64,000 nt of DNA from Ascidiella aspersa. Lineage: Eukaryota. The position numbers and the translations under genes were made by a program. Where the stretch lies: NCBI GenBank assembly GCA_963924565.1, contig OZ004615.1, forward strand, positions 21,514,001 through 21,578,000. The letters run 5' to 3'. The notes beneath the pieces were generated by a model, which had not been told where the DNA came from, searched no databases, and saw only the letters and a program-made list of their open reading frames with translations. This document shows, piece after piece, positions 1-64,000 of this stretch (its first letter is position 1; each line of letters begins with the position of its first letter).

Positions 1-1812
1 ACAGAAAACATGGCAAACAGTCACCTACAAAATGCAAAAGCGAGCGCTAAATGAAAGCTAGACTTTCGTCGGACGAAACAGGTCATTTGGGCAACTCACA
101 CGTAATTTATCCTGGTGAGGACGCTAGACCGAAAAGTACACAATGGAATGGCACACAACATTCACAAGCTACTGCTATGCTGCAAAATTGAACATAAAAT
201 CGCAATTTATGCAGTGACTGAGTGAAATTGCGGTTTAGCTTTATACTACATGTTCGGCGCGACAAATACTATGGTTGCATATTTAAACTAATTAGATCCA
301 GGACTGTTAAGTTGACTGGTGCTCCGAACAAAGGCTTCGTCTTGTTACTTTCCAAACGGATTTTAGATTGCAGCAATTTTTAAGCTTTGATTAAAATCTG
401 GATCCCCTACCGGACAGATTCATTACAGCATCACGCACCTGGTTAATTCATTATGTATCGATTTTGTTATACCGAGGGTCTGTTATACGCTTTGTTTTGC
501 ACAGTCTCCTGGCGTGTGGCGTGCTTTGTTGACTATGGCATTGCGTTGTTTGTTGACTATGGCATTGAGTTTGGTTACCACGTGCATAGGGCCATTACAT
601 GCTACGTGGTTCAGGTGGTGTACGAAATGGGAAAAATGTGGTAAAACTGGCTCGACTTGACAACCTAAATAGTTGGTTTGATGTCGTAATGCTTTTTTCT
701 TACGTTTTCTAGTATTTTGTCGACCTGGGAGAAGAAGTTGTAGAGGGATGAAATTCTTTGCCAAGGCCGTGTTCGTAACGTGACACATTTTATATAGTTT
801 ATCATTGACTAGATTACTAGAAAGTCATTGGTGCGGTTTTACTACGTTTGAGCGACCTGAGGTTTCACAGGATTTTTTTATTCTCGCTGTTTAAGCCGTT
901 TAAGCAAACCAGAAGCTACACCAAAGTTGGAATTTACTTTAACAAGTGTCCGTGTTTTTTTAATGGTTAGCCGCATTGGTATCCCAAAGCTATTAATATC
1001 GTATTTTTGTATAGTTTGAGACTTTTCAGTTTTACCACCTATTGTTGGAAATACTTTAGTTATTGAAAATGCTTTATTTTAGCAGCAAATATTGAAACGT
1101 GTGCGTCGATATATCCCTTTTTTTTCAAAACCGCTATTTTTTTTCAAATGTTGATTTTTCTGGCTTAATCGGTGGTGCTACTCGCGTTAGAATTGTTATT
1201 CTTTCACAGCAGGTAACATCCCCACGCTGTCCCGTTTCGTGTGTGGTACCGGTAGGTTTGCATAGCGCCAAATGCGTTAAAGCATTCCAAGTTAAACTGC
1301 CTTTGTTCGGCCTACGGTGCTGGTAAAAGTCAAAACCAGATGCGAGTCACACCCCAGAGCACACACAAACTTAAATTGTTAACGAATCCTACATAATGCG
1401 GTTGTTGATTTAACTTTAGCGATCGCTTACGAGATAACATAACAGCTGGATAAACTTTGGCGTTAATTTTTTCGTCGATTTGTCAAACTTTTGTATAAAG
1501 CAGTTAGACCAGCTAGAACTCGCTATGAATTGTGCACTCAATCATGTCAGCTGTACGTATTTGCAAAGCTATTATACGCTTTTTGTGTTTTATATATGGC
1601 AGCAGAAAATAGCGATTAACCAAGAGGTTTACAAACTGTGAGTAGTTACCCCAAATGGACAAATTTGACGTTTCTGCGGGTAAAACTGCAACATCGTTTC
1701 AAGCTATTTTTGTTCTGTTGCAAAGTAGTATCAGCCTCACACTTGTATTATTGAAATGAGGCAAAATGTGTTGTTTTACACTTTATCGATTGGGGAATAA
1801 AACATGTTATAA

Positions 1813-2199
1813 ATGGGCGCCGAACTTTTTTTAAATTCCAGGGCGTTTTTTCCAACCAGTGCAAACATGAATACTAATTATCTAATAACGTTACAGCTAT
1901 TAGATAACATATTTTGCGCTGTTATTTAGCATCGCGTAACTTTCATGCAGCGCCGTTAGGCTAAAATTTAAAACGGCAAAACTTAAAAGTTGGATTTACG
2001 TATGAATAGTAATATAATTTGGAAGGTTCATATCCATCCTCGTAACCATATGTGGTAATTCAGGATTTTTTGAACACTTCTGGTGAAATAAAACTGTGCT
2101 ACAGGCCTTGATTTTGCACAATAATAATTGTAACTTGGTCAAATTTCATGGCGTTTTGACATCTAAATGCGCTTTGCACACCCACGTTCGCCGCCCATG
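1813..2199. mobile_element. MITE
   Basis: atgggcgccgaac / gttcgccgcccat inverted ends. Confidence 0.55.
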
Positions 2200-2875
2200 A
2201 TGTATATATAACCGTCAGTTCTCCCCAGGTATAACGATGCTAAAATTTTGCTATCTGTTTACCCGATCGCAATCTAGTTAGCGTAGAGGCCAGACCTTTT
2301 GATTTTCGCTTGATACTAAATGAATGCGAACTACAGTTTAATTGAATTACATGAGTCAGGAAGGTTAACAAACGAGATTAACTTATCTCGAACGTGGCGC
2401 ACTTGCTGTCGCGTCAAATTAGAGAAAGGCTAATTAAAAATCCATGAACCTCGTTTGCGCGTCCCCTGAGCCTTCAGCTATCCCATGAGTCCGGGTTCTG
2501 GGCACGTTCTCAAATTATAATTACAAACAGATACTGCTGTGGTTAGTTAAGCGTCAACTAATACTTCCATGTAGGTCGGGCTTGCAGGTTCCAATGCTTA
2601 GGCTCCGTCAATTTTTTGTTTAATGAAGCTATTTTTTTGGGGGATTTAAAAAAATTACTTTCACTATGCAGCGAAAAATGTACTACGAGTATTTGGGTAA
2701 CTGTTATGACTTTGTCACTGTTTTGAGATTTTTAGATCTTTTAAGAGTGTCTGACTTGAATTGGTAGCTTTTCTAGAGTTTTCTGCTGTTACGCCAATGC
2801 TAAGTTGTTTTTTTTTGCGTTTAAATTTTTGCTTTGTGAATTCAATTTCAATATCCACTCCTTCCTATTTCGCAG

Positions 2876-3893
2876 AACGCGCAACGAAGCGCCTACACCA
2901 GAGACACAAACTGTCATAAAAGCTGAAAACCCAGGGTCTGAAGAGCAAAAAGAAGACGCCAAGGAAGAAGAGCAGTCCCCGGAGGACATGGAGGAGATCT
3001 TGCATCCGACCGCCGAGAACCACCTCTCACAGGAGGAGGTCGACAATGCTCTCGCTCTTCTCAACGAGTGTCTGGAGGACACGGAGGCTCATCACTCCTC
3101 CTCTCGAAGCCCGGGATCCACCATCGGATCCGGGAGCTTCAACACAAAGTCCTCAACCCTAGGGAGCCACCAGGACTCGGAGGATGGGGACGGGGGACCC
3201 ACCTTTAGCCCCGAGCAACCAGATTACCCCAGCTTGGAGGGGGAAGTCCGCTTCGCCGAGAAGGGTCCTGAGTACGCACTTCCGGTGAGGGATGTAATTT
3301 TGGGGACCGTACCTGCGCGCAAGGCCGTGCTTATCACATCAACCATGACGACGATGGAGTACCGGAGCAACAGTCCGGATGCAGTCGTCATTAACGACGA
3401 CAAAAATATTGCGGCCACGTTGAACTACGGAAACAACCCTTTGCTCGAAAGTGGCGGCTACGCTACCATCGAGGACCTACACGCCCCCCAATCGTCGACC
3501 ACGCCCACCCGCTCCACTGGTAAAGGCAGTATCGATTCCGGCCAATCAGCGGGCTCCATCGTCGCGCTTCCCGCCCACGTCACAATGTCCAATAGTGACG
3601 TCGACAGTGGATTCGACGGCAGCGCGACCGTCATAAGCAGCTCCTCGGAAGTTCGCCTAAGTCCCACCCTGGAAAGATCTACTGTCGTCACAGCAACCGT
3701 GACGTCACCCGAATGTGGCGCCGCGCTGACGTCACCCGGGTATGACGTCACGACAACCTCTGGTAAAACGATTAACGTGGCATCGGATGTGACCGATTCC
3801 CAGTTGTCGGGTGCGATTGAGTATATTCCAGCACCGAAGGAAGCTGAGATTAAGATCATCACCATAAAGAACGTTTACACAGACGTTCCAAAC
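2876..3893 (+). CDS. TNS: Tensin-family gene, internal exon A (acidic Ser/Thr-rich disordered region)
   Basis: Acceptor cttcctatttcgcag ends 2875; donor AAC|gtgagt at 3894; GC-richer open frame (ORF 2805..4067); phase 2 in, phase 0 out; LD-like helix QEEVDNALALLNECLE. Confidence 0.9.
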
Positions 3894-4282
3894 GTGAGTA
3901 TTTATAGCACATCGGTGTTATTTGAGCCGTGGTTAAGTTTCCTCGTTTTAACAAAGGATTTTAGGTTGTGTTTTTGTAAACCAAGTATTTGTATGACAAA
4001 ACTAAAGCTTAGGCAAGTTTGTATAGTTTATGGTTTATGGTATGGCGAACTCATGAGTCATGACTAGGATAATGTCAGTTATAACTCCTAATATTTCTGT
4101 TATGTAAGAGTGAATCCAAATGGCGTCTTAGATAGAAAATACGGTGGACATACTTATGGCTTAAATCACGTTGTGTTTGATTGCGATCTTTGGTAAAATT
4201 TCGTCCAAAAACCAATTCAAAGCACGTTACTCCTCTCTGTGACCACTGACCAATGCTCTTAACTTCACGCTCTTTTTCACAG

Positions 4283-4546
4283 ACTGCCCAGACGTCGACC
4301 ACAATCAGCCAAGCGGCTCTTCCGCAAACCGCGCACTCAATACAAGGCCAGGTCCCCGCCCACGACACACCCCTTGTTCAAACCCTACCTCCAACAGCAA
4401 CGTCACAACCACACGGTCATCATTCTTCTCCTGCTCCGGCGGAACAGACGGATGTTGCGGAGGTTGTTGACGATGAAGAAGAGAGAAAAGTCCAGGAGGA
4501 GATTGAGAACACGCGGAGGAGACTCTTGTGGCTGGAGGAGCAGCAG
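4283..4546 (+). CDS. TNS: Tensin exon B
   Basis: Acceptor tctttttcacag, donor CAG|gtgaaa; 264 nt, phase 0-0; TAQTSTT...EEERKVQEEIENTRRRLLWLEEQQ. Confidence 0.88.
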
Positions 4547-4617
4547 GTGAAAATAACTTGAAACTCTTAAAGCAGAAAACGGTAACATGAATAAGCGGAG
4601 GTGGTTTGTCTATAGGG

Positions 4618-5107
4618 CGGTGGTTCTCAACCCTTTCAGCTTATGGACCGAATTTTGCGAACCGGTGGACCTTCAAAAATTAAAATCAACCCAAAATGTA
4701 ATTACGACAAAAGTATGCAACCTAAAAGCAAACAACGAAAACCTCAATGTAATGAGCAAATTGCTGCCGTCTTTTTGATATCATACGTGTTTTACGTGGT
4801 TTTATTGTTTTTCACGAACATCTGGTTTTATATATAATTTAACGAGTTGTAGACCTCTTTTAAACGATTGGCCACAACACTTGTAGCATTGTGACGTACG
4901 ATAAAGTTCAAATTAGACCATTAACTCTACGTTACGTCGCAATGCTTCAAATTACAGAACTGGCGAAGTTCTAAATTTCATGGACAAGCAGCGTTCAACG
5001 ACTTGCATTTTGCAATTGAGATATAAAATTGTAATATATTTGGCGGACCGGCAGAAAAGTTGACGCGGACCGCCACCGGTCCGCTGACCGGCGGTTGAGA
5101 ACCACTG
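4618..5107. mobile_element. hAT (Charlie-like) MITE
   Basis: TIR cggtggttctcaacc / ggttgagaaccactg; flanks ctataggg / gtctaggg. Confidence 0.82.
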
Positions 5108-5129
5108 GTCTAGGGAGCTCGTTTACCAA

Positions 5130-5815
5130 CCCTCGTAGGTTTGATTGTACAGGTAGGGCGTACAAAATAGTTCATTCAAATGTTTTAGGCTTGCCTATAG
5201 TTTAGTTTCGTCACCTAACGGCACGCTGTTCAGCTAGCTAAAAGTTCAGTAGCCATAAAAAGTAAAGACAGCGAACACACCAGTTGTGACCCAAGTTAAT
5301 GACAACCGAATAGGTGGGGTATCTACGAAAAAAAAATCGCAACAGATCCGGCCGTGTTTTTCTTCCGGGAGAAAACAGACCTTTGCCAAGTTTAATCACC
5401 ATGATGGGTTCTTATGCAGGCGTATTGCGGTAACGGGTCGCGCCCTTCTAAGAATATTAGCCTTTCCAATTTAAAGCACTCTGACTGTCTGGGTAATTTC
5501 TTTTTTACTGCCGACTGTATAACTTTGTCTGACGAAGGTATTTCCCGGAAATGTTGCAGCTACGATAACACGTTTTGGATGTGGTTTGTCCCGGGAAAAC
5601 TGGCTTACCCCTCGTAGGTTTGATTGTACTAGTAGAGTTTTTTTTTCCAATGTTACTGAAAAGTTTGCCTGTAGTTTAGTTTCGTTTGTTGACAATTTGA
5701 GTTGAATGCCACCCAACTGCACGCTGTTTAATCAGCTAACTGAAAGTCAAGCAGCCATCTGAAGTAAAGTTAGCGAACACACCAGTTGTTACCCAAAGTG
5801 ATGCGACAACCCATT
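5130..5815. repeat. ~200-bp direct repeats (5130-5330, 5608-5815) around a ~280-bp spacer
   Basis: ccctcgtaggtttgattgtac..tagtttagtttcgt..gcacgctgtt..agcgaacacaccagttgt.accca occurs twice. Confidence 0.85.
5525..5559 (+). ncRNA. Decayed hammerhead-like motif
   Basis: ttgt CTGACGA A GG tatttc CC g GAAA t GTT gcag. Confidence 0.35.
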
Positions 5816-5841
5816 CACCTGTTTCATTTCCTCTTTTACAG

Positions 5842-5923
5842 AATAAAATAAAGAAGAAAAAGGAAGACCAGGCGAAACGGCACAGCTTTGGCTATTCGAA
5901 CGCGCGCATAGCCCAATCAATGG
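5842..5923 (+). CDS. TNS: Tensin exon C
   Basis: Acceptor ctcttttacag, donor ATGG|gtaagt; NKIKKKKEDQAKRHSFGYSNARIAQSM; phase 0-1 bridges B and D exactly. Confidence 0.85.
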
Positions 5924-6471
5924 GTAAGTGTTGTTCAGGGAAATGTAAAGTTTAGAGCAGCGTCAAGCTTTAATGTTTTCTCCGAAATGCTTGGCACTGC
6001 GCCTGAACATCAATGTCAACTCAAACGAAAGGCTGCGGAAAATCTAATTAAAGGGCGCTCACGATAATACAATACAGTTAATGAATTCGTAGTTGTGTAA
6101 CCATTTCCGTCTAAATCGCTCCGCCTCTAAATTAATTCGTGAGATCCTTTTAGCTTCAAACGCAGCTTCAGGCAAAGCCAACGATCGACATGTTGTATTG
6201 TTCATAAGCCGACAAGCACTTGGACCTCATCCCTATAGACTGCAGGATTAAGTATTAAAGAGTGACGATCAATACGGCTGGCTGTCTGTAGCAATTGATA
6301 AGGACGACAGGCTAAAAAAATCGATTTCGCGTCCATCCCGCCAAGCATTAAGCAAATGTTTCCGTTTATGCAAACCGATTTAAATAAATAGGACAGGCCT
6401 ATCTCCCTTTCCGCGCTTCATAAATATAATCCAAACGCGACATGTTGGTGTGTTTTTTAATCTCTATACAC

Positions 6472-6892
6472 CAGTGGTTCTTAACCATTTCTTAATGTCC
6501 AGTTCTATACGTTAACCCCTAAACCTTTTAATCTAAATGTTTACAAAATAGGGCAACGCAAAACTATAAAGCTAAGGATTCGCGCAAAACGTGAAAATTA
6601 CTGTTAAAGTTGGAGGATCCGACCCATTTGCTCACCTTAGCTCGCCATTAACTGTTCCATTGTGCTGATCACACCTATTCTAAATCGGTCGCCTAAATGA
6701 GATAATAAAATTCGTAGCTCAAACAATTTCAAATCGCTAAATTATAAACCATGTTTTGCAGTTGCCAAAACTACATGTCGTGGATGTAAAGCGTAGGATA
6801 GCATAATAAACTTTGATGCTTATAGGTAAGTCTGTTATTAACTACAACTCGCACCCCTCTAAGAATTGTTCACCCCCGATTAAGAACCACTG
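6472..6892. mobile_element. hAT MITE
   Basis: TIR cagtggttcttaa / ttaagaaccactg. Confidence 0.78.
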
Positions 6893-7288
6893 CTCTATCC
6901 TAGGCTGTTTGTGTCATTTGTATTGGTTTACAACCAGGTCAACTTGATTCCGAAACTGAAAATGAATGAAGCCAAATGGACCAAACAGTTTTTGTAAAAT
7001 TCTCGATGTTTTCTACATAATATTAGATTTACAAACTCTAAACTTATGGACTCCTAACGACAAACAATTGGCAGCAATCCGCAAAACCGTTTCAATTAAA
7101 AGCGCAACTTGATTCCAAAATTGAAAACGAATGGAACCAAATGGACCTAACAGTTATAGTAGAATTTTAGCTCCCTCGATGCTTTTGTTCATAAATTGGC
7201 ACTTCAAAACCTAAACACATAAACGTAAAGATTCACATAAGGTGTGATCAGTTTAAAACCGATTTAATTGAAAGTGCCATTTGTCCAG

Positions 7289-7497
7289 ACATCCCACCAA
7301 GTCACGTGATAAGCAGCACCTTGCCGCGTCGTCCCGTCACGCACGTGACCTCCGGCATCAGCCAATCAAAATCGAGCTCGTTGGCGCCGGACGACAGCAA
7401 GTTGAGCGAAAAGGAACGAAACGATATCGACGAGCTTCTGAGATCGGTGCAGGAACTCGACTTCACAGTTTCAAAGCAACGTCCCAAACCTAAAATC
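7289..7497 (+). CDS. TNS: Tensin exon D
   Basis: Acceptor catttgtccag, donor ATC|gtaagt; phase 1-0; LSEKERNDIDELLRSV resembles recalled TNS1 LSPQEKRELDRLLSGF. Confidence 0.88.
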
Positions 7498-9258
7498 GTA
7501 AGTTTGTCGATAAATCTTATTGGGCCAGTTAAAGCATATCATTTTTGCTCAATTAGTGAGCTTCTTATAATTTTTTGTGTAAGATTGGAGTAAAAAGAAT
7601 CAAATTAAAGTTCCTACGTACTGTAGAGTTGATGTGTGTTGTTCCAGTTCCGGTTTTTTTGTGGCGTTTTAATAAATTACGAAAATTTCAGTAGGGATTT
7701 GGTGATATTCGAGATGTCTGGTACTTCGTACTTTATTTATTCCAAAACAGATGGCGAATATTACATTAATTTGATTCTATACCATTGACTGCAATACTAT
7801 GGTCAAATGAGCAAAAGTATGGCAATAAAACTCTTAAAGGTAATGTTTTCCATGTGTTCATGCACAAATTGAGTGGTCGTTTAAACTGGACAAAATAAAA
7901 CGGCAGTTTTTGTTCATAGCTCCTTTTTGTTGCTAGATTGCTTAATCATCGACTTTTCCATAAAAAATCAAATATGTAACGTCTAATGCAAATCGCAGTC
8001 GGTGTAAAACGCAGACTTTTGTTTTTAGTTGCATTAGAGCAGGCATACTCTTTTTATCTGGGAATTTGTAGATACTGCCAGCAGGGATGTCGTTACGTTA
8101 CATTTTTTTTTCGAGCCTGACAGAGTTGACTAAAAAACGTTGTTCCTATACTTGAGTCCTCTGAAGGCTTCGGGAATTTCCAGCATAGACCGAATAGCTG
8201 TGTTTTGACTGGTATAGACCGAATAGTTGCGGTTTTTACAAGTTGAAGTCGGTTGTAAACGAAATTTCCACACTTTAAACTGGAACTTGCCTCCAAAACA
8301 ACCTCAAGTCGATTGACGCGAGGTTTCACCGGAATTTTAAGTGTGCAAAACCGCATGTATACGTGCGATCAAAATTTCATTTTAAAGCTAACGCCTAAAT
8401 TGTTGTTGGAACTTGGTTTTCTGTTTTTCACATATTTATATTCAATTTTCCGGCACGTTATTATTGTTTAAATGTTTTCTATTTGTAATGCACTACATGA
8501 CTATCATGGACTATATACCATTTTCATGTAATATTACGCGTTATGTATTACACTATCGCAAATTGCTTCACGATAGTTCGAAAAAGTCTTGAATTTCAAG
8601 CGTGTTAAGCGTAAATACCTAGCGTTAAATTTAGCCTCCAAATGGTCGGATTAAATACTCGGACCGGGAATCGTTTGATTTTTTTTCCGATTTTAATCTT
8701 GTCGTGAAAGGTGGTTGACGAGGGCGGCGTCGTTCCTGTCTAAACGAACATCGCATTCACATTAAACCGCGTTGAGTTTGACGTATAGCCTTGTTTATGG
8801 TAAATACAAGTCGGCAATGAATAATAGTGACGCCGGTCAGTTTTTCGGTTTTAACCGTTTAAAGTTGAAAAAAATTTGCCGGTTTGCGGGAATGTTTTTC
8901 GACAATCGTAAGGAAGAAATTTGAAAGCATTGACTAATCATTTGGCGTTGGCTGATTATTTGGTGTAATGTGTTTTCTAAAATGCCGATCACAACCTTTG
9001 CTGTGTAATCCTGCGAATGGCACACAAAAAAAATTGTGTTTTGATGTTTTATGCTGGATTAAAACAATATACATTCCTATAGCCTAAGCTCGGCCGTATC
9101 TATAGGTTACCAACTAATATTTTCTGTCCCAAGATCTGATTGCCATTAAATAACCTTTTCTAATCAACAGCTCATACAGAGAGTATTTCAGTGAGCAGAT
9201 AAAATTAATCTCACAACAAACAAAACAAAAACGCTTTTTTTCGGTACTTGTTTGTAGT

Positions 9259-9358
9259 ATCCCACGTTTCGGCTACCTACCCAGGACGCCGTTGTGTTAG
9301 GCGTGGTGTTACATTCCCCGAGGAAGGTGTCCTGGATAGGAAGCCGGAAACTTCAGAT
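9259..9358. repeat. Inverted repeat with decayed hammerhead-like arms (second family)
   Basis: Reverse complement of 9259-9290 (ggcgtcctgggtaggtagccgaaacgtgggat) matches 9326-9358; preceded by CCGAGGAAGG. Confidence 0.5.
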
Positions 9359-9768
9359 AAAATAAATATTATTATTTTAGAAGCTGCACGAAATGCCTTG
9401 CCCTCGCTGCGAGAACATAAAAGCAGCACAAAAAATATTTTTTTTTAGTTTTTTTATTATATACTATGTCTGGTGGCATATTTAATAATCCGCTTGGTTC
9501 GACTTAGCGTCGACGACAAACTATTACCAAACGTCAACGGTAACCAGCACCGTTCGGGCGTTTGTTTTGTTTTTCGCCGTGTTCGCAAAAACGCCATCGT
9601 CTTGTCGTAAGCATCTTGCGAACTTGACCTGACATACTGTTTTGTGCCCCAGGGTCACGATAGATATCTCCACTCGTTTTGGAGCGCAATGTTTTTTTTT
9701 GTGCTGCTTTTAAGTTCTCTTTGCGAGCGCAAGCCATTTCGTTCAGCTTCTGCTGATTACGTCTTCCG

Positions 9769-9776
9769 TATATAAG
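9769..9776 (+). promoter_or_regulatory. Candidate TATA box of an intronic promoter
   Basis: TATATAAG flanked by GC-richer sequence, CRE-like ttacgtc just upstream, strong donor at 10049. Confidence 0.3.
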
Positions 9777-9795
9777 CGCCGCTCGCTTCGCACCT

Positions 9796-9965
9796 AAATT
9801 GGGAATAAAAGTGACGTTTTGGGGCAGCTACTGATTGCGCCTTAGGTATATGAGCTTTGTACCGAAATTCGAATAAAATTGACGTTTTAGGGCAGCTACT
9901 GATTGCGCCTTACGTATATGAGCTTTGTACTGAAATTGGAATTAAAGTGACGTTTTTGGGCAGCT
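9796..9965. repeat. Tandem repeat, ~68-bp unit x2.5
   Basis: Units start 9796, 9865, 9933 (aaatt.gaataaaa.tgacgtttt.gggcagct). Confidence 0.92.
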
Positions 9966-10015
9966 TTGCCTTTTAAATATGCTGAACTATACGTCGAAGA
10001 TATAGCTGGCGGAGA

Positions 10016-10048
10016 ATGTCAAAGCAACCAAGTCAACCTCCGTGTAAG
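10016..10048 (+). CDS. Candidate alternative first coding exon (MSKQPSQPPCK)
   Basis: ATG + 10 codons ending AAG|gtatga, phase 0 (fits exon E); TATATAAG at 9769. Confidence 0.35.
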
Positions 10049-11515
10049 GTATGACTTTTTTAATATTTTGATTTAGAACACTCTGCCACTGCAGCCAGAG
10101 TTAAACAACTGGAGTGGTTTTAGCGTTTTCAAATTGGTTGTTATAAAATTTATTGCTTTACTTTTGCCAAATGAACATAGATTTAAAAATATTGAATTGG
10201 CGCTAAGATCTGAAGAAGTTTTAGTTATCTTCAATTTCGACAAAATGACTTTTTTTTGACATAAGAATGTGAATGGTAAATATTCGTACGCCAAGATGGT
10301 ACTTTTTAACTATACAAATTACATTTCGGTGAAATCGGAAATAAATTAGAATTCGACCACACAAGCAATTAACAAATTAGAATTAGCAGCATATTACTCT
10401 AAATCGTCAAATTACTTAACTCGATTTACCAATTTGCCCAAGTCTGTCTGCCACTCCTGTGTTTGTGTAGGTGTGTTTTGAGTGACTGGCGTTTAACTGC
10501 TCTGTCGTATTTTATCCGCGTTACGTTTAAATTAAAGCGGCTGGAAATTACACGTTACATGCCGCAGCGACAGCTATTTTCCGTGTAATTTACGCTTTTA
10601 TTTCGGCTACAAACGTAGCGTCACAGGTTAAGCATTTTTTATGTGTATGACGTAACGGACGGATAGCATGCCTAAGTGTTTTTATGATTCTGTATATGTT
10701 GATAGTGTTTATGATTTATGGTCCTGAAATGATAGTACAGCCGAGTTTATATTTATTAGTTATTTATTGTTTTGTAGTTTATTGAAGTTTTAAAGATGTA
10801 TTTTTTAAGCTGCTCAACTTAAGGGCCATGTACAATTCAAATTGCAGCAGTCACTTAGTTTTAACAGAGCTAGCTGTGTTGAAAGGTTGGTCATTTTGCA
10901 ACACATGACTTGCGAGCTCGCAACGCATTGCTACTACGTATCAGCGTTTCAATAAAAAAAATTTTCTTGTTTATTGAAGAAGGTTTTTTTAGCTACTTTT
11001 GTGTTTGGTGACTTTAGGCTTTTAAAGCAGTATTGATACGTCCTAAGTCCATAATCATTAGGCGAAATTCTTCGTTATATTAGCAAGCCCATTTATTCTA
11101 TATGTATGCTTGTCGATGTGGACTTATTGTTTTATTCAGTCATTCCCACAGGGGTCAATATTAAATCAATCAAGTAATTCCGTCAAATGGTGCCTTTCGT
11201 AAATTTTATGCTTGGCGGCTCAACCTCTGCTTTCAATTATGCTAGTTAACTGACTATTGTTTTGGCCGATGATTAGTTTCATTGTTATTACTTTAAATTG
11301 TGTTGGTGATTTTTGCTCTTTTTCACGTTCGGTTGACATTGATTTTGTTGTCTGATGGTGGTTCACTACGTTTGGTGAAGTTTTCTGCAATAAAATAGGA
11401 GTTATTTCTTGTTTGTTTAAATAAACTAACAAAATTCTGTCCGTTCAATGTGTAGTTTGTGTTACAGTCTTGTATTTCTGTTTGCAAGAGTTAGCGAATT
11501 TTAAACAGTGGCTGA

Positions 11516-12430
11516 TAGGGATGTTCAAAGTAGAATATCGAATCCTTGGATTCGAATCCAATTCTGCCGTATATTTCGGGTAATTGGAACCGATATAATT
11601 TAATGTTTTACCGCCGATTGTTGCGCCTAATTATACAAACGCGTCTGGTAAGTTGGCCTGTCGCTGCGGCGACAAATTTATAGTGATTGCTTTAAATGTA
11701 ACCAGGTAGTGAAGCGTCAGCGTTTTTTCGGGTGACCAATTACTTCGCGTCTCGCGATAACGTTCGTCTAATAATTAGGTGTCAATCAAGCATTATTGGG
11801 CGAGCGACTAACGTGTATTTTCAGGTGGGGAGTTCCCAATTTCCCTAAATGCGTTAAGTTGCAAAAGTAACATTACGTTGAAAGAGGTGCTGGATGTCGA
11901 CCAAATGCGCTATAGGGTTACTTAAGGTCAACTTTAGGCCAATTTTCAGCGAGGTTATCCAGTATTGCACAGCGTAATTGTCAAGTATTCGTTATGTCAA
12001 TAGTAACATTCTTTGCAGTACATTATTTGACTGCATAACAGATCATTTTAGTCACAAAAAGAAGCACAAAAACCCAACAATGCTTTAAAAACAGGAACGA
12101 ATTGCTAAAGAGTTCTGTGTTCGGTGTTCTGTGTTCTGTGTTGCATTGTACTCACTATTGGAAAAAATATAAGTTTTGGCAACAACCTGGACAGTGGACA
12201 TATTACAGTTTGCACAACTGCTTCAAATGACAGTTGTTAAGAATGTTAAACATATGGGAGATTTTTTTTATTATAATGTACACATGTTAGCAAAAAATAC
12301 CTTCCCCAAACAAAATCGAGGTTGAATAATTTAATAAAATTATACCAGGATTCGATATTCTGAATTCGTTATTCTAGATTCGAAACCTATTATTCTAGAA
12401 TACCTTGGTATTATACTTTGAACATCCCTA
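11516..12430. mobile_element. Non-autonomous hAT (Ac-like TAGGGATG ends) element, 915 bp
   Basis: 17-bp perfect TIR tagggatgttcaaagta / tactttgaacatcccta; perfect 8-bp TSD gtggctga. Confidence 0.92.
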
Positions 12431-13460
12431 GTGGCTGATCTGATCTTCTAATTTCAAGTTTTACTATTTTGTGCTGTACTACAAGAAACAGTTCAAATCG
12501 GTGCAATTGCGTATTGAACTTACAGACCTCGATAAGACCAGCAACGCGGCCAACTAGAATGCCGGGCTTATAAGTTCGCCTGCCGATTCCGATAAACGCC
12601 ACAATTGGCTTTTGCAATTGGCATCCCCTTTTGCGTGGAAATGGATCTCGTTATAACTTTGCAGCGATTTTCCTTGAAAGCCTTGTCCCTTCAATCGCAA
12701 ACAAACTATGTGGCACTTTCGGGCGCTGTGTATATGAAATGTCAAAGGGACATGACGTCTTCGACAGCATACAGTTAAGCTGCGAAGCGTAAGCATCAAT
12801 TATTATCTAAGATACAGTTATACCTTTATTGAATAAACGTATAATGAAATTTGCATTCACTTTTTTTACCGATTTAATTGTACAAATTGTTTAGCGAACT
12901 AAACCAGAAGATGTTCAACGAAGTAAACCAAACACTATGTTAAATTAGTCAGCCACTAGATCAAAAATAAATTAGAAAAAAAAGAAAGAAATAGAAGAAA
13001 TTTGTTTCTTATCAAGGAAACGCCATAAATAATATCATATGAACATGTCAGTCTTATAACTCGCTAGGCCTGGTTTATTATCAACTGATGCATCGGTCTT
13101 TCTCTAAAACATACCAAAAAATGGAAAGATACTTTACTTCGGGTTTTTTAGTTGGTCGTCGGTAAGTCGAAAAATCTGCATTCAGTCGCGGGTCTGTCTT
13201 GCGTTGATAACGCCTCCTGCAGTCTTACAGGTGTCAGTCGCGCAAACCGCTTTCCCTTTGGTGTTTTCGTGGGAATCACGCGTCTTGTTTACATTCGAGC
13301 ACAGCCCGGTCTGCGTTGCTTCTCCGAGCTCCTATAAGGCGCATGTAATTGTTTCGATAACGATTAATATTTGTGCTCGGCACAACGCTGAGAACATTCT
13401 GGACCTAAACGTTTCTATATAGTTTTGGGAAAGTTCTTGTAAAATTAATATTATTGGTCA

Positions 13461-13669
13461 AAGCACGCAGCTTTAAATTTCATGGTGTATTATCGCCGGA
13501 AGTAAACAACATATCGATCAGAAATTTTTACACATTACTCAAAGCAATCGAGCTTTGCCAATAATCAGCATTTTATTAAAAAATATTAATAATCATATTT
13601 ATAAATTTCGTATCGATATCCTGTTTAGTTCCGGAGATATAACACAATAAAATTTCGAGCTGTGTGCTT
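13461..13669. mobile_element. Fold-back (hairpin) MITE
   Basis: ~70-bp imperfect inverted arms aagcacgcagct..ccggaagtaaac..atatcgat / atcgatat..gtttagttccgg..agctgtgtgctt. Confidence 0.72.
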
Positions 13670-14727
13670 CCTTTGGTCAATTGTCACACCGCCGCTGTTA
13701 AAACACGCTAGTAAAGGGTAGTTTTTTCAAGACAAACAGTGACTTTTCCGAGCTTTTAGGATCACAGGATGGAGATTTCCACGCTATAAACCTTATACTA
13801 TCGATGTTGGTGGAAAAATCAACGCTTAGGAGTTTTATTTCCACCTTTTTTCACATGATGGTGGAATTTAACACCATTTTTTTACGAATTTCCACCCCAA
13901 GGTGGATTATTACACCCCCCAAATTTTACAGTGGAGCGATTTTACATTTGTGCCGTTTTTTGGCAGCAACCTAAAATTGCTGTAAGGTGTTTTAAGCTGA
14001 CGGTTTTAACCCAGCGGCTATGTAATCTTTGTTAGTTAAACACCGGCCTTCTAAATCCCCCGAAATCTGCAAGGTTCGCGCTCGATTGAATTTCGATTTG
14101 GCCCAGGTCTTTTTGCCAAGCAGAATCCAACAAGGAACTCCATTCACAAATTACTTGAAGATTTATGAGGTTTTAATACCGAGGCGGAGAGTAAAGACAC
14201 GCCTTAAGCCGGGCAGAGCAGAAAGTAAATTCAGGCCTCGGTGGAAGATTACGTAAAGTAAACTGCGAAGTCTCGAACTAAACTCTCCCCTTGTTTTGAA
14301 ACCTTATAATGCATGAACGTCACCGTCTTTTCTTGGCCAGCGAAAACGCCGGTTTTGGGTTCGACAGATTCCAGTCGGGTTGCGAAAAAAAAACAGACTT
14401 CCTACAAAAAACAAAGGATTATGTTTTCGCTGCAAGAAACCCAAAACCAAAACTGGCCGCGCTAAACGCAACACAGCTGAGTCAAACCACATTTCCAGAC
14501 CCCGGAAGTACCGTGTGTACAATAGGCTCCTGGCCGGCTTGTGTTCCAATGTGCTTCGTGGCATTCCGATTGTGAGCGAACGATTTTTGGCGTGTTTAAG
14601 GCGTTCTTTACCCTTAGGGTTGTTGCTGTACAGCAGCTGTTTTCCGCTTTCGCTTTCTCTGAATAATTGCTCGTTGAGATATATTAAACTTTGCATCACG
14701 TCTGTGGAAGCCATACATCATGTATGC

Positions 14728-15058
14728 CAGGGGTTCTTAAAAACTGGGGTCAACGGATCCTTTGGGAGTACGTGGAATCGTTTTAGTGGATACATGATGG
14801 CCTAAGTAAAATATATTAAATTATCAAAAAAAATTGAACACTATTTTAGAAGAAAAATATTAAATGAAAAAACGTCGCTTTTTTCATGAAATGTGTTTAG
14901 ACTCCACGTCAATTTCCCTTTTTTAGGGACCGAAAACAGTAGGTTTCCCAGGTTTACTTGTTTTATGACGTCCTAACTAAAATTTCATGTCGACGATGTT
15001 CCTCGCTAACCAACTTATTTGGTAAGGGTCCGCGTTCAAAAAACTTTAAAAACCCTTG
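14728..15058 (+). mobile_element. hAT MITE, caggggttcttaaac family
   Basis: Degenerate TIRs; perfect TSD atgtatgc. Confidence 0.85.
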
Positions 15059-15327
15059 ATGTATGCGGTCCAGTTTTAAAAGAAAACGCATATAGAGCTT
15101 GTTAAAAATGTAGAATGTTCAAGAGCCTTCAAACCATAGCCAATTGATTAAAAGCATTAACCTAGTAACTAATTTTGTCACAAGTGAGGTGTTAGGTTAT
15201 TAAAGCGTCACGTAAGGCGAAATGGAACCCTTGTTTGGGGTTTTTGATAACTTTATCGCATAAGTAGTTTTAAGGAAGGATGCTTAGCTATCCATTTTGG
15301 AGCATAATTGTTGGAGGTAATAGTAAA

Positions 15328-15506
15328 ACGTTAGGATATCAAAGCCCATTTAGAAGTAGATAACACTTAATGTTTCAAATAATTCTTTATTCATTTTAAA
15401 AAATTAGCCTTTTTTTCAACAGATATTGAAAATGAATAAAGAGATATTCGAAACGCCTCAAAATGTTAACTATACTTCTGTATGAGCTCTGATATTCGTA
15501 CTACGT
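15328..15506. mobile_element. Fold-back MITE, gaatatcaaagcccatacagaagta family
   Basis: Long inverted arms; family seen six times in the window. Confidence 0.8.
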
Positions 15507-16059
15507 CTTAGCTGTACAGCAAATCTTTTTTTGTTTTGTTAGAAGGGAACAGAAAATACAACGAAAACGTATACTTTGTAACACACGAAGTGAAACTTAT
15601 AGTGAGGCATATCATGTGCAGTCGGTCATGTTAATTTTTTTTAGTTATGCAGTAAATCCAACGTCATTGTGGCGCGCTAAATGTTAAAAGAGAAACCAAG
15701 TCAGGCAGCGATCCATTTCTGTTTGTTTTCGCCGACGAAGCGTTGTCAAACACCAGACGCCAACCGCGAAATAACGCGACGGTCAATGTTGACGAATCAC
15801 CTGCAAATGTCGCACGTCATACGTGTTAGATGCAATGCTGCAAGCAAATCGAGCAGTGTTTGCGGGCGTGGCGAGTTACAAAGTGCTACACATGCTTGCG
15901 CTCATTTCTTAGCATCTTCACCGCGGCCCTATAAAGACCGTCCCCCTCCTAAATCCGTTTGTTGACATTTCACATTCTGAAGTGAATTCGGTTTTGTATA
16001 CTTTTGGTAGTCATTTGACCTTTATGGTATTACTTGATAACCGTGTGTTCCGTGATTTT

Positions 16060-16376
16060 AATTTTTCAACTCTTGTAAAGTATTTGTAGATTCTTCTGAA
16101 CGGTATTGAAGGGCTTGCAATTTTCCAATTTTGTATATTTTTCGAAGTTATTTGACATACCTGCTATTATTTTAAACCTTTTTTGTCGCGTTTTTTTTTT
16201 AATTTTTAACTCTTGTAAAGTAGTTGTTAGTTGTGGATTCTTCTGAACGATATTGAGGTGCTTGCAATATTTCAATCTTGTATACATTTCGAAGTTATTT
16301 GGCTTACCTGCTATTATTTCACAACCGTTTTTTTTTAGTTGAACTCTTGTAAAGTATATTTGTAGATTCATCTGAG
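16060..16376. repeat. Tandem repeat, ~135-140-bp unit x2.3
   Basis: aactcttgtaaagta recurs near 16068, 16208 and 16342. Confidence 0.9.
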
Positions 16377-17747
16377 GGAATTTGCTGACAGTCAAGCGAT
16401 TTTGATGGTAATTTACAGCGACTGTTATCCATAGTGAAACCTTGCGTTATATGCAATCGATCGCCAGAGAGGTCGTTACTTGTAATCTCTTGCAGCTTAC
16501 AGCGAAATACGTTAAATTGCACCCCCTTCCATTTTTTTCTTTCTACCATAATCCCGGATGAGAGCGGCTTAAATTTCCTCCAATCTCCTAAAACGAACCG
16601 GACCGTTAATCTTTGACCTGGTTGACCTTGCCGGAATTTCATATTTTAGGCTTCAGCAACGAACCTTTGTAAAAAAAATTGGTGACCAGCCATATCAGAC
16701 CACTTACCAATTAGATAGCTACGTCCTATAGCAAATCGAACGTTATTTTAAGCTCATGTTTCAGTTTTCTCTCATAAAAACGTGAACGACCTCCTGCTGA
16801 AATTCAAAAATTTTGATATTAAAAAGGGTTCGCAGACTGAAAAGTTTGTGAAGCCCTGACTTAACTATATAAGCAACACGTATTCTACTTTTGAAATCCA
16901 ACATTTAAAGTCGCGTATGCATTGAGATAATATTAATTGCAATGCTTGCCAGTAAAACCACCATTGCCCTGCTATAAGAAAGATAAGTATTACAACAGGC
17001 GTTCTTACAATATTTTATATATGGGAGGTTTTGTAATAAAAAATTAAAACAACAAAACAGAAAAAAAACAGTGAAGTCATATTTCTTCTTTAGGTTCCAA
17101 CGTAACATTATCTGTGGCTCTGTGAAGGCTTTGCAATAATGTAGAACTTTTTGTTTGCCTTCTTCCGATTTTGCCACCTGTCAGTTATTCCACGGAACTT
17201 GTCAAACAGCATACGAGTTGTGGGTTGTTCGTCCGATGCTTTTGGTGTTGGTTGAGGCGCTGTGTAAATTGTGCATGACATTATGTCCACATGTAATTGT
17301 TTATGGTGCAAACGAAGTGCGATAGTTTACTGCCGCATTTAAAACCTGCAAGTTGCGGCACATGCAGTTCGTTGAAAAGGAGCTTAACAGCTGGTGTTTC
17401 TTGTTTGGATAAAAAAAAAAAAATCTTCTCCGGTCAAATTTTTTTTCAAACATGCCTCTATACAAGTAATTTAAGAAGATTAAAATCATTTTTTTCTTGT
17501 GCTTTTTATATTACACACATTGTAGGTTATATGCAAAAAATCTTCTCAGGAGCGTTTTTTTAAATATTTCATCAGTGTACATATCTTGTAATAAGTGCAG
17601 ATTTAACAACGGAAAAGGTATATACACACATTATGTAAGGCGTGGACTACATATAGGCTTCACATGGCTCCCATATTTCTTTTTATGTCGTGTTAAATCG
17701 TTTTGCGCAACTGTGAAGAGCCTTTATCGCTGTTTCTTAGCTTAGTG

Positions 17748-18339
17748 CGGTGTTCCTTAACCTTTTTTCCCACCGACTTAAATACTAAGCGTTAGAACTG
17801 TGAAATTTTGGCGACCCAATGCTTTTCAGTGAATTTTTTGTGTAAGCGAACAACACGTAAGGCAGCATAATTACGTTTGAAACAATTTAGTATGATCGAT
17901 GCCTTTGTATTTCTCCTGCAATTTTCCAAAAGTTTAAATCAGTGGTTCTCAACCTTTTATGGCTTGCGGCACCCCTCAGAGATAATAAATCGGTTGCGGC
18001 ACCCCTACAAGATTTTTTCATAGGCAACTCACTAGAATGTCACAATACACGAAACTGGAACAAAACACATCAATTCTACACAATTTTGGAAATTATAAAT
18101 GGTTTTATTCCACTCTAATCTTAAACAAAAAGTTTGTAAGGGTTGAGCAAAAATCAGATGGCTAAAGATTCTCAAAACTCTCTGGACCGTTGGGAATTAG
18201 AAGCTGAGAAACACTGATTTGAAGCAATCTTGCTCAGGACCAATCTCAATGAATCTTATCAGTTGAGATTACTGCAGTCGGCGACCAAACCAAATGAAAC
18301 GGCGACACAAAGGTCGCGACCCATGGGTTAAGAACACTG
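17748..18339. mobile_element. Nested hAT MITEs (inner element 17940-18216)
   Basis: Outer cggtgttccttaacc / ggttaagaacactg with flanks gcttagtg / gcttatag; inner cagtggttctcaac / gctgagaaacactg. Confidence 0.72.
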
Positions 18340-19306
18340 GCTTATAGTGACTATACGTTCTGTCTATTTACCTATAGGCGGTTACAAAAAAAAAGTTTGG
18401 AATATTATCAGTTTATCACCAATTTGATTTTTTATTAAAATTTTGTCACACTAAATTATCTCCTACATTTTTCTTTCACATCGGTACTTGGCTACTTATA
18501 CAGCATTCGATATATATGTTTTTAAGTGCGTTTTTTTGGCGGTTAGCAGTAATCGATGGCACGCCTAACTAAACCAATGAGATAAGGATCGCCATAACTC
18601 ACCAGCTGTCGGACCGTTGCCGTAAATCAATATCTGCAGTAAAGGGCGCAGGCTCATAACAATAGCCTTGCAATTTCCCCTAGGGTGAATGCAATTACGT
18701 ATGCCACGCGACTTTTGTGTACGAGTCATTGCCAGTTATCGATGTCTCTCTGGGGAGACCATTGCTATTTACTTGGCTTTTCGATCGATACCGTTTTTCA
18801 ATTTCAGCAACTTTTGCGCGCTTGATTGATGGAGCTTGTACCAATAAAGCATTTCTTATTATTATGCATTCATGTGTTCAACGAAATATCCTATCATTTC
18901 TCGTCGCTATACAATAATTTTACGTTTGATAAAGGGTTACAAAATTCGGATGTTGCTCATAAATTATGACTACTAGGTGTTTTGTTATAGCAAGTAAAAC
19001 ACTTGCTTAAAGGCAAATATTATTGAAATGTTTAGTGTTATCGCTCCGCGAGGTGGCGCTATGTGATAACGTTTGTCATGAGAATTTCCAGTTTTCGTGT
19101 AATCATATGACATGGATAGAAGTTCAAAACACTAGTGAAGGAAGCGTGTTAAGCAAACAAGCAACTCAACGACCCTTGCTTTTAAACATAGCTGGCCCAA
19201 ACAATATTTAACTCCCAAAATATGACAAAAAATGTCTTTGAATTTGCACTAATTTTCCATCCCTAATGTTGCTATACCAAACCCAAGCTTTAACATATGT
19301 TTACGA

Positions 19307-19405
19307 TAATTTAGCTTGTTAAGGAATTTGCAGTCAAAAAGGAGTAGATCGACATCACGTTGATTAAGACGTTAGGACACGAACTTGTATTATCATCAGT
19401 TAATC
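19307..19405 (-). mobile_element. Left-arm copy of the hammerhead element
   Basis: - strand GATTAA CTGATGA T AATAC AAGTTC GTGTC CTAAC GTC TTAATC (19362-19405); flank matches 33629-33690. Confidence 0.68.
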
Positions 19406-20254
19406 TTCAGTTTTTCGACAATTGGTGCTGGAACTTGAAAATACGACATACCACAGATCGACAACCATGGATTTAAGCCAGGGGTCGGCAACCTTTGCGG
19501 GCCGCACAAAATGTTAACTAAGAATTTTGTTGTTCTAATTTTGAAACAACTGTGAATCAGGCCGGTATCGGATTTTTAGCAAAAAAGGCAGTGACGTAAT
19601 GGCAAAAAGCAAAGCCTCATCCAAAACCACTATTTGTCGTTTGGTATATCATATTTAAGCTGTCCAGTCTGTTATGTGTACAACAGGATGCTATCTCCTA
19701 ACGACGCCGCCAATCAAGGGCAATAACTGATGCCCATATACGCCTCTGCGATTGGCTGTTAAACATCGGTGACGTAGTTCTGCTGTGTTGTATCTACTCC
19801 GATTGACGTCATAGCTCGCGTGCTTGGCGCGCTTTTAAAGATGTTTCCAGATTGAAAGACCAAGGGAACTCGGTTGTCGTGGTACACGGGCAAAGGGCAC
19901 CGTTTGACCCCCAAACATGGTCATTTTTTTTGAAGTGGAGCTCTGTAATTTTGCATTGTTTCGGTAAACTTGTGGCTCCATCCTTACAAGAACTTTCCGT
20001 TTTACGCCTTAAATAATTCGTTTCCATAAAAACTACATTTCATCTGGCGAAGTTGTAATTTGTAGCTAATCTTTTAAGCACAAGACAATTTGCGCATTCT
20101 AAACACTTCAATACCGGTTGTCTTGTGCTTTAAATCATCCCACAGTAAACGACGCACATCCAGCCTTGGCGTAGCGAAGTTTGAGTTCAGATTTCCCAGG
20201 AGCTTCGGGAATTTCCATCTAAATACTGTAACGCCACTATTTCTGTCGCCTTAG

Positions 20255-20515
20255 CTAATGCCCGGACGCACCCTACAACACATCAAGCGACATCGTGTTC
20301 TGTCAGACACCGATGATGACAACGTCTTCCACACACTTGTAATGCGGCGTGAGAAACAACGTTCATTGCACGATCTCGCGTCACTTCGACAAGTCCTTGG
20401 GAGTCTAGACTTGGACGTACTAAGCGTTGGACAAGTTTGCAAGGCTACATCAAAGAGAACCGATTTATTTTTATTACATCCAATTTCCCAACACGCGACA
20501 TGTGAAAAAGAATAG
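20255..20515 (+). CDS. Candidate alternative terminal exon or small ORF
   Basis: Acceptor tatttctgtcgccttag, phase 0 (fits exon D); 86 open codons to TAG. Confidence 0.3.
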   Translation, partial: LMPGRTLQHIKRHRVLSDTDDDNVFHTLVMRREKQRSLHDLASLRQVLGSLDLDVLSVGQVCKATSKRTDLFLLHPISQHATCEKE

Positions 20516-20520
20516 TGCAA

Positions 20521-20792
20521 AAAAAGGAAAAAGTATAATTAAACGAGGACCTGGTGTTGTTTTTAAGTGGGATAGTAACCCGGTCGTATAAATCCTCATT
20601 ATCGGCATTTCCCAAGCGTTTCTTGGCGAGATGACGATCGCCACACATGAACTAGACTTGTTGTGTTAAAAAACAGGAAAAAAGTATGCTTTAAACGGGA
20701 GCATCAAGTTGTTTTAAGTGGTCCAGTCTCCCGGTGCTATATCTCCTCATTATCGCGATTACTCAAGCGTCGTTCCCTTTCGAGATGGCGAA
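20521..20792. repeat. Diverged tandem duplication, ~150-bp period
   Basis: ggaaaaagtat..ttaaacg..ttttaagtgg..cccggt..tcctcattatcg..caagcgt..cgagatg occurs twice. Confidence 0.8.
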
Positions 20793-20996
20793 GTGAGATA
20801 ACCCGCAAATCGAGCGAACCAGCTTGTGATTCATAAATTTGCTTTTTCGTGCTGCGAGACATTTGTCGGCGGTTGGAAAACTGTATAGCTGCCCATTGCT
20901 GCACAATGCAGTTAAACGCTGGAAGTTTTCAGTCGCAATGGACATGTTTACCAACTTCGAAACTGCTGTGAAGTTTGGCAAAAAAATGATCGTGGC

Positions 20997-21242
20997 TAGT
21001 GATGTCAGATTTTAACATTTTAATGAATCTGATACCGATACCCGATATTTTGGACGAAAAGTATCGTTTAGTGTTATTAGGTTATTCACATCTACTTTAT
21101 TGCTCGATAAATTTGTGTTTCAAAAAGAAAATCGCTGGTTGGATCCGATCGGCACCCATACCAGCCTAGTATCGAACGAGTACCGATACTAACCACTTAG
21201 TATCGGGTATCGGATCCAACCCGATATTATCGGACATCCCGA
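20997..21242. mobile_element. hAT MITE with gatacc/ggtatc subterminal repeats
   Basis: tagtgatgtcagat..atcggacatccc; related fragments at ~46663-46950 and ~55700-56028. Confidence 0.7.
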
Positions 21243-24200
21243 AGTATAACTTTAACATGCTTTAGTTTGCCAAGGGTTGCGCTTGTTTATCTTGGTTCTA
21301 TTCTTTTACTTAGAACGTTGTAGTAGAACGTTGTACCCGGCTTGGCCAAAACGCACTTTTTCATCTTACGGGTCAAACCCGTTGTTCTGCCGTCCCCTAA
21401 ATGTGGCCGCGACGCAAAACAATGCGAATATACGCTTCTTTCATCCAAAACGTTTGACCTTATCCGCGAAATACGAATCGCGCACCACGACCCACGTTCG
21501 AATCCCATGCCGCAAAAACCGCAAATAGCCCGCGCTGTCTGCCATCGTGCGTCGAGCTAGCAGCAGCCACAAGGCCATTGTTACCTCACAGGGGCCGCGA
21601 ACAATAAAACAGAACAGAAGCCGTACCGGAACTGAAGCGACTTCCAAAAATGTACCGGCGCCTTGTGAGAATGCCGACGCGAAACAAAACAAGCCGTTCT
21701 GCGCCTTTTTTCTCAAGGCCTGAAAGAGACGAGCGGTCGACGGCGACCAGCGGCTCGTTTGAGCTTAGCAAGTAAGCCGTTTTGAGAAAATTGGAAAGCG
21801 CTATTTATGGCTTTTTTATTTTGGGTGGAGTGCCGTTGTTGTTTGGACAGCTTGCGTGTGAAGTCGGCATCAATGGGTGATATTTTTGTATTCCTGGCTT
21901 TTTATTAGTGGAAAAGTGTTGCACAGTGCAACGACAGGTAAATAAGTATTGGTTATCACCTGACTTGGTCGGCTAGGTTTATCAAGCTTTAAGTTAAGTG
22001 ACTAAAATTCGCTTTAGTTGGCGCCTGGGATCTTTATTCTAATATTTTGCACTTACGTGAAAATCGAGTGTATTTCAAATTTGTTCCAAAATTGTCAAAC
22101 ATTTTATGAGTAGCAGCTCGAAATTCAGTTGTATCCGAATCCTTAATAAATTTCAGATGAATCCTAACCATCGTGGAACGGCTTAACCCATGAAAAAAAC
22201 AAAAAAAAACTGAGTCGCTTTGGTTATACTGAGCCAACTTCATCGCTATTGCAACTTCATCGCTAGAGTTGTTGACTCGATTTTAACCGTTGTCCAGTGG
22301 ACCTGTCAGCGCCCAGTTTAGAGCGATATCAGTTAGGGTTTTTCATTCCAGCACAACAACAGGCCATTGACACGCTTGCCACCGGCCAGATCCAATAGGA
22401 AGTGTCGCTGTTTGTCCTTCTTATCTCGCGCCTACGATCACTTGACGCCGTCGCGGCGACACGGTTCCGCTTAGCGCGAGCAAAAGGCAGAATGACGTGC
22501 GTAATATGCCGCCGTCGTAATGGAAAGTTGGTTTAGCGACGAGAATTGAACTTTTATTTTATTTTTTTTAAGCTGATAGATTTTGCTGAAATTTGGCAAT
22601 CGCCCTGCTTCCCGTGATTTTGAGCTTAGGCCTACTCGTTTAGAGCGGATATCATTTTTAATGAAAAGACTTTGAGCAGTGGTTCTCAAGCGTTGAAATT
22701 CCTACCACATTTAGAACGTGTTTAGCAAGAATTAGGTTATTAAAACGGTGCTATTAGTTATTTTTTTGTTTTGCAACAAAGCAATTCGTAGAAAATGGTC
22801 AGTTTAATTCTTGTCCCCGTTTTTTTTTCAAAAACAGTGAATGCCTTTGCTACTACTAGCTGGATACATTTGATAACCCCCGGGACAACTTGTATGCCAC
22901 CGTATACGCTGGACCATAATGCTATACCACTGTAACGTTTGCGCTTGTAGCATAAAAGACAGCAGACCAGCCAAGCGTATAGGCGCAAAAGGGTTAAGCG
23001 AGTAATTGAGGGATCGGCCTATCGGGGATCTGCGGCTATTTGGGGCCGACGGCGTTCACTCGATAAGGTTCCTGCCTTCGCACTTCGAACGATAAGAAGC
23101 CTCGGCTTGTGCTCAGTCCGTTTCCAGCAGTCGACTAGCTGGTTTTGCCGCCTTGGCTGGAGTTGTTGTTGGATAACTCGCGGACAGGATGCAGGGTTTA
23201 ATGCTGTTTATTGTCGAGTGGTTGTCTTTGATCTTCTGATCGTATAAGCGCTTTTATTCCCTAACGGAAACGTTTGATATACGGTTTTGTCGGAGTGCGC
23301 ACGGCTGAGGTGTGTTTTAGTTTTTAGGCGATCGCGCAGCGTTTTTCGCGGCATGTGGCTTTTAAGTTAATATCGTTGTGTTTGTGCGAGTACTATGTAA
23401 GTTGCCTTTGATGTCGTTTTGGAGAAAAATTAAAACGACAAACCAAAATTACATTCCTTTTTCTTAAGCTATGAGCAAATAATTTATAACCAAGTTTGTT
23501 TATGACTCGGACAGTTCATGCTAAGCGAACGAGACAGTTATACTTATCAACTTTAAAACTAGGCTGTCGGAATGCAGGTTCTGAAACTGATTTTGAAGCA
23601 CTCATTGCCGAATAAGTCAAAGCAGCATTACGAACGTTTTGGAATAACTCGCATTCGTGTCACTTCAGTTCTTTTGCAGCTTACCTTAATCCTTGGGACG
23701 TGCGATTGGGGTTTGTTACGTGATCTCCATAGAATCTGCGGCATATAAGGAGCCACAATTCAGATTTTTCTTGTGACTAAGTTCACCAGTTGTTATATAA
23801 CAAGGAAGAATTGTTTTTATTTTCTTCTGGTCGATTTAAACTATTTGCGTTCCTTCTATATTTTAATTTTTCATGGCAATTGCTAATACAGCATGCACAT
23901 CCCGACAAAAACTTGTACAGATAACTTAAACCACAACAAGTTTGAATGTTGATTATTTGCGAAATATGCATTGGCTAAAGATTTAAATTTACAAAAATTA
24001 AATTTGTTACAGACTTGAATTTAAAAACAAACTACCCTTTGTTTTTTGTGGCCATTACATACGCACCAGGTAATCACCACTTCTTGTGTATCAAGTTGTG
24101 CAATTTTTGTGACGAAAAACTTGATGTATCATTTGTTTTCATACTAAATTTTGTGATTATCGCGACCTAATTTTTTTTTATTTATGTATTTTGTTTTTAA

Positions 24201-26359
24201 ATTGTTGGTGCTTTTATACTGTGTTTCAAAGCCTGTCTTGCTTTTGCCGTATTAGACAGTGTAATTGATTATGCTCGCTTAGTATAACGTTGCACAGCGA
24301 AATCTGTTCAATCAATTCCAAGTGTCTCCGCTCGTTATGAGCTGTCGTTTCGCATGGGCGACTCCGCGGCGACGCATGAGCGATTGCGCGTGTGTGCCAG
24401 TTTTCATTAGCTCCATGGGTGGTTGGCGTTTTAAGTGATTTACGAGTTTGTTGATGCTGAGCGACTGAACGTTGTTATTTGGTCCATAGGGCCCAGACGA
24501 AATTGTGGGCCTGTGTCTGCTTAGTTTAAACAGATTTGACTCGATAAAGTTAACCCCCTTTTCCGTTTGCCGTCAATTTGTACTAATGTCCACTAAATTT
24601 ATTACAGTTTTGTGTTTCCAAAAATCGGTAGGTCCAATTGTCGCGTTCTGGTTAAATATTGTAACTAATATTCGAAAATCTTTTGCACTAACACTTTCTG
24701 CGAGTTTACCAAAATACAATGCATGTTTGTAGTTGACTTATCAGTTAGTAAGCAATTAATGTTGTAATGACTTAAGTCGAGGACTTAACATAAGTGCACT
24801 GTTTGAAAATGACTTTCACCACTGGGAATGTTCATGACGTCATAATAAGGATGTTCGCGCACATGGCGGCACTTCCTGTGTTTATCGAATTTCGCGCAAA
24901 GTTATCGGACCAGCAACTGTGGAGTGTTGAGTGGGACCTGTTACAATGGTTTGGTGATACTAATGCGTTAACTGGTCAAATCTGGCAAGTGTTGAACGAG
25001 GCTTTCCAGTAAGAGTTGCACAGAGAGGCTTGACAAAGATAGCTTGGCGACATTAAAAATCACAAACTCAATACAAAACAACAGTTTGGAAGTATCAGTA
25101 CGAAAAAGCTAATTTAATTGTTATGCGACCATTTTACTTTACTATGATAAGATATCCTGTCAAAACGTATGTTTGTCTTTTTACATGGAAAACACCAGCT
25201 ATACACTGCAAAATTAAGCTTGTAAACCTGCGCTTTTATATTTTTACCTTTTCACTACCCTTCGCAACTTCGAAAAAATTTCGCCGCATACCTTCGCCTG
25301 TTTATCTCACAACAGGGCCTTCCCCCAGTGCCAGCTTTGGGCTTCTGGGCTTCCATATAAGGCGAGGCTTGATGCAGTGTTATGTTGCGGCTCTCCTGTC
25401 GGCATGCTTCGCTGGCTGATTGATCGACCGATATACCCAGTCGCTCTTTCCCGCGTTTCAGCGCTTTTTGACGAAGATTATGGGTAACTTTTGGCAATAA
25501 TGGGTTTTTACGAACGTGCCAGCACTTATTAGTAAAACACTAAAACTTCAGGCCCATAATTTTCGAAAAAAAAAAGACGCAGCCCATCAACTTTCTCTGA
25601 TCACCTACAACTGTAGGTGTTGTACGGTCATACAGTTGCTGGTATATTCTTAGGGTTTTAAAAGTCAATGACATTAATTTTAGCAAAAAGCATCATAGAT
25701 ATTCACGACTTAAACGTTAAGTATTTACATCGTTTTAAAAATCGTTTAGAAATGGAATTGTTCCTACAAACCTTGTTTCTATCAGTATTTAGGCAACAAA
25801 AACATTGTTTATATTTATTTAAGTTTCAATTGAACAACGCCTGTTGCCCAAACATTGCTTAAAATTACAAACGTATAGTGCAAATTATTTCTAAAAGTTA
25901 AAAAGTCACGGACCAACAATGCTCGTAGTACAGGATCTCCTATTCACAACAAGATGTTCGCAACCCTAAGTAGAAAGGTTGATTGGCACCCAACGTTTTC
26001 GGTCTCCTTCTTTGCACTAAAACATGCGCCCATATTTGGTCTTGAGCTCGCGCGAGTATCACCGACGCAATACACTCGGTTCGCATAATTGCTCGACCAA
26101 ACAAGCAAACTGCAAATACCTGGGAACCGCATGAAGTCTGGCGCGCGGCCAAACGCCATAACAAGCACTGCTTTGTTGTTTTCTCAACGGTTCAATCCGT
26201 GCTGCATTCCATTGTATCGTTTTTTGCTTTTTTTGTAAGGAAAGGTTGCAATGAAGGCACTAATCGAATTCGAGTGACAATGGAAATTTCTATTTTCACT
26301 TTTAATTTGCAAATGGTTCTCCTTCTTAGAAGTGAACTTCGAAATTGATTACATTTTTA

Positions 26360-26502
26360 GACGTATAAGAATATCAAAGTCCATACAGAAGTATAGGTAG
26401 CATCTTGAACGTTTCGAATAAGTCTTGATTTATTTTTAGATTTATTCGAAACTTTCAAAAAGCTATATACTTCTGTATGGGCTTTGACGTTCCTACTACG
26501 TC
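26360..26502. mobile_element. Fold-back MITE, same family
   Basis: gaatatcaaagtccatacagaagta / tacttctgtatgggctttgacgttc. Confidence 0.82.
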
Positions 26503-28949
26503 TCACTACAACGTCCTGTCGTCCAACCATTGTGGCTCCATAATTCCATATTCTTTGTCAATACACGAAATGCTGTCGCACTTGTCAATTCGGTAGGGAT
26601 TACATCCTCTGGAAAGTTTAGCGAATTGTATTTGGGGCTTTTTTGAACCTATTTGTTCCATTGTCCTTTGATTTTTGAAGTTTCACACAGAAAAACGGTC
26701 GTACGTCCTTAGCGACATTTAAGCTTGCCAACGATGCTCTGTCAACTGGGGTTAATAATCTGTTAATAGCCCAACAATTTTTTGGGCGTTCGGTATGCAT
26801 GGTTGCCGCTGCATTTGACTGCGGCATTTGTGGCGCATTTGGGCCGTTTAACCGTTAGTTATTAACTCAATCTTACTCGTGAACGAGATAAACCTTTTAA
26901 TGTGAATGACTTGATAAACAAGATCGTCTATAGTTCCTGTTGGTTTTGAGTCACTTGTTGCATGTTGTACGCCATCAATAAAATACTGCAGGTAGGCTAT
27001 CATAAGTATGGCATATGGTTACTAAAATTTGTTTTTTGCAGTTTTGTTGTTAAAAGTTGTCAAAACACAGTTTGGGAAGAGGGTGGCATGGTGCTAAATC
27101 CCTGTGCAAAACTTAGAACTCCATCACCAATATCATACTGTTTTGACTAAACATAGCTCAAATTGGCCATAATAGGTAGCAAATATTCTCCCATTCACCG
27201 ATAAACTATTAAAAAATTGTACAAGAATTATAAAAGGTTACATATATTGCAGTAGAGCTCGCTCCCCCCAAAAATTGATTGGCGCCGTCAGCCAACTGAC
27301 AAATAACTCGTTGGTTGCTTTAACGACCAAAAAAATGTCCTTAGTCTTTTACCTGAAAGCGACGAACTTGAAATATTTCACCAATTCACGACTTTTTTGA
27401 CGTTTTCTGTTAACGCACAACGCGTCTACGGTGACCCAACATAAAGAGGTTTAAACCATTTAAAATTCCCTTATACTGCCCTCGTCCGCTACCCAAATAT
27501 CGAAATATTAATTGCACAAGTTGAGCGTATTTCAGACCAAGTTATATAATGGACTTTTCCACGGACGACCGAAATTCGCAAACCGCTTCTCACAGCTATT
27601 GAATTGCTCCGTTTTGTTTGGTCGAGACGATCCTTAAATGGGCGCTTTTTTCTCGGCAATTTCCCGAACTGATTTTTGTATAACTAGACCCTCAAAATAG
27701 TTTACGGACTGCGATTTATTAACGTTGTGCCAATCCATTTCGTTTTGTTAGCGCAAATCTCTGCAATAAATAAGTTTGGTACGCTATGCCTGAAATAGTA
27801 TATATACCATGCAATTTATAATGTTGTAAGTTGTTTTGTCGTAAAAATACTACGTAAATGTGCTTGTTTTTATTAATGGGTTGTGCGAAATCTTGTCGAG
27901 AATTCAATACAATTTGTCTTTATGTAATGCAACCAACCCTATTTTGTTCAATTGAAATACCTGGAGAGAAACTGTGGGTAGGCTTATGGTGTGTTGCCAA
28001 GCGTTGTCCGCGAAAACGAATTTCAATGCAATCGCGACGCTTCAGATCTGCAATTTACTGATGCTTGTACACCTTGGCTCGGTCGCCTACCGTTCCTTCT
28101 GTAAATAATTTATACACGGTCTTGGACGCCACTTACGCTAGCTCCCCTTATCTTGGTACCAAGTTTATTCAGCCTACACAACACGGGAGTCGTTGTAGCG
28201 CGATCGCTCGCGAGACAACGATGGAGAGGCTGTTTTTGCGCAAAAGTTGCTAGCACTGTGGACTTCGTACGTCTGCAAAATCCCTGATTCAGGTTTTCAC
28301 ATCCACTGTGGTTTGAGCAATCAATTTACACCCAGTTAAGGAAACTAACGCGTGCAAGGCCACGACTTTGCAGCATGACATTACGTCATTTATAAGGCAC
28401 GGGGTGAGAAAAAATGACGGGTATTACCCTGAAGAACCGTATTTTGGCTTACCTGGAACATTCACACATCGAAAGGAATAGGTTTAGGCAACACTTTTAT
28501 ATACGGAATCCAATGAATCTGATAAACTTTTATTAATTCACAAAAATTAAGATTTTTTATGTTTTGTCCTATACTTATTGGCAGCCATTGTTCCTGTGGT
28601 AGTACGTGATGTTTTAGTTTACAGCTTGGTTAGCGTTAAATTGTTGCATCAGTCTCAAGGCTAAATAAGAATCTATAAAAAAGACATGTATATATGTCTG
28701 CATTATTATCAATGCTGAATTATAGGTTCCCTCTAATACTGCGAATCCCGCCCTGTCGGTTTTTGTTATTCCTTCGCAATTGCATCCAAACAAAGTTCGC
28801 CCTGGCGCCCTGTAGTACGTCACCAAACGGTGATCCGTCATAAATTTCGAACAGGCGACCAATCGAACGCGAGATTAGGCCTGGCAGTCATTAATAGACG
28901 GGCTGTAAATCGTTTAAACCAGATCGCCAGTCTATCAGTCTGTTCTTCC

Positions 28950-29433
28950 CAGTGTTGTATAGACTTAAGTCAATGACTTGAATTAAGTCTTTCTGGCAAA
29001 ATGACTTTACTTGTCTTAAGTTATTTGAGCAAAATTACTTTACTTGACTTAAGTCTTTTGAGCAAGTGACTTTGATTGAAATGAAGTTTTTTGTTTAAGC
29101 ATTTTTTTTTTATAAAATTGGGTTATTTATCTTAATTTTCACACATAAAACAATTTGATTGCTGTACGTAAGTTAGGTTTATGATATATTTTACTGGAGG
29201 TATTTCTCGTAATCGGACGATTTTATCAGACTTGTTGAAGTAGACTTGCTGTAATTATGACTTGGACTAAGCCTTGACTAAGCCTTGACTGAGCCTTGAC
29301 TTGGACAACTATTGACTTGGGCCGGAACTTGACTTTGTTGTTTATTCGAAAATACTTGACTTGGACTTGAGTTATTTTACGAATGACTTGACTGGGACTT
29401 CGGTCATTTCGAAATGACTTGTTTACAACACTG
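28950..29433 (+). mobile_element. hAT-type MITE with gacttg repeats
   Basis: TIR cagtgttgta / tacaacactg; many (t)gactt(g) units. Confidence 0.82.
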
Positions 29434-30642
29434 GTCCGTCCCGCTTTTAACCCGCTTTCACTAATTGGATTATTCGATCTTTTACGACCATGCATAGGTC
29501 AAACTCGCCTTTAGCCCAGCCTTTCGCTGGCGTCTTCCGCATTTCGAAGATGACAGGTTTATGATGACGGGTCGAAGCTTATGACAAGCGCCTTTATTGC
29601 AATATCTCCTGTAAGCTCAAAGGATAGATCTGGATCTCGATGTAATTTAAGTCAGTAGATTTATTTGTTTGTCGCCTGGCGGGTTGTTGGTAGTGATAGA
29701 CACGTTAAGAAATTTGATGTGCTTATCATCTGGTATATTTGAGTAACCTAGAAATGGAGGCGTGTTTATGTCTTCATGTTGCGATTTAAATGTTAAACGT
29801 AGAATATTAGCACAGTTTTAGTAATAGCAGTTATTGAGTTTAATTTGCCTTTAGATAAAATAGTTAGGACACTACTCAAATTGTTTCCGTGCCCAGAATT
29901 TGTCAAGCATATAAGATATTTGATAAAATCTCATGATCTTCGGTCGTATTTGTTTTAGGAAATTCACGTACGGCACATAAAATGAAGTAAGCTGTGTGGA
30001 CTTTTACCGGCACTGCTTGCTTTGCAGTAAATTTATAGAAACAACTAGCGGTAGATTTTGTAGAATAAGCAACGTATTTGAGTAGCAATATTTGTTGCCA
30101 GCGCATATACGCAAGCATGCTTCCTTCAAAGGTGCATCTTCTTAAACAAGACTGCCCGCCATTACCAGTCAGAGTAATCGCTGGCCGGCGCGAAGTGTGT
30201 AAGCACGCGATATTGCTCCCTGCAAACACTATTAAGTCCTCGCAAGCGATCGGCGGCCTTCGAAGCTTCTTAAGGCGCGGGAATTGATACAGGCTTAGCG
30301 CCCTGGCTTCTCTGTAGTTGGTCGTAGGGAAGCCCGCTTAGGTTTATTTGATGTTGCGCGCCGCCGCTGCCAGACAGACAGCGCCAAATGCGCTCACGCT
30401 TGTCAGTGAAGGCGCCGCGCATAAGACGCGAGACAACTTAGGAAAGACACGTGAAAAGTGACCTGGTATTGTGCTGCGCTGTTTAGGGTTTATCGGGCTA
30501 GGGCGGCAGGTTGGTTGCAATTACCTACTGCTGGCGCCCTTTGTCGTTACGTTAAAACAAGTCGATCATTCTAAGGAGCTAATTTAGCTTTAGTGTGAGG
30601 GGGTTATGTCCTGGGGATGGGGAATTGTGTTTGGTGCACTTG

Positions 30643-30880
30643 ACGCTTGTTTTGCTTTGTGAAATCGAGACACTTCCTCTGTATGTTTTGATAATTCTAA
30701 TGGGTATAAGAAAATTGAAGCCCAAGTATATCGTTACTCAGATTGAAGTATATTTATGATGACATTTTACGCTTGTTTTGCTTTGCGAAATTAAGACTCT
30801 AGCTCTGTATGTTAATAACTCTTATGGATATAAGAAAATTGAAGCCCAAGTTTATCGTTACTTAGGTTTACGTATGTTTA
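30643..30880. repeat. Tandem duplication, 126-bp period
   Basis: acgcttgttttgctttg..tataagaaaattgaagcccaagt occurs twice. Confidence 0.9.
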
Positions 30881-31648
30881 TTTGTGCTATTGACTTAAGT
30901 TATTAATTTGAGGAATAAATCGTCAAACAGTATGGTAACATCATACTAGCCGCCGCTTGTCTGCGATATTTATTAGTCATAGTTAATTAAATTGGTTTAG
31001 CAAATACTGGATGACGTAAATGCTCAACCAAAAGGCCAATACTGTTTACTTTGCTGCTATATCGTTCTAGTTTAAATGAAGGGAATCTTTAGCTTCCATG
31101 ACTATATAAAACGCGCCATGCTTCGAGTTTATTGCCGTGTCTACACACTTTCGTTTCTTTAAATTTCGCTTTAAAACATGTTTTCTGTTTTAAGCAAAGT
31201 TTTTTTCAGAAGGGTGAAAAAGTAATAAAAATACATAACGGGATCAGCTGCTTTTAACCTCACTATGCAAACTGTCGTGCCTACGTTATATTGGACTTTG
31301 TAGCGGTCATGTGTCACTACGCGGAGTCGGCAATAAGGAAGTGTGCGGTTGAGATGCAAGGGACAAATCAAATTGTGGAAGTGTAACCTCGCGATTACCC
31401 TGAATTCAAATTTCTGTGTACTTCATAGAGTACAGTGTATATACTATACATACGGGGCCATATCGATTGCACGAGATTTTAAAGTTTATCACGGTAACTA
31501 ACTATAATAAAGATCAGCAAAGCGTCGGTTTTTTTATTAACGTTTTAGTGTCATTTTCGCACGCGAGCCTTCTTGTTAGTCCCATAATAAAATACTCCAT
31601 TGACACGGGGCGCCCATAAATATTGTCATCCGTCCAATTGCTTTAATG

Positions 31649-32147
31649 CAGTGTTTCCCAATCTTGTAGTACATTAGTGGTACAAGAAGGTTTCCAAGCA
31701 GCTTTTAGGTTTTATGCAGATTTTTAAAATTAATGTTAGTTGTATTCTATACTCTTTGTCACCTTTAATCGATGAGAAGTATCTGCGGCTAGCCATATAG
31801 GAGAGAGTTTGTTTAACTATAAACTAAGTAAAATACTGAAGGACCAACGTGTCCAGGGCAATATTATTGCAATTATAGACCAAAATATGTTTGTGTACCA
31901 AACAAACAACAAAAGAAAAATCACAATGGACCACGTTCTAATAATATTGTCCTAACGAAGATTGCCCGAATAGGTCGTCGAAACGTTGGTACTTTAATAA
32001 AAGTTTGCCGTAAGAACAATTTTACAATTGAAAGAATGCCTGGCAGCAACAGTATATTCTCTACTTAATTTAACCCAAGTTTTTTTCTGTATGAAACCAA
32101 ATGGTACGCAGCGTCAGCAAGACAACTCTACGAGTAGCAAACCACTG
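31649..32147. mobile_element. hAT MITE containing a Penelope-like fragment
   Basis: cagtgtttc / aaaccactg; TSD ctttaatg / cttaaatg. Confidence 0.65.
31948..32001 (+). ncRNA. Decayed Penelope-type minimal hammerhead motif followed by AATAAA
   Basis: tgtc CTAACGA A GATTGCC cgaata GGTCGTC GAAAC GTT ggta ... aataaa. Confidence 0.5.
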
Positions 32148-32577
32148 CTTAAATGCAACTTTAATCGAGATATAGCAAATAGCTTTCGTGCGAAGAACCG
32201 ACATCCTCTGTACACGGGCCCGAAAATTATAAGGGTCGATCTAATAACCCACTACAGGATAGAGTTTCCCATATTTTATCCCCACCTGTTTCCCCCCTTT
32301 TATTATCACCCCACGGGTTCACAGTGGGTTAAGTTTCCGTCGCATTCCTGGAATTCGGCGAGCCTAGCTCGTTTTATTTGCTCCAGTGCTTCCATTGTCG
32401 CAGCTCTTGAGTTTCCAGCGAACTGGCGTTTTTTTGTTGCCTCTGTCTTGTTTTTGCCAGTGCGAGGGTTTTTCGCACATTTGCTCCTAAACGTTTCGCG
32501 TTAGAATTTTAGCCCGAGGTACAGACGTTATTGGTGTAATTGATTACTGAAACTTCGGAGCCTAATGGTTTGAGGTT

Positions 32578-32750
32578 GTAGTAAGACGCAATGAATATCA
32601 AAGACCATACAAAAGTAGGGAGCACTTTGAATGTTTCGAATAACTCTTTTTTCCTTTTAATCGTGTGTTGAAAATTAATAAAGAGTTGTTTGAAACGTTC
32701 AAAATAATATCTACTTCTGTATGGGCTTTGATATTCTTAATACGTATTAC
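32578..32750. mobile_element. Fold-back MITE, same family
   Basis: gaatatcaaagaccatacaaaagta / tacttctgtatgggctttgatattc. Confidence 0.82.
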
Positions 32751-33330
32751 TGAATTTTTTTTTAAGGTTCCAAGTTAGCGAGTCGTTATTTGTTAGTTTA
32801 GTTATCTGGAAAGGAAGTTTTAGTGATGATGGTCACATTTGCCTTATAGCAACAAAAATTTTTTAATCGACCTTCAACTTGTTAAAAAATGTAACAGAAA
32901 TATGAATGTAAGTTATCCTGTCAGTTTTGTGCTGATCATTAATTTAATGCACATAATATTTCGTGCTTGGAATAAGGCTAATTAAAATTATTCCGAATCT
33001 TCTCATAGTTTATGATATTAAAAGTTAAACAACCACTGGTGTTAATAGCTTCGCATTGCAGTTGTGCAAGTGTTAACTTGTGCTTTGCCGAAATCAGCTT
33101 TCATATTTAGTTCCAGTTTCTGTTTTCTTAACGTTAGGTTTGTTTAATCGGATTCTGTTTCTTAATGCAAAACTGCATCAAAATCCATCTCTGAATTCAT
33201 CTCTGATTGCTTTTAAACACACACATCTACAACGAAGGTATATACTACGTTTAGGCGATATACTTTTAAAAAACAAAACAAATCAATTCACGTGCGTCGT
33301 CCCTGATTTGATACACACTTGTAGTAAATA

Positions 33331-33507
33331 TACCGAAAGCTGTCGCAGACTCGTCGAATCTGATCAATGATGGAAGACAGGTTAGAAAAACAACTAGCAT
33401 GCGGTGAGGTTTAAACTCACGACCTCTGGTCATACCGGGCTAGTTGTTTTTCTAGTCTGCCTTGCTTGTATCGTTATTTCGGTGAGTCTGCGATAGCTTT
33501 CGGTGTA
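33331..33507. mobile_element. Fold-back element with a tRNA-derived centre
   Basis: ~68-bp inverted arms; centre on - strand reads agaggtc GTGAG TTTAAAC CTCAC (variable loop + T-arm). Confidence 0.65.
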
Positions 33508-33628
33508 CTATTGATACGGAAGCCGCAATCGTTGGTGAAAAGCACCTTCAGAAGAGCTAGATCTTAGTTATTGAACACATGTGTGTATATCGTGCTTTGT
33601 AGTAAACATGGTTCAGGAAACATTTACA

Positions 33629-33786
33629 TAATTTAGCTTGAATATGAATTGCAAGGCCAAAAAGGTCGAGTAGATCGACATCATCTCGATTAAGACGCTT
33701 CAATACGAGCTTGCATCATCTTCAGTTAATGTCGATCTACTCGACCTTTTTTACTTTGCAATTCATTATCAAGCTACATTACAGAT
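33629..33786. mobile_element. Palindromic element carrying a minimal hammerhead motif (- strand, 33689-33730)
   Basis: Arms tagcttga..tgaattgcaa..aaaaaggtcgagtagatcgacat / atgtcgatctactcgacctttt..ttgcaattca..tcaagcta; - strand ATTAA CTGAAGA T GATGC AAGCTC GTATT GAAG C GTC TTAAT. Confidence 0.7.
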
Positions 33787-33852
33787 CTGTACATAGAGAA
33801 CTTATTACCATATTTTTCGATAATGCTTTACCGGACTTCTTTGTTTCCGCAG

Positions 33853-35153
33853 AGCGACCCGCCCCAAACCCTCCCATCGATGGCTACGTCAACAATGACG
33901 TCAGCATCCGCTGACCCTTCCTCGCCGCGCTACCCTCACTTCCACGAGACCTCACCCGGCTTCTCTGTACCCGACTCGCGCACAGCTCAGCGCGCCAACG
34001 TCTTCACCCCAGCCTACGCGCATCCAATGCATCAGCCACAACAGATGGGCCGCTACGAGCAGCAGCTACACGAACAAAAGCTACAGCAACAACAACAACA
34101 GCAACAACAACAACACGACCAGGAGGTGCGCCGCTACGAACAGCAGCTGTACGAGCAGAGACAGCAACAGCAGAGGCAACAGGATCAGCTACATAAGCAA
34201 CAGAGACAGGAGTACGAGCAGGAGGTTATGCGGAGGCGGAGACATGGCCAGGAGGACCCGCAGAGGACGCGCTATGAGGAGGAGCTGGAGCAGGAGAGAC
34301 TGGACCAGCAGAAGTTGCAGCAGCAACAGCAGCGTCGGCACCGCGAGATACAGCAACAGCGAGACCAGGAACGCCTGCGATACGAGCAGGAGAAGATACA
34401 GCAACAGCAGCTGAATCTACAACAACAAAATTTACTGCAACAGCAGAATTCACATCAGCAGCAACAAGTGTTCAACTACGATCAACCAGTGCGACAGGAA
34501 AGGCTACAGCAACAAAGCCAACAGGCTCGAAATGTGCAACAGCAAAATCTACAACAGCAGCAAAATCTACAACAGCAGCAAAATCTACAACAGCAGCAAA
34601 ATCTACAGCAGCAGCGAAATCTACAGCAACCAAATCTACAGCAGCAAAATCTACAGCAGCAAAATCTACAGCAACAAAATCTACAGCAACCAAATCTACA
34701 GCAGCAAAATCTACAGCAGCAAAATCTACAGCAACAAAATCTACAGCAGCAAAATATACAGCAGCAAAATCTACAGCAACAAAATCTACAGCAGCAAAAT
34801 CTACAACTACAGAAACACGCTTTGGACGCGTTCAACTACGAGCAACAACTCCAGGAAGATTTGCTCCAAACGCAGCGAGAGGAGCGCCAGAGAGAGATCC
34901 AGCGTCGGAGGCGCGAAGAAGACTTGGACATCCTCCGGAGGCAGGAAGAACAGGAGAGGCTGCTCCTGAAGAGGAGGGAGTCGCAGTTCGATGAGCAGGA
35001 GAAGCAGCGGCAGAAGGAGAGAGAGCGCCAGGACAAGTTCCAGGAGGAGTTTGAGAACAAACAGAAGCTCCTCCGCGCCAACATGGATCCTCCGCGCGAT
35101 CCCGGACCCGCCCCTCTCGCATCACAGCTCCAGGAGCAAAAGAAGCGTCTGTC
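33853..35153 (+). CDS. TNS: Tensin exon E (1301 nt, Q/E/R-rich, with QQQNL repeats)
   Basis: Acceptor ttctttgtttccgcag, donor TC|gtaagt; phase 0-2; ORF 33823..35157. Confidence 0.88.
34537..34803 (+). repeat. Coding minisatellite (15/18-bp units) encoding about 17 Q(3-4)NL repeats
   Basis: ctacagcagcaaaat units; 34621-34680 and 34681-34740 are identical 60-mers. Confidence 0.97.
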
Positions 35154-36361
35154 GTAAGTAAAGAAATGTATATAATAATAAAATAGACTTCAATAATATC
35201 ATATGAACCTAAAGTTGTCTGTTTTGTACCGCAGTAACACCACCGCCTTATAAAACGAATCGACGGGCCCTGCGGGAATTTTTAAAATACTGTTAAATTG
35301 TCCGTTTAAAAGCAGAAAATCCCATATAGCTTTAATTTGGCCTATTAGCTTTTTAAGTAAGCAAAAAAACAATCATTTTAACAATTAAAGAGGTGCCCAT
35401 ACAAATGACTTACTTTAGTCGAGCTATCAAATGCTTTTTAATCTTGGAAACCCTAGTAGGATGTGCCCAACCAATGTGTCCTAAACCCCCCGCAGTTAAA
35501 AAAACTGATCTAGCGAGATGTAAGTTCGCAAAAAAGCTTATGCTAGTCCATATATAGTTGGCCACTTATCTTATCCGCTTATGATGAGGTCATCAAAAGG
35601 CACGCATGGCGAGCGTTGGGAAAAACACCATCGCCTGACGGATCGTCGTAAAAACGCGATCGCGCGATCGTTTTCGAGATGACGGAAGAGCGAAGATCTC
35701 AAGGCAAACATCAATAAACTTTCGCCGCCGCGCCTTAACCACATCGTACGATCCTCTTGGCAGTGTTCATTAGCCATCACTTATTCATGAGCTAACTGCC
35801 AGTCACCTCGTAAACGCGCCAGGGCGAAAATTGCCCCCGCTCTCTTGTTTTTGTTAAATGCGATATTAATAAGCTCGGTCGTTAAAAGGTGAAACTACAC
35901 GGTAGGCTGTTTGACTAAACGAAGTCTTGTACTACTGTTCGCTTTTGTTTGAATAATGAAACTTATAACTACAAAACGCAAGTCCGAGAAAAACAAATTG
36001 ACGATATGACCAGATTAATCCTATTAGGTGCCCTAAGCACTTACAATATTGCGGCACATAAAACTGTAATATAAAAATATTAAACAAGTAAATAAGTAAA
36101 TTGCAAAAAAAACAATGATTAGGATAGAAGAAATATAATGTGAATTCGACAGTAATTGGTTTATGGTGCCACTTACCCTGGATGCTGTAAGCACGTACTT
36201 ATTTCGCTTAATGGTTAATAGAGCCCTGATTACCCCCATTAAACCAATTTTCCCATTTCTAAAGTATAACCTTCGTGTTGTTTTTCTATCCTGGCCTTGC
36301 TTGCACTACGACAAACCTCCCCGTATATGCATCTTGTGTATTAATATTTGCAATTTTCCAG

Positions 36362-36606
36362 GCGTTCGAGCATTTCATCGCCGCCTGCAACCGCCACGTC
36401 ACCAGAACTGGCGTCACCGGTGACGTTGCGTGCCGACGCAGCATTTGCGTCACCGCCGCCCGTTGCGTCGCTTCCGGGCCGGGGTCAACCAGAGTTCAAG
36501 ACGCAGCCGGATTTGGCTCCGGATCTGCAGAGTCAACTGGACGACTTGGACCGATACATTGCACAGCTGACCAGCAGTGTTGCTGACCTGCCCGAAGTCC
36601 CCGCCG
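36362..36606 (+). CDS. TNS: Tensin exon F
   Basis: Acceptor caattttccag, donor GCCG|gtaatt; phase 2-1; DLQSQLDDLDRYIAQL resembles the tensin LD-like helix. Confidence 0.87.
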
Positions 36607-36798
36607 GTAATTGAGTTGATTTAGCTCGATAAAGGTTTAATGGTGCGTTTCTTTTGTTGTGCCACTGAAGTTTAAAGGGCGTGCTGTGGTTGTTTCGCCA
36701 CTTGAACTTAAACGGGGGACGAGCGTTGCTGACTGACTAATAGCAAAACGCTGGTAATGTCAAATATTGTGTATACAAGCTTCTATATTTATCTAGAC

Positions 36799-37095
36799 CA
36801 GGGGTTCTTAAACTGGGGTCCGTGAACTAGTTTTAGGGGGTCCAAGCCTAATTGAAATGTTACTGTAAAACTTCAATTTTTCTTAAGAATAAAACGGTTT
36901 TGTACGGACTGTTTATAAACTCCATTTCACTTTCACATAGTTTGGACCAAAATCAACAGATTTATGAAGTCTAATTGTATTGTAAGTCGTGAGTCAATTT
37001 ATGGCGTCCTATTTTAAATTTCCTCGCCTATCGTGCTCCCGCGAACCAAAAACAAATTTTAAGTGTTTGCGGTGAAAAAAGTTAAAGAACCCCTG
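36799..37095 (+). mobile_element. hAT MITE, caggggttcttaaac family
   Basis: TIR caggggttctt / aagaacccctg; flanks atctagac / ttctagaa. Confidence 0.88.
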
Positions 37096-37374
37096 TTCTA
37101 GAAGTTTAACCAGTGTCGAAACAAGTCAAATAGCTAAAAAATAACACAAAACACAACATTAGCAAGCAATTTGTTTTACGTGCAAATCTCTTTTTACTGT
37201 AAGCACTTCATTTTTTAACAAGTCATTGCCATAAGACGTCAAAACAAAACTCAAGTCTTAAGTATACTAATTATATAATTCATATTATAGACCATCAGTA
37301 TCCATTTTGTCTTCCAGCTTAGCAATACTTTCCACGGTATCACCATTTGTTAACTTTCGGCTTTTTATTCGCAG

Positions 37375-37501
37375 TCACCCCAAAAGTGCAACCTTCCCCG
37401 GCCAAAAGCGAAGTGGTAAGACGCAGACGTCGATCGTTCTCCATTGAGCTCGAGCGTAGATTGGATCCAAGCGTGCCGCTCACTCAAGGCGAACTTGCAA
37501 G
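37375..37501 (+). CDS. TNS: Tensin exon G
   Basis: Acceptor ctttttattcgcag, donor CAAG|gtgaga; phase 1-2; TPKVQPSPAKSEVVRRRRRSFSIELERRLDPSVPLTQGELA; internal alternative donor GTG|gtaaga at 37416. Confidence 0.8.
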
Positions 37502-38009
37502 GTGAGACTTTCTGGAAGCTGAATAAAAAAGTGCGATTAAAAAATTAATGCTACAATTTTGTTTTTCACTCAAGGCGAACTTGCAAGGTGAGACTTTTTG
37601 AAAGCTGAATAAAAAAACGCCATCATAAACTAACGCTAGAATTTTTGTGTTTGTTAAATAAACTATAACATGATTCCCGAATTGCCAAACTGAGCTATCG
37701 AATACCGTCGGAGTACGTGTCTTATACGGGTTTCTCCAATTGAGCATCGAAAATGTTAAATTGCGATGAATATAGATACACCTTTTTGTACACTAAATCT
37801 ATTTTTTAAACTGGTACCGCTTACTATATGTAATGCGTGTGTAGTACACACAAAAAGTAAGTCATATATTGCCAGTATCCAATTTGTCGAAAATCGTAAA
37901 TGATCGTAAAGGTAGAATGAATATCAAAGCCCTTACAAAAGAAACATTTGTAAACGCTTCGAATAATTCTTAAATCATTTTCAACATATTCGTACCAGTA
38001 CCTATATAC

Positions 38010-38354
38010 CAGGGGTTCTTAAACTTTTTTTACCGCGGACCCCTAAAATTTTCTTTTATCTCGCGTGGACCACTGTAGGCAAAACCAAAAAAAATTAAAA
38101 AATGACGTTATAAATTGACGTCACAGTACAAATAGACTTCATAAATTTGCTGATTTTGGTCCAAAATTGTGAAAGTGAAATAGAGTCTAAATACATTCAG
38201 TGCAAAATCGTTTTATTTTTAATTAAATTGATTTCTTTAATAAATTGATTACTTCTTAAATAAACACTAATATTTCAATTAGACCTTCATGGACCCCCTA
38301 AAACTAGTTCACGGACCCCCAAGGGGTCCATGGACCCCTGTTTAAGAACCCCTG
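38010..38354 (-). mobile_element. hAT MITE, inverted copy of 36799-37095, nested in an older fold-back MITE (~37912-38408)
   Basis: TIR caggggttcttaaac / gtttaagaacccctg; perfect TSD ctatatac. Confidence 0.92.
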
Positions 38355-39657
38355 CTATATACAATATACTTACAGACTTTCATATTCAATTCAATCTATA
38401 CGTCTCACTTTAGCCTCTAGCCATTATGCTTCAAAGGTATTTTTCTGTTTATGTAGCATTATTTGATAAACTAGCTTGACCCGGCGTATAAACGTTTCCA
38501 AAAAGTAATTTAACATGGTCTATTCAAGTTAGTATCATAAAGAAGTTTTCTCAGCTATAATGTAAGCAGAATATGTGCATATACCTCGGTAAATTAATAG
38601 TGGCATAATTTGCCGGCCAATGACGCCAATCTGATTTATTTTTTCTTGTTGTTGTGCCAATCTGATTCAATTACACCATCTAATCTTTTTTGGGAGCACT
38701 GCCACCCTCTAGCGAGCGAATCCATTTTCAAAGTCTGCCCGCTGGGTGGAGCTAAACATTAGAATCGTAAAGATAAATCAGTTAATCATAAAATAGAAAA
38801 CCATCTAGGTCACAGGGCAACTCATTGAGTCGTTATCACGCGGTATTCGGTGTATTCTGTTGGTTCGTTATTTTAACGATTTTCACCTCAAACGGTTCTG
38901 GTGGCGAATCGCCTTTCTTGTTGGCCGCGATTGCTTTTACAGCCGCGGCTCAGTTTGCAAACAGCAAACACCGAACAGCTAGGCTAACTTATCGTCGCTT
39001 TTTACGGCGTTGCTGAAATGACTTTATCGTCGCCCCTGTTAAGCAATGAAACGGGTTTGTTTTACGGCAGAAATGTCCGCTCTGCCTACCTCGAACGCTT
39101 TTGTTTCACCCAAGTACGTAACGGTATAAGGACATCATAATAACGTAATAATGATAGATTGAGAGTGCCATTTAAATATTAAAGGAGAAATGTAAACAGC
39201 ACGCGTTTATAAATTAAAAAAGTCTAGTCTTCTGCAAACCTTATGAGGTTTTATTTCTTTTAAAATTGGGTGTTGTTTGATATTTTATCATGACAAAAAA
39301 AAGCGTTGCTAATGTGGTGAATATTTGAGCGGAACAACAAAAAAAACTTTTGGAGTGTTTTTTTCATAGAATATTATTAAATTGCCTTGTTTTATGACCA
39401 ACGTGCAGTAGAACAACAGATAAACCGATTAAAACCTGATTTTTCATTAAAACGATACATATGCCATCACAGTTTTTTAATAAAACTTTGGATATTATGA
39501 CACACAGTGGCTGTGGGACCATTTATGCTACCTAACCCTTTCTGCTATACAATTGCGTTTCACTGTTATTCAAACCTGACAATATAACCAACTAGTTTAA
39601 AACGTGCAGTTTGCATTATCTCTGTTACGTAACAAGCGCTCGATTGTCTTAACGCAG

Positions 39658-39788
39658 TCCAATCAGCAACGCTCTCGCCCCACCACGCCCACCATCCCGC
39701 ACCAGGAGTAGCTTCGAGTCCGTCTCCCGACGTTTATCTCACGGTTTTGAGCTCGCTCAAGCATTAAGACAGAACTCGGCCGAAAGAG
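39658..39788 (+). CDS. TNS: Tensin exon H
   Basis: Acceptor gtcttaacgcag, donor AGAG|gtaagg; phase 2-1; PPRPPSRTRSSFESVSRRL resembles recalled TNS1 PPAPVRGGSSREAVQRGL. Confidence 0.85.
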
Positions 39789-39831
39789 GTAAGGACTGTC
39801 TTGTTTTTAAGTGAAGAATAGACTTTCCACT

Positions 39832-40232
39832 TATCTCTGAAAAACATTCTAGTGAGATCTATCCACAAAATATAAAAAATGTGTCCCTTAACCTGACTAA
39901 ATTTTCACTCATGTCAAAAACTGTGAAAACAGCATCGTAAGAGTCTTTTTAAACTTGCAATCGTGTCCTTCTATCTCTGCAAAACATTCTACGGCAATCT
40001 ATGTGAAAAAAATCAATTTTTTACCCCTAAATCCAAATATATTTTTAATCATGCCGAAAGCTATGCAAACAGCACCGTTAGAGTGTTTTCGAATTTGCCA
40101 TGGATCCCCGTATCTCTGCAAAACATTCTAAGGCGATCTATAAAAAAAATTAAAAATGTTTGCCTATAAACCCAAATTTATTTTCTCTAATGCCAAAAGC
40201 TGTAAAAACAGCATTGTAAGAATGTTTTTAAT
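39832..40232. repeat. Tandem repeat, ~140-bp unit x3
   Basis: tatctctg.aaaacattcta..aaacagca..gt.aga at 39832, 39972 and 40111. Confidence 0.88.
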
Positions 40233-40942
40233 TTGCTACTGTAAATTGTTTTCTTTAATCGATAATACCAACCAAATTTCTGCATACCTTTATGCTGTTT
40301 TATCTTGTGTGCTTTTGACGTGTGGTTGTTTTTTGCGTTACGAGTGTATGTCAGATTACGATGTTGTGTGCGCTACGGACCCTGAATGTATCGGTTGATG
40401 TTACAACAGAACAGTCGAGAACATCACTTGAAATGTGTCGTTGACACGCCATTTGCAAACACTGGCGCATAATTCAGTTGTCGGGCCTATACTTAAGGCC
40501 CTTAAACTAAGTGTACTCGTGTGCTGTTTAACGCAGTCGATATGTATACACTGTCTATAAATATATATTTTTTAATAATATAAAATTCAGCTATGTTCAG
40601 TTTTAACGTAGGCTGTTGTCGCTGCGTTCTTTGCCATTGGTCATTGTGCTACTTTTAAACTAGAGCCTTATCGATAGTTATGACGTAAAATAAAGTAATT
40701 TTTTGACATCTGGAATCTTTATACCCTTAGTTTCGGTTGAACCGGTTGGTCGTACGTTAAATCCACATGCGTGAATCTAGCAAATGGATAAAAAGATTAC
40801 GAAATGGCGAAGTTAGTTTTTTTGAACAGCTTGCTACTTTTGCTGTTTAACCTTGAAAAATGTTGAGTGCAATGATTTATATGCTTACCAATAACGCGCC
40901 GAACAGCCGTACCGATTTCCCTTGTTTTAAGAGATCCCAAGT

Positions 40943-41363
40943 CAGTGTTGTACTGACTTAGGTCAATGACTTGACTTGAGTGCACTCAAGTCACTTGACT
41001 TAAGTCTTTTCGACAAATTACTTGGGTAGAAATGCAGTGTTTTCATTAAGCATTATTTTTGTAAAATGGGGTATTTTATCTCAATTTGTGCATGTTAAAC
41101 GATAAGCTTGTGTACGTTGCATTTTGTGTTATTTTTTAGTTGACTTATTGCTTATAATTATGGATTATATTCGAAGAAGTTTACCAATTTTAATGGTTTA
41201 ACGTTTAATTGTAACGACAAGGACTTAACTTGGAATTGACATGCTCATATTATGACTTGACTTAGACTTTTGTTATTTATTCAAAAATACTTCACTTAGA
41301 CTTAAGTTCTTCTACAAACGACTTAAATTGAAGTCATTCCAAAATGACTTGTTTACAACACTG
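40943..41363 (+). mobile_element. gacttg-repeat MITE, copy 2
   Basis: Same TIRs; TSD tcccaagt / ccccaagt. Confidence 0.85.
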
Positions 41364-42703
41364 CCCCAAGTACGCTCGTTCGCGCAAACTTTACGTCACG
41401 AGAAAACACATTCCGGCAAAGCCTCATTGCCCTTGTTCACCCAATCTAATTCGGCCACACCCCAAAACCCATTTACGTCGAAGCCCATTAGGCGGTCAAC
41501 TTGGCATTGGCGCTTGTTTATTACGACTTTATGCGTTTCTACCCTTCAAATTGAACTCTAGTCTACTAGGTAAGGAATAAAGTTTAATCGACTAAAAACA
41601 ATTCTCAAGTTGACGTCAAAGCCGAACCCTTTTGCCTGTTGTTTTGCCGAACAGTGGAGATAGTGTTTGGGCTGTTTGTTTGGGCTGGGAGGTAGGTAGG
41701 TCTCAGTGAGTTGAAAGCTGGTATAGGGTGAGCAAAGTGCTGTTTGAACTTTTGAACGTTTCCTGTTTAGAGAGGGAGAGAGTTATAAGCCCTGGAAGGC
41801 GCCCAGGTGCAGCGTGATCGCAAGGCTGTTTTCGTTACGCTAAATTACGGTAATGATTTCAAGGGAGCTGTATAAACAAGACGAACGAGCTGTTGTTTTG
41901 TGTGCTTTTAAACCAATTCTAACCTTAGGTCGACTATTTCCGTGTTGTTTTCTTGTCATATTTAGTAATTTCTAGGTCAAACTGGACTAACAAAACGTTA
42001 GCGTTCAGAAAAAGTTTGTAAAAGTTATTTGTCGAAAAGCGAGATAATAGGTGGTTGTTAAAAATTGTTTTTACATATAGCTCCTAGAGTTGTTCGATAT
42101 TATAACGCTCCTGCGTCGATTCTATTCTAGGACTAAACTCAAAAACGCAAAGGGTAAATTTCAACATTGATAATTTTGCAAGCAGGATTCAGATTACGTA
42201 ATTTCCGAACAGGCAGTATGAACAAAACGGAGTAACGTCGTAATCACCTGGTCTCCCTATAGTTGTCGAATTTCGCGCCGTTTTTGGAGCGCACGGCGTG
42301 CAATGCGAGACGGCGAACATATCCAATCAATGGCGGCCCGATTTGTTGTGAAAACTAAAGGGGCGCTTTCGGCCCTAGTGATTTTCGAAAGTGGCCCGCA
42401 ACTCCATTATAAATTTCAAAGGTGCTATGGCCCTGCTTTGCGCTTTGATGGGCGCTCGCTCCGTTTTCGGTGCTTTGTAACACGACACGCCTGGCATGAC
42501 GCGAACACGCAAACGCAATGAGGGTTAATTAGGTTTTCTGTTCTTCCATAAGCGAAAACTGCGATTGGCGAAGCCCGGGATAAAGGCTATTCACATCAGT
42601 ACACTTTAGGAGCTAGAAGGTTTGCATTTTAAAGTGTTTAAACTTTAAACAAGTCTAAATTAATTTAAAAAAATTGGTACATACTAAATCGTAGCGTCCA
42701 GAC

Positions 42704-42921
42704 CAGGGATGTTAAACTGGGGTCCGTTGACCCCCTTAGGGGTACCTGGTCTAATTTTAGTGGATCCATGAATGTCTTATTAAATTCTTAGTGGTCAATT
42801 TTAAAAGTGAAACAAATTTTGTAAAAGAAAGGAGTTCAATTGAGCCAAAAAGTTTGGCACCTTCTTCTTGTAATTAGACTTCATTGCAGGGGGTCCTCGT
42901 TAAAAAAAATAATAACCACTG
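42704..42921 (+). mobile_element. hAT MITE (related family, degenerate)
   Basis: cagggatgttaaactggggtcc..aataaccactg; TSD gtccagac / gtctagac. Confidence 0.78.
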
Positions 42922-43364
42922 GTCTAGACCATTTTTAATATGTAAACCATATGCGATATTATCCTTCCAAGTTTATATTTCCATCACGCTTTCTATTAGA
43001 TGGCAACATCAAATTAGTCAAAAATAACAAACCGAATATCTTAATACCGTTGGCTGGGCATTTGTTATTCCATATCAAGGGTACAAGTGCTACAGCTCGT
43101 GAAACCGGATCCAAAGTCGAGATGCACACGCAATAGGGCGGCTTGTGGTGTACAAATCCAAGTACCCAGGCTAGTTCAGAAAATACCGCGTAAGTGGGAC
43201 GTTATACTACAGGCGGGAAACGAACACAAGGGAAGTTCATACGACCGGAAGTTTCTAAAACCTTCTCAAAATCGATACAATAGGGTAAAATACCCGTTCC
43301 GGAGAACCAGTGGTAACTTGATCTGGTGTCAAACAATAAGGTTTTTTTTTTGCCAAAAACGAAA

Positions 43365-43793
43365 AAGTTTGTAAATAAGTATTTTTGAAATGACGTCCCT
43401 GTCAACGTCATTTGTATAAAACCTAAGTCGAAGTTAAGAATTTTTCATAAATAACAGGTCCCAGTCCAAGCCATCAGTTGCCCAAGTCAAGTACTAGTCC
43501 ATGTCATAATTAGAGCAAGACCCAAAAAAGACGAGAAAAAACCTTATACTTAAAAAAAAATTGATCGTCCGAATAATTATGAGCAATACCTCACCTATAA
43601 AATAACTAAACTATAGCATGGAAATTGTTTTATGTGAAAAAATTAAGATAAAAACAAAAAATTGCTTAATGAAAACACATTATTTTAACGCAACTCTTTT
43701 ATCTAAAAGACTTAAGTCAAGTCAAGTATTTTGTCCAAAATTCATAAGTCAAGTCATTTTGAAGCAGTGACTTGAGTGCACATCACAACACTG
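43365..43793 (-). mobile_element. gacttg-repeat MITE, inverted degenerate copy
   Basis: caagtc units; ends cacaacactg; further fragment at ~52290-52385. Confidence 0.7.
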
Positions 43794-44684
43794 TCGAACC
43801 ATCTTTAACCCTAAAACTGAGGTGAAGTAATAGGAAAACACACTTATCGTTGGGGAGTGTGTCTGCAAGAGATAAATGAGGCGCTTTACTAAAGGAGCGT
43901 CGAGTTCTCGTATAAAGCTTACGGCCTTGACGTCTCACCACGTGTTAGTTGATCAATCGCCCGTTGAGCAAGATTTTATTGACTCACGTCGTGTAGCTTT
44001 TGTCAACGATCAATCAGCGTTTTGTCGGCATCTCGGTTTTCGGTTATTGCTCTTATCTGCGCGTTTTATTGCTCAGGTATGCATTGCTAAACAAAGGCCA
44101 GTTTAAGTGTTTGTTTTAAAACCGCCGGTTTCCTTGCTGTTACCCTATACATGAAAGTCCATTTAGCTTTATTTTTTCCTTTTTTTTTAAGTGGCGCTAA
44201 TTAAATTTAGCGGATGGTTATTCAAGCGGCTAAAACCGTTTCCCTTTAATGCACAGAGGGGTGCAGGGAAATAATAATTGGCCTGATGCGTTTCATATAA
44301 AGTTTATAAACTGTCCAGTGTCCATGTCCATGTAGTCTAAATTACGCATTTTTTTAACGAATTTTAACTAAGGCGGAACTAGATGCATTTTAAATAAAAG
44401 CAACATATTTCGGTAAAAGCCCGGCCACATACATGACCTGAGCGAGCTGTGCGCGCCGAGAATTTTCTAGAACAATATTTCCGAAAGTTGCGGTGATTTT
44501 TTTATACAAACCTTGTTTTGCCTTTAGCTATCCAGCAAACACAGTTTTACCTAAAAATCATATTGAAAAATATAAATATGAATATTTATATTCAGCGATA
44601 TTTACCCTTTACTGTCACAACTTTCGGAGAAATTGCTCTATAAAAATTTTGGCGCCTTAATTTCGCTCAGCTACATACATACAG

Positions 44685-44899
44685 GGGACCTGCTGGCGCT
44701 TCCATTCGAACCAGCCTCGTATATCTCGCTTCACATAGAAGGCGCCGTAACGCTCAACGTAGCAACAACAATATCGACGCGAGCGCATTACGCCGCTGTG
44801 TGGCCTTGCATGAACTCGGCTCGGTCGCTAACCTTTGGCCTCACCGAGACCCGAGACAACAGCATCGGGATTACTGCCGAACCGTTGTGACTGCAGAAG
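44685..44899 (+). CDS. Candidate alternative internal exon with GC donor
   Basis: 71 open codons, locally GC-rich, phase 2-1 like exon H; donor AAG|gcgagt. Confidence 0.35.
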
Positions 44900-47646
44900 G
44901 CGAGTTTTTCGCCGCTTTCGCACGTATTTTGTATTGGCGAGGATATGTTAGGTTGGCTATATGCGTATAGGCGATCGCGGCGCTTGGAAAGCTGGTACGG
45001 CTGTTGTTGTTTTGTTTGGCTTGCGCAGGTTAAGTTGAGAACCTTATCCATTCGCGTAAACGGTCGTTTATTTGCGAATTGCTCTTTTGCAGACAGAATT
45101 TTTGCTGGACCCTTAACCGCATGGGAATACGAAGGTTTTGAAGGAATATTTTTTACGTAAATATATTAGCGTGGCAGCGAACCGGCTTTAATACATAGCT
45201 GTGTTGAGGAGATAAGTCTAGAATCCAGCAACCTATAGTCAAATATAGTTTTCGAGTTGTTATTTTATGGACAGATGTTTTTTTTACTGAAAGGCATCGC
45301 GAAAGGTCAAATTTCGAAACAGACCCTTCAGTGGTTAATTGACAAGTTTCTATACGTGTCTGCAGCCTGGAATCATAAATTCAACTTTTTAAACAGGAGA
45401 TACGCTAAAAATGACAAGTTACAAAACACGCTCTAGGTCTAGGCAAACTTGTCGAATCTGCGCGGTCTGCTAGTGTAGCAACCGCCGAATGTTTTGGGGC
45501 GAGTTAGGAACAACTCGTAAGCCACTCGACCGAGCTACTCAGACTAACACAACACCGCGCCACCGTACAAGTGCAATCGGCAATGCTCGAGTTTTGACTG
45601 ATGCAAGATTTCACGCGGGTCATGTGCTGACAAAGGCAATGTGGCTATACCAAAAAAATGATGGTGCCTAAATAAAGAAGTTGTTGGTATTTTATCTAAA
45701 TGAAGCAAGGATCATTTGACGTGTTTAAGGCTGTTTTGTCAGCGATTTGGTTGTACATGAAACTCGTTTTAAGTATTTAACGACGTTTACAGGTTGTAAA
45801 AGATGATTTTAACTTAGAACCACACGGCAGTCGAGTGTAGAGTAAGATCTAGAAAACTAAACCACACGCATGCCGTATAGGGAAAGCGATTCAGAGACAT
45901 TGTTTATCATAGTATGTTTTATAGAAATAGCCAACCGCCAACATGCCAGATTCAAAGTATAAACGAGAATATTGCATTGGTGTTTGCCATGCAACCCTGA
46001 ACTTCACATTTTAAGGAGGCATTCGTCAGACAACAATGCTTATGCCATGGTCATATAGTGTCATATTTATATGGTGCCATAGCGTGCAGTCGCGCGGCTC
46101 CATTAAGTCAGTGAAATTGTCGCCAATCCGTAAATTGTTTCTCGCTCAATAGAAACCCGTATTTTGCGTGACCTTGGCCCGAGAATTACGAGCGAAACGA
46201 CCTTGGGTTCAAACGTTGTGTCGCTTCGAAGACAATAGAATAAAGAAGTTTAGATTGCGACTCCAATATTCCCCTTTTCATTGGAGCCTATAGTAATTGT
46301 AGTTTTGGGATGAAGCTCTTAGCGATTTTTGATTAAATTACGCCGAAGTTTATTCTGATCGAAGTTTATTCCGAAAAACGCAGCGACGGTCAAATTAAAA
46401 AAAGTGAAAAAAACAGAAAACCTTGCATTTGCCTTATATTTTGTTAGTACGGAATTAGGATTTTTTGGCAGTATTGTAAATTTTCGCATTTGCCATAAAG
46501 CAAGATCTGTTGAAAATATTTACCCGTTGTTTTTTTTTTAGCTACAAACTTTGTGTAAGGGTTTTTAATGGAGTTATAACAGTGTCTGCGTAAGCTAAAT
46601 AGAAATATTCGTACTAAAAAAATTAAATTTTTACCCCCTAAAAATCTCAAAAGGGTTAGCACTAGGGATGTACGATAACACCGAAGCCAACACCAGGTGC
46701 CAAGTTGTTATATCACTACTCGTCCGATACTAGGTAGGTATCGGTACCAAACCGATATCAAATCGTTATCGGAATTTTCTACAGTGTTTGCGATCTAATG
46801 CAGTGATTCTACAATGACAATTTTTTTAAAAATAAATAAGAGTTGAAACTACAGATAAATTAACTTCTTGACACTTAAGCAAATTTTGCCCTGATAACCT
46901 GGAAAATGGTTGCCTTTAAGTTTAATGATTTAAATGTCATCTATTTTAGTTGTATGTAGAACGGACATTCTAAGTTAGCACAAGAAAAAAATCCATGTTC
47001 AGCAGTCCTGCTTAAATTAAAGTCTTTTAAAACCGTTTACTGTTATTGGTGTTTGTACTCTTGCAGAAAGTCGAGCACCGCAATTTGTGAACAAAATTAA
47101 TTAACTTGTAATTTGGCAATACATTAAAAATTTGATCAAACGACTGGATGCTACCGGAAACACAGGCTCGATTGATCCCTTGCAAATGTCGCGAAATCTT
47201 TTAACGTATGTGCAGGATACAAATTTACACAACCGCATTTTCCAAACGCAGTCATCTTAAATATGTTACTCGGTCGCGATCGTCCATTAAATCGAATTGA
47301 CAGCGGTACAGCGTAGGAGAAGTGCGTTTTGCAGGCCGATAACAGCACAAGCCAAATACGGGCTGTGGTTAAAACAACATGCGATTTCGTTTTGGCGATG
47401 CGCAGTTTTGTGTATCTGCACGCGGTTGTGTACCCTACTGCACTTTGTCGAAACACAGAAGTCGCCACTGGATTAAGGGGCGATTTGCTTTAAGTCGCTG
47501 CCGGATTCTATTTCGATTTATATTGGTCCACAGTAATGCCCAAACTAGGTGGATTTGTCTTTTTTGTCCTTTGATGTTTTGGCAGTATCAGTCACCCTTC
47601 GGGCAAATTTAAGTCTCAGGATTCTTAATTTCGCGATATTAAAGAA

Positions 47647-47847
47647 TATAGCTTGATAATAAATCTCAAAACTAAAAAAGGTCGATAAAAAAGGCGTTTC
47701 GATACGCACTTGTATCAAAATCAGTAGATGCGACTGTCACCATCTGTTAAATATGATACAAGCGTGTATCCCAAACGCATTTATCAAGATGATGTCAAAT
47801 TACTCGACCTATTTAACTTTGAGATTCAATCAAGCCATATTACAGAT
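47647..47847. mobile_element. Full two-armed copy of the palindromic hammerhead element (both motifs decayed)
   Basis: Left arm ..gcgtttcgatacgcacttgtatcaaaatcagtagatg, centre cgactgtcac, right arm catctgttaaatatgatacaagcgtgtatcccaaacgc..tactcgacct..tcaagc. Confidence 0.65.
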
Positions 47848-48337
47848 TCGTGCATAGCGCACCTAAAGAATATTTATATGGTAAGAAGACAATTAAAAAA
47901 TATTGCGTTTACACTATTTTTGTTATGCTGTAGCGCTCATTTTTTTTAAGGTTAAACATTGCCGTTTTTAAGATTAAACATTACGTGTTAAAACCTAGAT
48001 GTCAGACACAATGTGTTAAACGTACTCTAACTGGTTTACTGCTACTGTAAGGATATTGCGTTTACAAACCGGGTCCAATCTATTTAGAAGGAGCCAGGTC
48101 AGCCAGATCAACAAATTACCAAACGACGCAAGACACTGTTCTTTCGTAGCACCCGATTACCATCGATTGCAGAAGCTAGTTCGCTGGGCTTAAGTTTTTT
48201 TTTCGCCTCGCGGCTTCGTACCCAGTTGACACTTTCACTTCAGCAGTTAAAAGGCGGCATTTTTTTCGACAAACACTTCTAACCGGAAAGATGCTTGTAA
48301 AATTTTAGAGCATAATAATCGGAATTTGTAGTAATAA

Positions 48338-48540
48338 GACGTAGTAAGAATATCAAAGCCCATACAGAAGTAGGGAGCATTTTTAACGAAAAAAGCTTAA
48401 AAGACGCTTAGAAATTACTGAAAACATTTGGTTTAACAGAATCGAATTTTCGCATAAACTAGACAAACTTAGGTAAATCGTCGGTCAAGAACGTTCAAAA
48501 TGCTCCCTACTTCTGTATGGGCTTTGGTATTTCTTACTAT
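48338..48540. mobile_element. Fold-back MITE, same family
   Basis: gtagtaagaatatcaaagcccatacagaagtagggagcattt / aaatgctccctacttctgtatgggctttggtatttcttacta. Confidence 0.85.
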
Positions 48541-49595
48541 TTTTAAAGTTTTGGCGTTTTTTTTTTTTTGAAGATTTTTAACGTTTTCCGACCTAGAGTG
48601 AACTCGACTGGCCCCGGATCTGCCAATAGCTCGTGAAAATACCGACACTACGCTACCGTCGCCGTAATGTCGTGCCGCAAGTTTTAGCTGCCCTGTTGGC
48701 GCAATAGGCCAAACCCTCCCGGCCTGTGCATGCATTAAATCGTATAAATTTGCCACAGTTCGAAGGCATTTTCGCCCAGATACGCACAAAATGGGTGTAG
48801 TTGTGATTTTATTATGCAGTAATCATTTCAGTTTAGTAATTAAAAACAAACAAAAATGTGTTTGACCTTTTTAAACGTGAGTCACGTTTAATTGTTTTTA
48901 GTAAAATTTTACGCAAAAACAATGTTTTTTGTTACTTTCTTATGCGCAAAAGCAACCTTTTTGTTTATTTTACAAAACAAATTGTTTTCTCTAAAAATGG
49001 GCAAATTGGCAGGGTTCTAGACCGATTAAATGTACTCTTGTCAAAACGAAAAATACAGTGATATTTAAAATCCGATCCAAACGTTATTGAGTTATTATGC
49101 CAAACGCAACTGTAAACCTAGTTGCATGACGCTTAAAAAATTACTGAAACGCTACTCTGCGTTAAACACACCAAACATTTAGTTCAACAGAAATCGAATA
49201 ACTTCCCAAAAACTAGACAAAATTAGGTAAATATAAAAAAACCAAACGCTTTGTGTTTTCTGGATAAAAAATGCATTGGGTGAAACGTTGCGTACCATTA
49301 AGGCAGTTTAAGTCTCTATGATTGTTGCCCCAGAGATCGGCCTCAAGATATAGGGATGGCGATATTGACATGGCAAGTACTGGTGGTCGTACCTACGTAT
49401 AGTGTACAGGTTTGATGAATGCCATTCCATAAATACGTAATACGTATAGTTTTGATTGATGCCATTCCTCGAACGGTAGCAAAATCACTCAGATTAGCGG
49501 CGAACCATTATCATGGGGCTTTAGGCAATGCGCGATTTTATCAGCTGATAAAAGTTTAGCTGTCGATTCTTCTATTGTGAGTGCGGCGAACCCTT

Positions 49596-49597
<2 letters not shown>

Positions 49598-49637
<40 letters not shown>
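49598..49637. repeat. (GT)n microsatellite
   Basis: About 20 uninterrupted GT units. Confidence 0.98.
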
Positions 49638-49638
<1 letters not shown>

Positions 49639-50381
49639 TATTCCCGGATGGACTTGGTCAAATATTTGTGTCCGCCCGTCGGCAGACAACGCCAAAGTGC
49701 GCTTCGGGCATTCGATGAGAATAAGCGACTTTTCCCGCTTTTTTCTCTTGGTGTCCATACCTCGACAAACATGTTGTTTTTGCCCGATGAGATGATTCGC
49801 GACGCGCTGTAGATAGATGTGCCTGCAGTTTAGCTTTATCTCACAGGCGACGCGCTTATTTTGTGATCGAATGTCGGCAACCCTAATTACCGAAGTAATA
49901 GGGATGCAATATGTAAATAGAAATTTGCTTTTAATTAAAAAGAAAACAGGTATCAAGCGCCCTTTGCAAGCGTAATATAGTACAAAAAATACAAATTTAT
50001 TTTTAACTACGGAGAAAGCACTTTTGTCCCCACAAAAAGGACCCACCTCATATTTTTGCCCCAGGGTGTCGTTGGCAGCATCGTGTCTGTACGTACGCTA
50101 AGGCAATGTTAAACTATGTATCAATTAAACAAACTGAGGTTGTACCGTGCCACCGAGGTGTCAAAGTTTGTAGGTATCGAAGATAAAGGAAACTTTACGT
50201 TTCAAGATTTTCGCAAACTCTGCCCGCAAGACGAGCCTCCACAAACAAACTGCTATCAACCTGTCCTTGCTTGATAAGATAACGGTCAGGGCGACATTTA
50301 GCTTTAGCGTGCACACTCCAACAGAAAGGATGGAAAGTACATTGTTAAAGTATCAATATGCAATAAATTTATACCCTATAG

Positions 50382-50858
50382 CAGTCGTCGGCAAACTGTG
50401 AGCCGCTGCTCAAATATGGGTCTTTTGTCCGTTTTTTAGCTGTTGTTTTAATATTCCAGTTTTATCGTGTAGCTGTTGTCCGAGTGATAACCGTACATTC
50501 GTTGTACTGTTTTTAAAAGGTTGGTGTGTTTAAGAGATTTATTGTGGCTCATGTTGTATCACATCAGGTCTATTTAACTATGGAAATACAAAATTGTTTC
50601 GCGCTTCGTAAAACACGCAATGTTTCGGGCTACGCGCATTTAGACTGCATTTTAGCGGCATATTTGCGCACGACTTCGCTCGAGAACAGCAGTTGTTTGA
50701 AGATTAATTGTATTATGACGTAACCAAAATATTTTAAGATTTCCAGCCCCAACAAAAATCCTGGATCCGCCCTGCCCGTTGTCGTAGTGGTTTTCACATC
50801 GTAACAGCTCTTGATAAGACCATTTTAGGCCTCAACAAAAAAAGTTTGCCGACCATTG
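50382..50858. mobile_element. hAT MITE
   Basis: cagtcgtcggcaaact / agtttgccgaccattg; TSD ccctatag / ccatatag. Confidence 0.78.
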
Positions 50859-53093
50859 CCATATAGCCTTGGCTGCAGTGCAGTTTAATAACGATAAATA
50901 ATTCTTAATTAAGTCTTTGAGCTGGCAAAGTTTTGACTTCTCAATAGGTTTTAAACCGACATAGACAATATTAAACCCTATAGTCAAACAGAAATAGTTC
51001 GACTTGTAACTCATGGTCATTTTAATAGCTCACCAGTATGAGGGTAGTTACTGATCAACCAGACACGATTCCAAATGTTTGGCGATTGGAACAATGTATC
51101 TGCAGTGAGCTCTCAGGCCAGGCCAGCATTCGAGCACGAAAATGTTTGCGTAATATGTCGGAAAACTTGAAACTAAACGCGTTTGGTCTACTCTATTGTA
51201 GACGATCATTCAGTATTATGTTGATAGTAAAAATGCTACGCTCGAGGTATCAATTGTAAAATTAAGGGATTAGTGGAAGAGGTATACAAAAAAAGTAAAT
51301 ATAATGTCCATCGTACTTTTAGCCAAGTAAAAACAAGTAAAAAAACATTCGCTTTAAAAATTTATTATGTAGTGATTTAGTCTATCGTATTTAAAAAAAA
51401 ATCAGACACCTGCGATAAAAATTACAACTTTACTGCAAAAAGACAATTCGTTGATATTTAAGGTAAAGTGGGACAACCACGGCAAAAATTTAAACACGGG
51501 GTTGCCTATAGTTAGTTTTAGCGGAAACGGAAAATTAACCAAATAATTTCATCAGTTTTCGCGTAAAGTTAAGTTTTATTGCCCTGCGATCGCCACCCTT
51601 TCGCCCGACAGCACTTTCGGCCAGGTTTCAGGCTAACGAGCGGGATACGGGTCCCTGCTGATCCAATTGATTGGCAATTACAAGGGGTGGTGTTCCTGTC
51701 AGTGGCCGCTGAAGGGATGACAGTGATTTTTACACCTTGGTGCCAACTGCTCGACACCCCACTTAGTCTGTGTAATCTGCGCTCGGCCGCGTCAAGTCCT
51801 TTTCACTTCGATTAATGTCAGCTCGTTAGTTTCGGCCTCTATAGAGTGTGTGTATTGGCATTCGAACGTCGGTTGTAATGCAAGCAGACAGGACGGAAAT
51901 TTTAAACGTTATTGAAACAGTTTTAATAAAAAAGGAACGATGTTAGAACTGGTCATTGCATAAGGTTATTGGTACGAGAGGTTAAGGTATGAAACAGGAA
52001 ATGGTTTCCGAGGATAAATTGTATTATTAGGTTAGTACCCTTATTGAAGTTCAGACAGTGGCCATTATATTGATTTTATACTTGGTTGTTGTAGTTTTAG
52101 GCAAACAGATTAAAGGATTTGTGCGCTATACAAGAAGAATTATTTCGATAGTTAGTGTGCAAGAAGAAATATTTCGTTCTTCTTTCATAGAAGAAACCCA
52201 TTTTTACTGAAAAGAATTTAAATAATTGTGATTTTTGAATAGGCGGGATGAAAAATAACTGAATGTAATACCATAATATTTGAAAGTCGTTTGTCCAAAA
52301 AACTTAGTCAGGTCAAGTTATTTTGGTCAAAATACTTGAATCAAGTGTCCTGTGTGCGCTTAAGTCAAGTCAACAAAGTCAATCCACAGTGGATTGTATG
52401 TACAAAATATATGTTATTTCCCGTAAGCTGGTAATGCGGTACGAATGAGAGGCGGAACTATTATCCAAAAAGGTGAACTCTTTACAATTGTAAGGTAACA
52501 GTTCAAAGCTATAGGTGTATCAAGTGACGTGACGGAAGTATCACGTGCATAACATACGCTAAACAGTGCACAAAAATACCTAACAACGTCGTAATACCGT
52601 CGACGCAGACTCAAATTTCCGCTATTAATCAATAAAACCGCAAAAAATAGCCGTGACCTTTTCGTGCGCCGCATTTTTTGGTACGAAAAAGATCCTTAAA
52701 TGTATACATAATTCCCCGCCGTGTATTGAATGAGTCTCTAGATTCGCAAATATTGTGATGGAATAACGCCGGAAAAATCGATCTATTTTCATGCGCTCGA
52801 AAGAACTGACATGCTCCCCGCAAATTTATTGGCGATAATGTTTTTTTTTGGCTGGAAAGGGGGCAAATATAAGGGAAATACGTGGACAACGGGAAAGGTA
52901 TAAAACGCGCTTTTGTCATTCAAACATATAGAAAAGGTTACTGTTTAGCGCACGAATAGCTACGTTCAGTAACCGATTTTTGTTGCGTTTTTAGCAGAGC
53001 CAATGCAATATTTTCAGTTTTATGTGTTAATCTAGTTCTATAGTTTATCAGTTTGCGCCCCAGCTTTTATAAGTCATGCTTTAAACATTCTTA

Positions 53094-53194
53094 GTCACCT
53101 TAACTGAAGATGATACAAGTTCGAATCGAAACGACTTAAGCAAGATGATGTCGATTTACCCGGCCCGTTCGGCTTTGTAATTTATTATCAAGCT
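53094..53194 (+). mobile_element. Right-arm copy of the hammerhead element
   Basis: CTTAA CTGAAGA T GATAC AAGTTC GAATC GAAAC GAC TTAAG (53099-53140), then gatgatgtcgattt..ttatcaagct. Confidence 0.7.
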
Positions 53195-54339
53195 GGTTTA
53201 TCAGGTTTTAGCAATTTTTTTTTAGCCAATATAGTTAAGGTAATGCAACTTTAACTTGCGATTGACAGCGGTAACTAACAACCTTTGAACAGGGCTTTTT
53301 TGTCAGTTAAACATAGGGGTTTCGTCGTGCTGTTGTTCTCCCGACCTTCTCCTAAATGTAATTTCTGACGTGATTCCAATTTTCGACCTTACAGTTTACG
53401 TATAGGTTTTCTCCCGTAGTCCCTAAAACCACTTTTCGCACGCGACACTGTCCGTGTACAATGGAATGTTTTTCACCGTGGCGACAGTATGTTTGTTCCG
53501 AAAGCACATGAAGGGTAAAGCAAAAGCTACAGCCCATGTCCAAAGGATTTGCCCCTTCGTGCCGTCTTAAACGTTCTGATTGTTTGGATTGGCACCGCGA
53601 CATTTAAAGCTATTTCTAAATTCCATTCACTGGTTTTTTCGTAGACGCAATGAAGTTTTATTTCATTTTCCAAGCAATATCTCTATATAATGTATAAAAA
53701 TATCGTTCCTTTCGTTTAGGGTTTGGTCAGATAATGTAGTCCCCAATGGTGTGAAAACAACACAAAATAAACTTAAAAGAACTGTAAAATGGTCATGCAA
53801 GCTTAGGTATCCTAATGGATGGATTTCGATAAATGGACATCTACCATTGTCGGGAATTCGTTGCTGTAATGGCCGAAAGCTCAGCGGCCGGATTTCAACT
53901 ATTTTGAGAACTTTAGAGATAAAAGTCTGGGAATTATTTCTACGTCTTCGATCACTTTGGCGTTGTAGTACGCGACAACCTTAAGCTTGGAATGTGAAAG
54001 GGTTTTTCACTTGAAATTTGAACCTTTCTGGACGCCCGTATAAATGAGAAGAACTTTGTTTAATGTAATATGGTCAATGGACTTGTTTAAATTTATTTAG
54101 GACAGCTTTGTTGACGTAACCAAATTTAATTTATGTTAGCAAAAATCGCATTTAAATCGGCTGTTTATCCAAAATTCGTGTTTGTTATCGTTTACAGTTT
54201 GTACGTTAGTTTGAATACACTATAAGCTTAATTTTTTATGCTTAGTCTTTGGCAGTCGACCTTAGTTTCTAAGAAAAGTGCTAATGTTATTTATGTTTTG
54301 CCCTAATGAGGCTACTTAACGCCAGTTTATCTTAAAGGT

Positions 54340-54357
54340 GTTTGACTTTTCTTGTAG
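54340..54357 (+). promoter_or_regulatory. Orphan splice acceptor upstream of the 54462 ATG (5'UTR cis-splice or SL trans-splice site)
   Basis: gtttgacttttcttgtag, 104 nt before the ATG, with in-frame stops between them. Confidence 0.4.
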
Positions 54358-54461
54358 GCTCATCAATAACCAGAAAACACGAAGTTTGACAGTAGGGTTT
54401 TTAAACGTAAACACGTTCTTATTACGTCATAATCGGACTTGCCTAGTCGTCGCAAATCGCA

Positions 54462-55107
54462 ATGCGCGACGATGAGGTCGACTGTTTCTCGGAGCTTGAA
54501 AGGGTCCTGGCCGAAATGGAGGCCCTGACGCCGGTCCTGAACGCCCGGGCCCGTGCCAGGACGCCCGGTTCCAGTCCGGAGAACGTTTGGGTCAAGAGGG
54601 TCGACGACAACGACAACCACTTGGTTTCGCCCTTCGAGCAATCGCGAATCTTAAACAAGGCGGTCGCGGCGAAAAAAAACAAATCCCTGATGCGAAAAAG
54701 CGCGGCGCCGGCCCCCGGGGTCGCCCCCAAGCTGATCAGGGACCGCCCCAGGACCGGCCAGTTGGGCGAGGCGCCTCTTAAGGCTCGCAAACCCACCGCC
54801 AGGCGGCACACTGTGTCCCTGAACGGCGCTAAAAGCAACTACGTGCGCTTCGACGACCCGGCTGACCAAATGACCGCTCTGAGGAAACTCAACATGGCCG
54901 GCTTTTACGGCTCCCAAGACGCCTCAGTGTCCGGGGCCTATTTTCTTCCGCCGAAAAGCAACGGCTTTCGCGGCGCTTCGGACAGCGTGGCCGTGCTGAA
55001 ACCGCGCGATAACAACAAGCAACGCGGCGCCGTCAAAAGCGACTCCGGCGTTGCTGGCGTCGGCCGACGAATCGCCCGACTTGGTAGGGGCTTTGGTTTG
55101 GGGCTCG
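54462..55107 (+). CDS. TNS: Probable alternative first coding exon of a short tensin isoform
   Basis: GC-rich 221-aa ORF with ATG and an in-frame stop 5 codons upstream; two phase-1 donors (G|gtaggg 55084, G|gtatgc 55108) fit exon I about 400 nt downstream. Confidence 0.72.
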
Positions 55108-55509
55108 GTATGCGGATTTTTGAATGATTGCCGATATGGCAACACTTCTGAGCATCTGGATAATCTCTCTTTCCACTTTAGCGTTAAGTTTAAAAGCAAA
55201 TGTTGCACGTTTCGCATTTGAATGATTTAAATAAAAAACACTGCCTTTAACAGTTTTTGGCGGGCTTTGAACGTGTGTTTGCAAACGGTGGTGTGTGTGA
55301 AGAGGTTTCGGTTCGAAAAAAAAACTTATTTTTTCTGAACCTTGTGTGTTTATTGTGCGGTTGAAATGCCAGTGAACGGGTGACTGACATATTTTGTGTT
55401 TTGGTTTATTGTTTGTTTACGAACGCCTGGGGACATTTTGTAAGACGAATTCCTTTATGTTTTTCCAGATCTGACATATTTTTAACCTTTCCCATCTCTA
55501 ACTTTGCAG

Positions 55510-55564
55510 AGAATCGACTTTCGGTTGGCAAGGAAGATGATGTCTTCACCCCAGGACCACAAGC
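55510..55564 (+). CDS. TNS: Tensin exon I (55 nt)
   Basis: Branch-like tctaac, acceptor tttgcag, donor GC|gtaagt; phase 1-2; NRLSVGKEDDVFTPGPQA. Confidence 0.83.
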
Positions 55565-56115
55565 GTAAGTTGAGATTGCTCATAATTCGTGAAATATTTT
55601 AAAACGCAAGTGATTGTGACCATAACATCTTAGGCGGTATTTGAATAGCAGGTTGTCCGCTATTTTTTAGTAGCAGACCGTTGTGTACAGTAACGAAATA
55701 AAGGGTAGTATCGGTACCGATCCTAAACCAAATTAAAATAAGAATTGTAGCCATAATCTGCAAACTGATACACCGATGTCTACCTTAAAAGAAAAGTTTA
55801 TCAAAATATTCAAGTTAACAATGGAAATAACTCAACTTATTTACGCAAGAGCAACTTCTGGCCTAATAACCTGGAAAAATGACCTTTGAACGTTTCTTTC
55901 GATTTCATCTATTTTGCCAGTTTTTGCATAGTAGTGACGTCATTTTATATCGGATCAGATCGCAATACTTTTGTCCGAAATATCTGATATCGATTTTGGA
56001 TTAAAAAGTCCAGTATCGGACATCTCTAATGTGTACGACATATAGAATATATCGTACCAAAAAAAAAAAAAATCCTTATGCACCCAACATCTAGTAACCC
56101 CCACTTTGTCCACAG

Positions 56116-56320
56116 GGCCCCACTTCCTTCGTACCCCCCTAAGTCGTCCAAGACCCGGCCGGCCCAGCAGCAGATCAGCGCCACGTCCCCGCCCCCCTCG
56201 GCCCAGACCCTGGCCCAGCCCCCCTTAAAAAAGGTCACTAGCCCCAACCCAGTCGAAGATAGACTTTCCCCGGAGCTGTTCCTCGCTATGACGTTGAATC
56301 CGGGCGGGAGGCCAGTCGAG
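56116..56320 (+). CDS. TNS: Tensin exon J
   Basis: Acceptor ctttgtccacag, donor GAG|gtaaga; phase 2-0; LSPELFLAMTLNPGGRPVE matches recalled TNS1 VSPELALTIALNPGGRPKE. Confidence 0.93.
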
Positions 56321-56983
56321 GTAAGAGAATAGCTGAATGTTCCGCTGTTTGTGTTGTTTGGGTGCTTTGGATGTTGACAAAATAGTCGAACTGCCTGAAT
56401 CAGTCGCTAACGATTCAAATGGAAAGTATATTTTATTGGAACTCGGTTTAATTTGACATTTTGTTCAGCTCTGTGGGATGTTTTGGTGTATTAGGTGTTT
56501 ACAAAGTTGCTTGGATCGCCATCAATCAGTCGCTAACGAATTAAATGAAGTATTATTGTTTATAAGTATTATTTATAGGAACTCTTTTTTGTTATTATTT
56601 TTTATGTAGGAGTTTAAGTTGACATTTGCTTTTGCCTGCGAACGCGGGTGACCTTAGTTTCAACTCGATCGCCAGAACAAGACACGCGATAATCCGTCCA
56701 TGAACTAATCCTTTTCTGCGGACAACGTCGCCAACTTTTTATATATGATACTGTTGTTATACTAAACGTGTCTTCCTCTATTTGGTGCTGAGCTACATAG
56801 TTGACGCATGATGTTTTCTATCGGTTTGACTTTTCTTAGAAGGGACAGAAATTACAAAATCTAAATTAACTTTTCAAGTAAAATTGTAAGATTCTGCTGA
56901 CCATTGTAAAAGAGGGAGAAAGTATTTAATGTGCAAAGAATATTTTTGGTAATAATCATTTTATGTCTATTATTTCTTTAAAA

Positions 56984-57150
56984 TACGTAGTAAGAATATT
57001 AAAGCCCATACAGAAGTAGGATCATTTTGAACGTTTTGAATACCGTATCTCTTTATTTATTTGTTTTCAACATTGGTTGAAAATGAATAAAGAGGTATTC
57101 ATAACGTTGGTACGTACTTCTGTATGGGTTTAATATGCTTACATCTTGCT
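56984..57150. mobile_element. Fold-back MITE, same family
   Basis: aatattaaagcccatacagaagta / tacttctgtatgggtttaatat. Confidence 0.8.
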
Positions 57151-57561
57151 ACAACCACCAACCATTAATGCTCCCATCGTTTGAAATACGTTTTGGATTT
57201 TACATTTTACCATGTACGATACATGATGTCGCAGTTTTTCCCACATCTACCATAAATAACACCAAGGATTACCCACTTAAAAAAATAATTTTAATTAAAA
57301 ATACCATCTTTATTTTTGGCTTTCTTCTTTTGTTCTTCCTTATCAGTCGTTTTTCAAATTTTTTCGACTCCGTTATTTCGTCGCCAGGATTTAGTGACCT
57401 GACCACCTTCAAAGTCCTTAAGCAGTCCGTGTCAGTTAAGTCCTTAATATCGTGTCATTCAAGTCCTAAATGTCGTGCCATTTGAATCCTAAATAATGTA
57501 TAACAATACTTCAACGTTTATACAAACACGAGTGCTGCATAATCGCTTCTTTTTCACGCAG

Positions 57562-57709
57562 AACATCCACAGCTTCAAAGAGGATCTAGATCCGGACAAA
57601 GTGCCGCAGGACACGGTTGACTGCGCACCTCCCCTTACTCCTGGATTCCCACTTGATCCAGCAACTCCAAACACCCCCTACTTCAACGCTACATCATCCC
57701 CTGAAAAAG
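57562..57709 (+). CDS. TNS: Tensin exon K
   Basis: Acceptor ttctttttcacgcag, donor AAAG|gtatca; phase 0-1; NIHSFKE (TNS1 HLHSYKE) and PLTPGFPLDPATPNTPYF. Confidence 0.92.
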
Positions 57710-57745
57710 GTATCAACTTGAATTATATCACAGTATAGCCTAAAG

Positions 57746-57979
57746 CAGTTCTTCTTAAACTTATTTAGTTTTGTTCACCCCTAGCATCTATCTCCAGATT
57801 TCATTCACCCTTTTCTAATGATATGATAAAACTATCTCGTCTATTATAACAGCACAAAATGACTTAGGTTGTTATTATCCATTTGTGACGGTTCACCTTA
57901 TTCACCCCTTTCGGTTGGTTCACCCCTGTAAAATTTTATTTACCCTTTGGTGAACCATTCACTTAATTAAGAAACACTG
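57746..57979. mobile_element. hAT MITE with ttcacccc repeats
   Basis: cagttcttcttaa / ttaagaaacactg; TSD gcctaaag / acctaaag. Confidence 0.78.
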
Positions 57980-58374
57980 ACCTAAAGAACGCATTGTACA
58001 TAACAAACTAATTTGGCCCGCCTACAAGACTAGATTTTGCGATTAAAATGCATTTTAAGAATCCTCTATGTGAGTAAAGTCTCATATTTCCAGCGCGGTC
58101 CTTTCCCATCAATATATTTTGGTGCCGCTTTAACTCTGACGCTTAGACTCTGTGTTTTCAGTTTCCACCAAGCTTTTGGTATTCCCAAATTTAGTTTCAT
58201 GTTCCGATTATAATTACGATTGGTGTTTCTGATTGCAAACCGTCTAAAGCCTAAACTTGGTCAAAGAGAGAAAATAAAATAAAAACGAAATGCAACCTAC
58301 ATTATATACTCTTTTAATTGGGCCCCTAAGTCAACTCCTGTGATTATGTTTGCTAATATTGCGTCCCTTTTTAG

Positions 58375-58488
58375 GCCACACTCCGTTCGGACTTTCGAAA
58401 ACTCCTCTGGCCGCTCTGGGACTCAAACCGTCGGAACAACCGACTCCTTCGTATCACGAGCAACTTGCGCAAGAACAGGCTGGCGAAG
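58375..58488 (+). CDS. TNS: Tensin exon L
   Basis: Branch tgctaat, acceptor ccctttttag, donor GAAG|gtatgt; phase 1-1; GLSKTPLAALGLKP matches recalled TNS1 GLAKTPLSALGLKP. Confidence 0.93.
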
Positions 58489-59665
58489 GTATGTTTATTT
58501 GTACTTTCTTTGTCCGATTTTTATATGGCGGAGGTTTTGCAGCCATTTTCAATGTGTTCTCTGTTCAGTAAGTTTCCCTCGTTTTTGAGATTAGGAAATA
58601 ATAAGAAACATTCTCAGAAACACACAAGATGCTCTCCGTAAGGTTCTTGTGTATGGCTTCCGTTATCGTTACAACTCCAGGAGTCCTTAATCAGAGAATG
58701 CCCATTGTGTGTACGCATGTATCAGTTGTATTCAGAAACTAATTATAACACACACGCGCACAGATATACATCCAAATAATTACACACATGAACTAACAGG
58801 GGTAGGTTAAAACACTACACAGGTACATGCCCAACAGCATAAAGACGCACTTAAGTGAAGCCGGTAGTTTGTTTTGCGCTATGGCGCCTACCTGCAATGC
58901 AGGATAATGGATAAATAGAGGAAAGCTATATTTTAATGTAAAATTGAGTGAATATGTATCCACTCTGTAAAACTAGATTGAACATTTGAAAACCTTTCCA
59001 GCAAATTAACCTCAACTGCTGAAAAAGTGCGGAAATACACTACATTTCCGACAGGGCGCATGTTCTTTATACAAACTTTAACTTTGTCACAAAAATTTCC
59101 CGGTCCTATAGGTCTAAAACTTACAGAAGTGATTGGTATTAGGAGAGCTGGCCTTAACGACAATGGCTTTAACAACAAACATCAACAATAGCTTTAACGA
59201 CAAACATTTTCCACAAAGTTAAGAAGGGATATTGACCCAGTTATGTGCCGAGGTCGCAATTTTCATTCAGCGCTGGTATGCCGTCGACGTCACCGGTCAG
59301 TGTTTGCCCTGCTGTTACGTCACAAATGGCATTCCATTGTTGCGTGTGCTGTCCAAACTCGGACGTCCATCCGGCTCGCTTGGCAAACAGAGCGATACCG
59401 TGTTGTTGTTTTATTCCAAGTGCTGTCCCGTGTAATGTACACAGCAGCCCGTTTACGATTCCATCGGCGCACATTATCTGTGTTCTTTTTCCGTGTGTTT
59501 ATTGCACGTATTCTTTCGTGTGGAAGTTTGTACGCCCTCGCGATCTGCGGAATGCTGCAATGATTTTATTCCACTTTAGACGTGTGATCTCTCACGACAC
59601 CATGCGGTGGTAAAACTTTTTTCCACCTGAAAAATTTTTTTTCGCAACGGTTTTAACTGTTAAGT

Positions 59666-59974
59666 CAGTGGTCCTCAAACGGGTTCCGAAGCGCCCTGTT
59701 GTGACATTTCTGATGCTCGCGGGTTTCGATAGGTATTTGAGAATTTGAATCTGATTTTTTGCTCAATTAGTAATCTTTTTGATAGAACTATTTGTGTACG
59801 ATTAGAGACAAATATATAAAATGACATTTTTCTACACGTTTTAAGTTGATTGTATTGTTCCAGTTCCATTTATAATGGCATTTCAGTAAAATACTAACGA
59901 AAATCCCAGTCGGGGTGCCAAAAATATATTTGTTAGTTTTGAGGGGTGTCGTAAAAAAGGGTTGAGAATCACTG
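59666..59974. mobile_element. hAT MITE
   Basis: cagtggtcctcaa / ttgagaatcactg. Confidence 0.68.
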
Positions 59975-62900
59975 CGTTTGATAAATTATGCGATTCACAG
60001 TAAACACTTTAAATGGGCAGCTGTTGAAATAGTAAACATCAGGAAAAATTGTTATCAATAAGACCTTTTAGATACTTCAAGACTTACATATAATTATTTA
60101 TTTGATTACATAAATTGCTATTAGTAATCGAATCAAGTAAATACAAGTAATTCGTACGTTGAATCACGTAAGTTAGTTTCGTTTCCGAGAAATATTATTT
60201 TAATAAACCCTAAATGAGTGTTAGCCCTAGTTCAATCATCGTTGTTCTTGAACCTATACCTTACCCTCACCTAACTTATGTTGTGCAAGCTGCATTGTCA
60301 CATGCTTTGTGTGAGTGGGACATGTCGTTAGCATACATTAACGACAGGGTTTCCCTATGCGACCCATGACATCATAGTCAAATATGACTTTTGATCTTTC
60401 AACCGACCTACTCGAAAATCTAATCGAACAACGATATCACTGTAAGTATGATACACATCTCCTTCAAATCGGACTTTGTCATAAATTGATCTTTGTACCG
60501 CTTTTACTTGTCCCTTTTTTTTGAGCAGCTGTGATAACTTTGGTAAACTTTTCATCTGGTCATATAGCTTATTTCCTGAAAGATAACAAGAAAAACAGTT
60601 TGGTCAGCGTTGACTAATAGTTCAGTAATATCACTGTTCTGGACACCTCTTTATTATCAACAAAGGTACTTTTATTTAGTTTGGTGGTTGGTAATCTTTA
60701 TAGCACCCACCAGCGAGTAAAAACAAGCATGTTAAAGCGTATAGTTCCACCAGTGATTTTTAGATTTTAAAGCCATTCGTAAGCTGCTGATTGCTAAACA
60801 ACGTAAATTATGACCTTTGTACAGTTAAGTCAACTGTTCATGCTAAAATCGCATATTTGCACGCAGCTGTGTGACGTCACAAAAGTTTGTTTTCTTTCAA
60901 ATCAAAATTCCAACATCAGAGCGTTCGCCGACTTCTCACTGGGAGGTATAATTCAACAGAAAACCACTCCAAATCGACTTTTTGTTATTACTGGCGATAC
61001 TTTCAAGTCCTTATATGGAAACGCGCGGTATTGCATTAGTCCACATGGCCATTTGTGATCGAGTAATTTTCAAAATTTGATCTTTAGACTATTGTACTAT
61101 AGCCTAGTTGTCTTGATTTTGGACGAGTTCGGCAAACTTCAAAGCCAACTCGATCAAACGACCAACCTTATTCGTTGTTTGGGCATGTTTTGTTGTTTAG
61201 TAGAGCAGGGTGCAGGTTAGCGTTTTGTAACAAGAAAGTTAAAGAAAGTTGTTTCCGTTTTTCTCGCCTCGATTTTTTAAACTGCCTTCGGTTGATAACA
61301 TCACAGCATTGGTGAACTGGAAATGTTTTAATGTTTTATCTGGATGGAAACAGCTGAAGAAACATACTGTAAGATGGGGGTATGGGTAAACAGGTGCTTG
61401 TATTACCCTTACAGATGCCTAGTAGAACCCTAAAGAAGTAAAACAAGCCATTAGTGTCCCAAAAACCTATCCCCAGGCGTTTACAGCCTCCGCAGGGCGA
61501 CCGTATCTGATCTCGATCTGTGATCTGCTTGTGTGTATTGCCTGCAGTTTACCATCGGGGTGCTAATTTGATTTGCCGGACGATTGCCGTATTCTGCGCA
61601 CCAAAGCTAAGAGCCAACTGCTGTACGTAATAACACGGACAGGATATGGCATGTGCATGTGATAAATAGACGCTGCTTAAAAGACCTGTCCCTTGTAAAG
61701 ATTGTATCTCGTTGTAACGTAATGTTTTCACGGAACTCTTGTTTGGCCTGAATGATGCTGCTGTTGTATTATGATTATAATTTCATGGTATTCTGTGTGG
61801 CGTTTGTGTATACTGATTAGGCGTATCATACAAAGTAAGATTGAGAAATCTGTATATCCTATCATCGATTAAAATATGAAAATGTCATTTGGCAATAGGC
61901 ACTTTTTAAAAACACTTTATTAGAGTCATGACTTCCGTTTTAAAGATTAAGTATGAAGTATTTTTTTATTGCATATTTAGTTTTAGATAAATGACTAGGT
62001 CCCCAAACATTTTTCTAATTTGTGATCAAAATTTATTTTGCAATATTTCTATAGCAACACGTTTAATATTACAACGGTGATTTATTCCGCACCATGACGT
62101 CATACCCTGGGAAATGTATTTTTTTTGTAAAGTTTAAAGTTTTTTCTTATTTTTACTTGTCGGGTCATTGACTGCGGATGGCGTTCACATGGATTAGTCA
62201 GCAGTCGTAATCCTGACTAATAATTCGCACCAGCCAGAATTCCAAGAACTAAGAAGCACCAGAATGTGTGGGACGTTATATCCGGCCGATTCAAGTAAAA
62301 ATGCCTCGACGCTTAATTTTCGCAATAACCGCCGAGAAGTTTGCGATGCCGTTTTGCGTTACCTTTTATGGAAAGCTTAAAGTCTATAGTATGTAACCAG
62401 CTTGCGTGTTTTTTTCGTAAGAGGTTCCCTTCTAAACGGATCTTAATCCATTTAGACATAGTTTTTTTAAAGGCATAGTTATTTTTATGCTTTCGTTTAT
62501 TTTCCCATTTTGTGTCAATAGGTGTTAAGGTTCTAAACAAATGCAAATGGGGTTAAAACGGAGTGTAGTTTTTTTGTACCAGCCAAGTATAAGTACATGG
62601 TTTTGTAAATCCCAACTTTAACCATCGTAATGCGAAGAATTTAAGCAAAGAGATTAAAGCTTATTATAGCCCGTCGTTGCAATACTGAACTCTTATTGTT
62701 TCTATACATTTATAACCTACTGAAGTCAGTAGTTTTACTTTATTTTGACAACAACTATATTTTGTTTTATAATTGCCCGATGGAGGAATGTCGGAATGTG
62801 TTTTAATAAAAAAAATCAATAACACAAAGAACACGCCATTTAAAGCAAGTCAAGCCGCACTGCTTGGCTAACTTGGTCAGTTGCTTTGTTGCGCTAGGTT

Positions 62901-63177
62901 ACCTTTGTTTAGCCACTAGTTCTTCAAAGGAAATTTAAAATCGAATTCGGGAAACCCTTTTTGGTCGTTGCGTCGTTAACTTACGTCATCAAGTGTAAGT
63001 GCGTATTTAACCAAACTAGTACAACGAGTATTATTATAGCAACCAACGTTTCTCTTTGGCTGTAGAGTAGCAGTCTGCGGTTTGGTCTGTTTCGTAAATA
63101 CCCCGGTTGTTGTTGCTTTTGAAGGTTTATTGTTCCTTTTACGCATGTCAGGCGTAGTATAGTCTGTGTGTAATGTT

Positions 63178-63335
63178 CTGCTTTCGTGAAACAACTATAC
63201 CCAAAAAGCCAATACTTTTATGTTTTATTTTTCCGTTTCAAACAATAAAACAAAATCATTTTTCTGCTTTCGTGAAGCAGATATACCCAACCAGTTTATT
63301 CTTTTATGTTTTATTTTTCCGTTTTCAACAATAAA
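63178..63335. repeat. Tandem duplication, ~86-bp period
   Basis: tctgctttcgtgaa..tatacccaa..cttttatgttttatttttccgttt..aacaataaaa occurs twice. Confidence 0.88.
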
Positions 63336-64000
63336 AAAATTTCCTGTAATGTACCCAGGGTCCTCTGAAGGCGTATGGATATATATTTAGTTGGTGCTAT
63401 ATTGGTATTACTCCATGTAGTAACAAATAGAAATCCACACCGTTTGACGTATCAACTTTCTCCAGGCTTCTTCTGCATTTACCTTTCTTCACCACAATAA
63501 AAGCCAAAATGCAAACATATAGGCATGCTCAAACTGTGGTAAGCTTAAAGACCTACTTGTTTCGCTAAGGTTTCCGAATAAAAAACAACAACGTAAATCC
63601 CGCCCACCCCAAATTGCTTTCGCCCGATTTCGGTTGCCCTTTCGCAGCAGCGAAGCCCGGAGCCCTTCTACGCGTTTCGTTTTTCTCCTGAAAGGCAGCA
63701 CCGGGGCAAAACAAAACACTGGCCCGATTCTTGGGGACAACCGGTGTTGTTTTTCCCCGCCCGCTACGCCTGGCTGCACAAGATACGCTCGTTGTCTTTT
63801 AAACGAAGAAGTCTCTCTTTCTCTCCTTTCTCTTTTTTTGTTTTCTCTTCCTTTTCTTTTTTTTCTTTTCTCTTCTAAATCGCGCACGGGTCGGGAGAAT
63901 CTCTCGCGAAACGGCGCCGCCGTGTTTTGTTCGTAAATAGGCGAAATAAGCCCGGAGCGATGAGACCAAGACGTTTGCAGCTAGCTGGAGAGTAGTGCGT

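Follow-up and report, generated by a model that had tools for sequence, protein, structure and literature searches.

An internal alternative first coding exon, conserved in Ciona, that very probably gives a short tensin in the ascidian Ascidiella aspersa

The window, a stretch of 64,000 nucleotides from the 309-Mb genome of the ascidian Ascidiella aspersa, contains exons from the middle of a tensin gene. The gene as a whole spans ~128 kb in this genome, from about -29.5 kb to +98.2 kb, positions beyond the window being numbered on the same scale (window-extended coordinates: contig position minus 21514000). It is placed in the tensin family by a C-terminal SH2 domain followed by a PTB domain, the exons for which lie at +92.7 to +98.2 kb and are 67-95% identical to the tensins of Ciona and Phallusia. 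None of the other PF08416 matches in the genome aligns to a tensin, and the PTB matches on contig C2, which from their Pfam family we take to be EPS8-like, were rejected as a second tensin on these grounds. At +116400 to +124000 are exons of the gene that adjoins tensin downstream, presumably, from motifs in their translations, a gene for something resembling a voltage-gated potassium channel.

All of the exons that concern us are on the plus strand. Exon H (39658..39788) is the last exon specific to the long isoform and makes a phase-1 join to exon I (55510..55564), the first exon that is common to the long and short isoforms, which has joints on both of its sides, a loose end before 55508 corresponding to the end of exon H. 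Exon J (56116..56320) is also common to both isoforms. Further upstream are two long-isoform exons that encode acidic helices, one at 7267..7490 (end approximate; DIDELLRSVQELD) and one at 36362..36606 (DLQSQLDDLDRYIAQL), the latter helix being conserved and missing from the short form. The long glutamine-rich tensin exon contains a tandem QQQNL-type repeat at 34400-34830, and its counterpart in Phallusia, Ciona and Clavelina is far less extended. Short repeats of high copy number lie at 38010-38354, 41331-41363, 48331-48507, 53083-53160 and 57012-57100; some have inverted ends and look MITE-like, and together the repeats dominate the read depth in the intron between exons H and I.

The gene does not begin at a single place. 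Three ATG-bearing first exons were found besides the one described below, at -29526, -12770 and +80231, and each matches an N-terminus annotated in relatives; that at -29526 matches the N-termini of Phallusia and Ciona X1, that at -12770 the N-terminus of Ciona X4 in the newer RefSeq set, and that at +80231 the N-terminus of Clavelina CAK8674439.1. The gene therefore seems to start, in nested fashion, from four or more ATG-bearing first exons, the internal exon among them. There is also a weak fourth candidate near -34220 (E 0.09).

The 15.7-kb intron between exons H and I (39789-55509) contains, as its longest open reading frame on either strand, a frame of 226 aa from stop to stop at 54447-55127 (+), the runner-up being of 202 aa on the minus strand. 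It has an ATG of its own at 54462 and an in-frame TAG upstream at 54444, just as the earlier note on this DNA had described it from the letters. The coding part of the internal alternative first exon, 54462..55083, consists of 207 codons plus 1 nt and ends at a phase-1 donor, and 54358..54461 is the probable 5' UTR, with no ATG in its 104 nt compared with 9 ATGs in 54000-54357. The exon occurs once in the genome. Its GC3, 0.77, compares with 0.78 and 0.82 for two of the shared exons, where the intron has a GC of 0.40. The encoded peptide is acidic at its start (net charge -6 over residues 1-24) and basic further on (+15 over residues 60-125), so that the basic tract said to follow the N-terminal helix is indeed there.

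It is apparent that this peptide is shared with other ascidians. Searching 2855 longer candidates with it gave a sole match, Ciona intestinalis F6V7W7 (E 8.4e-11), in an alignment that starts at residue 1 of both with 37% identity over 180 columns, and the cluster of F6V7W7 also contains NP_001027625.1/BAC57514.1 (969 aa). A HMMER scan of 1.84 billion proteins found three matches, one to the C. savignyi tensin H2Z9T3 and the others to unnamed ORFs recorded singly, as stand-alone frames of 220-249 aa. The orthologues have E values of 3e-18 to 8e-11 and begin at the same Met-Arg. Both Ciona proteins fuse the exon peptide to the tensin C-terminal half, with the Ciona short form and the long form X2 having 770 identical C-terminal residues and 199 and 1178 private residues, respectively. 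In the alignment of five orthologues there are 33 invariant columns, mostly in aa 1-27, 42-46 and 114-149, and conservation stops before the read-through tail that follows the donor. To judge from these alignments the isoform with the internal exon is orthologous to the reference isoform of Ciona, and the exon and its splice arrangement are already implicit in Ciona records; the conservation in relatives that had been proposed as a check is thus found in both C. intestinalis and C. savignyi.

The long forms tell the other half of this story. A search with the upstream exons, which covered proteins of up to 2000 aa, retrieved the long tensins of Phallusia (1928 aa), Clavelina (1816 aa, with 2015 aa in its cluster) and Ciona, the last as nine RefSeq models of 1784-1952 aa. 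Exon H is in all of these long tensins and the RRHTV block of the internal exon is in none, with Ciona RefSeq X1-X5 and the Phallusia and Clavelina long forms skipping the internal exon. Among the Phallusia, Clavelina and Styela proteins retrieved the internal exon was not found. A search of the literature readable without subscription found no paper that treats isoforms of Ciona tensin or a tunicate loss of PTP/C2.

Evidence that the exon is spliced comes from sequencing runs. Of five runs (X1-X5) the analysis drew on X2-X5, of which X5 alone is recorded as RNA; X3 is without a library record and was treated as RNA-like since its contigs join exons H-I, I-J and J-K. In one X3 contig (depth 28.7) exons H, I and J are spliced together with the exon after J. 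Another, of 426 letters and depth 6.08, covers 54687 to 55082 and from there makes a 426-nt GT..AG jump into exon I, the intron removed in the short isoform being 55084..55509 (+). The junction from 55083 to 55510, one of the checks that the earlier note had set, is therefore present in one X3 contig, and with this contig and the Ciona fusions its main proposal, an internal alternative first coding exon joined to exon I to give an N-terminally shorter tensin, is supported. The short side of the contig is 29 letters, where the bar for bridging is 31 letters, a length that, we infer, two merging paths of an assembly graph would be likely to have in common. The DNA run X2 has zero depth over 54835-55597 and hence provides no DNA control at the joint.

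The X3 depth on the exon is 6.1-6.6 and that of X3 intronic contigs is 3-8, so depth alone is no evidence of expression. Run X5, of which ~6 in 100 reads were sampled, has 8 reads on 53200-56450 with none on the exon, and as it is almost without depth on the shared tensin exons too it says nothing about the internal exon either way. Run X4 was dropped as expression evidence as three of its four listed loose ends are at or beside GATC, which suggests a proximity-ligation DNA library. In the two contigs over the exon 5 of 8 allele differences are listed, 1 in the UTR and 4 in the coding part, and all 4 listed coding differences are synonymous (chance 0.014 for four transitions), this being a partial count with 3 of the 8 unlisted.

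The splice sites around the exon are mixed in quality. Donors with exon ends at 55083 and 55107 are both in phase 1, like exon H, and the frame is open through exons I and J, so that two in-frame routes into exon I exist as had been claimed; 55083 has the spliced contig, whereas for 55107 (site 55105..55113 (+), 2.0 bits) no joint to 55510 is among those listed. The donor at 55083 is weak, scoring -2.3 bits, which is under all 20 reference donors. An acceptor that outscores the one used by exon I lies 41 nt before it, at 55469 (14.2 bits), with no joint listed. At the other end of the exon a candidate acceptor, for SL or cis splicing, is at 54338..54357 (+) with its AG at 54356-54357. With a scoring matrix built from 18 acceptors of this gene it reaches 6.0 bits, rank 25 of 821 AGs in the intron, at the low end of the range of those 18 (5.8-18.1) and not above chance. 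The orphan acceptor of the earlier note is thus there as an AG, yet it is a weak one, and neither a joint into 54358 nor an SL loose end there is among 16 of the 20 loose ends in 53200-56450. The X3 contig over the exon start begins at 54373.

Further upstream, 53104-53960 is a unique stretch of the intron with an X3 contig of depth 7.9 and a few X5 reads whose strand pattern is like that of exon I, and an acceptor within it, at 53645, scores well (rank 3 of 821); the stretch may be outron, UTR or background. The raised depth at 53.1-53.96 kb was set aside as an upstream exon, X3 intronic contigs having depths of 3-8 everywhere and no joint being listed.

Spliced-leader (SL) trans-splicing of the short transcript is plausible. 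The genome has the SL RNA genes that such an mRNA would draw on, with 573 genome matches to the Ciona-type 16-nt SL exon followed by GT (the sequence as in Table 1 of PMC1488885) and 1 match to a control pattern. The SL genes are in tandem arrays of 584-bp spacing with gaps of ~8 kb, at 5.22-5.45 Mb of contig C3 and also on C1 and C2. According to PMC1488885 about half of Ciona genes are trans-spliced. A supplement row of PMC3034685 names a model of the Ciona tensin locus KH.C9.28.v5.A.SL3-1, and as explained in PMC2760879 the SL in a KH model name stands for a trans-splice acceptor defined by full-length ESTs and v5 for exon variant 5.

The exon peptide begins with a predicted acidic amphipathic helix, aa 1-24 (54462..54533 (+)), in which L12, E13, A17, E18, M19 and E20 are invariant in 5/5 sequences. 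Its hydrophobic moment is 0.55, the third best window of the exon, and AlphaFold2, run on the five-row alignment, predicts helices at 8-31 and 139-150 in a disordered chain, at low confidence overall, with a mean pLDDT of 51.5 and a pLDDT of 77 for aa 11-20. After the helix come a short conserved block, VWVKR (54585..54602 (+); V42, W43 and R46 invariant), and the most conserved block, aa 114-149 (54801..54908 (+)), with 18 invariant residues and the elements RRHTV, YV, DPADQ, RK and FY. The consensus of basophilic kinases fits RRHT, which would be a putative site for such a kinase. For the block aa 114-149 there was no Pfam match and no significant PDB match, and the ESM Atlas gave no usable match for the Ciona homologue of the exon; these blanks speak neither for novelty nor for absence.

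Whether the helix is of the LD type that talin recognises is a separate matter. In tensin-3 the site that binds talin forms an amphipathic helix, its core made up of L702 and I706 (PMC12637021, PMC9462884). The best-scoring 15-mer of the exon falls in one register in 5/5 orthologues and has Leu, Ile or Val at the L702 and I706 positions, but with a profile of the vertebrate site from three segments 766 of 2000 shuffles do as well, and for its orthologues, by the same profile, 323, 383, 129 and 30 of 2000 do. The LD-like helix of the earlier note is therefore sound as a predicted and conserved helix, and its likeness to the talin-binding site is not significant. The best ascidian matches are instead two exons specific to the long form, the 7.3 kb exon, the orthologues of which score 19-23, the top ascidian scores, and the 36.5 kb exon (13-17). 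That the N-terminal helix binds talin, or some other adhesion protein built of helical bundles, is a lead with rather less than an even chance. The talin gene of this genome is split into short exons, and at 16938017-16939720 of contig C3 its last two exons are similar and apparently alternative last exons; splice variants of Ciona talin are the subject of a paper (PMC1702346).

The next question is what the long forms have that the short form lacks. The legend of Fig. S1 in PMC9462884 describes tensin4 as without the PTEN-like region, so the earlier note was correct that vertebrate TNS4/Cten has no PTP/C2. In 16 tunicate tensin proteins, 15 of them with SH2 and PTB and one counted as tunicate by inference, Pfam finds neither PTEN_C2 nor DSPc (0/16), and the 16 include the nine Ciona long models, the Phallusia protein of 1928 aa and the Clavelina protein of 2015 aa; as controls, PTEN_C2 was found in 2/2 of a bird and a snail tensin. 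In ~280 kb (283 kb) upstream there is no PTP/C2 exon, the best score of a PTP-C2 profile made from seven tensins being 7.7 bits, against 19.8-45.1 bits for the paralogue exons that it picks up. A genome-wide search for PTP/C2, a lossy one, gave 3 distant matches with none recognised as PTEN, which we take to be TPTE/VSP-like and GAK/auxilin-like. The first shared exon of the long forms is the GPLDGSLY exon at -11133, to which their own first exons splice, and in vertebrate and snail tensins GPLDGSLY lies ~40-55 residues past the WDSY motif of the C2 linker. In the ascidians examined PTP/C2 seems, on these sequences, to have been replaced by short first exons. The long isoform is thus without the N-terminal PTEN-like PTP and C2 of the TNS1-3 type, and long and short forms alike have no PTP/C2 before the disordered region, SH2 and PTB, as in TNS4/Cten. 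As the long forms are without PTP/C2 the whole gene is Cten-like in architecture, and what the internal start removes is disordered sequence, ~1,180 aa of it including the acidic helices, in exchange for a front end of its own.

Taken together, the exon is very probably a conserved internal alternative first coding exon, spliced from 55083 to 55510, likely with its own promoter, that gives a short tensin with SH2 and PTB. That the long isoform is of the TNS1-3 type with PTP/C2, so that the internal exon makes a mimic of Cten by dropping these domains, as the earlier note had it, is very improbable. The short form does have the Cten architecture of disordered region, SH2 and PTB, the genome-wide search was lossy and the protein search stopped at 2000 aa, but PTP/C2 is absent from the 16 proteins with long models included, the first exons of the long forms splice to a motif that elsewhere follows the C2 linker, and the upstream search had working controls. 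Still less credible is an independent nested single-exon gene that ends at the TGA at 55127, or a non-functional frame. An unspliced X3 contig at 55148-55298 (depth 2.4), the weakness of donor 55083 and the two stand-alone homologues would fit with it; the spliced X3 contig and the fusion of the peptide to the tensin C-terminal half in both Ciona proteins do not, nor does the end of conservation ahead of the read-through tail, and the stand-alone frames come from unnamed contigs and are probably what gene calling blind to introns would give.

The form of the 5' end is more finely balanced. By our judgement SL trans-splicing has not quite an even chance of producing the mature 5' end, and a start site of its own close to the ATG is possible, if on the unlikely side. 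It is a little more doubtful that the same protein is made with the exon as a second exon, cis-spliced without SL from a non-coding exon, ending at 51986 or at another donor, to 54358. The donor-like site AAG/GTATGA (51984..51992 (+), cut between 51986 and 51987), to which the earlier note had pointed, is there in the sequence and is the top of the 1035 GTs in the intron, an X3 contig at 51396-51967 has a depth of 6.53, similar to that of the exon, and splicing to 54358 would eliminate the 9 upstream ATGs. However, the top of 1035 sites is expected to score high, other intronic contigs are of equal depth, the acceptor is ordinary and is crossed unspliced by an X3 contig (depth 3.2) with no joint or loose end at 54358 among those listed, and no joint from 51986 is among the 15 joints shown of 483 in a 20-kb stretch swamped by repeats.

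On the preferred reading, that of an internal first coding exon, a promoter in the intron between H and I would yield a pre-mRNA, the 5' end of which is SL trans-spliced or starts near 54370, and the exon would be spliced from the donor at 55083 onto exon I at 55510. The product would be of ~970 aa, with a private front end of 207 aa followed by the half common to both isoforms, which has SH2 and PTB at its end. The SH2-PTB module targets integrin adhesions in vertebrates. The short form would trade ~1,180 disordered residues, with two or three acidic helices, for one acidic helix, a basic tract and the RRHTV...DPADQ block, and the most likely role of this swap of front ends would be a change of partners.

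The mechanism, an internal first exon and a truncated adaptor, is an ordinary one with human precedent, and the interest to specialists is in an apparent lineage-wide loss of PTP/C2, nested first exons and a possible notochord promoter. The named 'tensin homologue' reference of Ciona is on this reading just the short, internal-start isoform of a larger gene, in a lineage apparently without any PTP/C2-bearing tensin, and the exon carries two conserved motifs of no known family. A more far-reaching proposal is that PTP/C2 was lost outright and the N-terminus rebuilt as cassettes chosen by promoters, with this exon being a Brachyury-driven notochord form that gives up the talin-binding helices of the long form and has its own talin-binding helix and a new conserved phospho-regulated motif. 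This is rather improbable as a whole, and if it were true a swap of helices by promoter choice would tune adhesion in notochord morphogenesis. The T-box core motif is TNNCAC, and such cores are not enriched upstream of the exon (5.2-5.9 against 5.1 per kb). Ciona tensin is among 50 Brachyury-target notochord genes (PMC3034685), which makes the question of a notochord promoter directly testable. The cDNA behind that listing is presumably BAC57514.1, and the isoforms would look alike to a probe made from the 3' half that they share.

The nearest of the known systems is that of Ciona. The Ciona protein NP_001027625.1/BAC57514.1/Q86SD5 and C. savignyi H2Z9T3 have the orthologous N-terminus, the same splice-in point and no PTP/C2, and in Ciona RefSeq X1-X5 the long forms start at other first exons, as they do here, whilst the spacer sequences of the exon have diverged between Ciona and A. 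aspersa. Like LD-type motifs and residues 692-718 of tensin-3, where talin binds (PMC9462884, PMC12637021), the predicted helix of the exon is acidic and amphipathic, but it is at the N-terminus of an alternative exon and in this species its score is not above that of shuffles. Human eTNS1 (TNS1-208) as described in PMC11702514 has, like the isoform here, a unique first exon with its own Met in an intron, and it loses the N-terminal half and keeps SH2-PTB; in A. aspersa too the ATG belongs to the exon itself, with an in-frame stop upstream and within an intron of the long form. The promoter of eTNS1 is internal (PMC11702514), that of the ascidian counterpart presumably so. Human exon 1E adds 9 residues, lies within a LINE, is apparently primate-specific and removes PTP/C2 (PMC11702514), whereas the ascidian exon adds 207 conserved residues, is also present in two Ciona species and leaves out no PTP/C2, the long forms having none. 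The contrast drawn in the earlier note, of tunicates using promoter choice where vertebrates use paralogues, does not survive this comparison, as human TNS1 itself makes eTNS1 from the internal exon 1E. With vertebrate TNS4/Cten, no sequence of which is among the matches listed, every ascidian isoform examined shares the architecture of disordered region, SH2 and PTB; TNS4/Cten is a separate paralogous gene and the ascidian short form an isoform of one locus.
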